Assembly (NCBI GenBank): GCA_963845755.1
Contig: CAWJTV010000034.1
Coordinates: forward strand, 544,001 to 608,000
DNA length: 64,000 nucleotides
Origin: an uncultured Planctomycetota bacterium
GTDB taxonomy: Bacteria > Planctomycetota > Planctomycetia > Isosphaerales > Isosphaeraceae
Direction: 5' to 3'
The notes under the pieces were generated by a model, which searched no databases, was not told the DNA's origin, and saw only the letters and a program-made list of their open reading frames with translations. This document shows positions 1-64,000 of this stretch, in pieces (position 1 is the stretch's first letter; each line of letters begins with the position of its first letter). Both the position numbers and the translations under genes were made by a program.

Positions 1-516
1 CGAGTTCCGCTGCCCGTCGAAGGATCCGACGGCGTACTCCAGCCGTTTCTCGAACAGGCTCCCCCACCCCATGAAGCCGAAGCGGCGGTTGCCCTCGAAG
101 TTGGTGGCGAACAGCGACCGCTCGGGGGCGAGCAGGTGCCAGACGTGGACTCGGTACCATTCATAGGTGAAGGGGGTCTTGTAGCGGCCGAGCCGGAGCT
201 GGAACCCGTCGCTAAATCGGTAGTTGAGGTAGCTATCCAGCAGGTTGAGAGTGGCGTAGGTCTGCTGGAACGAGAACTCGTAGGAGATGGGCCGGATCAG
301 GTTGCCTTCGAAGTAGAAGCGGGTCCGCGGGTTGAAGATGCCGCTGCTGGCGAATTCCTGGTTGGAGTTGGCATAGATCCGCGCGTCGAGCTGCTGGAGC
401 GCGCGGACGCCGAAGGTGATCTCGTTGTCCTCGGTACCCCAGCGGAACCCGTCGTTGGCGAAGTCGTACGTTCCGCCCAGCAAGGGGATCCTGCCGCGCT
501 GGCGATTGCCCACAAG
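1..516 (-). CDS. OprO/OprP-like phosphate-selective porin family protein; partial (runs off the window start; 5' end truncated at the IS630)
   Basis: Manual minus-strand translation GNRQRGRIPLLGGTYDFANDGFRWGTEDNEITFGVRALQQLDARIY...PRTRFYFEGNLIRPISYEFSFQQTYATLNLLDSYLNYRFSDGFQLRLGRYKTPFTYEWY...PERSLFATNFEGNRRFGFMGWG; the G..KTPF..E and ERS motifs are typical of OprO/P porins. Absent from the ORF track because it has no stop in the window. Confidence 0.7.
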
Positions 517-1748
517 CTAGTGCTTTGTCACAGCTAAAAATTGGGGTTGGGGAAACCTCCGCGACCGTGGATGATACGGGGAACAAGGAGGCCCCCATGA
601 ACAAGAAGTACATTGTCCGGCTTACGGCTGAGGAACGGGACGAGTTGGCGGCCGTGATCAAGAAGTTGAAGGGAACCAGCGAGAAGGTTCGAACGCGCCC
701 AGATCCTGTTCAAGGCCGATGCGGACGGTCCGAACTGGACCGATCGTCGCATCGCCGAGGCGTTCGGATGCCGAACGCAGACCGTCGAGAACATTCGTCA
801 GCGTCTCGTGGAGTACGGCTTTCGAGAGGCATTGGACCGCAGCAGGCACAGATGCCGCCGGTCGAGAAGCGACTCAACGGCGAACAGGAGGCGAAGATCA
901 TCGCCACACGGCTCGGGTCACCGCCCCCGGGTTATGCCAACTGGACGCTGCGGCTCTTAGCTCGAAAGGTGGTGGAACTGGGGATCGTCGAAACCGTCAG
1001 TTACGAGACGGTGCGGCGGACTCTGAAAAAAAAACGGGATGACCAACCGCAAGATCGAGTACTGGGTCATCCCGCCCGAGGCTGACGGTGAGTTCGTGGC
1101 CCACATGGAAGAGGTGCTGGAGACCTACGCCAAGCCTTACGACTCGATGCGGCCGATCCTGTCCATGGACGAACAGCCGGTGCAATTGCTGAAGGAGTCC
1201 CGCGTGCCGATCCCTGCCACGCGCCGACACGCCAAGCGCGTCAACTACGAATACGAGCGTGCCGGGACGGCGAACATCTTTATGTTCACCGAGCCGCTGG
1301 CGGGCTGGCGCGAGGTGGCCGTCCGGGATACCAAGACCGAAGGTTGACTGGGCGATCGAGATGGCCGCGCTGTTGGAGGGCCGTTATGCCAGTGCCGAGC
1401 GAGTGATCGTGGTATGCGACAACTTGAACACGCACACCAAGGGTGCCTTCTACGAAGTCTTTGCACCGCCCCGTGCTCGCCAGTTGGTCCGCCGCATCGA
1501 GTTCTGCTACACCCCCAAGCACGGCAGTTGGCTGAACATCGCCGAGAACGAGCTCAGCTCGTTGACGCGGCAGTGTATAGCCGGCCGCCGCTTCGGTGAT
1601 GCCCAGGCGCTGCGCGAGTGGAGACCACCGCTTGGTCAACCGACGTCAACAGCACCCAGCGCGGAGTGGATTGGCAGATGAAGATCGACGATGCCCGCTC
1701 CAAATTGAAGTCGATCTACCCCAAAATTAAGCTGTGACAGAGCACTAG
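517..1748 (+). mobile_element. IS630-family insertion sequence
   Basis: 30-bp imperfect inverted ends (ctagtgctttgtcacagctaaaaattgggg at 517-546 vs the reverse complement of 1719-1748, 26/30 matches) with CTAG/TA at both termini, enclosing a transposase. Confidence 0.9.
597..1737 (+). CDS. IS630 transposase (HTH OrfA + DDE OrfB), split by an A-run slippery site near 1026-1034 and further indels
   Basis: MNKKYIVRLTAEERDEL...WTLRLLARKVVELGIVETVSYETVRRTLKK, then MDEQPVQL..YEYERAGTANIFMFTEPLAGWR and VCDNLNTH..YTPKHGSWLNIAENELS (DDE triad); ends KSIYPKIKL-TGA. Confidence 0.88.
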
Positions 1749-2449
1749 TGCCATTCGTCGGATCGACCGAAGCAGGGTTTCCGAGAGGTGATGTTGGACG
1801 GCGACTGTCGGTCTGATCGGCGTTACCTCGAAACCCGTGCATCATTGGCGGTGGCCCTGTCTACTACGCCCCGACTCACCGAGCTCGAACGCCTGGCCGG
1901 CCCGTCCGCGCCATGCTCGTCGCGCCACATCATTTGACCAATTTCACTTCGCCGCTTTTCACCGCGTGCCGAGCTGGATGCCGGTATGCGCTGCTTTTTC
2001 GAATCTGCCCCAGATCTTCAAATGGCTCTGCCTTCCTGATCGAATGTCACTCTGATTACGCGATCGGTATCAGAGTTCGACTACGCGGAAATCGGGGCGC
2101 GAATACTCGAATGATTTTGTCCGAGATCAACCCGATTTGGCGATGTTTAGAATAGCCGGAACACCGATCCGCGCCGGGACAATCACCACCGAGGACTTGA
2201 CTGCCTCGATGGATTTACGGTGACCTCGCGCACAGCTTGATTCTTGATATGTCGTTCCGAGATTACGAACGTGATCAGAGGTTCCGTTCGTTGACGGGCG
2301 AGCTGGCAAGTTCCGGACGGGTGTCAGGATCTAACCAGGTACGTCAGTGCGCTGGACGGTGGACCTGACGACAACGTCCCCCCCTTCAGCGACCGACCCA
2401 ACCCCAGGCCAGGCCCAAAGTTGGGGCGGACCCTACTAAATCAGGAGGG

Positions 2450-2674
2450 CTAATGCATGTCCGCGTGTGGTCGAGGGGCTGACGCCTCGGCTACGTTCTG
2501 ACGTCTTGTTCGGGGCCTGAGGATGACTTCCCGCATAGCCTCCGAGAGCCGAAGGGCTTCTTGGGCCCGAACCTCCAACTCGAACGGCTCGGCATCGGAT
2601 CTCACCGAGACGCAGACGAAGTTAGGACCAAACCGGCCGGCGAGAACAGACGGCGGCAGGTTGCGATTCATCAA
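2450..2674 (-). CDS. small hypothetical protein
   Basis: 74-aa ORF with a plausible composition and no recognised motif. Confidence 0.3.
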
Positions 2675-2844
2675 CCACCCACTCGACTTACTTAGACTTC
2701 GGTTTTTTCCTCGGCGTTCTGATTAACTCTGGAGCAGCTGCACTCTGGCTCGGCAACTACGAATTTTGGCGTCTTGGACCTTCGGAATTCGAATGGCACA
2801 ACGACCAGAGTGTCTGCAGAGGATTGAGTTGGACGGGAGGGTCA

Positions 2845-3141
2845 ATGATGAGAGGACAGCAGTTCGATCCCCTGGCGTTACGGGTGCGAGAGGTCCGGCG
2901 GAAGTTGTACGGCGAACGGGGGGCACCCCTGCTGGCGGAGGACCTGGAACTGCCCGCTCGTACCTGGCTGAATTACGAGTCGGGCGTCGTCATCCCCGCC
3001 ACAGTGATTCTCCGCTTCATCGACCTTACGGGAGTGGAGCCTCGCTGGCTTCTCACTGGCCAGGGGGACGCTATGCAACAGCTTCCCGCGTTGAGGATTG
3101 GGCGTCCCGCAGGGCCTCCACCTCAGGTAGCCGGAGCATGA
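2845..3141 (+). CDS. XRE/Cro-like helix-turn-helix protein
   Basis: [65 protein letters not shown] matches the XRE pattern (..YESG...P....WLLTG.G); GGGAGG lies upstream of ATG 2845. Confidence 0.75.
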
Positions 3142-3331
3142 ACTCCTCGGCTTCGTTGATGAGGAACCAACTCCCGCACTCCATGCAGGTGCCGAGCAGG
3201 TGGTCGGGCGACCGCTCGTCGGGTTGATGGATCAAGAGGAGGCCATCGCAGATCGGGCATTCGCTACCCGAGTGATCCAGGAGACCAGATGTCAGCCGGA
3301 TCAGGTCCAAACTGAATAGAATCGAGGTCAT
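3071..3331 (-). CDS. small Zn-ribbon protein
   Basis: [32 protein letters not shown] has two CxxC pairs. Confidence 0.6.
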
Positions 3332-3893
3332 CGGCGAGCCCCATATGGATTAAGCTGGCAGCCTAGCCAACCAAAGGCTTCGGACGAGATATAATTTAGG
3401 CCAGGCAACGTCGAAATGTCACGCTATTTTCTGTCGGATTTGCAAGAATCAGTCGTGCTCCTCATCGTGCATGCCATAAGTCATGTGGCGACTGCCAGTT
3501 AAACAAAGTGCGCCGCTCCGGATTTCGTCCAAGATTAGACTGGACCAATCGGCCGGCCTGATTGGGATCGAGGCTGACTCCACTGCCTCGAAGAAATGGG
3601 CGGGTTAGGCGAGAAGTCCCGAGGCGCGGTACAAATAGCCAGGATCAGGTTCCCGTGTCGGTCGGCGTCGACGATCCGGACCGCTCGAGTCCGATTCGGC
3701 GCCGGGCGCGGCTCCTGATCAAACCGACCGCAAGACGGAAGGTCTGCTCCTCTCTTCGCACACGAAATCCCGCACATCCGCCATGGGATTCACCGGTAAA
3801 TCCCGCGCAGACCTTCGACCCCTTTTTGGTTTGAGTCCAGGGAAGTCCTATAATTTCTATCGAGATAGTACGCGAGGAACCCCTCGGCCTAAC

Positions 3894-4220
3894 ATGATGC
3901 CAGAGGCTGATAGCATGCGTGTCCCCAAACAAGAACTTCCCGATGTGGAATCGATCCGGGAGCGGGCTGGTTGGAATCTGCCAGCCCATTATCGGCTGAT
4001 CGATGTTCGATGCGAGTACGGCTCGATGGCTTTGCCGGGCGTTCCGGATGACTTCCAGATCGTGATCGAGTACGAGAATCTTCTCGAAAAGCCATACCAA
4101 GGCGGCAAGGAGATCGAGTATCACCAGGCCTGGGCGGAACCGCTGGTCTCCAGGATCCGGGAGGAGTGGCCCGCCTCGACATTGCGCATCCTATTGCACG
4201 AGACCGTGGACAGCGCGTGA
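3894..4220 (+). CDS. hypothetical protein
   Basis: Globular-looking 108-aa ORF; TATAAT at 3849-3854 upstream. Confidence 0.5.
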   Translation: MMPEADSMRVPKQELPDVESIRERAGWNLPAHYRLIDVRCEYGSMALPGVPDDFQIVIEYENLLEKPYQGGKEIEYHQAWAEPLVSRIREEWPASTLRILLHETVDSA

Positions 4221-4252
4221 TCTGACGTAGGTCAACAACAATCAAGGCATTG

Positions 4253-5551
4253 TCAGCCCGGATTGAGGATGGACCGCTCCAGACTGGCGAAGTCGTGGGT
4301 GCGTGTGCCCTGACGAAGCGCACCGTCGAGTGCATCGCGAAGCGATTCGCCCAGTCCGCGCTGCCGGATCGCTGCGAGTCGGTCGCGGCATCGGAAATAC
4401 GCGTCAATCACGACGGGGTCCCACTGGGTCCCGGCTCCCTGGCGAAGGATCTCATCGATGCGTTCCGGCGGCATCGCAATGCGATAGGGGCGTGAGGTGT
4501 TCATGGCGTCGAAGCTGTCGGCTACCGCAAGGATGCGTGGGAGCATTGGTATGGCCTCTCCCTTCAGTCCTTCGGGATAGCCGCTACCGTCGTAGCGTTC
4601 GTGGTGATACAGGACTCCGGGCAGCAGATGGGCGATCGCGTGGAGATCCGTCAGGATGCCGTGCCCGATCACCACATGTTGTTGTATGTGTTTGAGCTCG
4701 TCGGAGGTCAGGGGCCCGGACTTGGTGAGGACGTCGTCGCGGATGCCGATCTTCCCGATGTCGTGCAGGAGGCCGGCCAGATAGACGTCGCTCAATTCAT
4801 CCTCGGGCAATCCGAGCGCGCAGCCCAGCTCGACGGCTGTGCGGGCCACGCGCTCGCTATGGCCGTAGGTGTAGGCATCCTTGGCATCGATCGCCGCGGT
4901 CAGCGAGCGGGTCAGGCCGACCAGAAGTTCCTTGATGTGATGGTAGCGGTGATAGGATTGAGCATGGAAGCCCAGGAGCGAGGCAAATGGCATGAGCAGT
5001 GCGGCGTCCCTGCGACGGAATGGGACGATCTGCGGGGTTGTCGATGCGGGCTCGCCGGGCCCCGGGGTCGAACCTCTGCGCGCGGCGGGGTTACCCGGGC
5101 TGCGGCCGGCGACCACCCGATTGTTGAAGGCCAGGATCCATCCTGGCCGCTTCCTGGCCGCGACCGGCACCGCCAGCAGATTCACGTATACGCGAGAACC
5201 GAACCCCCCAGCTCGTTTCTCGAACGTTGTTGATGATGCACATAACCCGATTCCGCGAACAGGCTCGGATCGTTCAGGATGGTGGCGATCTGAGTGCAGT
5301 CCCAGGACGTCAGGAGCGGTTCGCCCTGGAAGACGACTTCCTCATCCTGCTGGGGCGGGATTCCGACGAATGACTGCGCATTCGACCAGCTCGCTGGCGG
5401 CCTGGAGGATGCGCCTTCGCTCCCGGACGGGTTCCTTGTGGATGCTCGTGACACGGTGCAGTCGCTCGAGGCTCATGATCGCCTCCCAGGCGAGCATCGA
5501 CTGGCGGTTCGCCTCGGCGTTCGACGAGTTCCTGATGACGGTGGAATTCAT
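4253..5551 (-). CDS. HD-GYP domain cyclic dinucleotide phosphodiesterase with an N-terminal sensory (GAF-like) region; two frameshifts (near 5370 and 5200)
   Basis: AIDAKDAYTYGHSERVA...LLHDIGKIGI...HHERYDGSGYPEGLKGEAIP..RILAVADSFDAM; ORFs 5342-5551, 5182-5454 and 4253-5185 join into one reading. Confidence 0.85.
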
Positions 5552-5599
5552 GGGTTTCGCGACTCCGCGACGTGATCGGTTGGTTCCACATGACGCTGA

Positions 5600-8500
5600 C
5601 TAAGGCCGCTCGGACGACGAGACGACCCCCTGATCCTGGCTTCGTCCGACCAGGTTCAGGAACCGAGGCTGCCGGCGGATCGCGACGAGGTCGGGGTCCT
5701 GCGCGGCCCGCGAGAGGTCGGCACCTTCGGCCAGGGCCCGATCGAGGAGATCCAGCGACTGGTCCGCGGTCGCGATGGTGCCGAAGACGGCGTAGGCCCT
5801 GGCAGCGACGCAGGCGGCCGCATAGAGCGTAGCCGGGGACCGAGGCTCGCGTTGGAGGCAATGGTTGATCTCGAGGGACGCCGCTTTCCAGTCGCCCTTG
5901 CGAGCCAGCAGGATCGCGCGGTAGCGTCGGGCTTCATTGCGGTTGGGGTCGGCCTCGATGGCGCGGTCGAAGTCCCGGAGGGCGCCCGCATTCTCGTCCC
6001 GGCCCATCGCGATCATGGCGCGTCCATAGAGGGCCTGGGCGTTGCGGGGATCGAAACGCAGGGCATCGTCGAAGGCCGCTCGCGCCCTGACGGCGTCTCG
6101 CGTTGAGATGGCGAAACCGTAAGCCCAGGCCAGCCGCGCACAGGTCGGGGCGGAAGGTGGTCGCCCTCCGCACGCGCGAACCCTCGGGCGAAGGCCGCAT
6201 CGGCCTCTTCATGGCGACCCAGGCCCTCAAGGGCGATGCCGCGGCCGATGGAGGTGATCGCGTCGTTCGCGCCCATGTCTCGCGCCCGATCGAAGTCCCC
6301 TAGCGCCGCGGCATGCTGTTTCAATTCCAGTCGGGCGAGGCCGCGGTTGACGTATGCGGGCACAAGGTCGGGATCCCGCTCGAGGGCGGCCGTGTAGTCC
6401 TGGACGGCCGCGATCTTGCTACCCACTCGGTCGAGCACGCAGCCGCGGTTGAAATAGCCCCAGGAGAATTCCGGCCAGATGCCCGTGCACTGGCCGAAGT
6501 CGCCCGCAGCCTCGATGAGCTCCCCACGCTCCAGGTGGCAGATTCCCCTCTGGACGAGCGACCAGTAATGGCGTGGGTTCAGCCGGAGGGCTTCGTCCAG
6601 CTCGGCAATGGCCGCCCGCAAGGTCTCCGCGCTGCCGCGCCGCACCATTGCAGCCGCGATCAGGTAGTGATCCCGCGCCGTGGTGGCGGGTGTCTCCTCG
6701 GCGCGCCGGCGGGCCAGGGAAGCCCTCTCCGTCTCGCCCCGCAGGGACAAGTAACGGACGCGGTCGAGCCAGAGCGCCCGCGACGGAAGCAGGCCGGGGA
6801 TCGATTCGGCCCGATCGAGGAGCCGCAGCGCCGCGATTGAGGATTCCTTGGTCCCGACGGCCTGACGGACGCGGGCGTCGGCCAGGAGCAGGAGCAGCTC
6901 GCGACGGTCTTCCGCCACGCGGAGTTGCTCCTTCGGTGCGAGCCGGAGCCAGGCGGGGTTCTGCTCCCAATCTGGATCATCGGGGGCGCCGAAAAGGGAG
7001 AGAGTCCGCTCGCAGGCGATGATCCCCGCGCTCAGGTGGTCCTGCATCTCCAGGCGCGTATTGACCAGGCAGAGTGCCTTCAGTACGCCCGCGTCATGAT
7101 CGTGGAGCAGGTCGCGCGCCTGTGCGTCGGCCAGTTGAGAACGGGCGGCCGCCAGTGCCGTGCCAACCGCCAGCAGGATCAGTATCGCCCCGACGGCCAC
7201 GCTGGCCGAGGAGGCCAGCCGCGGGTGCCGGCGCGCGAATTTCCGCAGGCGCTCCAGCCGGCTTAACTCGGGCGCGTACTTGAGGGGGCGATCCTCCAGG
7301 AAGCGGCGCAGGTCGTCGGCCAGATGGTCGGCTTCCTGGTATCGCCGTGACGGCTCCGGGGCCAGGCACTTGCGTGCGATGCTTTCGAGACCCCAGGAAA
7401 GATCCGGCCGATCTCGACGGATCGAAGGGACCGTCTGGCTCCGCTCCGCGGCCATTGCCTTGATTTGCAAGGGGAGCGCGGAGTAGCTCCCGCTCTGGTC
7501 GAACGGTCGGTGGCCGGTGAGCATCTCGGCCAGGACCATTCCCAGTGAATAGATGTCCGATCGGCAATCCACCTGGCCGATCAGCTCCGGCGTTCGTCCA
7601 ACGAGGGCGCGGAGGTGTTCCGGGGCCATGTAGGCCACGGTCCCTCCGATCGTCGCATGCGCCGGGTCGTCGTCCTGGGTCTGAGCGAGGTTGAAGTCGA
7701 GGAGTAGCGGCTGACCCTCGGCACTCATGAGGATGTTGGACGGCTTGATATCGCGGTGGAGGATGCCACGCTGATGGGCATGGTGCAGTCCCTCGGCGAG
7801 CTGAGCCACGATCCAGGCCGCGGCGCGCTCATAACTCATCGTCCGCAGGAGGGACAGGGGAATCGCCGGGTCCTGTCGGCGGGTCGAGGGAAGAGCGTTC
7901 TGCCTTGCTTCCCGCTCGTCCCGCGGCGCTGCTTCCTCGGCCCTCGAGGTGGGTTTGGGCGCCTCGACTGACTCGAGCGCGCGCACGAACGCTTCACCGG
8001 TGACCACACGCCGGGAATCGGTCCAGAGCCTGGCCAGGACCGCGGAGAGGCTCGCCCCACCCAGGTAGGGCATGCAGACGGCCCGGAGGCCCGCGCGGAG
8101 ATCCTCGTGGAGGGAATAGATGGGGACGATATTGGTGTGGAGCAACTGGGCGAGGGTCTGCGGCTCGGTCCCCTCGATATCGCTGACCTTCAAGACGACC
8201 GGTTGACCCGCCAGATCGGCCTGATTCGCCAGGAATACCCGAGCGAAGGCGACTTCTCCGAGCGGACGGCACAGGCGGAATCCGAACACCTCGTCACCCA
8301 CGTCGGGCAGGCGGAGGGGGCATGACGTGCCGTCGTGCTCGCCGCCCATGGAGCGGAGCAGGGTCTCCTTCGCGAGCAGCTTCCCGAACGTCCTCGTCTG
8401 TTCCGGGAATCGTTCGTGATAATCCGAGAGGCTGGTCTCGTGGCCGCGGCGTCGCTTCTGGAAGTAGTCCTCCAGCAGCAGGCTGGCGGCGTCCGGGTCG

Positions 8501-8613
8501 TCGACCGGGTCATTGGGCCATCGGTCGAGGAGCTCCTCGGGCTGGGCCGGTCGGCCCTCGACCCAGCCCGAACGCAGCTCGTCGAGCAATTCCCGCTTGC
8601 GAGCCCTCAGCAT
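5600..8613 (-). CDS. membrane Ser/Thr protein kinase with C-terminal TPR repeats (frameshift near 6150)
   Basis: VVLKVS, HRDIKPSNIL, LLDFNLA, YMAPE and DIYSLG kinase motifs; TM helix VAVGAILILLAVGTALAAA; TPRs (YFNRGC, AYVNRGLA) continue into ORF 5600-6016. Start placed at MLRARKRELL. Confidence 0.88.
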
Positions 8614-8750
8614 CGAGAAGCTCCCCTTCGCGAGCCGTCGGGAATCGCGCGAATCTTCACTCTGATCGTCGAATCCGAGGTCCATAAGATACCGGCAAGC
8701 GAAGAGGTTAGAGTCGTCCTCCGTAGGATCCCTCCGCCTCCGCGCCTCTG

Positions 8751-8832
8751 GGGATTCCGAATTCCGGATTCGCGATTCCGGATTCCCGGATCCTTCCCCT
8801 TCGGGAATCCGGAATCGCGAATCGGGAATCCC
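8751..8832. repeat. intergenic hairpin made of GATTCCG-type heptamers
   Basis: Perfect 22-bp stem 8767-8788 / 8802-8823 with a 13-nt loop, plus flanking heptamer copies. Confidence 0.85.
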
Positions 8833-8906
8833 GATGGGGTTGCGGCCGAAGGCCGCGTTAGGCTTTCCAGCCTGAAGGAACGGGGAGTCAGGCTGGAAGG
8901 CCTCGA

Positions 8907-11900
8907 CTACTGGACTCTGCAACGGGATCGGCGCGAGACGGAATCGGCGAAACCGCCGGCCGGCCACAAGTGCGACATTCGAGCGAAGCGAGGTTGAGGC
9001 ACGAGCGGTCCCTCCGATCGGATCGTCCTCCCCAACACCTTCTTCCTCCACTCTAGGCCGCGAACGGTCGCTCGCGTCCGGAAAGCGGCGGCAAAGATCG
9101 CCCCGGTGATCACCAACCGCGCCACCCAGGTCCCGGTCCCGATTGACTTCTGGTCCCGATCAACGGCCGCGGCCGCCGCCGTCGCGAGTTCGGCACCCGA
9201 GACAAACGATGCCGCCGCGGGAATCTTCGGTCAGGGTGGCCTCGGCCGGATCGATCGGAACCTCCCGCCCGGGTTTGGGTCGAAGGGTATTCGACGGCGA
9301 TGGCTCCGCGGCCAGGAGGTCCCCTGCCGTCCCGGAATCGACCACGGCGCCCGGGGACGGTTCTACGGCACGCGTCGAGGGCTGGTCGAGCGCCTGAATC
9401 GTGACTTTGTCGAAGGGCTGCACCGGCTCGATCCCCTCGCCGTCGCGATCGAACGGCAATACCTGTGTCAGCGTGACCAGATTGAGAGCGAGTCGGCTGA
9501 AAACCGGCGACGTAGACTGGGTCGGTCCAAGGACGAGCTGGATCGTTGTCGCCGACCCTGGACTGGCTTCGCCGCTGTTGGCTCCGCCGAGCGGGCCCAT
9601 GCCCAGGACCGTCAGGCTGCTCGCGGACTGGACCTGTGCCAGGGTCAAAGCGGGTCCCGTAGTGGAATCGACCGGAGAGCCGCTGCCGGAACCGACCAAG
9701 GTCGAGCCTGTCCCTCCGGCTCCGCCGGAAAAGGGGCCCACGATGCTGAAACCGTTCGAGGGCGAAAACCCCGCGCCGCCGGCAACGCCTTCCAGTTGGA
9801 TCTGGAGTGCGGGGGACGGACCGTCCACCAGCGCGGGCGGATTGTCCTGTTGCCCGGAGAGAGCGACGGTCAACTGGTAGGACAGGCCCGGGGACTGGGT
9901 TGGGGACCATCCGCTGACGATGACTGTATAGTCCCCGGCCAGGAGGGGGGCAAAGAAGAGCAGTTGGTCGAACGAGGGCGACAGGTCAATGACCTGCCCA
10001 GAAGCTGCCTCCACGGCTACTCGTATTCCCGCCGGCAGGTCATTGCCGCTCAGCAAGAATGAGTAGCTCTGCGTCTGAAGGAGCTGGATCGCATATTCGT
10101 CCTGCATGGAATACGCCGAAGGATTCGCGGGCGATTCCGTCCCGCGCGTGATGGTCACGCCGGCCTGAAGCTCGTCGGGGAAGAGGACCCCAATCGGCTG
10201 GGCATTCGCCTGGCCGACTTGTGCGACGATCGCGTATCCCTCGGCCATGTTGCCCGAGACCTCGCCGTCGGGCCCATCGACCGTGAAAGGAATTACGTTG
10301 TCGCCACTCGGATCGTTACCGACTAGCGGGTTGCCGCCGAGGTCCATCAAGCCTCCCGGCCCCGAGAGATGCAGCGTGTAGGAGCCATTCGGCAGTCGGT
10401 CGACCATCAGGAACGTGGCCGTGTCAGTGGCAGGGTCGTACGACAGGAAACGCGGATTATACTCTGTTCCGTCCGATCCCTCGACGAAGACCTCGGGGAG
10501 CGACTCCTGACCGGTCATCGTGAACGCCTGGTAGGCAAGCTGCGGGATGTTGACGGGTTCCGAGAATTGCACGGTCATTTGTGTGGGCTCCTGGTCGTAA
10601 ACCTGGCCGCTGGCCGGCGACGAAGTCGCAACTCGCGGTGGCGTCGTGGCCGGCTGTACGAGGAGATTCAGGACGTAAGAGCCGGTGCTCCAGCCGAGCT
10701 GCGCGCTCTGAGCCTGGTTGGGATCGAAGAGGCCGGGACTGCCGGGCGGCTGGTACTCGAGGGGAGAGGGTGTGTTGGAGCCGTCGGCGACGGCGAGGTA
10801 GTAGGTTCCGGCCGTCAGGCCGATGGTCAACGCCGAGTCCGTGAACAAGGGGGTCGAACCGTCGGTGCCCGGGGTCGGATCGAGCGTGTTGTTGTTGCCG
10901 GCGAGGAACACGAGCTGGCCATCGGCGGAGTCGAGCTCCCACAGGCTGATGCCGGGATCCAGGGGCGAGCCGATCCGGCCCGCGAAGGCCTCGGCGAGCA
11001 TCGCGTACCGCCCGGGCCCCTCGACCTGGAATTGATAGAGATCCACCTGGTTGGCCGGGTTGAATTGCGGGTCGGGATCAGTCGGGTTGTAGAACGGATC
11101 GACACCGATGGCGCCGCTGACATGTACGATCCCGGTGCCTGTCACATCGCCCAGATTGCGCACCGTGGCCGCCGTGTCATCCGACGTGGTCGCGCCGGCG
11201 ATACCGTCGATGCCGGCGATCTGGAACGTGATGAACTCATCCGCACCGGCCGGCTGCTGTGCGGACTCACCGAGCGGGACGCCGTCCGGATCGGCCATCA
11301 CGGCCGAATCCGTGCTCGAGTTGCCGGAGAGCTGCACCACGTAATTGCCGGGCCCCAGTGGCGCCAGGGGGAAGAGCTGGAGCTCGTCGGCCGCAGCGGA
11401 GAAATTCACGGAGGCCAGCGCGACGGGACTCCCGGATCCGTCGAAGAGATGGCCATCCGGGTTCGCGAGGAGCTCGACCGTCTGGCCGGGAATGATCGTG
11501 TTAGGATCGAGCGCATTGCTCATCTCCAGCCGGATCGCCAGCGGAGAGCTGTCGAAGACCGAACCTTCCGCGGGATTGGACGAGAGGACCGTGGGACCAT
11601 CACCGGAAAGGCCGAGGTCGGTCGCGTCGATCGTGAGCTCATAATTCCCGGTCGTACCGTCGAAGCCGCTCGCTGCGATCACGGGAGAGAAGTAAAGGTT
11701 CCCCGCGCCGCTGATGGCTACGAAATAATCGCCCGGTCCGAGGTCCTGGCTCTGGTCAGCGATCCCATCCGATGGGTTCGCCTCGACCTGCGTGAGCAAA
11801 CGGTAGCCGTCCACGTCATACGGGTCGCTGAAATCCTGGGGATCGTCGTTAAAGAGGCTGAGAACGCTCGCGAAAGGCGGACTTCCGGCGGGTGTGTTCA

Positions 11901-12222
11901 CCCGGAAATCGACCCGACTGGCGTCGTCCAGATGGAAGTGGAACCAGGTGACGTCCGCGGCCCCAGCCGGACCGTTGCCGATCGAGCCCAGAACGCCCAC
12001 CGGCTGGGTCAACGTGCCGAGATCCTGGGCCAGATCGATCGTCTCGTTCGGCTCAACCGTCAGCATCGGCGCGAGTGATGGCGAGGCATTCAACAGCGCA
12101 CGCACTTCGAGGAACTCGACGGAGAGGCCCGCCATGAGGCCGCGTCGATTCCTCCGTCGGGGGCGAATCGCGAGGGTATTCAGGGTTTTGTCGGTTTCGA
12201 AGGTCAACATCGAGTTGCTCAT
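8907..12222 (-). CDS. large exported/surface protein with PPC-like and Ig-like (Big_5-type) domains and a probable C-terminal TM anchor (frameshift near 9190)
   Basis: Planctomycete-type leader RPRRRNRR...VEFLEVRALL; EPNET, DVTWFHF, LGPGDYFVAISG, PTVLSSNPAEG, LTAGTYYLAV motifs; ORF 8907-9125 (WVARLVITGAIFAAAF) supplies a plausible C-terminus. Confidence 0.7.
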
Positions 12223-12415
12223 AAGATCCCCTGACATGATGAGGACTGACTCGGGGTCTTCGAGATACCCGTCTCCCTTTCTTGAGGCACTCGAGCGATG
12301 CGTGATCAGGAATATGGCCGACCCAGTCGGCCCGTCGCTCCCCGACAAGCCAGGCCCACACGAAGGCCCGCCGGGTCCGGACTTCACGAGAGACCAGATC
12401 GTCTCCGAAAACATC

Positions 12416-15217
12416 TCATGCGTTTACGGTCAATCCGCCCGACAGCAGGCTCGTGTTTCCGTTGCTGTTCGTGGCCGACGCCATGATGGTATGCTTGCCA
12501 CTCGACAGCGTGGGGGTAAACTTCCAGGCGCCGGACGCACTGGCCGACACGATGCCGAGGACAACATCGCCGTCAACGATCGTGACCAGGCTGCCGGCGG
12601 TCGCCTGGCCCGAGAGGGTCCCCGAGGAATAACGAGGCGTTGCCGCCGTCGGGGCCCCGGAACCACCGACCTGGATCTGGATAACCGGAGACGGCGAACT
12701 GTCGTTCCCCGATCCGTCCGTCGTGACCGCCGAGAAGGCGTAGATCCCGTTCGCGACCTTGGACGACGAGGGCACATAGCTGAAACTCCAGTTCCCTTGC
12801 CCGTTCACGCTCGCGGTTCCCACCGAGGAACCATTGAGGAGGACCTGCACGCTCTGGTTCGGCGTCGCGGTGCCGACGACCGACAACGACTGCTGGCTCG
12901 GAATGAGGACGATGCCGAGGAGACTGAGGCCGGCGCTGGTGGACAGGCTCACCCCGGCCATGGCGGGCTGATACATCGTCTCGACCGTCGCCTTGTACGG
13001 CGACGACCCGGTGCTCATATTGCCCGCAACGTCCTCCGCCTGCGCGGTGATGTTGTAGTTCCCGTCGGGCAGGGTGACCGCCATATCATTGAACGTCCAG
13101 GCGCCGTTCGTCCCCGCCATCGACGTGCCCAGGAACTCGCCGTTGAGCATGACGTCGATCAAGTCGCCCGCCTCGGCCGTCCCGGAGAACGTCAAGTTGT
13201 GTGCCGTGGTGACGCCGTCGTGGTTGCTGCTGGTGTCGGGGCTGATGCCGGTGATCACGGGTGCCGGCGGGGGCTGCGTGTCGATGACGACCGTCAAGGT
13301 CGAGGACGAGGCGCTGGTAGTGCCGGCGATGTCCATGGCGGTCGCCGTCACGTTGTACGTCCCGTCGGGCAATCCCGGAGAGGACGAGGTCGTACCACCC
13401 AGCAGGCCGACGACGTCTCCCAGCAGCGAACCGACGAGCCCAAGGAGACCCCCGACCAGATTCGAGGACTGACCCGAATTCGAGGACTGACCCGAATTCG
13501 AGGATTGCGTCGATTGACCGACCGTGTACGACCAGTGGCCGGAGATGTCGGCTTCTGTCGTCGCGAACGGCTGACTGCCGCCGTTGCTGTACAGGTTGAT
13601 GACGTCGAACGGCTCGGACGTGCCCGAGAACGTGGGCGTATTCACGTCGGTGACGCCGTCCGTACTGCTGAGTCCCGTGTCCGGCGTGATGTCGTTGAGC
13701 ACGGGGATTTGCGGCATGTGGGTGTCAATCGTCACCTCGTAAGAGTAAGAGAGCGGCGTCGTATACCCGGTCGGGTCGGTCGCCATCGCCGTGAAAAAGT
13801 AGATGCCATCGCTGAGCGTGGTCGCGGTGTTGTCGAAGGTCCACGTATCGGTGAGGAATGCCGTAGTCGTGCCGATCACATTGCCATCGCAGTAGAGCGT
13901 GATGACGTCATTCGAAGGCGCCGAACCGAAGAGCGAGATGTTTGGGACGTTGGTGATGCCGTCCTGATTGCTCACGCCATTGTCGGGCGTGATGCCGGTG
14001 ATGACCGGGCTGGCGATGCCGTACTCGAAGCTGCCCGAGTTGTCGGCCTGGCCGCCGCCGGTGTGCTCGGGAGTACCGTCGGCCTCCGCGATGATGGGCG
14101 AGGCCTGCGTGGGCGGGGTGGCCCCCTTGAAGTTCAGGCCCAGTGCATAGTCGCCCGTGCCCATCTGCGTCGTATCCGCCCCCTGAGCCAGGATGTAGAA
14201 TTTCTCGCCCGCAGTCACATTCGAGAGGCTCACCGTGAGCGTCGCGCCGAACTGTCCTTCGCCACTGGCGGTGGCCAGCACGGTCGAGCCGTTCGAGGCG
14301 TAGACCGTCACTTTGGGCGACAGCATGCTCAGGCCACTGCTCTGCATGTCGAGCTCGAGTGTGCTCCCCGCTCCGGAAGGAGCCGTAAAGGTGAAATACT
14401 CCGATTGGCCGGCGGTCGAGATGTCGAGGTTCGTTACGAGTGCCGTCAAGGTCGACGTGGAGATCGTCGAGTTGATCGACGCGGCCGTGCTCAGGGTACT
14501 GTTGGAAGCACCGCCCGTGTTGTAGGCGTCGGCAGTGCGCGGTCCATTGCCGCTGTAGATGGACCGGATCCCGGAGATGTCATCGCTGGCCAGGGCGGTC
14601 TTCCGTCCGGTGTAGGTACCGAACATCACCGCGTTGCTGACGCTGCTCTCGTTGAGCCCGAGCGCGTGGCCGAACTCGTGCATCGCCACGGTGTACAGGT
14701 CGTAAGTCGAATTGATGTTGAAGGTCTGGCCGGTGTTGAAGGTCATGTCGCCGGCGATCGAGAAGTTGTTGTCCTGCGGCGGCTGATAGGTCAGTGCCAG
14801 CGTGGAGCAGTTGAAGTTATAGCCGCCGATCCGGATATCGCCGAACCCGGAAGCGCCCTGCTCCTGTGGGCCCGATCCCGCCGGAGCGCCGTTATCCGGG
14901 ACGACCTCGAAGTTGATGTTCGTCTGCTGGGCCCAGACCTGGGCGGCCTGAAGGATGACGTTCTCCCACTTGCCGGCCAGCGTCGATTTGCTGTTGAACG
15001 TCGAGAAGAGATTGCTCGCGACCCCACCGCCCAGATTGGTCCCGTCCGGCATGAAGCTGATCGTGATAAGTTGCGGATTCGGCCAGACGCTGCCGGTGGC
15101 CGAGTACATGACAACGCGGGATTCCAGACCCTCGAGGACAGGACAGACCCGGTTCCGCCGCCGGACGGGAGTACGAGGTCTCCGGTCCTCGCGGGACGAC
15201 CGTCGAATTGAGATCAT
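12416..15217 (-). CDS. matrixin (M10)-like metalloprotease domain protein with Ig-like (Big_3/Big_13-type) repeats
   Basis: Leader RRRNRVCPVLEGLESRVVM; ITISFMPDGT, GDIRIGG, DLYTVAMHEFGHALGL and Met-turn AVM; repeats ITPDTG...DGVT..NTPTFSGT and LPDGTYNVTATAMDIAG. Confidence 0.82.
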   Translation of the reverse strand: MISIRRSSREDRRPRTPVRRRNRVCPVLEGLESRVVMYSATGSVWPNPQLITISFMPDGTNLGGGVASNLFSTFNSKSTLAGKWENVILQAAQVWAQQTNINFEVVPDNGAPAGSGPQEQGASGFGDIRIGGYNFNCSTLALTYQPPQDNNFSIAGDMTFNTGQTFNINSTYDLYTVAMHEFGHALGLNESSVSNAVMFGTYTGRKTALASDDISGIRSIYSGNGPRTADAYNTGGASNSTLSTAASINSTISTSTLTALVTNLDISTAGQSEYFTFTAPSGAGSTLELDMQSSGLSMLSPKVTVYASNGSTVLATASGEGQFGATLTVSLSNVTAGEKFYILAQGADTTQMGTGDYALGLNFKGATPPTQASPIIAEADGTPEHTGGGQADNSGSFEYGIASPVITGITPDNGVSNQDGITNVPNISLFGSAPSNDVITLYCDGNVIGTTTAFLTDTWTFDNTATTLSDGIYFFTAMATDPTGYTTPLSYSYEVTIDTHMPQIPVLNDITPDTGLSSTDGVTDVNTPTFSGTSEPFDVINLYSNGGSQPFATTEADISGHWSYTVGQSTQSSNSGQSSNSGQSSNLVGGLLGLVGSLLGDVVGLLGGTTSSSPGLPDGTYNVTATAMDIAGTTSASSSTLTVVIDTQPPPAPVITGISPDTSSNHDGVTTAHNLTFSGTAEAGDLIDVMLNGEFLGTSMAGTNGAWTFNDMAVTLPDGNYNITAQAEDVAGNMSTGSSPYKATVETMYQPAMAGVSLSTSAGLSLLGIVLIPSQQSLSVVGTATPNQSVQVLLNGSSVGTASVNGQGNWSFSYVPSSSKVANGIYAFSAVTTDGSGNDSSPSPVIQIQVGGSGAPTAATPRYSSGTLSGQATAGSLVTIVDGDVVLGIVSASASGAWKFTPTLSSGKHTIMASATNSNGNTSLLSGGLTVNA
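13461..13506. repeat. 18-bp in-frame tandem repeat encoding a QSSNSG linker
   Basis: ttcgaggactgacccgaa repeated about 2.5 times. Confidence 0.7.
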
Positions 15218-15455
15218 GAGCCGATTTTCCCGATTAAATTTCAATGGATGCGTTTCAGAGAATTCAAAAACGTTCGATCAACCAAGTGAAGTCTTCCGAG
15301 TCCGACGGGCCTACCATGGGACTGCGGCCGTTGAGAGATGGGCCGCTGAGCCCTTTCAGTTTTCATAGCTCGCGAGAAGGCGCTCGTCTGATCGTGTTGC
15401 ACGATTGCAACCGCGTGGTGAGGTGTCGCACCACGTCTTCCTCTGGGAAGCTGGC

Positions 15456-15700
15456 ATGACCGACGGCCCGGGACCGATCGATCTCCGCCCCAGGTCCGTC
15501 CCGGAGGGTTACGATCTCCTCGAGGTCCTCGGCCGCGGCGAAATGGGCGTGGTCCACGACCGGGGCGAGTGCAACGGCCTGCCCGCCTGCGCGATCGAGG
15601 GCCTCGGGGCGGACAACCTGAGACGACGGATTGGGCGCACTCCCTGGCCGGCGGTCGCGGCGGCGCAGGCCTTCGAGCGGGTGGAGTGCGAAGTCGCCGA
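15456..15700 (+). pseudogene. degenerate Ser/Thr kinase N-lobe remnant
   Basis: PEGYDLLEVLGRGEMGVVH resembles the kinase Gly loop (GYEIL..LGRGGMGVVY) and is joined directly to DRGECNGLPACAIEGLGADNLRRRIGRTPWP..AAA (subdomain IV-V-like); no VAxK or HRD. Confidence 0.55.
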
Positions 15701-15715
15701 GGCGGCGTCCGGCAT

Positions 15716-17126
15716 TTATCGATTTTGCGAGTTCTTGGCCGAATCAGCCTGGCTCTTGGAGAGGACTTCGAAGTTGCCGACCAGCACCCGCTCGGTGCCG
15801 TCGAAGGTCGGCCAGTCAACGGTGTTGGCCAGTGGGGGGTTCTTCGGGTCGCCGGGGACGTACTTGCGGAGGATCTCGGTATGGGTGTCGTCGGAGGGGC
15901 CGATGATGACCGCCACGCGGACCGGCTTATCGTCGATCTGGAGGAAGACGAAGTAGTCCTGACCGCCCTGGAACTGGATGGCATTCGAAGGGACGGTCCA
16001 GACCTGCTTACGGGCGATCGCGATGGTGACGGTTACGTACCAGCCGGGGTGGAGATATCCGTCGGCGTTGGAGATATCGATCTCGGTCTGGAGGGTGCGG
16101 GTGGACGGGTTGAGCGAGAAGCCGGAGCGGACGACCTTGCCCTCCCGCGTCGCGCCCGGGATCGCCTGGAAGCGGATGAGGGCCGTGTCGTGATCGTGGA
16201 CGAAGAAGGACGCCAACTCGGGGACCCCGACGAAGGCGCGGAGCGGGTCAGTTTGCTCGAGGACGAACAAGGGCCGGCCGTTGGTGCCGCCGCCGGGCTC
16301 GAGGTAGTCGCCCGGGCTGACGTTCCGCTGGGTGATCACCCCGTCATAAGGGGCCTTGATCTGGCCGTATTCGACGTTGACCCGGGCCTCGTGCTCGTTG
16401 GCCTTGGCGACGATCAGCGCAGAGCGCGCGGCCTCGAGATCGGCCCCGGCCCGGTCGAGATCGGCCGCCGCCTGGTCGCGCGCGGATTCCATCTCGGAAA
16501 CCATCGCGTTGGCCTGGTCGCGGGCCGCGATGGCTTCCTCGAACTGGCGATACGTCTCGTCGCGGACCTGCACGTCGAGGACGCGCTGGGTGACGAGCTG
16601 CTCGAGCCGTTTGTATTCCGACTCCCATCGCGTGTAACTGGCTTGCGACCGCTTCACCCCGGCCTCGGCCGATCGGATCCGGGCCTTGGCCGTCTCGAGC
16701 TTCGCCTGGGTGGCCCGTAGCGCCGCTCTGGGCCACTCCGATCTGGACCTCGGCGGATTTCACTTCCGCTGTTCGCTGGGCGAGGTGCGCGTCCAGGTCG
16801 GGGATCCACATGTCGATCAGGACATCGCCTGCCTTGACGCGGTCGCCGATGTTGTACCGGTACTTCTGGACGTAGCCGGCGATTCGCGAGTAGATCGGGG
16901 TCACCTCGAACGCCTGGAGCGTCCCCGGCTGGACGACCATCCAGCGGATGTCGCGCTTCTCGGGCCGCACGACCTGAATCCCGGCGGTCTTCCCGGCCTC
17001 ACTCCTGGCCGTCGCGCCTTTCTCTCCGGGCGAACGGTCGGAATGCTGGCAGCCGACTGCCAGGAGCAGGCTCAGGGAGATGAGCGCCAGGGCCGGACCT
17101 TGTCTGGAGAAATCGCCGTTGCCCAA
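15716..17126 (-). CDS. RND efflux periplasmic adaptor (lipoprotein), frameshift near 16720
   Basis: Lipobox LLLAVGC; PGTLQAFEVTPIYSRIAGYVQK...GDRVKAGDVL; IKAPYDGVITQRNVSPGD; TRTLQTEIDISNADGYLHPG. Confidence 0.88.
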
Positions 17127-17130
17127 CTTG

Positions 17131-17334
17131 CGGATTCGAGATTTCGGATTCGAGATTCCCGATGAGGACGATTGAGGGATCTGGGATCTCGAATCCGGAA
17201 TCGGGGATCTCGAATCCGGAATCCCTTGCGGGATCGGAAGTCTCGAATCCGGAATCGGGGATCTCGAATCCGGAATCCCTTGCGGGATCGGAAGTCTCGA
17301 ATCCGGAATCGGGGATCTCGAATCCGGAATCCCT
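17131..17334. repeat. heptamer-based element: a 40-bp core repeated three times at 54-bp period, plus an inverted left arm
   Basis: tctcgaatccggaatcggggatctcgaatccggaatccct at 17187, 17241 and 17295, separated by an identical 14-bp linker; complementary arm cggattcgagatttcggattcgagattccc at 17131-17160. Confidence 0.9.
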
Positions 17335-17356
17335 CCTCGGTTCGCCGAAGACCGCG

Positions 17357-20300
17357 TCAGGGCTCATCGGCAGGTTCCTGGTGGATGGGGTCATAGTGGG
17401 TACTCTGCGGGTCGTCCGGGTCGAGCGAGGGGGATTGATTGGAGGCGCGGCCGAGCAAGAGGGCGAAGACGGCCGGCAGGACCAGTAGCGTGGCGAAGGT
17501 CGCCAGGGCCATGCCGCCGATCACGGCCCGGGCGAGTGGGGCGTTCTGCTCGCTCCCCTCTTCCAGGCCCAGCGACATCGGGATCATCCCGGCGATCATC
17601 GCACAGCCGGTCATGATGATCGGCCTGAGCCGCCCCTTGGCCGCGGTGATGACGGCACGGTCGGCCGGCATCCCCTCCTCGCGGCGATGACGGTCGCCGA
17701 AGCTGACCAGCATGATCGCGTTGGAGACCGCCACGCCGACGGCCATGATCGCGCCCATGAACGACTCGATGTTCAACGTCGTTCGCGTGATCCAGAGCGC
17801 CAACTCCACGCCGCACAGGACCGCCGGCACCGAGGCCACGGCCGTGATGGCCAGCAGGGGGGCCTGGAAGTAGGCCGTCAGCATGATCAGGATCACGATC
17901 ACGGCGACGAGCAGGCCGATCCCCAGCGACTGGAACATCTCTCGCATCGGCCGGACCTGTCCGCGCAGCTCGACCTCGATCCCGCGGGGGGGCTCGCCGG
18001 CGCGTCGGATCGCCGCATCGAGCCGGTCGATCACGCGGCCGAGGTCCTCTCCCTCGATGTTGGCCGTCAAGCTCAGGTCAGCGCCTCATGTTGTAGCGGT
18101 CAACCTCGCCGGGCATCTCGCTCCGCATGACGCGGGCGACGTCGCGGATCAGCAAGGGGGGAGTCGGGTTGGATGGGGAGTCGGTCACTTTCGCCGCCTG
18201 CCGGCGATTGGCCGTCGTGGTCAGGGGCACGAGCTCGACGTCGGTCGCCTCGGTCATCTTCGGCTGCGGGACCTGCACCTGGACCTGGTAGGAATTGCCG
18301 CTGACCTCGTCGCGCCAGTAGATTCGCGTGGTGTAACGGCTGGAGTAGGTGGCCGCGATCAGCGATTGGCCGACATCGCGGGCCGTCACCTCACTGAGGC
18401 CGGCCCGCTGCCGGTCGAGGATGACCTGGACGGTCGGGTAGTGGAGCGATTGCTGGATCTGCACGTCGCGGAGCGAGCCAATCCCATCGAACTCCGCGCG
18501 GAGCTTGTCCATGAAGTTGCTGGAGTCGGCCATGTTCCGACCGCTCACAACGACCTCCACCGGCGCAGGGGCGCCCAGGCTCATGGTCTCGGAGATCAGG
18601 TCGCCCGGCTCGAACGCGAAGATCATATCGGCGACCCGGCGGTCGGCTTGCTCGCGGTTGAGTCCCAGGAGCCGCAGCTCCTGACGGAACCAGGGGCCGA
18701 CCTTCTCGGGCAAGGCTTTCCGCAACCGCTCCTGGAGCTCGAAGATATCGACTCCGCTCCCCTCGCGGAGACCGACGCGGAGCAGGCTGTCGTCGGATCC
18801 GCGGCTCCAAAGATAGGCCATGTTGATGGTGAACTGCGGCGGGTTCGCCCCGGCGTAGCCCATGGTGACGTCGATGTTGTCGGGCCCCGCCTCCTCGGCG
18901 ATCACCTCGAGCGTCTTCTGCGCCACCTTGGCGGTCAGCTCGAAGTGGGTCCCCTGGGGCGGCCGGACGCGGAGCTGGAACTGTCCGGTATCGACCCTGG
19001 GGAAGAGCTCGCGGCCCAGATGTCCCCAGATGACGACGACCGCGGTTCCGGTGGCCAGAAGGTAGGCCAGCACGACCACAAAGCGATGCGCCACCGTCCA
19101 TTCGACGACTCGCTCGAATCGGTTCTGAATCCGCGTGAAGAACCCCGGCTTCGCCTCAGTCCCGTTTCCGTGGCCGTGCGTCCCGGGCCGGTTCGCCAGC
19201 AGCCAGACGCTCATCACCGGCACGAAGGTGCTGGAGAGCAGGTATGAGGTGATCATCGCCCCGCCGACGGCCAGTGACAGCGGCACGAACAGCGAGCGCA
19301 CCGCCCCCTTCATGATGAACGACGGGATGAACACCGAGAGGATGCACAACAGGGCCAGCAGCCGCGGGACCGCCGTCTCCATGTTCCCTTGCCGCACGGC
19401 GCGCGACATCGACGGCGTGTGCTCCATCTGGGTGTGAATGTTCTCGATCTCGACCGTCGCCTCGTCGACCAGGATGCCGATGGCGAGCGCCAGGCCGCCC
19501 AGGGTCATGATGTTGATCGTGTTGCCCGTCAGGTCCAGGATGACGATCGACCCCAGGAGGGCCAGCGGGATGTTCAGCACGACGACGATCACCGCCCGCA
19601 GGTCGCGGAGGAACAGCAGCACCATCAGTCCGGTCAGGCCGGCACCCAGCGCCCCCTCGACGCCGACGCTCTCGATGGCACGATAGACGATCGGCGACTC
19701 GTCGAACTGGTAGGAGACCTTCACGTCGTCGGGCATGGCGGCCTGGAACCGCGGCAGGTTTTGCTTGACCGCGTCGACGACCGTCAGCGTCGAGGCACTG
19801 GCCTGCTTGACCACGGGCAGATAGACCGACTTGCGGCCATTGACCAGCGCATAACCGACCGGGATATCGGTCGAGTCGGCCACGGTGCCGACATCGCGGA
19901 TATAGACGTTCTCCCCGAGCTTGAGCGGGACGTTCCGCAGCTCTTGCGGGTCAACGACCAGGGTATTGGCCGGCACGATCGTCATCTGATCCTTGATCGT
20001 GACGTTGCCGGAGGGGCTGATAAAGTTGCCGCGTTCGATGGCATCGACGACGTCCTGGGGCGAGAGGTTGTAGGAGCGGAGGCGGTCGGGGTCCACGTTG
20101 ACGACGATCGTCCGGATGTTGCCGCCGAACGGCGGCGGCGACGAGATGCCTGCCAGTCCGGAGAACATCGGCCGGACCCGGTACAGGGCCAGGTCCTGCA
20201 TTTCGCCGACCGAACGGCTCGGGCTCTCGAAGACCAGGTAGCCGACCGGCAGGCTGCCCGCGTCAAGCCGGACCACATAGGGCGGCAGTGACCCGACCGG

Positions 20301-20657
20301 CATGATCGAGAGGGCACGGTTGCAGTAGGCGACCGTCTGGGCCGTCGCCTCGGCCATGTCGGTCCCGGGCTGGAAGAACAGCTTGAGCATCACCATGCTC
20401 TGGATCGACCGGGATTCCACGTGCTCCACGCTGTTGATGTACTGGAAGAACAATTCGTACTGGTTGGTGATCAGGCCCTCGATCTGCTTCGGATCCATCC
20501 CGCCATAGTTGTGGATGACGTAGAGCTGCGGCTGGTTGAGCGACGGAAAGATGTCCTTCTGCATCCGGAAGATGCTGAAGAGGCCGCCCAGGCCCAGGGC
20601 CAGTACCAGCATCATCACAGTGATCGGCCGGCGCAGTGCGAAGACGATGGGGTTCAT
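17357..20657 (-). CDS. RND efflux permease (AcrB/CzcA-like); single-base frameshift near 18080
   Basis: MNPIVFALRRPITVMML...DIFPSLNQP; INIMTLGGLALAIGILVDEATVEIENI; RLRPIIMT..AMIAGMIPM..APLARAVIGG; removing one base restores MRR-YLSLTANIEG. Confidence 0.92.
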
Positions 20658-20795
20658 AAGTGATTCGCTTGCCTTGCAGACAGATCATTCATGCTGGCGT
20701 GGATACGCCACGCGAAGTCGCGTTGACACACGAAGGATACGCAGGTCCGACGGAAGAGTCCATGTGCGTATTTGGACTCGGTGCGTGCCGTCACG

Positions 20796-22433
20796 TCAAC
20801 GTGTCGGCGGTGTGGCCGGACTCGCGCCCGCGTTCGAGTCCGCGAGGGGTGCGTGGCCCTGGGCAGCTTGCGAGGTCAACCACTGCGCCGGTTGGCCGAG
20901 TGCTCGGTAGAGGTCGAACTGGGCGGTGTTGTATTCGCCGATGGCGAACGCGTATTGCTCGTAGGCGCCCTCGAGTGCAATGATCGCGGCGACGACCTCC
21001 TGGGGGCGGACGATCAGGCGGAGCAGCTCGCCGGCGGGCCGGGCCGTCTCGCGCAGGCCGATGAAGTTCTTGTCGGCCGATTCGATCGCCTGGCGAACGC
21101 CTTCTTCGGTCTCGACCACCCGGAGGCGGGCTGTCTGGAGCCGGGCGACGGCCTGTGTCACCTCGGACTTGACCCGGAAGACGGTCCGGGTGAACGTGAT
21201 CGACGCCAGGTCTTTCTCGGCCCGGCGCTGGCGGATCAGCCCCATATTGCCGATCCCGCCGTTGCGGAGCTGCCAGACCGCAGAGAGCTCGACATTGAAC
21301 GCCGAGCCGTTGCTGTTCAGCAGGCCATTCGGGCCGGCGGAGAGGTTGCCGGCGGCGAGCTGACCGGTCGCCGAGGTCGGGCTGATGACGTAGACCTCGG
21401 GCAGGAACGGACGATGCGTCTCCCGGCGGAGGAGCTGCTCGGCCGCGGCGACGAGCTCGCGCTGCGAGGCGATCTCGGGGCGATTGTGCACGGCGACCGG
21501 CACCAGCTCCTCAAGCGTCTGATCGCACGGTACGAGCGTGACCTGGAGGAACGGAGGCTCGATCGGTTCCAGCAGAGTGGACGGCTCGAGCAGCAGGATT
21601 TCGGCCAGTTGGGCGCTGGCCACCCGCCAGTCGCGGATCGCGACCTGCTGGGTCTGACGCAGGCTCTGGAGCTCGGTCTGCGCCCGATTGATCTCCAGTG
21701 GAGCGATCAAGCTCGGGGCCAGCCCCTTGGTGAAGTTCACCAGCAGTTCGGCGCGGTCGATCGAGGCCCCGGCACCAAGCAGCCGCCCGCGCGCCGCCTG
21801 GAGGTTGAAGAACGCCTGCGAGACCTGAAGCAAGACGTCGTTCCGCGCCGTCTGCAGATCGGCCCGTCGCGACTCGACCACCCGCCGCGCCGCCAGAGGA
21901 GAGAAGATGGCGTCGGTGAGCCCAACGTTCAGGAACGGACCGCCTCCGACGAAGAACGACTGACGCCCCTTGCGGAAGTTCTCGCCGCTGAAGATGTTCT
22001 GCTGCACGCCGTCATGCCGGAAATAATCGACGCCGGCATTGACGTTCGGAATCCACAATGCCTTGGCCTGGAGATGCAAGGCCAGGGCCTGCTGGAGAAA
22101 GGCCGTCGCCGCGGCGATGTCGAGCGGCCGGAGTCCGGCCAGGGACATCGCGGTCGCGAGGTTGATCGGCAAGCCGCTCGGGACGTGGGCGTCCATCCCA
22201 CCGCGCGACAGGCCGGCCCCCGCGGGGCCGGGAATGGGCCGCGGCGCCGCCGGTACCGGCATCATTCTCTCCACCGCGCCGAGCTCCGACCGCTGATCTC
22301 CTGCACTCGGCGGAGAGACCCGCTCATCCAGCGCGGGCGGGAGAGGACCCGGCTGCGCATGAGCCTCCGGACCCAGCAGCATGGCACCCAACGTCAACGG
22401 CAACAGCCAGCGGCGATGGCGTCTCCGACGCAT
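20796..22433 (-). CDS. TolC-family outer membrane efflux protein
   Basis: Signal peptide, PINLATAMSLA, DAIFSPLAARR, helical repeats and YNTAQFDLYRALG; first gene of the RND operon. Confidence 0.85.
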   Translation of the reverse strand: MRRRRHRRWLLPLTLGAMLLGPEAHAQPGPLPPALDERVSPPSAGDQRSELGAVERMMPVPAAPRPIPGPAGAGLSRGGMDAHVPSGLPINLATAMSLAGLRPLDIAAATAFLQQALALHLQAKALWIPNVNAGVDYFRHDGVQQNIFSGENFRKGRQSFFVGGGPFLNVGLTDAIFSPLAARRVVESRRADLQTARNDVLLQVSQAFFNLQAARGRLLGAGASIDRAELLVNFTKGLAPSLIAPLEINRAQTELQSLRQTQQVAIRDWRVASAQLAEILLLEPSTLLEPIEPPFLQVTLVPCDQTLEELVPVAVHNRPEIASQRELVAAAEQLLRRETHRPFLPEVYVISPTSATGQLAAGNLSAGPNGLLNSNGSAFNVELSAVWQLRNGGIGNMGLIRQRRAEKDLASITFTRTVFRVKSEVTQAVARLQTARLRVVETEEGVRQAIESADKNFIGLRETARPAGELLRLIVRPQEVVAAIIALEGAYEQYAFAIGEYNTAQFDLYRALGQPAQWLTSQAAQGHAPLADSNAGASPATPPTR

Positions 22434-22807
22434 GGGCGCCTCTCTATCCTGGAGCCCGAAGAGTTCTCAAGACCGGGCGGACCCTGCCGAGAAGGGCCCG
22501 CACCTCGGGACCTGGCTCTTCGCTGTAGACCGGACACACACTCACACACGGACTGACGCCAATCGTCCAAGGATCTCCCAGTTCCCTCCCCGTTCGCAAG
22601 AACCGGAGTCGTCGGCATCATCGATAGGATTATCGACCAGAGGAACAGCCTTACCATGAGGGAAACTCGCCCCAATTCCCTGAAGGTTCGAGAGTGGCCT
22701 TCGCGGCGGGATCACTTCCCAAGTCTCCAGTACCGAGCGTTGAGCCTTACGTCCGCTGATCTTGCGACTGCCGCCCGCGACATGCTCGGCGCCGGGCCAC
22801 ACTCCCA

Positions 22808-23040
22808 ATTTAGATGAACATATTTATATTTATCGTATTAATGGTCATCTGCGGCCTCAAATCGGCCGGATACGCCCGACCGGGAGCACCAGCTCGTTCC
22901 GTTCGAAAATAGATCGATGCATAGATGGTTGGTGGCGAACCCGTGCTCGGGAAAGTGAATCAGGAATCTTGAAAAAAATGCCCCGAGCAAGAAGAATTTC
23001 CTTGGAAATGGTTCAAGTCTTGCGTAGGATGATAAGATGC
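22808..23040. promoter_or_regulatory. AT-rich divergent promoter region between tolC and rpoC
   Basis: ttagatgaacatatttatatttatcgtattaatgg and other AT-rich tracts within GC-rich DNA; exact -35/-10 elements not assigned. Confidence 0.35.
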
Positions 23041-23440
23041 GATTTTATCGGAAGGCGAGCTGGCAAGATGGAGGCAGCGAGGTTGCCGCCGCTGTCGCGC
23101 TTCTGGCGCTGCTGGGAACAAGAAAGACATCCGGGAGCCCGGTCAAGGAGGATGCCGGTTGGACGATTGGGGTCTGGGACGACCTGTTTTCGACCGCGAC
23201 AATCCTCATGGCGTGTCCGGAGGATTGCCCGCGGACTTTTTTCGTCAACATCTTGCGAACCGGCTCGGGATCGATCCGTGATCGGCTGATACAACCGGAC
23301 GCATTGATGATGCAACGTGATGTGAGCGGACACACCGGGCGGCCATTCTGAATCCGTCGGGATGGGGAAGACCGCCGCTTTCACCCACCAACCACCCCCC
23401 CACTTCGGCACGGCCAGGGACGTGCAGAGGAGAGTGTCTC

Positions 23441-27697
<4,257 letters not shown>

Positions 27698-27730
27698 TCC
27701 CCAGTCCCGACAGCTCGTGAGTTTACTCTC

Positions 27731-27774
27731 GACCGGCCTGGCTCCTCTCCGGGAGCGCAGGCCGGTCTGATTTC
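27731..27774 (+). terminator. putative intrinsic terminator/hairpin between convergent rpoC and glycosyltransferase
   Basis: Stem gaccggcctg (27731-27740) / caggccggtc (27758-27767) with inner gctcc/ggagc pairing; weak U-tract tgatttc. Confidence 0.55.
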
Positions 27775-27782
27775 ACCAAGGA

Positions 27783-29030
27783 TCAGGACGTTTTATTGGC
27801 CTCGATCCCAGCCACTCGCTCGAAGAACTCCTTGAGCGGCGGGATGCAAACCTCGAGGCTGTAGTGTTCCTCGATCGTGCGGCGGGCGACCTGGCCCAGT
27901 GGGGCGAATTCGGCCGGGTCGTCGAGCACCCGCAGGGCCGTCTCGGTCAGGCGTTCGACGTCGAACAGAGGCTCGACCAGCCCGTTCTCGCCCGGACGGA
28001 TCACCTCGCGGACCGGCGGTACGTCCGAGCCCAGCACGACGCAGCCGCAGGCCATCGCATTCAACAGCGACCACGAGAGCACAAACGGGGCCGTCAGGTA
28101 GATGTGCAGATCGCTGATCCGCATGATGTCGGCCAGTTGCTCGGGGAGAATGCGTCCCAGGAACAGGAACCGCGACAGGTCGTAGCTCCCCCGACTCAGG
28201 ACCCACTGCTTGAAGCTAGGTGCCCCGGTGTGGAGCTTATCCCATCCGTAGTGGATCTCCTCGCCACCGACCACCACGAAGAGCACGTCGGACCTCTGCC
28301 GAGCGATCCGATCGGCCGTCTGCATGAACACGTCGAACCCCCGGATCGACTCCAGTCCCCGCGAGACGAACGTGACCACGCGCGAGCCCGGCGGAATCGA
28401 CGTCGTCCCGATTCGTCGCGGCGCCGGACCAGGATGGTAGAGCTCCAGGTCGATCCCATCGAAGTGCACCTCGATCTTGGACTGAAACCGCGCCGGGAAC
28501 GAGGCTTTCTGCCAGTGTGTCGCCGAGTAGCCGGCGTCGCAGTTAACCAGCGTCGCCAGGGTCGGCGCGTTGATGCAGCGCGGGAAGAACGGGGCCGGCT
28601 CGGCCGGCGGCAGGTCGATTCGGTAAGAGATGTCGCGATGGTTGTTCGCGAAGTAATACTCACAATAATTGATGATGGGGCAGTCGAGCAACTCGCGGAG
28701 GAACAGCGTGGGCGCGCCACGACCGCCGTGAGCGACAACCAGCTCGGGGCGGAGCTGGGTCTTGGCCTTGATGGTGTCGTGGACCGAGCGGCATTGTTCG
28801 AGGTATTGGCCGTAAATCTGGGGCCAGGGGATGCCCTCGCCGGACTTGTGCTCGGCCGTCAGGGGCATTTGGTACAACTCGAGGACCTGGAGCATCTCGG
28901 GCGTCGGCGTCGGACAGCTCGAGAGGCTTTGCACCAGGAACTGGCACTTCCAACCGTATCGTCGGTGTAGCTCGAATCCGAGTCGTCCGAACTGGGCGGG
29001 GAAAGCGTCATGGATGAAGAGGACGTTCAT
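27783..29030 (-). CDS. glycosyltransferase family 4
   Basis: MNVLFIHDAFPAQFG, VTFVSRGLESIRGFDVF, SDLHIYLTAPFVLSWSLLNAMACGCVVLGSDVPPVREVI; TGATG overlap with the upstream gene. Confidence 0.9.
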   Translation of the reverse strand: MNVLFIHDAFPAQFGRLGFELHRRYGWKCQFLVQSLSSCPTPTPEMLQVLELYQMPLTAEHKSGEGIPWPQIYGQYLEQCRSVHDTIKAKTQLRPELVVAHGGRGAPTLFLRELLDCPIINYCEYYFANNHRDISYRIDLPPAEPAPFFPRCINAPTLATLVNCDAGYSATHWQKASFPARFQSKIEVHFDGIDLELYHPGPAPRRIGTTSIPPGSRVVTFVSRGLESIRGFDVFMQTADRIARQRSDVLFVVVGGEEIHYGWDKLHTGAPSFKQWVLSRGSYDLSRFLFLGRILPEQLADIMRISDLHIYLTAPFVLSWSLLNAMACGCVVLGSDVPPVREVIRPGENGLVEPLFDVERLTETALRVLDDPAEFAPLGQVARRTIEEHYSLEVCIPPLKEFFERVAGIEANKTS

Positions 29031-30303
29031 CACCATCCTCCCCGGGCGGCGGCCAGGCTGCCGAGCTGCTCGGCGAGTTGGGGTAGACACGCGTCCTGGC
29101 TGAATCGCTCGCGCACGAATTGCGCCGCGGCGTCGCCGAGCGGCCGGTGGGCTTCCGGGTCATCCAGCACGGCCAGAGCCCGTCGCGCCAGGGTGTCGGC
29201 GTCTCGAGCGTCAACTAGCAGGCCGGTCTCTCCAGGACGGATGACCTGGCGGTGCGGCTCGGTGTCCGAGACCAGCACGACGCAGCCGGCGGCCATCGCC
29301 TCGAGCAGCGACCGCGCGACCGGATAGACACGCCCCGGCGCGACGTGCAGATCGCTGGCCGCCAGGACCTCCGCTACGGTCGCCGGCGTCGAGGCGCCCA
29401 GGAACCAGAGCCGATGCGGGTCCACGACCGGTCGCCCGGCCAGCAAATGTGCGGGGTAATCCTTGTTATGGAACGCGACATCCAGACTCCGTTTGACGAT
29501 CGGGTCGCCCACCACGACGATCAAGGCGTCGGGCCGGTCGCGGAGCACCGCGTCGGCGGTTGCCAGGAACCGGTCGAACCCGCGAACCTGGTCCAACGAC
29601 CGGGCTACGAAGCTGACGACCCTCGTCGAATCGGCGATCGCACGACCGGCAATGGTGCGACCGCCGGTCCTCGCGGCATGCCAGGCCGAACGCACGAAAC
29701 GGCGCGTGTCAACGCCGTCGTGCAACACCAGGAGCCCGTCACGATATTCGGTCGGGAACAGCCCGCGCTGCCAGTCCGTCGGTGTCCAGCCCAGCGTGGC
29801 CTGTTCGAGGTCGAGGAGATCGATCGCGGCCATCGACCGTCGCCAGTGGAAGTAAGCCGGCGGAGTCTCGGGCCCGGTCTCGTCGGCCAGGTCGTTTCGG
29901 TGGGCGTGATAGTAATAATCCAGGAAGTTGACCACCGGCGCGGCGGGCCAGTAGACCGGCGCGAACAAGGACGAGCCCAACCCCGCGGAACGGCCGACGA
30001 TCAGGTCAATCGGGCGGGGCCGGCGCTGTTCCAGGACCTCCCAGCATCCGTAGGAGTAGCACAGGCTGCGTTCCATCGCGCGAGACCAGGTCACGGCCGA
30101 TTCGCGCCAACACCCCCCACGCCGAAGACCTGAACCTCCAGCCCCTGGCCGACCGAGGCGGGCCAGGTTTCGCGCGGATCGAGCGAATGGCAGTAGAACC
30201 ACGACCGATATCCCCGTCGGCGGACCAGCCAGTCGGCAACGGCACCCAGCCGGCCCGGAAACGTGGGCTCTACCCAGAGCACGTTGAGCGGGTCTTGAGC
30301 CAT
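29030..30303 (-). CDS. glycosyltransferase family 4 (paralogue; frameshift near 30110)
   Basis: MAQDPLNVLWVEPTFPGRLG (ORF 30091-30303) continues into ...VSFVARSLDQVRGFDRF...SLLEAMAAGCVVLVSD. Confidence 0.85.
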
Positions 30304-30363
30304 GAGTGCGGCGGGGTTTCGGGGCCCGACAGTCGGAGGCTTCGCGCGAGCGATCGGGCTCGC

Positions 30364-30837
30364 TCACCACGCGAAATGGGCGAACGCCTTGTTGGCATCG
30401 GCCATGCGGTGGACGTTCTCGCGGCGGGTGATGGCGGCCCCTTCCCGGTTGTAGGCGGCAACCAGCTCGTCGGCGAGCTTGATCGCCATCGGCCGCCCCT
30501 TCTTCTCGCGGGCGGCCATCAGGAGCCATCGGATCGACAAGGTCTGCTGCCGGTTCTTGTTAACCTGCATCGGGACCTGGTACGTCGCACCGCCAACGCG
30601 CTTGGAGCGGACCTCGATCAGCGGCTTGACGTTCTCCACCGCACGCGTGAACACATCGATCGGGTTTTCATTCGGGAGCCGCTTGTGGATCAGCTCCATC
30701 GCGTCATAGAAGATCTTGATCGCTACGCTCTTCTTGCCGTCGTGCATGACGCAGTTGATGAACTTGCCGGCCAGCTTCGAGCCGAATCGCGGGTCCGGGC
30801 GGAGGTGGGTCTTGCTGGCGGTGAACTTCCGGGCCAT
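30364..30837 (-). CDS. rpsG: 30S ribosomal protein S7
   Basis: [55 protein letters not shown]. Confidence 0.98.
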
Positions 30838-30859
30838 ACGGGTCAGTCCCTCTCAGCTT

Positions 30860-30979
30860 GGGATTCCAGATTGCCGATTCCAGATTCCAGAATTCGCGGA
30901 TTCCCGATTCCAAGGCACAAGAACCAGACTGGAGGGATCGTCTCTCCATGGGGAATCTGGAATCTCGAATCTGGAATCC
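30860..30979. repeat. heptamer hairpin in the rpsL-rpsG spacer
   Basis: GATTCCA-type heptamers at 30861-30912 and inverted GGAATCT copies at 30951-30979 (25/29 complementary to 30861-30889). Confidence 0.8.
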
Positions 30980-30986
30980 GTGAACG

Positions 30987-31385
30987 TTATTTCTTCTTGG
31001 CCCCCGGCGCGGCGGCCTTCTTGCGGGGAGCGCCATACTTGGAACGCGCCTGTTTCCGCTCGCCGACACCCTGGCAGTCGAGCACGCCGCGGACGATGTG
31101 ATAGCGCACGCCCGGCAAGTCGCGGACGCGACCGCCCCGCACGAGGACGATCGAGTGTTCCTGGAGATTGTGCCCTTCGCCACCGATGTAAGCGGTGATC
31201 TCCTTGCCGTTGGATAGCCGCACACGTGCGACTTTCCGCAGCGCCGAGTTGGGCTTCTTGGGCGTCATCGTCTTGACCTGGAGGCACACGCCCCGCTTGA
31301 ACGGCGAGGACTCCAGGACGGGCGCCTTGGTCTTATACTTGACCGGCCGGCGCGGTTTTCGGACAAGCTGGTTGATCGTGGGCAT
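30987..31385 (-). CDS. rpsL: 30S ribosomal protein S12
   Basis: [49 protein letters not shown]. Confidence 0.98.
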
Positions 31386-31579
31386 GTATCCGTCGTTCCG
31401 TTCCCTTGACCTCACCGCCGCGACATCGGGTCCCAACGGCTGGTTCGAACCGATGCTCCAACAGGCTCGCCCCGCACGCATTCCCTGCTCTAGCACGGCG
31501 CGCAGCGAGACTGATTCTCAGAGTGCCAAAGTTCTTAAGATACCGCCAACCCTGAGAATGTCAAGCATTCGACCAGGCT

Positions 31580-32683
31580 TCAGGCCAGTTTGGGCACGGG
31601 AAGCGAGCTTAGAGCCGTGAGGGTCGCCACCAGGCCGATATACTGCATGAGAATCCCCGGATCCGGCTCTTGAGCCGGCCTTTCCACGACCGTGCGAGCG
31701 GCTCCAACCACCATTAACACGAGCAGCAGGAGCGAGAGGCCTTCTTCCTGAGCCAGGGCCCAGGCGGTGGCGATGGCGGCAACCGCCAGCCAGCGTTGCG
31801 GGCGGGTCAGGCTGCGGAATGCGCGTCCGCCGTCGAGCTGCCAGATCGGAATCAGGTTGAATAAGTTGATGAGAGCTCCCACTTGCGCCAGCGCGGCCCA
31901 GATCGGTTGGTGGGACAGGGCGTAGATGCCGGCGCAGGCCACGGCGGCGAAGAGGCCCCAGATCGGGCCAGCCAATCCGACGCGTGCGTCTTGCCTCGGA
32001 TCGATGAAACCCTGTTTCAGTCGGATGACCGCCCCGATGCCCGGTAGGAACAACGGCGCACTGGCCTTGACGCCATACCGCATCAGGGCGGCGACATGGC
32101 CCATCTCGTGGATGTAGATCGACAAGACCAAGCCCAGAGCAAACCAACCGCCGAATACCGTCCAGTACACGCTGAAGGCCGCGAGCATCGACCAGAACGT
32201 ACTCGCCTTGGTCAGACCGAGCAGGAGCAACTTCCCTTTGGAGAGGAGTAAGACCGCCAGAACCTTGAACTTCCAGACAGCCACCGCGACTGTACCGATA
32301 ACCCCCGAAACCACGCCTCCCGACCATCGTGAGCCGGTCGCCGGACCGCCCGGGCGGGGCTGGGACTTCGGCGCCGCGGCCGTCCTGGAAACCGGCCGTG
32401 ATTCGACCTGTCGGTTCAGCCGGCTGATGCGGCCGGCGATGGTCGCGTGCTGGCGGCTCTCCGGCGGTAGAAGGGTCATCGCCTCCTGCCAGAAAGCCAG
32501 GGCGCCGGACGGATCGCCCTGGCGTTCCGCGGCCTCGGCAGAGCCAGCCAGCTCCTTGAGCCGGTCACTGTGGACTAACCAGTGGCAGCCTGGGCAAATC
32601 AGGAGATTTGACCCGACCTCGCCACCGCACGACGGGCACCAGAACGCAGAGACAATTGAGGGGCTCGCCGGTTCACCGTTCAT
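31580..32683 (-). CDS. site-2 protease (M50) family membrane metalloprotease with N-terminal Zn ribbon and TPR-like helices
   Basis: CPSCGG..CPGC; IHEMGH; GLAGPIWG; NLFNLIPIWQLDGG. Confidence 0.88.
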   Translation of the reverse strand: MNGEPASPSIVSAFWCPSCGGEVGSNLLICPGCHWLVHSDRLKELAGSAEAAERQGDPSGALAFWQEAMTLLPPESRQHATIAGRISRLNRQVESRPVSRTAAAPKSQPRPGGPATGSRWSGGVVSGVIGTVAVAVWKFKVLAVLLLSKGKLLLLGLTKASTFWSMLAAFSVYWTVFGGWFALGLVLSIYIHEMGHVAALMRYGVKASAPLFLPGIGAVIRLKQGFIDPRQDARVGLAGPIWGLFAAVACAGIYALSHQPIWAALAQVGALINLFNLIPIWQLDGGRAFRSLTRPQRWLAVAAIATAWALAQEEGLSLLLLVLMVVGAARTVVERPAQEPDPGILMQYIGLVATLTALSSLPVPKLA

Positions 32684-33671
32684 CGTCGATCACCTCGGGG
32701 GCCGGTTCGCCGGGATCGGCTGTACCCAGGCGGAACGGCCCGTTGAACGCCAGAACTAACCGCCGATTGATCTTCCAGGCTTCCCACAGGGCGAAGGCGA
32801 AGATCAGGCCGGAGATGGGCGCACCGTATGCCGCAAGAATGGGGAAGGTGTAGCACAGACCGATCACAATGACCAAAGCTACGAGGAAATCCGCAAGTTT
32901 GGGCGGTGGTTCTTTGTCGGCGGGAACCTCCTTAGCGACCACGTCCTCGGCCGCCTTCTCCGCCTTGGCGTCGTTGGCTACGACGAGTGTGCCATCCGCA
33001 GACGGCGGCGCCGGCTTCGGTGCCGCCTCGGCTTCCTGGGACTTCACCGCCCCGCCCACTGGAGCCACGGCCGCTTTAGCCTTGGTCTTGGCCCGATCGC
33101 GCTCGATCTTCTCGAGCAACGCCTGGGCCTCTTTTTGAGCCTGCTCGGCCTCGCCCTTCTTCACGTGAGCCGCGTTGCCTTCGAGGGCAATGGGGACGAG
33201 CATCGCCGTGATCGCGGAATACGTCAAGAACAGGGCGAGGAACTGGTACCCGAGCCCGCCGCGATTCCCCGACCCCTTTCGGACGGCACCACCGACCATC
33301 AAGCCGATCAGGACCGCAATGATGCCGATATTCCAGCCGGTCGCCCGGATGATTGCGTAATAAATCACAGCCCCGGCAACCGCGGCGATCGAGCCGAGAA
33401 CCAGCGCCTTGATCGCTCGACCGAATCGCGAACCGCCGCGAAAAGCGGCCTCGACCCCGTGGCGACACCGCGCGCAGAACACCTTGCCGCTGAGCTCGTA
33501 GTATTCCTCTGCGATCGGCTGTTTGCAGACCGTGCAGGCCGGACCTGCTGCACTGGCCGGCGCGGCGAACTCCGCCTGGTCGAACTGGAGATCTTCTCCG
33601 GCTTCTTCGGGGAGTGCCTCGTCTCCCGTCGGCGTTGGGAAGGCGTTCGGTTCGGACACGGGCGGCCTCAA
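32673..33671 (-). CDS. membrane protein with N-terminal CxxC...CxxC Zn finger
   Basis: CTVCKQPIAEEYYELSGKVFCARC followed by about five hydrophobic helices; stop overlaps the M50 start region. Confidence 0.75.
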   Translation of the reverse strand: MRPPVSEPNAFPTPTGDEALPEEAGEDLQFDQAEFAAPASAAGPACTVCKQPIAEEYYELSGKVFCARCRHGVEAAFRGGSRFGRAIKALVLGSIAAVAGAVIYYAIIRATGWNIGIIAVLIGLMVGGAVRKGSGNRGGLGYQFLALFLTYSAITAMLVPIALEGNAAHVKKGEAEQAQKEAQALLEKIERDRAKTKAKAAVAPVGGAVKSQEAEAAPKPAPPSADGTLVVANDAKAEKAAEDVVAKEVPADKEPPPKLADFLVALVIVIGLCYTFPILAAYGAPISGLIFAFALWEAWKINRRLVLAFNGPFRLGTADPGEPAPEVIDDER

Positions 33672-33887
33672 GATGATGTCAAACGAGGAGAGCGACTGGC
33701 GGAACGGTACTAGGACCCTTGCATTATAATGACGCTACGGCCGGAACAAAAGCTCACGATTCGCGCGAAGTCACCTCGGGCATTGGACACGGCGTGCTAC
33801 AGGATTGGTGATGGTATCGTGGGGTTGGCATGGGGGATCGGAGCGGACGTCGAAGCGGCCTCCCGAGCCCCTGTTTTTCGGTAATGC

Positions 33888-35268
33888 TCACCGTCGCCCG
33901 CGAAAACGATCGCGAGGTCCCGAGGGTCCGGGGACACGTGGCCCGGTACCACCCGGCGGTCTGGTGATCCGTGGACCGGCCGGGTTGGCTAATGTTGAAG
34001 GGTTCCCCTGAATCTCCCGGTCAATCTCATCTCGAGAGCGGGTGTAGGCGGCGATCAGGCGGTCGAACTCGGACTTGATGCCCGGGGTCGCCTTGAGTTC
34101 GACGAAGCTCCTGGAGGACGCGGTCGATCGCTCGGAGCAGGGGGGGGCCGCTGGATCGAGCGAACGCGGTCCGCTCGTCGGCCTCGAGAGGAGTGAGACT
34201 CCGACCGTGCTGCGCCGCGGCCTTCAATCGCTCGACGGCTCGGGAGATGCGGGCCTCGCCGCCAGGAATCGACGCGGGATCGCGGATCTGGGCATATCCG
34301 TCGGCGATGTCGTTGTAGGCGCTGGCCAGCGCGTCGAGGACGGCCTGATGCGCCGCGGTACCGCTCGCCGTTGCGCTCGATGCGGGACCGGGCTGGGATT
34401 GGGTCGATTCGGCGACCGCGAGGGCAGGGCCTTTCACCCCGGGCTTCGCCCCATCCGCGACGCTCGGTCGATTCGATCTCAGTGCGTTGGAGACGACGGT
34501 ATAGGCAACCGCGAAGGAAAATGCGCCGCTAATCACCCCGCCGGCGATTACGGCATGAGTCACCCACTGGGGCCGTCGTGGCTTCGCGGCCGCCGTTTCC
34601 CGCACGGCGTCCCCGGTACGAACCGGCGAGGCGGGGGCTGCGGGAGCCATCACGGGTGTCGCCGTTGCCTGGAGGCCAGCGCGGGCCGAGATTGCGGGCA
34701 TCGCTTCGGACGAGTCGACTTCCCACCATTCCGGGTCGTCATCGTCCTGGTCCGGGATTGGGATGAAGGTCATCGCGCCGTGATCCGGCCCAAGCTCGGG
34801 GGGCGAGTCGGAATGCGCTCCGTTCGGGACCGACGATTTCGGCAGGGCCGGTACCGGGTTCGGCGCACGTCCCCGGGAGGGTGGCTCAGGCTCCCGGCCC
34901 CGGCTCGCGGGCACCGATTCCCGCACCACCGCTCCAGGAGCGGACCACTGGGATCGTGTCGGAATCGTGAAGATGCCGCGACAGGCCGTACAGCGGCCCT
35001 GCTTCCCCGCCAGTTGCGCCGCGAGCCGGTAGCCGTGACCACAGGTCGGGCAGTTGAAGACGATCTTTTCCGGATTCGCCGGGCCCGCCACTTGCGCTTG
35101 CGGCGGTGACGGCATTGGCCGCTTCACGATCTCCGGCTGCCGGCGCGGATTCGCCGGGACCCGGAAGACTTCCTTGCAGACCTTGCAACGGCCCCGCTTC
35201 CCCCCCAGGTCGGCGGCAAATCGATAGGCGTGTCCGCAATTGGGGCAACAGAATGAGATCTCGGACAT
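33888..35268 (-). CDS. double Zn-ribbon, Pro-rich, single-TM protein (frameshift near 34100)
   Basis: MSEISFCCPNCGHAYRFAADLGGKRGRCKVC and IVFNCPTCGHGYRLAAQLAGKQGRCTAC; TM AVIAGGVISGAFSFAVAYTVV; removing one base extends the frame LKATPGIKSEFDRLIAAY... to TGA at 33888. Confidence 0.72.
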
Positions 35269-35670
35269 GGCCCAACCTGCTAGGAAACTCCCATCCCGGA
35301 CGATCCAACGATCCGGCTGATCGCATCGAACGTCCACCCCCGTGCCGATCTGTGCGCGACACTTCCTCTCTATTGTCTTCTCTCGTGCGGTTTTGTCGAG
35401 TGGCACCTTCGTCCCGTCGTGGTCCATGAGACGTTTGTTCAGGCTGCCGCGGTCCCACATAAAAGCGGTGACTGCGACAGCTTCACCCGATACAGCCTCT
35501 TAACCATCCCGAAGACATGGCAGAAGGTTCAGAGGCTGAGAAACCATGGAGTCAAATTCCCGGACTGCGGATGGTCATAGGATATAAATCCCGTCTACAT
35601 AGGGTATTACGTCAATTGAATCGGGAATCGACGATCCGATTCCACCAGATCCCAGCGCTCGAGGCGAGCA

Positions 35671-37861
35671 TCAACCCGGCAAGAGTCCGCCAACCAGGAG
35701 AGCCACGCCGGCGAGGCAGAGGACGACGGCCCAGGCGTATCGGCCGTGACGGGCATAGCTATTCCGCCGGACGCCATCGACGGTGATCGACTTGAGTTCC
35801 AGGTACGGCACCGGCGCGGCGTCGGAACCAGCCGACCGCCTCGACCGGCTTGCCGGCGAACTGGCCGGCGCGGAACAGTCCGAACAGCCACTCCCAGATG
35901 TGCAGGGGTTGTCGGTAGTCGAGGAACAGGATGCCCGTGCCGTCGCGCATCACGAAGTCCTCGGACCAGATCAAGCCCGGGACACCTTTGCCGATGATCG
36001 TTCCCCGCAACCGGGCCGGCACGGGGCGGACGTTCGACACCTTCACCTTGTGCAGCAGTCCCGCCACCGACAGCGGCGCGAAATAATCGCCCCGGTAGAC
36101 CAGGAACGTCTTGATCAGCGATCCGATGCCGAGTCCCAGCACAGGAAGGCCGATCATGGCGAGCATGGCCTGGGACCCCATGGCCACGACGCCCGCGGCC
36201 AGGCAGGCCGCCGCGGCACCCAGTCCCAGCAGCATCAACAGGAGCGGCAAGAACATCACGAGCAGATCGACCGCGAAATCATCCCAGTAGGATTCGGGTT
36301 TGCGCCGATCGAAGACGACGTAGGGCTCTTGACCCATGACCGCGGCCTGGTCGCCCAGGTACTGGAGCCGATGTGCGATGAGCGGATGCGTCGAACCCAG
36401 CTCATAGAACGTGGCCCACGGGTTCCACAGGTCCCATTGCATCGCGCTCTTGAGGTTTTCCTTGCTGACGGTGGGCTCGCGCAATTCCGTTCCGTCGGGG
36501 CTCGACCGGTCGAATCCCAGCGCGGCGGAGCTGGCCACCATGGCTACGGCCGACTTCCGATCGAAGATCCCCAGTGCGCCGAGGGCGTCCAGGGTCGGGG
36601 CCGCACGCTTCTTCTTGGATTTGGCCTTTCGATCCCCGGACTCGTCTTCGGATTCGGCCGGCGGTACGGTCCCTCGTGCAGCCAGCCCGTAGCCGATCTT
36701 GACCAGCGCCGAGGCCAGAGCACTGGGGTTGCCGGTCACCCGGCCGGCGAAGCGATCGGCGTAATACTCGCGGCAGCGGCTGAACCACAAGACGATGTAC
36801 TCGCTGGCGATGTACAGGACATACGCACCGACGGCCACGATGTACCGGTAGGCGTTATCCTTGCCTCTCCCGCCCGCCTCCATCGCTGTGCGAAAGGCAA
36901 AGTAGAGCAGGAGCGGGACGAGCTGGACGATCGTCATCAGCAGCATGTCCCAGTTCTTGCCGTGGCCGATCTCGTGCGCGACGACACCTTCCACCTCCTC
37001 GGGCTCCAGCAGGTCGAGGATTCCCTGCGTGATCACGATCCGCATATTGTTGGGATGGTGGCCGTACGTGAAGGCGTTCGGGGCCCCGTCGTGGATCAGG
37101 CCGAACCAGGGGACTCGCATATTCTGCTCGGCCGCCACGCGCTCGACGAATTCGCGCAGATGCGCGGGGAGCTGATCCGGCGGGACCCATGAGAACTTGT
37201 AGATCCACCTCAAGGCGAGGTCCATCAGCCACGGGCCGAAGGCGAATTGCAAGACGATGATCGCCACGCCGATCCCGACAGCCACGGCCGTCGTGATCAC
37301 CTGGAGCTCTGCCAGGGCGATCAGGACGAGTCCCAGGATGCCGTAGAGCAGGACCAGTACTCCGGCCGACCGGATCCAGAGATTGGGAAGCGGGAGCATT
37401 CCGGAAGCCAGGTCGCGCATCCGGACGTGACCGCGCTCGTCGAGCGCCGATTCGGTCGGGTCGTTCGCCGAGGAAATCAGGCCCTCGGCGCTCTCGCCGG
37501 CGTCCCAGTCGTCGGCCTCGAGGTTAAAGGCATGGCGGTCGGCCTCCATCGCCTTGGTGAGCTCGCCCGCGTCGAACCAGTAGCCCTCGCACTCGGGGCA
37601 ACGGTTGACCATCAGGTCCGCGCGGAGAAATGGCGACTCTTCCATCGGTATCTGACATCGCGGACAGTGACGGTGTGAGGGAGACGGATCGGCCGGCGCC
37701 TGTCCGAGCATTTGCTCGAGGTCCCTGGGCCTGCGGCTGAACAGGAAGACCTCACCCCGGTCGAGCCAGACTCCCTTGCAGGTCTTGCAGAAGTCGACGA
37801 GCACGCCTCCCTTGGCCATCGTCTCGACCAGGGAGGGTCGTTCACAGTGTGGACAATTCAT
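35671..37861 (-). CDS. HtpX-like M48 zinc metalloprotease with two N-terminal TFIIB-type Zn ribbons (frameshift near 35820)
   Basis: MNCPHC..VDFCKTCKGVWLDRGE and CPRC..CPECEGYWFDAGEL; PNAFTYG, VVAHEIGH, FSRCREYYADRFA, STHPLIAHRL; corrected C-terminus RRAPVPYLELK...LLPG-TGA. Confidence 0.88.
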
Positions 37862-38326
37862 CGTCGATGACTCCCTCCAGTGACCAGCGATTCGTGTCGA
37901 AGCCGATGATACGAGGCCGACGCCCGATCGCGCCGGTCCCGCAGTATCTTAGCAAGGGATTCGGATCGTTGGACCAAGTATTTCGGGATTTCACGAGGGT
38001 CTGGATCGTTGGAGACGCGGGACACGCACTGGCCGAGCCGAGTGGCCAAGTACGGGTCAGCCTATCGAAGGGGTCCTCTGAGTGCCGACGGATCAAGGCC
38101 GGAGCGACACGGACCTACGATCGGAGTTCGTGGTTTGTCTTGTTTGCATGGTGATGAAAGAAGACCCTGGCCGGTGCGAGACCATTCTTCTCCGATTCTG
38201 GAGCACATAAACGGATGAGTTGCGCACGCAATGTCGGCCGATCTCCGGCGGCCTAAATGGCCACTTGAGCCCAGCCCCGGGTGAAATCCGGGGTCCGCTT
38301 CGACGGGCCGTTCGCCCGATCGACGA

Positions 38327-40202
38327 TCACCGACCCGCTCCAAGCTTCGCGAACATCGGCGCCAGCGACTGCTCGTAATTTCTCCACCGGCCGACCGAAG
38401 TGAAGTAGATCGGCCGGCGGACCTGCGCGACGCTCGTCGTCCGGACCGGCCGCCGCGCCCGGTCGAAGTCGAGACAAACCGGGTCCCAATCGATGCCACA
38501 CCAGGCCAGGAGTCGACGCGACACTCCTTCCAGGTCGTCGACCATCGCCTCGTATTCCAGCTCGAAGATCGGGCTGGGTAATACGCGTCGCCAGTGATCC
38601 ATCACGCGACGATACTCGCTGATCCGCGAGGCGATATGGTCGGGGTCGCAGGCCCATCGCAGCTCGGCGAAGTGGGTCATCCAGCACGAAAGCGCCACGT
38701 CGCGCAGGTCGCGCCGGCAGTGGATCAGCCTGGCTCGCGGGAACATCGCGGCGATGAGGCCGAGGTAAAGCGTGTTCTCCGGCATCTTGTCGACGACCCG
38801 GTCCGCGTCGCCATCCAGGGCATCGAGAGCGTCGAGGTGGCGTTGGCCAAGAAGTCGGAGCGATTCGCGTTCCAGGTCCGGGACACAATCGAGGGGCGCC
38901 CGGTCGCGATGGCCCGTCACTTCGGGCAAGGTCTCGAACGCCTCGCGGACCAACCGCAGCTCGCCGGCACCGAACGCTCGGGGATGGCTGGCGAGGACCT
39001 GTTCGGCGAGGCTGGTGCCCGACCGCGGCATGCCGACGATGAAGACGGGCCGTTCCGTCTCCATGCCCAGATCTCGCACACGTTCGAAGAACGCGGGCGT
39101 GAACGTCGCGATCAACCGGTCGACGAACGACTGGTGCGATGCAGGATCATATCCCCGGCCCCGCGCCTGGAAGTCGTTTTTTTGCAGAGCATTGGCCTGG
39201 GTGAGGAGGGCGGCGGCAAGTTCGAATTCGCGGCGGGCGTCCCGCGTGTGGGCCAGGCCGAACAGGAGCGGCCACCGTTCACCAGCGGAGAGGTTGGGAT
39301 CGGCCAGGAGGTCCTCGATCGCGATCTGGTCCGCCGCGGAAAGTTTGTCCCCGAGCCGGGTCGCCAGCCGTGCCCAGGCTCCGGCGTGGCTCGGATCGTG
39401 CCCCAGCGCCTCACGAAGCGATGCCTGCGCCTCGTCCAGGTGGCCGAGTTCCTCCAGGACACCGCCCAGGCCGGCATGAGCCGCGGCCAGAGTGGGTTGC
39501 AGCCGGATCGCTTCGCGGAAACAGGCCGCGGCCTCGTCCAACCGGCCGAGTGTGTGCAGGACGTTGCCGAGGTTGGTGCGGGCCGCGTGGAATCCGGGGC
39601 TGAGGCGGACGGCCTCCTGACAGTGGACGAGCGCCTCCAACACCTCACCCAGGTCGTGGAGGATTATCCCGAGGTTGTTCCGCGCCTCGGCCGACGCCGG
39701 ATCCCGCCGCACCGCTTCGCGGAACTGCTCAAGCGCCGCGACCATGTCCCCATGGAGCCGCAGCGCGTTCCCGTAATTGTTCCGCGCGGCTACAAAGTCG
39801 GGGGCGATCCGCACCGCCTCCCGGAAGTGGATCAACGCCGTGTCAACGTCGCCCCGAGCCATGAATGTGGAACCGAGGTTACAATGGACGCCGGGACTCT
39901 CCGGCTCGAGCTGGAGCGCCGGCTCGGCAGCAGGCGATGACCTCGTCGAGTTGCCCCAGTGCCCAGTACGCCTCGCCGAGATTGGCGTGATAGATCGCCT
40001 CGGTCGGTCGCAGGGAGACCGCCCGGTGGATCAGTGCCGCGGCCCTAGTGGGATCCCCACGCTGGAGCGCCACCAGGCCCAGCAGGTGAAGGGCTTCGGG
40101 CTCGTCCGGATCCACGGCCAGAACGGCCTCGTAGATCCGCGCGGCCCGATCGAGGTCGCCCCGTTCGTGGTATGCCAGCGCCTCACTCAAATCCACGGCC
40201 AT
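38327..40202 (-). CDS. TPR-repeat sulfotransferase family protein (frameshift near 39920)
   Basis: N-terminal TPRs (ALHLLGLVALQRG, ARNNLGIIL); PVFIVGMPRSGTSLAEQVLASHP, VVDKMPEN, IHCRRDLRDVALSC, QVRRPIY. Confidence 0.9.
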
Positions 40203-40440
40203 CGTTCACAAGGATCCAAAAGGGGAGAACGTCGCTCGGATTTCCGCTCATCGTACGCTTGGTCCCTTCAGCCTGCCAGCGATCGAGGTTGTCGGGAAGT
40301 CGCGGCGCAATGCCGTTGCGGCTGCCGGAGGGATGAGGTTTTGACCGCTCGGCTCGATGGCCGGTAAGATCGTATGGCATGGCCAGTGTGACGATCGAGT
40401 TGACACAAGACCGAGCAAGAACCAACGGAGGGCCGGCGAC

Positions 40441-41010
40441 GTGGTGCCCGCGAAAGACTTCAAGCGACGGATGGTCGTCGAGATCGACGGCACACCGCAC
40501 ATGATCGAGCAGATCCAGGTCCAGACGCCTTCGGCCCGCGGCGCGGCCACGCTCTACAAGATCAAGGCCCGTAACCTCAAGACGCAAGCCCGGGTCGAGA
40601 AGTCCTACCGCGGCACCGATGCGCTGAATGAGTCGAGCTTCGAGCGACGGGACATCCAGTATCTCTACCGCGACGCCGACGCGCTGCACTTCATGGACTC
40701 GGCCAACTTCAACCAGTTCTCGATCACGGCCGAAGAACTGCGCGACCAGGTGCCGTTCATGACCGAGAACATGGAGGGAATCCAGGCCATGGTCGTGGAC
40801 GACGAGGTGATCGCGATCGAGCTGCCGGACACGGTCGAGCTGCCGATCGTCGAGACGACGCCCGGCGTCCGGGGCAACTCGGCGACCGGCCGCACCAAGC
40901 CCGCCACCCTCTCGACCGGGTTCGTCGTCCAGGTCCCGGAGCACCTCGACCAGGGGGTAACCGTCCGCGTCGATACCCGCACGGGCGAGTACCTGGGACG
41001 GGCGGGGTGA
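40441..41010 (+). CDS. yeiP: elongation factor P-like protein EfpL (YeiP)
   Basis: EF-P fold with the loop QTPSARGAATLYK (EfpL-type rather than PGKG), NSATGRTKPATLSTG, VDTRTGEYLGRA; GGAGG upstream of GTG 40441. Confidence 0.8.
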   Translation: MVPAKDFKRRMVVEIDGTPHMIEQIQVQTPSARGAATLYKIKARNLKTQARVEKSYRGTDALNESSFERRDIQYLYRDADALHFMDSANFNQFSITAEELRDQVPFMTENMEGIQAMVVDDEVIAIELPDTVELPIVETTPGVRGNSATGRTKPATLSTGFVVQVPEHLDQGVTVRVDTRTGEYLGRAG

Positions 41011-41031
41011 GAGTCGGCCGGGCCGTTCCCT

Positions 41032-44000
41032 TCATTCGCCGCGCGCGAACGGCTCGGCCGGGAAGACCAGGTCGAGCATCAGCAGTCGGAAGTCGGGCAG
41101 GTCGCGGAGCGGGTCGAGGGCAGATTCCCGCTTCATGGCGTCGGTGTAGCGGTAGCCCTGGGCCCCGGCCTTGTGGAGCAGGGTCATCGCCATGTCGGCC
41201 TCGGTCTCGCCTTCTGCGGCCGAGAACCCGGCCTGCGCGCGACCCGAGGCGGCGGCCAGCGCGGCGTGGCAACAGGCAAGCTCGTACCACTCCTCCGCCG
41301 TGGGCGATGGCAGGCCCTCGTACAGGGTGATGGCCCTGCGAGTGTCGGCGACCGCCCCGGCGGCGTCTCCGCTGGCCAGTCGCGTCAGCCCGAGCCGGCG
41401 GATGCTGTAGGCCAGGTGGCTGCGGTACATGGTCAGTGCGGGGTTGGCTTTGACCAACTCTTCTCGGATCGCGATCGCTTTTTCATAGCCCTGCCGCGCC
41501 TCGCCGAACCGATGGAGGACGCGGAGGACGTCTGCGGTATTCGTGTGGCCGCTCGCCAGGGCGTTCTGGAAATACGGAAGGCCGGGGTTCTCGTCGGCCA
41601 GCTTCTGGTAGATCGCTCGTGCCTGTTCAAGTTCATTCAAGGACTCGACGGGTTCACCGCTACCCAACAGCAAAATGCCCATGTTGAGGTGGTTGAGGGC
41701 CATGTCCCTCCGGAACCGCAGGTAAGTCGGGTTCTCGTCGGCCAGCCTCCGCCGGATCGCCAGCGACCTCCGCAACGAGGCCAGGGCTTCGGCCGGCTTG
41801 CCAATCTCCATCAGGTACACGCCGATGAGCTCGTGGCTGTACGCCAGGCTGCTCTGGAACGGGGAAACGGCGGGGTTTTCATCAACCAGCTTCTGCAGGA
41901 TCGCCAAGGCCTCGCGATAAGACTTCAGCGCCTCATCAACCTTTCCCGCATTCCGCAGCAGCGAGCCGATCTCGTTGTGGCTATGAGCCAGGTGGCTCCG
42001 GAACTCGGTGACGGCGGAGTTGTCGTCGACCAGCTTCCGCCGGATCGCCAACGCCTGGCGATGGATATCCAGCGCCTCGGCCGTCTTGCCGATCCTCGAC
42101 AACAAGAGGCCGATGTTGTCCTGGGTGTTCGCCAGATTTCTCCGGAAATCGGTGACTGTGGGGTTCTCTTCGGCCAGCCTTTGCTGGATCTCCAGCGACC
42201 GGCGATACGACTCCAGCGCCTCGGCCGTCTCGACGGTATCGGCCAGCACAAGGCCGATATTGTTGTGGGCGTTCGAGAGTCGGGTCCGGAACTGGATGTC
42301 GTTGGGGTTTTCGTCGGCCAGCTTCTGCCGGATCGCCAGCGCCTGGCGGAAAGCTGCCATCGCGTCGGCCGTCTTCCCCGTGCTCCTGTGCAGGGCCCCG
42401 AGCTGGGTGTAAACCAGGCCGAGCCAGTGGCGACGATCTTCGGAACCCGGGCCGGAAAGGGGCAGGCCCTCGATTAGTTCGCGCGCTTCCTCGAAGTGCG
42501 CGAGGGCCTCGGGCGGCTTGGCCATCGCAAGGTCCAGGATCCCGACCGCGTACAGGCTCCTGGCCACATCGAACCGGGCCTCGACTTCGGCGGCGGACAC
42601 CGAGGCCAGCTCGCGACGAATCGCCAGCCCCTTCTGGTGAGTCTCGAGCGCCGCGACCTGGTCGCCGATCTTCTGGGTCAGATCGCCGAGCTCGAAGTAA
42701 GCATTCCCCATCGACACGCGCGAGGCGCGGTCGAGCTGATCCTTGAGCAGGCCTTCCAGCTTGCCGTAGAACTCGGCGGCGCCCTTGAGGAGCTTATCGC
42801 GCAGCGGCTTGAATTGGTCGGCCTTGAGCACCAGGTCATCGCCGACCTCGCCGTGGAACAGCTTGATCGCCTCCATCGCCAGGTCGAACCGCTGCTTCTC
42901 GCGTATGTTTGCGCGTGCGAGCTCGCTGTTGGCCTGCTGGAGCCGGCCATTGGCCCGAGTCTGCACGGCGAGCACGGCTCCGGTGCCCGCCAGGGCCACC
43001 AGCACCGCGGCCGCCAGTGAAGTGACCGCCGTCCGGTGCCGCCGCGCCCACCGCCGGGCGCGGCGCGACCACGGCTCACGCCAGGCGGTCACCGGCTCGT
43101 CGGCCGCCCACCGCTCCAGGTCCTCGGCCAGCCCACGACAGGAGGCGTAGCGATCCTCGGGTTTCGTCGCCATCGCCTCGAGGCAGACCGCCTCGAGCGC
43201 CTTGTCGATCGACGGGTCGAGCTGGCGCGGCCGGGCGAACTCGCCGCGCTGCACCTTGCGGAGCACCTCGCCGATGTCGTCGCCCTCGAAAGGCGACCGC
43301 CCGGTGAGCAGGCAGTAAAGCGTGGCACCCAGGCTATAGACGTCCGACCGCGGCCCCAGCCGGTCCAGTTCGCCGCAGGCCTGCTCGGGGCTCATGTAGG
43401 CCGGGGTTCCCAGCGCGCTGCCGGGCAGCGTCTCGGCGCTGCCGCTGGCCGAGCTCGGCATCAGCGTTCGCTCCCCGGTGTCTCTCCCGGGTTCAATCCG
43501 GCCCAGCGGCTTGGCCAGGCCCCAATCGACCACCAGCGTCTCGCCGTGCTTGCCGACGATGATGTTCCCCGGCTTGATGTCGCGGTGCAGCACGCCGCGG
43601 CTGTGCGCGTAGTCGATCGCGTTGCAGACGTCCGTGAATCGTCGCAGGAGCTTGCGCAGTTCCAGCGACCGGCGGCCGGGGTTGCCCTTCAGAGCCTCGT
43701 CGGCGTGGAAGTGTTCGATGGCCTCCTTGAGGCTGTCGCCCTTGATGAAACGCATCGCGTAGTAGGGGCGGCCGCCGTCGTACGTGCCCAGCCCATAGAC
43801 CGGCACGATCCCGGGGTGTTCGAGTCCGCCGGTGATCTCGGCCTCGATCAGGAACCGTTGTCGGCTGGACGGGTCGTCGGCGTGGTGCTCGAGGATTTGT
43901 TTCAGCGCCACCTCGCGGTTCAGTTCGGAGTCCAACGCCACGAACACCGCCCCCAGCCCGCCCCGAGCATGCGGCCGGAGTACGCGAAACCGCTGACCGT

Positions 44001-44391
44001 CACTGGTGGCCGATCCGACGGCGTACGACGCCGTGCGGTCCGCGTCTTCGTCGTCGGTCGGGACGTGTGCCGACGGGACATGACCCAGCGTCGCCTCGAT
44101 CTCCGGGTCGCCGATCCGTGCCAGTCTCTCTCTTGTCGATCTGCCGGCCGAGACCGCGGCGAGGCTTTTCTCCACGTCGCCGCCATGGGTTTCCAGGTGA
44201 ACCGCAGCCAGCGCCTCCAGGAGCGCCCGCTTGGCGGGGGTGAGGTCGCCTCGGGCTTCCAGATGGTCGGCCAGGCTCCGGGACTTGTCGAGCGTCCAGG
44301 CCTGGAAGGCGGCCACAAGCTGGCCCTGGTTGATGATCCCGTTCTGCAGCGCGAGCAGTCCGAAGAGGAGATGGCGATCGGCGGCGATCAT
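41032..44391 (-). CDS. membrane Ser/Thr protein kinase with C-terminal TPR repeats
   Basis: MIAADRHLLFGLLALQNG leader; HARGGLGAVF, VALKQI, LHRDIKPGNI, VDWGLAK, GTPAYMSPEQ; TM helix; repeated ALAIRQKLADENP TPRs. Confidence 0.93.
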   Translation of the reverse strand: MIAADRHLLFGLLALQNGIINQGQLVAAFQAWTLDKSRSLADHLEARGDLTPAKRALLEALAAVHLETHGGDVEKSLAAVSAGRSTRERLARIGDPEIEATLGHVPSAHVPTDDEDADRTASYAVGSATSDGQRFRVLRPHARGGLGAVFVALDSELNREVALKQILEHHADDPSSRQRFLIEAEITGGLEHPGIVPVYGLGTYDGGRPYYAMRFIKGDSLKEAIEHFHADEALKGNPGRRSLELRKLLRRFTDVCNAIDYAHSRGVLHRDIKPGNIIVGKHGETLVVDWGLAKPLGRIEPGRDTGERTLMPSSASGSAETLPGSALGTPAYMSPEQACGELDRLGPRSDVYSLGATLYCLLTGRSPFEGDDIGEVLRKVQRGEFARPRQLDPSIDKALEAVCLEAMATKPEDRYASCRGLAEDLERWAADEPVTAWREPWSRRARRWARRHRTAVTSLAAAVLVALAGTGAVLAVQTRANGRLQQANSELARANIREKQRFDLAMEAIKLFHGEVGDDLVLKADQFKPLRDKLLKGAAEFYGKLEGLLKDQLDRASRVSMGNAYFELGDLTQKIGDQVAALETHQKGLAIRRELASVSAAEVEARFDVARSLYAVGILDLAMAKPPEALAHFEEARELIEGLPLSGPGSEDRRHWLGLVYTQLGALHRSTGKTADAMAAFRQALAIRQKLADENPNDIQFRTRLSNAHNNIGLVLADTVETAEALESYRRSLEIQQRLAEENPTVTDFRRNLANTQDNIGLLLSRIGKTAEALDIHRQALAIRRKLVDDNSAVTEFRSHLAHSHNEIGSLLRNAGKVDEALKSYREALAILQKLVDENPAVSPFQSSLAYSHELIGVYLMEIGKPAEALASLRRSLAIRRRLADENPTYLRFRRDMALNHLNMGILLLGSGEPVESLNELEQARAIYQKLADENPGLPYFQNALASGHTNTADVLRVLHRFGEARQGYEKAIAIREELVKANPALTMYRSHLAYSIRRLGLTRLASGDAAGAVADTRRAITLYEGLPSPTAEEWYELACCHAALAAASGRAQAGFSAAEGETEADMAMTLLHKAGAQGYRYTDAMKRESALDPLRDLPDFRLLMLDLVFPAEPFARGE

Positions 44392-44823
44392 GGCGAGGCT
44401 CCGCTCCAACACGTTGTCCCCAGCAGGCGCGAACACGGGAACGGTGCCCGATCGCTTGGGGAATGTCGCGACGGAGTTAGTATCGCAGGAACGAACGCCC
44501 CGGACAGCCCACGGCACACGCCCGCTCGAGGATTCGCCCCGTTTGAACGATTTTCGACAGGATCGGTTCGGGATGCTGATCGAGCGTCAAACTCGTGGAC
44601 TTTCCGACGCGACTCCAGGCTGACCGAGCTTGTTGCCGACGTCATATCCCGGGCGGCCAGGGTGAACGCGACCCGCCAAGGTCGCGGACTTTCGACCTGT
44701 GTATCTCTTCCGCTCAGACCAAGAAGCGAGTATGATCCTTGCCGGTATTCGGGCGCTCTGCATCGATTGGCTTACGGACATGGGACCAAGCGGGGCGCCG
44801 GTGCAATGCAACAGGAGGTTGCC

Positions 44824-45495
44824 ATGCTGGCATATCGTACCAAGCGGATGTTCTACGTCGTCGCCGGGCCCTTGATGTGGGCCAATGGTGCCATCTACCG
44901 CTCGGTCCGCTCCCCACGGCCGGGAACAGAGCTCGTCAAGGTACAGCTTGGGCCGGGCCAGAAGAATTATCTGCCCGGCTGGGTCAACGTCGACGCGAAC
45001 CTCTTCACCGGGAAGTGTGACGTCTGGGCCGATTTGCGAAACCCGCTCCCGTTTCGCGATGAGAGCGTGGATGTCTTCTACTCACACCACGTGATCGAGC
45101 ATCTGCCCGACCTGGCTTTCCATTTCTCCGAGCTGTTCCGCTGCCTCAAACCCGGGGGGATCTTCCGCGTGGGCGGCCCCAACGGCGACAACGCGATGCG
45201 AAAGTACCTGGAGGGGGACGCCGACTGGTTCATCGAGTTCCCGGACCGGCGGAGCAGCCTGGGAGGTCGATTCGAAAACTTCATCTTCTGCCGCCGAGAA
45301 CACCTGACGATCCTGACCTACTCCTGGCTTCAGGAGCTGGCCGCGGGTGTGGGTCTCGGGAACATCCGCGCCTGCCAGCCCGGCAGGGAGACGGATTATC
45401 CCGGACAGATCGATGCCGCCGTGCTGGCGTTGGAGCCCGAGACGACTCCCGAGTGCCCGCACACCCTGATCGTCGAGGGGCGGAAGCCCTCTTGA
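44824..45495 (+). CDS. class I SAM-dependent methyltransferase domain protein
   Basis: VQLGPGQKNYLPGWVNVD, DLRNPLPFRDESVDVFYSHHVIEHL, RCLKPGG. Confidence 0.8.
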   Translation: MLAYRTKRMFYVVAGPLMWANGAIYRSVRSPRPGTELVKVQLGPGQKNYLPGWVNVDANLFTGKCDVWADLRNPLPFRDESVDVFYSHHVIEHLPDLAFHFSELFRCLKPGGIFRVGGPNGDNAMRKYLEGDADWFIEFPDRRSSLGGRFENFIFCRREHLTILTYSWLQELAAGVGLGNIRACQPGRETDYPGQIDAAVLALEPETTPECPHTLIVEGRKPS

Positions 45496-45533
45496 CGGCG
45501 GAATGAGCGGGATTGATCCTTCCACTGCGCCCT

Positions 45534-48423
45534 TCAATCCGGTACGACCGCGTATTCGCGTCGTCCCTTGCGGACGACGATGCGAGGCGCGAGCACCTCG
45601 CGGGTGCGGCGAAGCAGCCAGTGGCCGCAGGGGACTAACAACGGCCGGACCAGGGTCGCATCGATGAGGATGCCGACCACCAGGGCGAACCCGAGCTGGC
45701 GGAGTGAGCCCAGTGGGCTGAACAGGAACGAGGCAAAGCTGGTGGCCGTGATCAACGCGGCTGAGCTGATCAGGCCGCCGGTCTGCCCGATCGCCCGGAC
45801 GATCCCGCGACGGAGTCCACGCCTCTGGGACTCCTCGTTCAGGCGGGTCATGAGGAAGACGTTGTAATCGACCCCGACGGCGACCAAGAGCACGAACAGG
45901 AAATACGGCACCTTCCAGTCGAGACCTTCCGCACCCAGAATCGTGACGAAGACCAGATGGGTTGTGCCCAGGGCAAAGAGGTACGTCAGCACCATGGTCG
46001 CTACAAGGTTGAAGCACGACAGCGGGTCGCGGAGGGCGACGAGCAGCACCAGGAACACGCCCACCGGGACGATGAACCAGCTCTGAACCTGGTCGGCGCG
46101 GGTCAGGTCGCGGATGTCCGCCGATTCGGCGTTGGCGCCGGCGACTCGCGCGGTGACCTGGATCCCCTCGTATTCACCCAGGAAGTCGTTGAGGCGGCGC
46201 CGGAGGGTCAGGACCTGGTTCATCGCGTCATTGGAGAAGATCCGGTCGGCCTGGGTCAGGTCGATCCGCGCGGTGGCCGTCGGGCGTGATGTAAGCGGCG
46301 AAGCTCTGGAGCAGCTCGGGATGCTCGTGTACGGTCTGGTCGTCGATGAGGAGTCGATCCAGCGCACGGCGGCCGACCGGATCGTTGAGGATCTCGGCGA
46401 CCTCCCGACGGGCGCGGCCGGCGCCCTCGGCGATCTGCGAGGCACCTTCAGCGGCCCGCGTCAATTCGCGCAGCAAGACCTCCTGAGGGCTCTCGATTCT
46501 CGGCGTGACCGCGGGTTTCGGCTTGATCTCACCGGCAAGGATTCCCGCCGCATTGCCCTTCGCCGGCGCAGGATTCGCACCTTCCACCGGAGCGGCCGGC
46601 GTGGGCTTCGAAGCCTTATCGGGTTTCTCCTTCGATCGGAGTATGGCCTGCGGGTTGAGGGCCTCGAAGGCGCGGCTCAGCGCCGGCAGATTCATGGCCG
46701 CCGGCATCCCCTGGCTCAATTGCATGACGGCCGATGCCTGGTTCAAGCCCGAGGCCAGCGTTTCGCCGGTGGCCTGGGCGCGGGCGACCGACGGGTCGGA
46801 CCGCGGCGTCGTGCCATCAAGGGGCTTTCCCGTCAGCGGTAGCCCGGTTGCCTCCTCCAGCCAGATGGCGGCTCGCAGCTTGGCCGCACCCTGGGTCAGC
46901 CCCTTGCCGAGTTGCTCGGCCCCCGCCTGGAGCAGGCGGAATCCGGCATTCACCTCACCGAGTCGAGAGCTCAGCCGGGCGCGCGAGAACGGCTGCGGGC
47001 TCCCCAACGGTTGCGTCGCGGAGCGCACCTCGTCGAGCCGGCGGTGGTGCGACAGCAACCGACTGATGTCGTCGATCAGCGCCAGGCCCTCCGAGTTGCG
47101 AAAATCGGCGTTCGACTCGAGCACGACCGTCAAGGGGGCCAGCATCCCCGGCTCGAACTTGGAGGCGACCAGCCGGAAATCCTCCACGGACTGCGTGCGT
47201 TTCGGCAGCTCGGTCATCAGGTCCTGGATAAACCCGGTCCGCAGCGCCAGCAGGGACAGCGGGAGCATCGCGAGGATCGTGAACAGCCAGCTCCGCAACG
47301 GCCGCGCCATCGCCGCGGCGCCGAGCCGATCCCAGAGTTCCGTCGAGGTGCCCGCCAGGCCGTCGAAGGCCCGCGGGTGAATCCGCGCCAGCAGGACCAG
47401 GAGCGCCGGCGTCAGGCTCAGCGTTGCCAGGAGCGCCAGGCCCAGCCCCATGGCCACGCTCGGCCCCGTGCTCGAGAACAGCTTGAACTTGGTCGTGCCC
47501 ATAAGGAGCAGGCCGATCATGATGGTCCCGGCGCTCGTGACCAGCGGCATGAACGATCGCGACAGCGTCGCCCGCATCGAGCCGACCGGGTTATTCCGGT
47601 TGAGATGCTCGGCGAACCGCCAGGAGAGGAACAGGCAGAAGTCGGTCCCGGTCCCGAATAGGATCGCGATCAGGAACAGCTCGACCAGCGACGAGACCTC
47701 CCAGCCGCCCCGGATCGTCCAGGCGAGCAATCCTCGCGCGATGATCACGCTGAGACCGATCGTCACCAGCGGCACGAGCGCCAGCCAGAACGATCGGTAG
47801 ACCAGCAGCAGGACGATCATCAGTAAGACGACCGTCGCCACGGCGGCCCGGTCGAGGGACGTCTTGACGTTGGCCATGTAGTCGCGCCCGATCACGGCGT
47901 CGCCCGTCCATCGGATCTCGAGCCCGGAGGGGACGCCGAGTTCCGCGGCGTGTGCCTGGTGCTTCATCCATGCGACCGCTTCGTGCGACGCCGGCGCGAC
48001 GAACGACGAGGCCAGCGATACGGCCACCAACATCAGCGTGCCATCGTGGCTGACCAGTCGCTGGGCGATCTCGGGGATCGCGCCCGGCCCGATCACGCGG
48101 AGGACTTCCCCCGGGCGGCCATCCGCCTCGAATCGCCGGGATAACCTCAGGGCGAACTGCTTGTCGGCATCCGTCAGCCCGGCCGGCCGGTGCAGCACCG
48201 CCACGACCAACGACTCATACGCCTGGTCGGGCCAGCATTGACGGACCAGCTCGGCCGCCCGGCGGCTCTCCGCGCCCGACGCCAGCATCCGCGCCTGACC
48301 CTCGGCCGCCAGACGTGTCAGATCGGGGGAGAACCAGGCAACGACCCCGGCCGCGATCAACCAGGCCGCGACGATCCAACCAGGCTTGCGGCAAACGATC
48401 GTCCCAATGACGTCCAGCGACAT
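45534..48423 (-). CDS. MMPL family (RND superfamily) transporter (frameshift near 46275)
   Basis: WTGDAVIGRD, LFGTGTDFCLFL, VAVGVDYNVFLMTR, GLISSAALIT, GILIDATLVRPLLVP. Confidence 0.88.
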
Positions 48424-48696
48424 CTCTCGACCACTCCGGGAGACCTGGGTCGCCTCGCCCCGGTTTGCCGTCTCCGGTTTTCCGTGTCCAGAATCGGAAG
48501 GTCTACTTGCTGAACGCGGAACACCGCGGCGAAGCGACGGTTTTCGCAATTTCCAGGGTTCAGGATCATCCGGGCAATCCGGAGATGTTCCGAGCAAGAG
48601 CTTGTCCAATATACAAACTTTTCATGCCCGAGATCAAGCAGAGTTGGTGTGCAGGCAGGCGGCACCGGTGCGTAAAAAATTCCGTTTGCACACATT

Positions 48697-48999
48697 TTAG
48701 CTCGCGGGCTTCGGGTCTGACTTCGTCTCGCCGGCCGGCGGGAACAACGCTCTGACCTCCTCGGACGGGCTGACGGGCACGATCTCGAACTCGACGAGAT
48801 CCCGCCATTGCAACACCCACCTTTGGAGGAGTATCGTGTCGTCGCATTCCATCAGTTGAAAGCACCGGTCGAAGTTGGCATCGACCCAGCTATCGACGTA
48901 ACGGAGGCCCGCCGGGAGGGCGCGGTCTTGTTCGCGAAGGCGGGCGTAGATCGGAGCCGGGTCGCGGTCCTTGAATCGCTCGATGACCATGAAAAGCAT
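48697..48999 (-). CDS. DUF3303-like small protein
   Basis: MLFMVIERFK...LPAGLRYVDSWV...RCFQLMECDD...W.DLVEFEIVPV. Confidence 0.75.
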   Translation of the reverse strand: MLFMVIERFKDRDPAPIYARLREQDRALPAGLRYVDSWVDANFDRCFQLMECDDTILLQRWVLQWRDLVEFEIVPVSPSEEVRALFPPAGETKSDPKPAS

Positions 49000-49056
49000 C
49001 TGCGCTCCCAGGATTCCGGGGTGGTGTTCCTCGATCGGTGTCGCCGCTTTGGGAAG

Positions 49057-50429
49057 CTACGGCGCACCCGCGCCGCGATCGGAGCGGGAGGCTTCGGCCG
49101 CCGCCCGGTCCGCGCACCACGGATGATAATCATTGCAAAAATCGATCCGTTCGCCGATGCTCGGATGGCTGGCCCGGAAGACCTTGTAGAACAGGCCGGG
49201 GCGGGGGTTGCCCAGGTTCTCCGCTTGCATCTTGGCGAACGCCTGGGCGGAGGAATGGTTGGCCCGGGTTAGATCGAGGGAGTACTTGTCGGCCTCGTGC
49301 TCCTGGTGCCGACTGTAGGCCAGGGCGACCGGGCTCAAGATCAGTGACGCCACTTCGATCAGCATGAGGACCAGGGGCACCGAGGCGATGTCCGAGAGCC
49401 GATCGAAGCCAAGCCGTCGGGAGTACCGCGCGATCAGCCAGCTTCCCGCACGGTACACGAAATACAACCCGGCGAGAACCACCAGAGAGCCGAGCAGGAT
49501 CGACCGGACGACGTGGCCCAGCACATAGTGACCCATCTCGTGACCCATGACCGCGAGCACCTCGGGCTCGTCGAATTTGTTGAGCATCGTATCCCACAGC
49601 ACGATCCGTTTTGTGCCGAGGACACCCGTCACGTAGGCGTTGACGGCGTTGGTATCGACGCTCTTCTCGACCTCGAACACCCGGCTGCCGTTGATCCCCC
49701 GCGCTCGGCCAGCGCCAGGATCGACCGCTCCAGCGCCTGGTTCTTCATCGGCCCGAACTTGTTGAAAAGGGGATCGATCCAGATCGGCTCCACCATCATC
49801 GTCGCGAACAAGAATGGCACCGCGAGCAGACCGGTGTAGAGCCACCACCGCCGAGGGCTGCGCGCGATGAGCAGGTAGGGCACCCAGGAAAACGCGAACC
49901 CGACCGCCATCATCACGGCCAGCCCGATCACCTTGTCTCCGAACCATTTGCCCAGGGTCTGGTTCGACAGGCCGTAGGCATGCAGGCGCAGATACCCCTG
50001 ATAGAAAGACAGTGGCAGATTGACCAGGAAGACAACCGCCAGATAGAGAAGCACATAGAGGCCGACGCTGAGGAACCAGTTGCCTCCCAGGCGCTGCGCC
50101 AGGCTTCGCAGTCGCGCCGAGGCTCCCGAGAAGGCCAGGGTCCCGGTCAGAAGGATCGCCCAGACCACGTTGAAGACCCATAGCCAGTTACTCGTCCGAT
50201 AAAACTCCATCGCCTTCGCGCTGGGTTCGGGTACCGGGACGGGCTGCAGCTCGTCCGGCCTCGTCGGCGCGGAAACCCTCGCGGCGCCCGGCGATCCCGG
50301 GCTCTCGCGGTCGGACGACTCGGTTTGCCCGAGGCTCGGACAAGCCACGAAGACAAGTAGCGTACCGGCAAGGACGAATGCTTTTTGGAATCGGTTCATC
50401 AGTCTTGGGAAGATTGCGCGATTCTTCAT
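49057..50429 (-). CDS. Ste24/M48A-like integral membrane metallopeptidase (frameshift near 49700)
   Basis: Signal peptide; LPLSFYQGY..HAYGLSNQT; WIDPLFNKF; NAYVTGVLGTKRIVLWDT; VMGHEMGHY; SRHQEHEAD; SHPSIGERI. Confidence 0.88.
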
Positions 50430-50483
50430 CGTGATAGGGGATCCGGACTCTCGAATCCGGAATCGTCGCCCCACTCCATCCCC

Positions 50484-51917
50484 TTAGACAATCCGATGCG
50501 TCGGCCGCTCGCCTTCGTCGGGCTCGGGCTCCGACACGACCTCGAGGGGCGGCTTGTAGTAGAAGAAGGCGACCGCTAGCGCCAGGCCGAAGACCGCCGT
50601 GAGTCCCCAGCCCAGGTAAGCCATGTACTGGGTGCGGACGAGCTGAGTCTGGAGCTCCAGCGTGGCCTTGCCCAGATCGGACTCGCTCAAGGGCGCGAGC
50701 TGGTCGAGCCGATGCTGCCGCCGATCGTTCGATTCCTGGAGGCTGGCGATCTGCTCGCGGAGCTTGGGTGCCTCCTTCGCCTCGGACTCGTTTTTTTCGA
50801 GGTCCTTCTTCGCCGATGCGAGCTGGCCGTCGAGATCGATCAGACGCTTCTCGAGGTCCCTGGCCTGGCCGCCCAGCCGCTCGGTGATCGACCGCTGGAG
50901 CGTGACCTGTCGCTGGGCCTCGTCGCGTTCTCGGGCCGTCTTGTTGTAGCGATCGAGGAACTCTTCCGGCTTGTCGCTACCAACCTTCTGGACCAACGTA
51001 TCCATCGCCAGCCGCTGGTTTTCGCCGAGGTCCTGGACTGCGCGAGCCAGGGCCAGGAAGGACTCGTTCTGGTCCTGGATCCGCGTCTGGAGCTGGTAGA
51101 GCCACATGGCCAGGGCCACGGCCAGCACGCCCAGGAACGTGCCGAGCATGCCGAAGACCGCGGCGATCTGGACCTTCTCAGCCGGTGAGGTCACGGGAAA
51201 ATGTGCAGGTCGGGTGAGCATCTTGAGGAGCTCCGCCTCGAGGCGGGGTGAGATCATGCCACCCCCGCCGCCTTCGGGATTTGGTAGTTTTTCCAGGTCG
51301 TTGACCAGTCGCGCCAGGGCGATCCGCTCGCCGCGGTCGGCCGTCAGGAAATAGCCGCCGACCTGAACCAAGCCGCCGTCGCGCCACTGGAAGAACCCGC
51401 GCGACTGGTTGATCGGGTCGACCACGTAGGCCACCTGGAGCGGCTGGGCGAAAAAATTCTGGTGGATGAACAGGTCGTGGTGCGAGAGGAAGATGCCGAA
51501 GCTCGGGTGGGTGTGATACCAGCCGACGATATCGCAATCCGGGTGGAGCCGGTCGCGCTCGCGGGTGATCTCCTCCCAGGAATCGTGCGTATAAGTGAAG
51601 CTCGCCTGGGTGTTGGCGTAATGCTTGGCCTCGAGCGACTGGGTGACCCAGACGAACGGCAGACCCGTGGCCGAGTCGAGGCACTCCTTGCCCAGCAGGA
51701 TTCCGCCGAGCTCGACGGACGTATCGCTGAGTGCGTGGCGTTCGATGGCGTCGGCGGTCCGCCGGTCGAGGAAAATCGGCAGGTCGATCGGGCCCGGGAC
51801 CTCGTAGGCCAGGCATGTGATTTTCCGGTCCCGGTCGGGGCGTTGCCGGCGCTCCGGCTCGCGGACCTTCATCTCATCGAAGACGATGTCATCCCCGCTC
51901 AACGGCTGAGTCCCCAT
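50484..51917 (-). CDS. JAB/MPN+ (JAMM) isopeptidase with two TM helices flanking a coiled coil
   Basis: VELGGILLG and VGWYHTHPSFGIFLSHHD (E...HxHx7Sx2D); TM IAAVFGMLGTFLGVLAVALAMWLY; long coiled coil; C-terminal TM YLGWGLTAVFGLALAVAFFYY. Confidence 0.9.
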   Translation of the reverse strand: MGTQPLSGDDIVFDEMKVREPERRQRPDRDRKITCLAYEVPGPIDLPIFLDRRTADAIERHALSDTSVELGGILLGKECLDSATGLPFVWVTQSLEAKHYANTQASFTYTHDSWEEITRERDRLHPDCDIVGWYHTHPSFGIFLSHHDLFIHQNFFAQPLQVAYVVDPINQSRGFFQWRDGGLVQVGGYFLTADRGERIALARLVNDLEKLPNPEGGGGGMISPRLEAELLKMLTRPAHFPVTSPAEKVQIAAVFGMLGTFLGVLAVALAMWLYQLQTRIQDQNESFLALARAVQDLGENQRLAMDTLVQKVGSDKPEEFLDRYNKTARERDEAQRQVTLQRSITERLGGQARDLEKRLIDLDGQLASAKKDLEKNESEAKEAPKLREQIASLQESNDRRQHRLDQLAPLSESDLGKATLELQTQLVRTQYMAYLGWGLTAVFGLALAVAFFYYKPPLEVVSEPEPDEGERPTHRIV

Positions 51918-53169
51918 GCCCGGTCCGATTCCCAACACCCCGGTCGCCGGCCAGAAGGAAGAACCCGGAGCTGGCTGGGCCGTCAACGCGCACGATATCG
52001 TAAGGCGGGATGCCGACGCGGGAAAGCGGTTCCTCCGCCAGGCGCGAGGAATCCTCCACCGTGCTGGCGAACTCCGGGAGGGCCGGCTTGCCACAGCTCG
52101 CGCACACGGCCTCGCTGGCGCGGACCTTGACCCGGGGCCTCATCACCCCACCACGCCAGGCGCACCGCGGACACTCGATCGCCACCACCAGCTCGCGGTC
52201 GAGGACCAGGTGCAGCGGACCGTCCAGGTGCTCCCCGGCCGCCTTCAGCAGTTCCGACACCGATGACTCATGTCCCAGCGCCAGCTCGACCGGCTCCGGA
52301 TAAGTCTCGTGGCTCAGGCAATCGTCGCGTCGCGGCAAGCGGGTGGAATAGAACTGGTTCGCCACGCCGTTGAAGACCAGGGCGCTGCCCGCCGCCACGG
52401 GGAGCCCGTGAAGCAGCTTCAACGCCTCCTGAACCTGGAGCGCGGCCATCATCGACGCGATCGTGGGCGCCGTCGGCACCTTGCCTCCCACGATCTCCTC
52501 GCGGCGAAGCAACGGACAGTTATAGCGAAGGTTCAGGAGTTGATAGTCGCGCTCCGTCATGGCGCATTCATAGCAGGCCGAATCGGGCGGGACGAAGACC
52601 TTGACGACCCCCTGGATCTCCTGGATGCCTGCGTCGATCCAGGGCGTACTCACCTTCCAGCACTGCCGGTTCACCCACAGCCGAGCTTCCCGGTTGTCCA
52701 GGCAGCCGATGACCAGGTCGACCTCCGCGAACAGGCCCAGGCCCACGTCGGTGATCACGTCGCCGTGAATCGGAATCAGCGTGATCTCGGGATTCAGCTC
52801 GCGCGTCCGCCGGGCGGCCACCTCCGCCTTGGACTGGCCGCCGTCCTCCGACCGGAACAAGACCGACCGCGACAGATTCGACGGCTCGACTTCATCCAGG
52901 TCGATCACGAAGATCGTACCCAGGCCCACCAGCGCCAGGTTCTTCAGGACCTCGTTGCCCAGGGCACCCGCGCCGACGACCAGCACCCGCGCATCACGCA
53001 GTCGCTCTTGCCGCCACCACGAGATCAATCGCAACCGGTTGTAGCGATCCAGGTCGTCGATGACCAGGGATTCCGGATCGGAATTCTTGCGATCGATGAG
53101 AACCTCCGGCGCGGTTGGCCGATCGGGCTCATTCGGCCCGTCGCGAAGCGTCTGAGGTGGTTCATCCAT
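51889..53169 (-). CDS. E1-like ubiquitin-activating enzyme (ThiF/MoeB family) with C-terminal extension
   Basis: VGAGALGNEVLKNLAL, DLDEVEPSNLSRSVLFR, CLDNREARLWVNR, ACYEC, candidate thioester Cys in RYNCPLL, CLSH, and an extra CPRC...CASC domain. Confidence 0.92.
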   Translation of the reverse strand: MDEPPQTLRDGPNEPDRPTAPEVLIDRKNSDPESLVIDDLDRYNRLRLISWWRQERLRDARVLVVGAGALGNEVLKNLALVGLGTIFVIDLDEVEPSNLSRSVLFRSEDGGQSKAEVAARRTRELNPEITLIPIHGDVITDVGLGLFAEVDLVIGCLDNREARLWVNRQCWKVSTPWIDAGIQEIQGVVKVFVPPDSACYECAMTERDYQLLNLRYNCPLLRREEIVGGKVPTAPTIASMMAALQVQEALKLLHGLPVAAGSALVFNGVANQFYSTRLPRRDDCLSHETYPEPVELALGHESSVSELLKAAGEHLDGPLHLVLDRELVVAIECPRCAWRGGVMRPRVKVRASEAVCASCGKPALPEFASTVEDSSRLAEEPLSRVGIPPYDIVRVDGPASSGFFLLAGDRGVGNRTGHGDSAVERG

Positions 53170-53295
53170 CGTTGCGATCCGCTTCCGCGTAGGGTGCGTG
53201 AAACCCACCAAGAAGTGGCCCGATCGGGGTGTGTTTTACCCACCCTATCAAGGGCCGGACGTCGTTCTCGGACCGTTCCTGCGCCGTGTTGGAAC

Positions 53296-54180
53296 TCAAT
53301 CGATAAAGACGATTTCGTCGCTCGGCGGTCGCGTCGCCTGGGGCGGTGGCTCCGGCTGCGACGCGGCGGCGGTCTCCACGATCAAGACTTCGTCCTCACG
53401 TCCGACATCACCACGAGACGGAGCGGAGGCGGCCTCGGCGGTCACCAGGGCTTGTAACTCGGGATTTGAGGGGAGGATCCTGTTGAGGAGGTCTTCGGCT
53501 TCCTCGCGACGACGCGTTGACGCCGGCTCATCGTTGGTGCCAAAGACCTTGCCGTATCGCGCGACGAACTTGCGTACCCGCTCGACCGGCCTGTTCGGTT
53601 CGGCGGCGGCCCGGGACGTCGTGGCCCCGGACGATCCGTTGCCTCGGGCCGAGGGTGCATCCGTCTTCCCGCCTGACGACTCTCCCAATCGCCCCAGCGC
53701 CGCCCGAAGATCCCGGAGTGAGCGTTGATCGGTCGGGAACAGGATCGCCGTCTGGTTGGCGACCCAAAGCGCGGCATCGCGGTTATACGGGCTCCGGATG
53801 TCGTAATTGTGGTAGCGCAGCATGTCCCAGAGCATGATGCACAGCTCATCGAGCTGGATACTGGGCACCCAGTGCGTTCCGTAGCCCCCCAGGCAAACCA
53901 TGCCGATTTCCGAGATATTCGGATGGTAGATTGGGGTCAGCCAGCGGAGCTCGGGCATCGTCCGGGGATAGGAGGAGCCCAACTTGACCTCAACATGGTG
54001 CTTCTCCAGGGACTTGATCTTGCCGTGGTCGCGCCATAACCCTCGACCCTGGAAAAGGATCCGATAATATTGCGGCGGTTCTCCCTGGGTGGTGAAGCGG
54101 AAGACCGAGCTCTCCGAGCGGAGCCGCTCCAGCGCCGCGAGGTCATTGCGGAGCCGTCGCATGCGAGGGGATTCGTACAT
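53296..54180 (-). CDS. E2 ubiquitin-conjugating enzyme (UBC fold) with a disordered C-terminal tail
   Basis: RMRRLRND, YPRTMPELRWLTPIYHPNISEIGMVCLG..W.PS, closely matching the E2 signature YP..PP...F.T.I.HPN....G.ICL...W.P; SPYNRDAA. Confidence 0.9.
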   Translation of the reverse strand: MYESPRMRRLRNDLAALERLRSESSVFRFTTQGEPPQYYRILFQGRGLWRDHGKIKSLEKHHVEVKLGSSYPRTMPELRWLTPIYHPNISEIGMVCLGGYGTHWVPSIQLDELCIMLWDMLRYHNYDIRSPYNRDAALWVANQTAILFPTDQRSLRDLRAALGRLGESSGGKTDAPSARGNGSSGATTSRAAAEPNRPVERVRKFVARYGKVFGTNDEPASTRRREEAEDLLNRILPSNPELQALVTAEAASAPSRGDVGREDEVLIVETAAASQPEPPPQATRPPSDEIVFID

Positions 54181-54319
54181 GATCGTGCGGCGCCCTGGAA
54201 AGGAGCGAGGGCCTATTGGTGCAAATGGTCCGGAGCTGCCGAGCGGAATGGTTCGTGATCGCGCAACGCCACGGTCGAGAAACCTCGCCCGGGCGCCGCG
54301 ATCTCCGTGAACCGCCCCC

Positions 54320-54619
54320 TCAAATCGAGCCGGCCACAACCTCGGGATAAACGATCAGATGGTCGCCGTTCTGGATCCCGCCCTCCACCAGTGTCCAGCT
54401 CTCGAGCAATCGACGGCCCCCTTCTTTGTGGTCCAGGGCGTAGCTCATCGGCTGTCCGTCGGGACTGGTCGCGGGTAGATTCATCTTGGTGATGATGTTC
54501 GGGATGATCCGGCTTACAGGCACGCTGAAGGCGATGACCGCCTTGACCGATTTGGCTCCAGTCTGATCCAGGAAGGTGACCTGGATACCACTGGGATCGG
54601 CATTTCCGCCGTATGACAT
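54320..54619 (-). CDS. ubiquitin-like (beta-grasp, YukD/EsaB-like) modifier
   Basis: 99 aa; IQVTFLDQTGAKSVKAVI..VPVSRIIPNIITKMNLP...YAL....GRRL...TLVEGGIQNGDHLIVYPEVVAG-SI resembles the Ub TL.dygI..gd.L.L pattern; GAGGAGG RBS; first gene of the E2/E1/JAB run. Confidence 0.85.
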   Translation of the reverse strand: MSYGGNADPSGIQVTFLDQTGAKSVKAVIAFSVPVSRIIPNIITKMNLPATSPDGQPMSYALDHKEGGRRLLESWTLVEGGIQNGDHLIVYPEVVAGSI

Positions 54620-55008
54620 GGTCAGGATACCTCCTCAGCATACCATTCGGGCGTCATCCCGAAATATTGGGGACATGCCGCCCCGTTTTGGGGTATTCCA
54701 GGTGATCCGGCGCCCTGGTCGCAATACCCTAGACAACAGGATAACGCGATTGCCGCCCGCGCGAAACAGGTTGTTCGCCGATTTCTCGCGCCGCGCCGCC
54801 TCCCGGCATCGTGGTCACGGTCCCGAGGGCGTTCGAAAAGCCGCGGAGGGGCGATCCAACTCATGGCCGTGCCTTGAGTTGGATCGCCCCTCCGGAGCGA
54901 CACCGTGCGAGATGAAACGAAGGGACGAAGCCGGCTTTGATGCTTCGTTCCTCACCACCTGACCACGATCGAAAGCATTGCGAGCCTCGCCGCAACCGTT
55001 CGACCTGA

Positions 55009-55188
55009 TCAGGTGACCGTTCGGAACAGGGTCATGCTCAGCACCCCGATGACCGCGAAGACCACCAGGAACACGAAGAACAACACCTTGGCGATATCCT
55101 CAAACCCGCTAGCCAGGCCACCGAACCCGAGCACAGCCGCGATGCCGGCGAACACGAGGAAGATGAGGGCCCACTTGAGCAACGACAT
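55009..55188 (-). CDS. DUF1328 (YtjA/UPF0391-like) small membrane protein
   Basis: Manual translation [59 protein letters not shown] (59 aa, below the ORF-track cutoff); GGAGG RBS. Confidence 0.85.
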
Positions 55189-55361
55189 GGTAATCCTCCA
55201 TCTCGATCGAAGACCGAGGGGTTGTTGGAACTCTTAAGAACCGAGCGTCTTTCAGCCAGGCCGTGGGTCAGCCGGCTCCTGATTCCATCAGAAGTGCAAT
55301 TTCAGTGCCGCTTCGCACCGAGAACCATGCGGTGTGGCCGGATCGAGAACCCCGACGGCTG

Positions 55362-55482
55362 AGAGTCTGTCCCAGAAGGGCGAGCGGGGGCGTCAGTCCC
55401 CTGTCCGGTGAGCGACGGACCTCCAAGACAGGGGGCTGACGCCCCCCGCTCGCCCGGACCGGCCTCGTCTGGGACAGACTCT
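55362..55482. mobile_element. 121-bp MITE/REP-like palindromic element
   Basis: Perfect 15-bp terminal inverted repeats agagtctgtcccaga / tctgggacagactct enclosing a second near-perfect inverted repeat of about 28 bp (55378-55405 / 55427-55455). Confidence 0.65.
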
Positions 55483-55777
55483 TCACCGAGCGACTTGGCC
55501 ACGGAGAATGAGAATCTCCGATCTTCCGCCGAACCGAGCCGGGTCGGCAAGCGGGGCACGGCCGTGATCCCGGCTGCCCTCGGGCGACGCGACAACCTTC
55601 CGGACCCTGACCTGTGGACCGGGACTTCCTCGACGCCAACATCTTGCGATCGGACGCCTGGCGGTCGGGTGCAGCCCTCCAACGGCTCTGGCGCCTGGAA
55701 GGCGTGGACGACCGAGGTGGGCGTGTTCACGCCTCACACGCCCCGGCGTCGATCACCGGCTCCTCGTCGATTCCGAA

Positions 55778-56221
55778 TTAGCGGGTCCCAGCCGCCGTGT
55801 TCGCGGCGTTCCGTGTTGGGGCCGCATAGACCGCGGGATAGCCGAAACCCATCGGCGGAGGGCCGTAAGGATTGGCGTAGTAGGGACAAAGATCTTCCTT
55901 CCCGAGGACGTCGGAGCACCAGTTCCGCAGGGAGAGCTGTCTGAGGACATAGCCATGGGGATGATGATGGCCCATCCCATGGCCGCGCGTATAGGGATAG
56001 CCCAACCCGAGATCGTAAGAGTCAAGCCCGGAACCCCCATGCCCCGGAACGAGATAAGCGGCACCGCCCGTAGGCGTGCCGTAAGCGCCGTAGACGGCAC
56101 CGCTGTCCTGTGCTCTGGCCGAAGATCCCGCGAGGACATAGAGCCCCAATCCCAGGGCGATCGCCCTCGAAGGCAATCGACCAACGATCCGCGCCAGCGA
56201 AATCATGACTATTGTCCTCAC
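55778..56221 (-). CDS. small exported Gly/Tyr/Pro-rich protein
   Basis: Signal peptide ending SSARA-QD followed by low-complexity G/Y/P/H sequence. Confidence 0.5.
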   Translation of the reverse strand: MRTIVMISLARIVGRLPSRAIALGLGLYVLAGSSARAQDSGAVYGAYGTPTGGAAYLVPGHGGSGLDSYDLGLGYPYTRGHGMGHHHPHGYVLRQLSLRNWCSDVLGKEDLCPYYANPYGPPPMGFGYPAVYAAPTRNAANTAAGTR

Positions 56222-56448
56222 GTGAAATCATTATCACTTCGTCGATTTGCTGAGAGCTGCACCGGAAGGTTCGTCGGGTGAGGCTTGCGGGTTGCCCGGT
56301 CTTCCGCGTCAATTATACAACGGATTTCGGGCCAACTCGGCGTTGAGTGGCTCGTCTTGCTCGTCGTTCGGTTTATCGCGACGATGCGGATTCCACCGAT
56401 CTTGACAGTTCAACCGGACGCGATGATCTCCCTGGCGCCCGGCGGCAC

Positions 56449-57484
56449 TCAGTCATCGACGTGGGTAAGCTCAACGGCCTGCAACCAATAGAGTTGGAGA
56501 CCGAACCACAGATTGTAGTCGTCGATCCTCGCACCGCAGGAGAGGACGACCGAACCGTTGGGTTGACGTTCGATCTTGAGTTGGTCACGCAAAGCCTGCT
56601 TACCAAATTGGGCCTCCGGAAGCCATTCCTCCTTGAGCTTGTCGATATTCACATCAGTACCCGTCTTGGGAGTGTAGACGACACGGAACTCGTCGCGCAG
56701 GAATGAGGCGGTCGCCCCGACAGCGTGGACTTTCTCCTGGGCCTTGGGAACGTGCCGGAGCATCCACGCCGGGGCGTCGAAGTCAACCTGTTTCCATTCG
56801 GGCAAGTTATCAGGGAGAGCACGAGCCTGGGGAGCCTCATCCACCCGCCGGAGCACCGATTCGAGATAGCGATCGCTGCTCGCGCAGAGCACCGTGTTGG
56901 GCTTGAGCAGGACGTAGTACGTTCCCTGCCACTTGGTCTGAATGAACCCAGACTCCATGACCGTCGTTGAAGGAAATACGAAGACTTCGCGACCGACCAG
57001 GGTCCTCACGGCCCTGGCTCCTTTGCGGAGACTTTCCGTCCATTCCTTGGCCACATTGCCGAGGTCTTTCTCGAAGACGATGATCGCGCAACTTTCACTG
57101 CGGCAGACTGCCGAAACTGCTGACACTCTCGAAGTTCCTGGCGCCGTTGACGATGCATTCGATCTTGCGGCTCCGCAGGGGCTTCGAATACTTCCCGTCG
57201 TCCAGATACAGATCACCGGTCGCCAAGCCCACCCCGATATCCTGCCACCGAACCTTCTCGGGTCCGTCCGGATTGCGATCCGGCAGGGTCACGGAACGGG
57301 CCACGAATAGGGTTTCGGTGTCTTCCGGAAGCCATCGCAATACGCGTTCGACACTCGGAGGCAGCCGTCTGGGCGGATCGTCTTTCGCGAACAGATAGTG
57401 CGGGGCCAGGCACAGGAGCGCCAGGGCAAGTAGCAGCCGGCAGGGAAGTCTCAACGGTTCGCCTTGATGGGGAGCAACTCGCAT
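56449..57484 (-). CDS. exported hypothetical protein (frameshift near 57100)
   Basis: Signal peptide LLLALALLCLAPHYLFA; RWLPEDTETLFVA...VNGARNFESVSSFGSL joins RSESCAIIVFEK... of ORF 56449-57216. Confidence 0.6.
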
Positions 57485-57653
57485 CGCGGCTCCTTCCTCC
57501 AAATCGGATCTCCGGTCTAATGAAGGCTCCCTCGAGGATACCGCACCAAAGGTTTTGTCGCGAGATTCCGCCTCTCGACAACGCGGCGCGTCTGGCCCAT
57601 ACTCGCGACAATCGCGGGCGTCCGTCCCGCATATTCTCGATCTGGGAGTCGCC

Positions 57654-58739
57654 ATGAGGATCTTTTTCGACGGCCACCTGGACCTGTCATGGAACGCGCT
57701 TTCCTGGGGCCGGGATATCACGCTCGACCTGGACGCCTTGAACGCGAGCGAGCGGGGGATGACGGATCATCCGGCGCGGGGTCGAGCGACGACCACGCTG
57801 CCAGAGATGCGCCGGGGTTCGATCGCGGCCTGTCAGGCGACCCTGCTGGCCCGGGCCCGTCCCGAGGGACGGCCGCACGACGGACCGACTCGATTGAACC
57901 TCGACTTCGCCAACCAGGAAATCGCCTCGGCGACGGCCCGCGGCCAGCTCGCCTATTACGAGTTGCTCGAGCGCCGCGGGCTGATGCGGATGATCCGGAC
58001 CGTGGGCGAGCTCGACGCCCACTGGCAGAGCTGGTCAACCGATCCGGATTCCACGCCGATCGGTTATATCCTGGCCATGGAAGGCGCCGATCCGATCGTC
58101 GATGTCGATCACGCCGCCGCCTGGTGGGAACTGGGGCTCCGCTCGGTGAACCTGGCCCACTACGGCAAGAGCCGGTACGCGGTCGGGACCGGGGGCGACG
58201 GACCGCTCACTCCGGACGGAATCCTGCTCCTGAAGGAGTTCGAACGGCTCGGCATGATACTAGACGCGACCCACCTCTCGGACACCAGCTTCTTCCAGGC
58301 GCTCGACGTCTTCAGTGGGCCGGTGCTGGCCAGTCACAACAACTGCCGGGTGCTCGTCCCCGACGGCCGGCAGTTCAGCGACGAGCAGATCCGACTGCTG
58401 ATCGACCGCGGTGCCGTCATCGGCGCGGCCCTCGACGCCTGGATGCTCGTCCCCGGCTGGATCCGGGGCCAGACCACGCGCGAAGCGGTCGGTCTCGAGG
58501 CCGTGGCCGACCACATCGATCGCGTCTGCCAGATCGCCGGTAACGCCCGTCACGCCGCCATCGGCAGCGACCTCGACGGCGGCTTCGGCACCGAGCAGGT
58601 CCCGATCGGCCTCGACCGGATTTCGGAACTCCAGAAGGTCAACGGCATCCTGTCCGATCGCGGCTATCCTTCCGAAGACATCGACGCCATCTTCCACGGC
58701 AACTGGCTCCGGTTCTTCCGGGAGCACCTTCCGCGCTGA
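57654..58739 (+). CDS. membrane dipeptidase (M19, renal dipeptidase family)
   Basis: FDGHLDL, ILAMEGAD, LDATHLSD, LASHNNCR, AIGSDLDGG, IFHGNWLRF. Confidence 0.92.
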   Translation: MRIFFDGHLDLSWNALSWGRDITLDLDALNASERGMTDHPARGRATTTLPEMRRGSIAACQATLLARARPEGRPHDGPTRLNLDFANQEIASATARGQLAYYELLERRGLMRMIRTVGELDAHWQSWSTDPDSTPIGYILAMEGADPIVDVDHAAAWWELGLRSVNLAHYGKSRYAVGTGGDGPLTPDGILLLKEFERLGMILDATHLSDTSFFQALDVFSGPVLASHNNCRVLVPDGRQFSDEQIRLLIDRGAVIGAALDAWMLVPGWIRGQTTREAVGLEAVADHIDRVCQIAGNARHAAIGSDLDGGFGTEQVPIGLDRISELQKVNGILSDRGYPSEDIDAIFHGNWLRFFREHLPR

Positions 58740-58811
58740 GCCTGGTAGCCAAGAAACCGGGGTGGTAGAATTCCGTTTAGGCTGTCAAGAGGGCGGATCG
58801 GGGAGACGGTT

Positions 58812-59339
58812 GTGGCGAAACGAGATGCGGTGGCACGGAAGCGGAGGACGAGGGAGCACATCATCGCGTCCATCAGCCGCAATTACGTGGAGAGGTTTAT
58901 TCTTGCAAAGGGCCATACTTCGGAGCGTCGGGTCAACGACTATGGTATCGACCTTAACGTGGGAACTTTCGATGAGGATGGATACCCCGAAGGTGGGTTA
59001 GTACTGATCCAGCTCAAGGCTACCGACCAGCTCGTAAGGTGGAAACGCGACGAGTGTGTTTGGGTCAACATCGAGGTGGGGCATTATTTGGGGTGGATTG
59101 ATGAGCCGATGCCGGTCTTCCTGATCCTCTACGATGCCCAACAAGAAAGCGCGTATTGGGTCCACATCCAGGATTACTTCGCGGCGGATCCTTCACAGAG
59201 ACCGAAGCGAGGCGCCAAGACACTCAGGATGTACATCCCGCTGGCCAACGAGTTCACGGGCGATACTGTTGATTACATGAGGGCCAAGAAAGCTGAGATC
59301 CTGGCCAAGGATCGACGAAGGAGGAGACGCCGTGGTTAA
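58812..59339 (+). CDS. DUF4365-like PD-(D/E)xK-fold protein, copy 1
   Basis: DYGIDLNV...IQLKATD...MPVFLILYDA...AYW. Confidence 0.78.
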   Translation: MAKRDAVARKRRTREHIIASISRNYVERFILAKGHTSERRVNDYGIDLNVGTFDEDGYPEGGLVLIQLKATDQLVRWKRDECVWVNIEVGHYLGWIDEPMPVFLILYDAQQESAYWVHIQDYFAADPSQRPKRGAKTLRMYIPLANEFTGDTVDYMRAKKAEILAKDRRRRRRRG

Positions 59340-59754
59340 GAACGTTACCTATGGTCAGCTCCGGAAGGTCTTGTTGTCCCTCGGTTGCGAACCGGTTCCC
59401 TCGAAGGAGAATCACTTCGTTTTCGATCACCCGAGGAGTAATCTTCTCATCATTCTCCGACGGGGTACCGACGACCAACTCGTGCGGCCCATGGACTTGT
59501 CGAGTGTTCGGAGTCAGCTCGTAGGTCATGGTCTGATCAAGGACGATGAAGAGGCGTTTGATTCACTTTTCCTGATCCGGAAAGGCGACCGCCTGATCTG
59601 GACCGACCCGAAGACCGGGAAGGAAGCGAAGGTCACGGCAGCGGCCGGAGAAAGCGATGGGTTAGTGGTCGTCAAGGAGAATGGTCGGCTGGTGCCATGT
59701 CCGGTCGATCAGGTGAAGCGGGTCAATCGCGCTGCGACGGCCAGCAGGAAGTGA
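59332..59754 (+). CDS. HicA-like (dsRBD-fold) N-terminal domain plus small beta-rich C-terminal domain, copy 1
   Basis: TYGQLRKVLLSLGCEPVPSKENHFVFDHP resembles the HicA pattern; 8-bp overlap with the upstream gene. Confidence 0.55.
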   Translation: MVKNVTYGQLRKVLLSLGCEPVPSKENHFVFDHPRSNLLIILRRGTDDQLVRPMDLSSVRSQLVGHGLIKDDEEAFDSLFLIRKGDRLIWTDPKTGKEAKVTAAAGESDGLVVVKENGRLVPCPVDQVKRVNRAATASRK

Positions 59755-59804
59755 CAGGTTGGACGATCCGAAACTCGTGCCGGCAAAGGGATTGCGGAGG
59801 CAAT

Positions 59805-60332
59805 ATGGCGACGCCCGATGCGATGGACCGCATGCCGGAACGAACCCGAGAGCACGTCATCGCCGCCATGGGTTTCATCCATGTTCTGAAAGCATTCATC
59901 GACAAGGTGCATATAGGTGATCGACCCCGTGAGGACTACGGCTACGATCTGATCGCCACGACCTTCGACGAGAGCGGATACCAGGAGGACGGCGAAATCC
60001 GGGTCCAGATCAAGGCTACCGATATACTTGAGAAGTACCGACATAAGGGTTTCCTGGCGTGCGAGATCGAACGCAAGCATTACAACTTGTGGATGAATAC
60101 GGATATGCCGGTCTTTCTCATCCTGTATGACGCTCAGGAAAAGAGGGCCTATTGGCGATACGTGCAGCCGTATTTCGTCGCGGGATCGCGGCGAAGGCCG
60201 AAGGCAGGCACCAAGACAGTCACGGTCCGCATCCCTATGACCCATGAGTTCTCTGAGGACACAGTTGATTATATGCGGGCCAAGAAGGCTGCAATCCTGG
60301 CCCAACAGGGAAAGGTGATTCACCATGATTGA
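59805..60332 (+). CDS. DUF4365-like PD-(D/E)xK-fold protein, copy 2
   Basis: DYGYDLIA...VQIKATD...MPVFLILYDA...AYW; GGAGG RBS before ATG 59805. Confidence 0.78.
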   Translation: MATPDAMDRMPERTREHVIAAMGFIHVLKAFIDKVHIGDRPREDYGYDLIATTFDESGYQEDGEIRVQIKATDILEKYRHKGFLACEIERKHYNLWMNTDMPVFLILYDAQEKRAYWRYVQPYFVAGSRRRPKAGTKTVTVRIPMTHEFSEDTVDYMRAKKAAILAQQGKVIHHD

Positions 60333-60744
60333 GAAGATCACCTATGCAAAATTCCGCGAAGTGCTGTCGTCCCTGGGTTATGCCCCTGAAGAGTTCGGAG
60401 GCAATAGTGTCGTCTTCCGCAATCCCAAACACCGTTTAAGAGTCTTCCTACCGAAGCTCTCCGATAGGCAATTCGTGCCGCCTATCGAGTTGATGAGCGC
60501 CCGCAACAGTCTGATTGGAAACGGCGTCGTTCGCGATGAATACGGATTCGACTCGCTCTTCCTGATCCGCAAAGGCGACCGGTTGCTCTGGACCGACCCG
60601 GAGACCGGGAAGGAAGCGAAGGTCACGGCAGCGGCCGGGGAGAGCGATGGGTTAGTAGTCGTCAAGCAGAACGGCACGTTGTTGCCGTGTCCGGTCGATC
60701 AGGTGAAGCGGGTCAAGCGGGCCGCGACGGCCACCAGGAAATAG
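60325..60744 (+). CDS. HicA-like protein, copy 2
   Basis: TYAKFREVLSSLGYAPEEFGGNSVVFRNP; the last 65 aa are 58/65 identical to copy 1; 8-bp overlap with the upstream gene. Confidence 0.55.
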   Translation: MIEKITYAKFREVLSSLGYAPEEFGGNSVVFRNPKHRLRVFLPKLSDRQFVPPIELMSARNSLIGNGVVRDEYGFDSLFLIRKGDRLLWTDPETGKEAKVTAAAGESDGLVVVKQNGTLLPCPVDQVKRVKRAATATRK

Positions 60745-60766
60745 CACGTTGGACGACCTTAACGCG

Positions 60767-63700
60767 GTGACAGCGGCCTGGCGCGAGGCAGCACGCGGGC
60801 TCTGTGGAACAACCGCCGGGATCCCGGTGGACGGCGCCGCGCGCACCGGCAATGGCGCGTCCGCGACCCTGGTGGACCGGCTCGATGCCATCGGGGAGGG
60901 GATCCGGCTGAGGCGCCGGCTCGATGGGCTGGTCCAGGATGAGGCGACCGAATCGAGCCGGCGCGCGGTGGTGTACCAGTTAAGCGACCTGCAACGGTCC
61001 GCGGGCGAGGAGCTGACCGGGTTGAGGCCCGGCACGGCCCGGCACCGTGAGGTCGCGACCCGCGCCCGGGAATGGCTGGCTGAGGCGCGGGTCGCCGTGC
61101 GGAACGCGCTGACCGTGCTCCAGTTCGAGCCGTTACACCAGGCCATGGCGCTGGAGGCGCTGCGGGCCGACCTCGAATGGTTGAGCGCCGTCGTGGCCCG
61201 GCTCGACGGCGAGGCGCCGCTGGCCCCGACGGTCTGGATGGACGTCGAGGTGGAGCGGTTGCGCAGCTCGCTGAGCCCGCCGGACGGCCGGCATCCCGAT
61301 CCGCAAGATGAGCCCTTGTGCACCCGTTGCGAACGGATGAAGGCGGGACTGCTGGAGCGTCGAGTCCGTCGCGAGCTGGCCCGGCCGATGTTCGGTGCCA
61401 GTCCTGAGCCGCTCTGGATCCAGCGGTTCCACCTGTCGCGGCTCCAGGCCCAGGTCGCCGCCCTGGACCTGGCCGCGGACGCAAACCTCAGCCCCGCGGG
61501 CGTTTCCGAAAAGCCCGGCGATTGGTTGGAAGACCTGAGCCGGCGTCGCGTCGAGCTGGCCGCCGCGGCCGACGATCGCATGGCGGCATTGCCGCCGTCC
61601 GGCCGCCGCGAAGCCTCCACCGCGATCATCCCGGCGGCTTTCGACGAGGTCGGCGAGATCACGGCGTTCCTCGGCCAGATGCCGCCCCGCCGCGCCGTCC
61701 GCCGGCTGGAGCTCGCCGAGGAGGACCTGGGTCGGCTCGCCGAATCGTGCCGGCGCTGGGCCAGCGACGCCGCGCGCGGCTCCGACCCCCCGTCCCACCC
61801 CGATTCGCTCCGGCCGACCGGGAGTGCGGACATCGCGGCGCCCGCCGATGACCCGAACGCCAGTTCGATCGGCATCGCGGAGGAGGCGGACGAATTGTCT
61901 CGGACCGACGATCGTGCCGAGGCACGCGAGGCGGCCGCGCTCCTGCGGCGCCAGTCTCGCCGGGTCGATCGCCTCGCGCCACGGGTCCACCGAGAATGGC
62001 AGGAGACGCTGTTGAATCTCCGCCTGACCTCGCTCCTCGGCCGCCGCGTGGTGACCTTCCTCGAGAACCTGGTACTGATCCTGATCCCGGTGCTCATCGG
62101 GCTCATCGCCGCCGAGTATCTGCTCGAGAGATCGCATCCGCTCTCGGCCGCCCAGCACCGGTTCTTCGCCTGGGCCGATCTGGCCGTCTGCTCGGTGTTC
62201 CTCCTCGATCTGGGCCTCAAGCTCTGCCTGGCTCCGGATCGGTTGGCGTACTTCCTCCACCACCTGGTGGTCAACCTGATCCCCTCGCTCCCGTTCGGGT
62301 TCGTCTCCCACGAGATCGACCTGGCCGACCTCGGTACGGCGGCGGCCAGCGAATCGGGCACTCTGGAAGTCCTGGCCGAATACGGACGGATGGCCCAGGT
62401 GCTCCGTTTTGCCCGGCTGGTGCTGCCCATCGCCCGACTCACACGGGTGGGCCTGATCTTCCTGAGACTGAGCGATCGACTGGTCCGCCGCATGGCCGTC
62501 CTGCTCAACCGCAATATCATCCTGTTCGAGCCGTCAACGACGCAGAAGCCCGAATCCAGCGATCGGCACCGACTGCTGGCGATCCGGAGCGAGCTGGAGC
62601 ACGCCCGAGCGGCGATCGAAAGCCGGCTTGACCGGGAACAGCGCAGGGAGCTGGTCGCCCGGGTCCTGTCCGACTTCGATGGCCTGATCCAGGGGCTGCC
62701 CGCCCCGGCCCTGGAGGGGACTCATCCGGACGAGGAGCAACGCGAGATCCCGGTCGAGGCGGTGGTCGAGCGGCTGATCCAGATGACTCCCGAGCGGCTC
62801 ATCGACCGGATGGGCCCGTCGTCCGTTCTCGCCGTGGACCGGTATCTCCGCCTGCTCAACGCCCCACTGATCCGCCGCCTGCCGCTGGCTCGAAAGCTAG
62901 CGAGCGTCCGCGAGAAGAGCCCGGCGGAGGCGGTGGCCCTGGCCGCCAACTACCTGGGTCACCTGATCCAGCGCGGGCTGGATGCCGCCTACTTCCTGGC
63001 CGACTTGCAGGGCACGCTCTCCCCGCCGGTCTTCCTCGACCGCCTGGGCGCCACGATCGTCAACGCCACTCGTACACCGGCCAAGCGGCTGCTCTGGCTC
63101 GGCTCCGCCTGCTTCATCCTGTTCCTGATCGTCAATGTCGTCGCCTTCCCGAAACCGATCGTCCGGGTGGTCAACAAGATCCAGACCTTGCTCGGCTGGC
63201 CGGTAATCGTCCTGGGCGTGATCTGCCTGGCCTTGTGGACCCTGGGGGCGTGGTTCCGCAAGATCGCCAACCAGGCGGCCGATTTCAGCGAGCGGATCGT
63301 GGAGGCGCAGTTCGCCGCCCATACCAAGAGCTTGAAATCCCGGCGCCGCGATCAGGATGCCCAGTTCCTGGCCGAGCGAGTCATCGACCCGGAGCTGCTC
63401 CTCCGTTCCTCGGACGATCGGATCGTGATGCCCGCGGGCTCGGGCGAGGCCGAGGCGGCCGCGCGGTCCGGCTGGGTCCTCTTCGAGAACCGCGAGCTGG
63501 CGTTCTTGCGGAACGTCCGCCTGCTGTACCAGGATTACCTGGACGGCTCGCCGCTGCACCGCAGCGACACCAAGGCCTCGATCCAGCTCCTGGGCAACCT
63601 GGCGCTGACCAACCTGCGGCGCAGCCATCTCCGGCACCTGCTGCGAGAGAGCCGAACGCTCGACCGTCTCGACCTGAGCCGGTCCGGCGGCCTGTTCGGC

Positions 63701-64000
63701 GGCCCCTACCTCTGGTTCAACTACATCACCCGGATGCTCGTCCAGGAAACGGCGATCCTGATCCTGGATTATAATCGTCACGCCGTGCCGATGGACCGGC
63801 TGGCATGCTCGCCCGAGTCGGTCCGCCGCGCGTTCCGCACCTGGCTGGCCCACCGGATGAAGATCGACCTGGCCGACGTCTGGCTGCCGGAGTCGGTGAA
63901 ACCCGCATCGACGGGGGCCCCTGTCGCGTCGGCGTCGGTCTCCCTCGCGAGTTGCGAGGGACTCGCGGCGCCCCGCGTCATCGCCAGCCGGCCAGCGATC
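60767..64000 (+). CDS. very large membrane protein with an ion-transport S1-S4 (voltage-sensor-like) domain; partial, runs off the window
   Basis: One frame appears open from GTG 60767 (or TTG 60749) to the end, >1070 codons, and is missing from the ORF track; FLENLVLILIPVLIGLIAAEYLL..FAWADLAVCSVFLLDLGLKLCLAPDRLAYFLHHLVVNLIPSLPFG..GRMAQVLRFARLVLPIARLTRV. Confidence 0.75.
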   Translation, partial: MTAAWREAARGLCGTTAGIPVDGAARTGNGASATLVDRLDAIGEGIRLRRRLDGLVQDEATESSRRAVVYQLSDLQRSAGEELTGLRPGTARHREVATRAREWLAEARVAVRNALTVLQFEPLHQAMALEALRADLEWLSAVVARLDGEAPLAPTVWMDVEVERLRSSLSPPDGRHPDPQDEPLCTRCERMKAGLLERRVRRELARPMFGASPEPLWIQRFHLSRLQAQVAALDLAADANLSPAGVSEKPGDWLEDLSRRRVELAAAADDRMAALPPSGRREASTAIIPAAFDEVGEITAFLGQMPPRRAVRRLELAEEDLGRLAESCRRWASDAARGSDPPSHPDSLRPTGSADIAAPADDPNASSIGIAEEADELSRTDDRAEAREAAALLRRQSRRVDRLAPRVHREWQETLLNLRLTSLLGRRVVTFLENLVLILIPVLIGLIAAEYLLERSHPLSAAQHRFFAWADLAVCSVFLLDLGLKLCLAPDRLAYFLHHLVVNLIPSLPFGFVSHEIDLADLGTAAASESGTLEVLAEYGRMAQVLRFARLVLPIARLTRVGLIFLRLSDRLVRRMAVLLNRNIILFEPSTTQKPESSDRHRLLAIRSELEHARAAIESRLDREQRRELVARVLSDFDGLIQGLPAPALEGTHPDEEQREIPVEAVVERLIQMTPERLIDRMGPSSVLAVDRYLRLLNAPLIRRLPLARKLASVREKSPAEAVALAANYLGHLIQRGLDAAYFLADLQGTLSPPVFLDRLGATIVNATRTPAKRLLWLGSACFILFLIVNVVAFPKPIVRVVNKIQTLLGWPVIVLGVICLALWTLGAWFRKIANQAADFSERIVEAQFAAHTKSLKSRRRDQDAQFLAERVIDPELLLRSSDDRIVMPAGSGEAEAAARSGWVLFENRELAFLRNVRLLYQDYLDGSPLHRSDTKASIQLLGNLALTNLRRSHLRHLLRESRTLDRLDLSRSGGLFGGPYLWFNYITRMLVQETAILILDYNRHAVPMDRLACSPESVRRAFRTWLAHRMKIDLADVWLPESVKPASTGAPVASASVSLASCEGLAAPRVIASRPAI

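Follow-up and report, generated by a model that had tools for sequence, protein, structure and literature searches.

A predicted membrane-tethered, Rpn11-type JAMM peptidase encoded in a ubiquitin-like conjugation operon of Isosphaeraceae

To our knowledge, nearly all current work on the conjugation of ubiquitin-like proteins (Ubl) in bacteria concerns phage defence (Bil, Bub and type II CBASS), with JAB peptidases that are soluble. The JAB gene analysed here comes from an uncultured planctomycete of the family Isosphaeraceae and lies in a window of 64,000 nucleotides (the whole stretch of DNA that was analysed). The second half of its product consists of two hydrophobic helices with a long helical segment between them. 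What might a JAB peptidase do at a membrane, and does the segment between the helices act as a sensor, a tether or a spacer? The gene and its parts are as follows.

50484..51917, minus strand: JAB gene of 477 codons and a stop; JAMM peptidase, second half TM-rod-TM (translation, profile search, homologues)
51333..51785, minus strand: JAMM/MPN+ core, residues 45-195 (Pfam, alignment, Foldseek)
51255..51284, minus strand: Gly-rich linker, residues 212-221, PNPEGGGGGM (translation; low AlphaFold2 confidence)
51096..51167, minus strand: predicted transmembrane helix 1, residues 251-274 (hydrophobicity; conserved in homologues)
50628..51095, minus strand: helical rod, residues 275-430, with predicted helices 275-311, 317-412 and 414-430 (AlphaFold2; periodicity)
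50556..50627, minus strand: predicted transmembrane helix 2, residues 431-454 (hydrophobicity; conserved in homologues)
50487..50555, minus strand: C-terminal tail, residues 455-477, ending ERPTHRIV (pLDDT below 50)

Translation of 50484-51917 (minus strand) gave a stop-free frame of 477 aa, with an ATG start at 51917 and a 29 nt overlap with the end of the E1 gene (stop at 51889-51891). Residues 8-15 (GDDIVF.EMKV) were kept in the homologues, which supports this start. The protein is built, in this order, of the JAMM domain, the Gly linker (GGGGG at residues 216-220, present as the sequence-only reading had described it), a hydrophobic helix (251-274), about 155 helical residues, a second hydrophobic helix (431-454) and a short tail, the P-x-H-R-I-x terminus of which recurs among the Isosphaeraceae relatives. 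A short helix ahead of helix 1 (residues 224-234) was conserved, as judged by the homologues and the AlphaFold2 model. The scan for promoters and terminators returned no signal above shuffles. A search of sequencing runs for this stretch yielded no RNA run, and the highest share reached by a DNA run was 0.12.

The N-terminal JAMM domain claimed in that reading was confirmed. The Pfam JAB model (PF01398) scored 36.4 bits over residues 60-155 (cut-off 22.5; 5.2e-9), and this eukaryote-type model outscored the Prok-JAB profile (29.2 versus a cut-off of 25). The zinc-binding and catalytic motif E...HxH-x7-S-xx-D is present and complete, with its second part in residues 135-148 (HTHPSFGIFLSHHD); E69, H135, H137, S145 and D148 were invariant across 96 aligned family members. 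The AlphaFold2 model had pLDDT >90 across the JAMM domain, and Foldseek placed Rpn11, CSN5, AMSH and the Caldiarchaeum Rpn11 homologue as its nearest folds, with E 6e-11 and a TM-score of 0.80 (normalised to the target) for Rpn11 5u4p_B and E 7.8e-10 for the Caldiarchaeum protein 6fnn_A. By sequence, the gene product is a JAMM metallopeptidase of the Rpn11/CSN5 type with intact catalytic residues, and its peptidase activity is predicted.

The two hydrophobic segments were found within a few bases of where the sequence-only reading had placed them. Each has 24 residues without charge, and is long and hydrophobic enough for a bilayer span. The 19-residue Kyte–Doolittle maxima were 2.37 (helix 1) and 1.85 (helix 2), and a Hessa-type sum gave -1.29 and +0.38 kcal/mol, respectively, the next lowest value elsewhere in the protein being +10.5. 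Two hydrophobic helices occurred at the same places in 94 of 104 full-length-like representatives of 50%-identity clusters and in 65 of the 73 complete JAB genes from named genomes; five of the eight exceptions in the latter set were genes split by frame changes. In the 94 two-helix proteins, the median distance from HxHP to helix 1 was 114 residues, the loop between the helices varied from 89 to 207 residues around a median of 151.5, and the tail after helix 2 had a median of 34.5 residues. The mean K+R content of the 15-residue flanks (1.1, 1.4, 1.35 and 2.3 in the same 94 proteins) was near balance, so that the positive-inside rule left the orientation undecided. The N-terminus of JAB is strongly charged, with no resemblance to a signal peptide, and E1 chemistry requires ATP; for these two reasons, an orientation with the JAB domain and the C-terminal tail inside and the rod outside, in the periplasm, is plausible.

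JAB is the last gene of an operon arranged Ubl-E2-E1-JAB, and its neighbours in the window are the following.

54320..54619, minus strand: ubiquitin-like protein, YukD-type beta-grasp, ending ...YPEVVAG-SI (Pfam YukD 9.5e-13)
53296..54180, minus strand: E2, UBC fold, HPN...C motif (Pfam UQ_con 3.9e-13; Met54 start)
51889..53211, minus strand: E1, ThiF-type adenylation domain (ThiF 2.2e-58; UBA7 4.7e-37)
49057..50474, minus strand: Ste24-like M48 integral-membrane metalloprotease, directly downstream of JAB (M48_N and M48 domains)

The E2 open reading frame continues as far as 54339; since the alignments with relatives begin only at about residue 41-59, Met54 was taken as the start. E1 is a single 440-aa protein with one ThiF domain, and its closest solved relatives by sequence are the eukaryotic UBA7/UBA1; E2, encoded by a separate gene, is closest to eukaryotic Ubc13. 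The M48 gene is present here as two overlapping frames, with a frame change near 49695-49698. Long-contig MAG assemblies of this clade carry frame errors.

Pfam searches and synteny showed that Ubl, E1, the UBC-fold E2 and JAB stand together in one conserved neighbourhood. Counting only the loci with enough flank and dividing them by operon type, we found E1 in 47/50, E2 in 42/48, Ubl in 40/46 and the downstream M48 gene in 36/47 of the Isosphaeraceae-type loci, and E1 in 22/23, E2 in 17/19 and Ubl in 16/18 of those of the Pirellulaceae type. Of the 47 Isosphaeraceae-type loci, 11 lack the M48 gene, as do all 22 of the Pirellulaceae type, so a partnership of JAB with this protease is not general; at one locus (L050), JAB and M48 adjoin while Ubl-E2-E1 are located elsewhere. 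No RING gene was detected within the 64-kb window. At another locus (L069), the protein encoded directly upstream of the Ubl gene has 288 aa, with a hydrophobic helix in its N-terminal and a Prok-RING_1 domain in its C-terminal part, and its 299-aa orthologue is encoded in the genome studied here about 23 kb off, outside the window. A search with a distant query detected a RING gene upstream at 11 of 34 Isosphaeraceae-type loci.

The Ubl was detected in 105 of 120 Isosphaeraceae genomes with 68-100% identity, and 59 of the 60 Ubl genes contained the ...YPE[VI]VAG end. Past its Gly, 35 of the 60 encode 2-11 extra variable residues (SI in the window), and 24 stop exactly at the Gly, so the conserved role of JAB must lie elsewhere than in trimming a precursor. 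The M48 protein was considered as a general Ubl-trimming protease and rejected, since it is also encoded where the Ubl already ends at Gly (L074, L096 and L098).

The reading that we favour, at somewhat better than even confidence, is that JAB, a JAMM peptidase of the Rpn11 type, is tethered to the membrane by two transmembrane helices with a rod of about 155 residues between them, and that it serves both to mature and to remove the Ubl of its operon. The two predicted helices would hold it at the cytoplasmic face of the inner membrane. It would likely cut the two residues (SI) after the conserved ...VAG end of the Ubl, and likely also strip the Ubl back off modified proteins at the membrane. 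Both activities are suggested by the analogous Rpn11 homologue of Caldiarchaeum, which, as described in PMC5654768, trims the ubiquitin propeptide and deconjugates isopeptide-linked ubiquitin in vitro. The anchor may place JAB beside its membrane partners, the membrane-anchored Prok-RING E3 and the Ste24-like protease; it would sense no signal, and the rod would be a spacer or an oligomerisation element.

The comparison with Candidatus Caldiarchaeum subterraneum (PDB 6FNN and 6FJU; Ub-E1-E2-RING operon) shows the same eukaryote-type JAMM fold, a JAB beside a compact Ub/E1/E2 set and a precursor tag with extra C-terminal residues. The solved archaeal chains of 148-173 residues, however, have no counterpart of the C-terminal half, whereas here 240 further residues make up the two predicted membrane helices and the rod. 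The Ubl here is YukD-like and ends in VAG, in contrast to the archaeal tag, which ends in GG.

A wider version of the favoured reading, speculative and in our opinion unlikely, would give Isosphaeraceae a bacterial equivalent of ER-associated degradation (ERAD). The almost invariant Ubl would be the tag, put on inner-membrane proteins by the membrane RING E3 with the UBC-type E2, and the tagged proteins would be disposed of by the Ste24-type protease. JAB, positioned by a rod that, like tetherin, is anchored in the membrane at either end, would strip and recycle the tag at this intramembrane protease, in the way Rpn11 works at the proteasome.

The nearest relatives of this system are eukaryotic (UBA7/UBA1 for E1, Ubc13 for E2 and Rpn11 for the peptidase), its Ubl is conserved like ubiquitin, and it is near-core and vertical across one bacterial family. 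The eraser JAB, by its predicted location, and probably the E3 and the adjacent protease too, are membrane proteins. If the proposed function is true, it would represent a housekeeping, membrane-centred pathway of the ubiquitin type in bacteria and a tractable comparison for the origin of deubiquitination of the ERAD and proteasome-lid types. Cultured carriers with complete genomes (Singulisphaera, Tundrisphaera and Tautonia) make the system open to testing.

The segment between the helices had been described from the sequence as a coiled coil of roughly 150 aa, and this description holds as a prediction, based on the heptad periodicity and the long predicted helices. AlphaFold2 drew helices at 245-311, 317-412 and 414-453 in the second half of JAB. 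The hydrophobic periodicity of 3.4-3.6 residues in the 317-412 part was matched by none of 1000 shuffles, and that in 275-311 by 3.5% of them. Pro/Gly breaks were conserved near residues 313-317 and 416, roughly one quarter and nine tenths along the loop, with none conserved at its mid-point and a near absence of Pro in its central 50%. In the conserved pattern, a helix of about 95 residues is flanked on both sides by a break and then a short helix, the second of which leads into helix 2. Searches with Pfam and NCBIfam revealed no domain in the rod; TIGR04211 stayed below its threshold (21 bits versus 65) and reflected the coiled coil only. Foldseek of the C-terminal AlphaFold2 model against PDB gave no matches, a search of the ESM Atlas with residues 225-477 gave no usable one, and VIA-align of this model returned generic long coiled-coil helices only, with Z 7.0-7.6 and coverage of a single long helix.

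The AlphaFold2 models of the rod were extended, with no hairpin, which counts against the favoured reading as to how both helices would sit in one membrane. An alternative reading takes the rod as a ruler or tether. It would run along or across apposed folds of an invaginated cytoplasmic membrane and confine JAB there, a reading that we find rather unlikely. It is favoured by the extended model, by the break-long helix-break pattern with scarcely any central Pro and by a loop length kept within 89-207 residues despite the drift of sequence. The ectodomain of BST-2/tetherin (3mq7_A) was among the low-rmsd single-helix matches (Z 7.4, 99 residues aligned, rmsd 4.5), but a Z of 7-8 is common for long helices and uninformative about them. 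The likeness to tetherin is one of layout only (two membrane anchors joined by about 100 residues of coiled-coil rod, the second anchor of tetherin being a GPI lipid); the two proteins have no homology, and tetherin carries no enzyme. Moreover, monomer AlphaFold2 frequently draws coiled coils as straight helices, and membrane invagination, although familiar from the planctomycete phylum, is an assumption for the source organism.

The sequence-only reading had gone further and proposed a receptor-like protein, in which the periplasmic rod detects the state of the envelope and switches the cytoplasmic JAB via the two helices. The predicted N-in/loop-out/C-in layout formally equals that of two-helix sensors, and the conserved Pro/Gly hinges beside both helices, together with the short helix 224-234, could transmit movement. 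Nevertheless, the analyses gave such coupling no support. The rod is the least conserved region of JAB (column entropy of 3.08 bits versus 1.25 in the JAB core), and the 72 aligned C-terminal halves contained no invariant or near-invariant columns in it. The folded ligand-binding domain that a two-helix periplasmic sensor holds between its helices is absent, the loop being all-helical with no globular part. The catalytic domain precedes helix 1, and helix 2 is followed only by a tail of about 23-35 residues. Finally, a paralogous type of JAB, also encoded in this genome, manages with one helix (11 of 12 genes), followed by an open-ended helical tail. We consider a sensor role decidedly unlikely and keep the rod as a putative spacer or oligomerisation element of the tethered peptidase.

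In this genome and across the phylum, the one-helix paralogue has FHA, zinc-ribbon, Prok-RING_1, RING-trypsin, E2 and DUF2752 genes as neighbours, and in a quick tree the two-helix JABs fell on one side of the branch that separates them from this type (SH-aLRT 89). Burroughs, Iyer and Aravind reportedly predicted eukaryote-like ubiquitin systems of prokaryotes in 2011 (Mol Biosyst 7:2261), with neighbourhoods of RING, E2, E1, JAB and YukD-type Ubl genes, and the component set of the operon in the window is presumably the same. In relatives of this operon, a Prok-RING_1 gene stands ahead of the Ubl gene. The type in the window differs in the second membrane helix, in the order Ubl-E2-E1-JAB, in being near-core in one family and in the Ste24-like protease, which replaces the FHA/RING/trypsin block. 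The general kind of the operon is already known, though unstudied. A membrane-anchored JAMM or an Ubl-E2-E1-JAB operon of Planctomycetota is not described in the searched literature (subscription papers and bioRxiv supplements lay outside the search), and a word search of a 2025 review of Planctomycetota (PMC12673574) returned neither.

The JAB gene was present in 108 of 120 Isosphaeraceae genomes, representing 51 of the 53 genera, mostly as a single syntenic copy, and was also found in Pirellulaceae. One genus (eight genomes, 64-98% complete) was without both JAB and Ubl. This is the pattern of a housekeeping pathway passed on vertically within Isosphaeraceae and not that of a mobile defence island, so the Bil-like frame implied by the sequence-only reading proved a misfit. 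A role of JAB as a regulator in anti-phage defence of the Bil or type II CBASS kind appears highly improbable. The operon has its four enzyme classes (Ubl, E2, E1 and JAB) in common with those systems, and PADLOC gave weak hits for E1 (to its E1-E2 models and, with 29 bits across 121 residues, to BilD) and for JAB (20 bits), yet it found no match for E2 or Ubl, the nearest relatives of E1 and E2 are the eukaryotic ones, and JAB is near-universal in the family. In the available portions of PMC11601596, the E1 of Bil is a tandem IAD-AAD-CYS protein, different from the single-ThiF E1 encoded here. Defence islands typically show a patchy, mobile distribution, unlike the fixed synteny and near-universal presence of JAB in this family. 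Cap2 of type II CBASS is an E1-E2 fusion, whereas E1 and E2 are separate here. BilC, the JAB domain of BubCD (type I Bub) and Cap3 (type II CBASS) are, as far as the same portions go, bacterial JAMM peptidases likewise paired with E1/E2 enzymes, which cleave precursors and/or conjugates. They are described without transmembrane segments and in mobile or defence-associated operons. The earlier claim that Bil and CBASS JABs are generally soluble agrees with this, as no transmembrane JAB is mentioned in the available text of PMC11601596 and PMC11601603.

That a JAB gene and a membrane coiled-coil gene were joined by a sequencing or assembly error has next to no probability and is already refuted by the conserved architecture: frame errors do occur in long-contig MAGs of the clade, with JAB split at five loci (L056, L057, L104, L106 and L113), and the M48 gene of the window is split as well, but most by far of the 120 closest relatives have JAB as one unbroken frame of 460-483 aa, which is also intact in the complete genomes of the cultured Singulisphaera sp. 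Ch08, Tundrisphaera sp. TA3 and Tautonia sociabilis. A few shorter or longer relatives have divergent tails that resemble the products of frameshifts.

The gene under study was one of four closely packed minus-strand genes in the window, encoding a ubiquitin-like protein (Ubl), an E2, an E1 and the JAB (JAMM peptidase), with the ATG of the JAB gene placed within the 3' end of the E1 gene (overlap of 29 nt).

Genes of the operon
54320-54619, minus strand, YukD-type Ubl of 99 aa (Pfam YukD, 9.5e-13)
53296-54180, minus strand, E2 with a UBC fold (UQ_con, 3.9e-13; HPN...C present)
51889-53211, minus strand, ThiF-type E1 of 440 aa (2.2e-58)
50484-51917, minus strand, JAB of 477 aa, a stop-free frame on translation

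The JAMM motif HTHPSFGIFLSHHD occupied residues 135-148 of JAB, GGGGG residues 216-220, and two 24-residue segments without charge residues 251-274 (helix 1) and 431-454 (helix 2). All elements listed in the sequence-only reading, the JAMM motif, the Gly run and both hydrophobic segments, were present, and the coordinates of the latter had been correct within a few bases. The eukaryote-type JAB profile of Pfam scored higher (36.4 bits, cut-off 22.5) than Prok-JAB (29.2 bits).

The word-indexed search found 925 JAB relatives; the best 120 of them were 59-100% identical to the query, nearly all 460-483 aa long and covering 99-100% of it, and the few of other lengths (P0034, P0044, P0118) had divergent Arg/Pro/Ser-rich tails resembling frameshifts. 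A complete HMMER search, run against 1.84 billion cluster representatives, gave 4862 relatives, 397 with E <= 1e-30. Among the best 150 of these, 104 appeared full-length, and a Kyte-Doolittle scan counted exactly two hydrophobic helices in 94, one in 6, none in 3 and three in 1. In the full-length-like representatives helix 1 followed HxHP at a median spacing of 114 residues; median lengths were 151.5 residues for the inter-helix loop (range 89-207) and 34.5 for the C-terminal tail. Two helices were also present in 65/73 complete genes from named genomes, the eight exceptions being five frame-change splits, two genes with a weaker second segment and one truncated gene. The arrangement noted in the sequence-only reading is confirmed and widened to a large family. 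A fusion of separate JAB and membrane parts by sequence error was excluded, since the architecture recurred across these relatives.

The catalytic part was well conserved. In the alignment of 96 two-helix JABs, E69, H135, H137, S145 and D148 were invariant and almost all conserved columns fell within residues 13-195. The AlphaFold2 model of the whole JAB (mean pLDDT 85.1, pTM 0.59) matched Rpn11 (5u4p_B, E 6e-11), CSN5, AMSH and the Caldiarchaeum Rpn11 homologue (6fnn_A, E 7.8e-10). The nearest match of the E2 was Ubc13/UBE2N (1.7e-10) and that of the E1 was UBA7/UBA1 (4.7e-37), ahead of ThiF and MoeB; the operon's E2 and E1, too, are eukaryote-like.

In the second half of JAB, both AlphaFold2 runs, the whole JAB and residues 236-477 alone (72 aligned sequences, pLDDT 89.0), placed helices at 245-311, 317-412 and 414-453. 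Heptad-type periodicity was strong in 317-412 (matched by 0/1000 shuffles), weaker in 275-311 (matched by 3.5% of shuffles) and, in the same comparison, absent from the JAB core. In the 72 sequences Pro and Gly were concentrated in two zones, about 25-35% and 85-95% along the loop, and the stretch midway was nearly Pro-free; this distribution indicates a conserved pattern of a short helix, a hinge, an unbroken helix of about 95 residues, a hinge, a short helix and helix 2. A symmetric hairpin is not the conserved pattern. Foldseek with the model of the C-terminal half gave no match, and VIA-align returned only single long coiled-coil helices over model residues of about 80-180 (Z 7.0-7.6, values that are uninformative for long helices), which would be in keeping with the extended rod of the model. 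The inter-helix region was the least conserved part of JAB (column entropy of 3.08 bits vs 1.25 bits in the core) and none of the columns among the 72 aligned C-terminal halves was invariant or near-invariant; the suggested receptor-like coupling of an envelope signal to the enzyme hence found no support.

Across the family the Ubl was far more conserved than its enzymes (68-100% identity, mostly 85-98%, vs 44-90% for JAB), a pattern resembling the purifying selection on ubiquitin. The motif YPE[VI]VAG was present near the end of 59/60 Ubl genes, L058 being the locus that was not readable; 24/60 ended at the Gly, whereas 35/60 had 2-11 further variable residues. Adenylation by an E1 requires a free C-terminal Gly, so the window's Ubl, which ends VAG-SI, must be trimmed as a precursor by a peptidase, and JAB is the only Ubl-type peptidase in the operon. 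It is predicted to cut after VAG, removing SI, and also to take the Ubl off conjugates. Of the two activities, deconjugation is more likely to be the conserved one, because 24/60 relatives keep JAB with no need for trimming. According to PMC5654768, the Caldiarchaeum Rpn11 homologue trims such a precursor in vitro and releases isopeptide-linked ubiquitin as well. We infer that the JAB domain and the C-terminal tail would be cytoplasmic, since the N-terminus is highly charged, unlike a signal peptide, the Ubl and E1 are cytoplasmic, and K+R content is highest after helix 2 (2.3 vs 1.1-1.4, a weak signal). The anchor may bring JAB close to a probable RING E3 in the membrane and to the Ste24-like protease. 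On balance we lean slightly towards an enzyme tethered to the membrane that both matures the Ubl and takes it off again, as part of a ubiquitin-like system with a housekeeping role and centred on the membrane.

The last 8 residues of JAB (window 50487-50510, minus strand) are ERPTHRIV; Isosphaeraceae relatives end P-x-H-R/Q-I-x, some more distant ones E-M/V-R-I/F-D, and the extreme C-terminus was disordered in AlphaFold2. The peptide after helix 2 appears conserved and is possibly a docking motif.

The genome containing the window is a planctomycete genome of 14.3 Mb, and its closest relatives are named Isosphaeraceae. In its GTDB family, JAB was found in 108/120 genomes and 51/53 genera, mostly once per genome, and the Ubl in 105/120 genomes (68-100% identity); both were missing from one genus (8 genomes, completeness 64-98%). 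Synteny was counted in 80 loci from named genomes, with loci having enough flank as denominators.

Gene neighbours of JAB
Isosphaeraceae-type loci, upstream of JAB: E1 47/50, E2 42/48, Ubl 40/46
Isosphaeraceae-type loci, <=1.8 kb downstream of JAB: Ste24-like membrane metalloprotease (M48) 36/47
Isosphaeraceae-type loci, immediately upstream of the Ubl gene: Prok-RING match (distant query) 11/34
Pirellulaceae-type loci, upstream of JAB: E1 22/23, E2 17/19, Ubl 16/18, extra small JAB 10/18
Pirellulaceae-type loci, downstream: second E2 15/22, RING 9/19, M48 0/22

In Pirellulaceae-type loci L110, L116, L118, L120, L122-L124, L126, L129-L131 and L134 the extra small JAB lay between E2 and E1, and the operon of the two-helix JAB also included another E2, downstream, together with one or two RING genes. 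Their Ubl genes mostly terminated exactly at VAG.

No RING gene was found within the 64-kb window. In locus L069 the gene upstream of the Ubl encodes a protein of 288 aa whose hydrophobic helix is N-terminal and whose Prok-RING_1 domain is C-terminal; its orthologue in the window's genome (G000), of 299 aa, is separated from the operon by about 23 kb and falls beyond the window.

G000:C34:621122-622021 (L054:5122-6021), membrane-anchored Prok-RING_1 gene, about 13 kb past the window's end

It adjoins a gene resembling, by eye, a phosphopantetheinyl transferase. As the same pair is directly upstream of the Ubl in L069, a rearrangement has parted the probable E3 and the operon in G000.

A paralogous system of the ubiquitin-like kind is also present in G000, in two parts.

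G000 contig 36 (L052:5700-10690), YukD-Ubl/E1, 371-aa JAB, FHA protein, zinc-ribbon protein
G000 contig 11 (L053:6843-10905), zinc-ribbon protein, Prok-RING_1, Prok-RING_1 + DUF4190 + DUF2752 protein, E2

This type was found across the phylum; in the complete genome of L032 the genes run Ubl, E1, JAB, FHA, Zn-ribbon, Prok-RING_1, Prok-RING_1/DUF4190/trypsin, E2 with Zn-ribbon, and lastly DUF2752. In the JAB of this type a single hydrophobic helix follows HxHP at a distance of about 100 residues and leads into an open-ended helical tail (11/12 genes), and in a quick tree a branch with SH-aLRT 89 separated the two-helix JABs from the one-helix type. Predicted membrane anchoring of JAB is therefore the rule in both planctomycete types, and the window's type stands out by its additional helix and its link to Ste24.

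The closest described system is the RING/E2/E1/JAB/YukD-Ubl neighbourhood that Burroughs, Iyer and Aravind reportedly predicted in 2011. This kind of system is already predicted but unstudied, and the window's form is a variant of it. A 2012 review by the same group viewed such operons as mobile elements (PMC3417536), which is at odds with the near-core pattern of the window's operon. The operon belongs neither to the Bil and Bub systems as defined in PMC11601596 and PMC11601603 nor to type II CBASS, the window's E1 being single-domain and separate from the E2 and PADLOC matches weak or absent. The closest characterised enzyme is the Caldiarchaeum Rpn11 homologue, which is soluble, whereas the window's JAB is predicted to be membrane-anchored. 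Neither a membrane-anchored JAMM nor the present operon in Planctomycetota was found described in the published literature searched. The appeal of the system is that it is eukaryote-like, near-core and probably membrane-bound, and that cultured carriers with complete genomes exist.

The window's M48 gene (49057-50474, minus strand) is read as two overlapping ORFs with a frame change near 49695-49698, a one-base slip in a G5 run (gagcgcgggggatc) compared with the intact 453-aa orthologue of locus L055. Assembly error and pseudogene are equally likely here, because JAB genes in several long-contig MAG relatives have frame slips of a similar kind. To the eye, the long overlapping ORFs at 45534-46445 and 46228-48609 (minus strand; 303 and 793 aa) resemble pieces of a single membrane-transporter gene broken by a further frame change.
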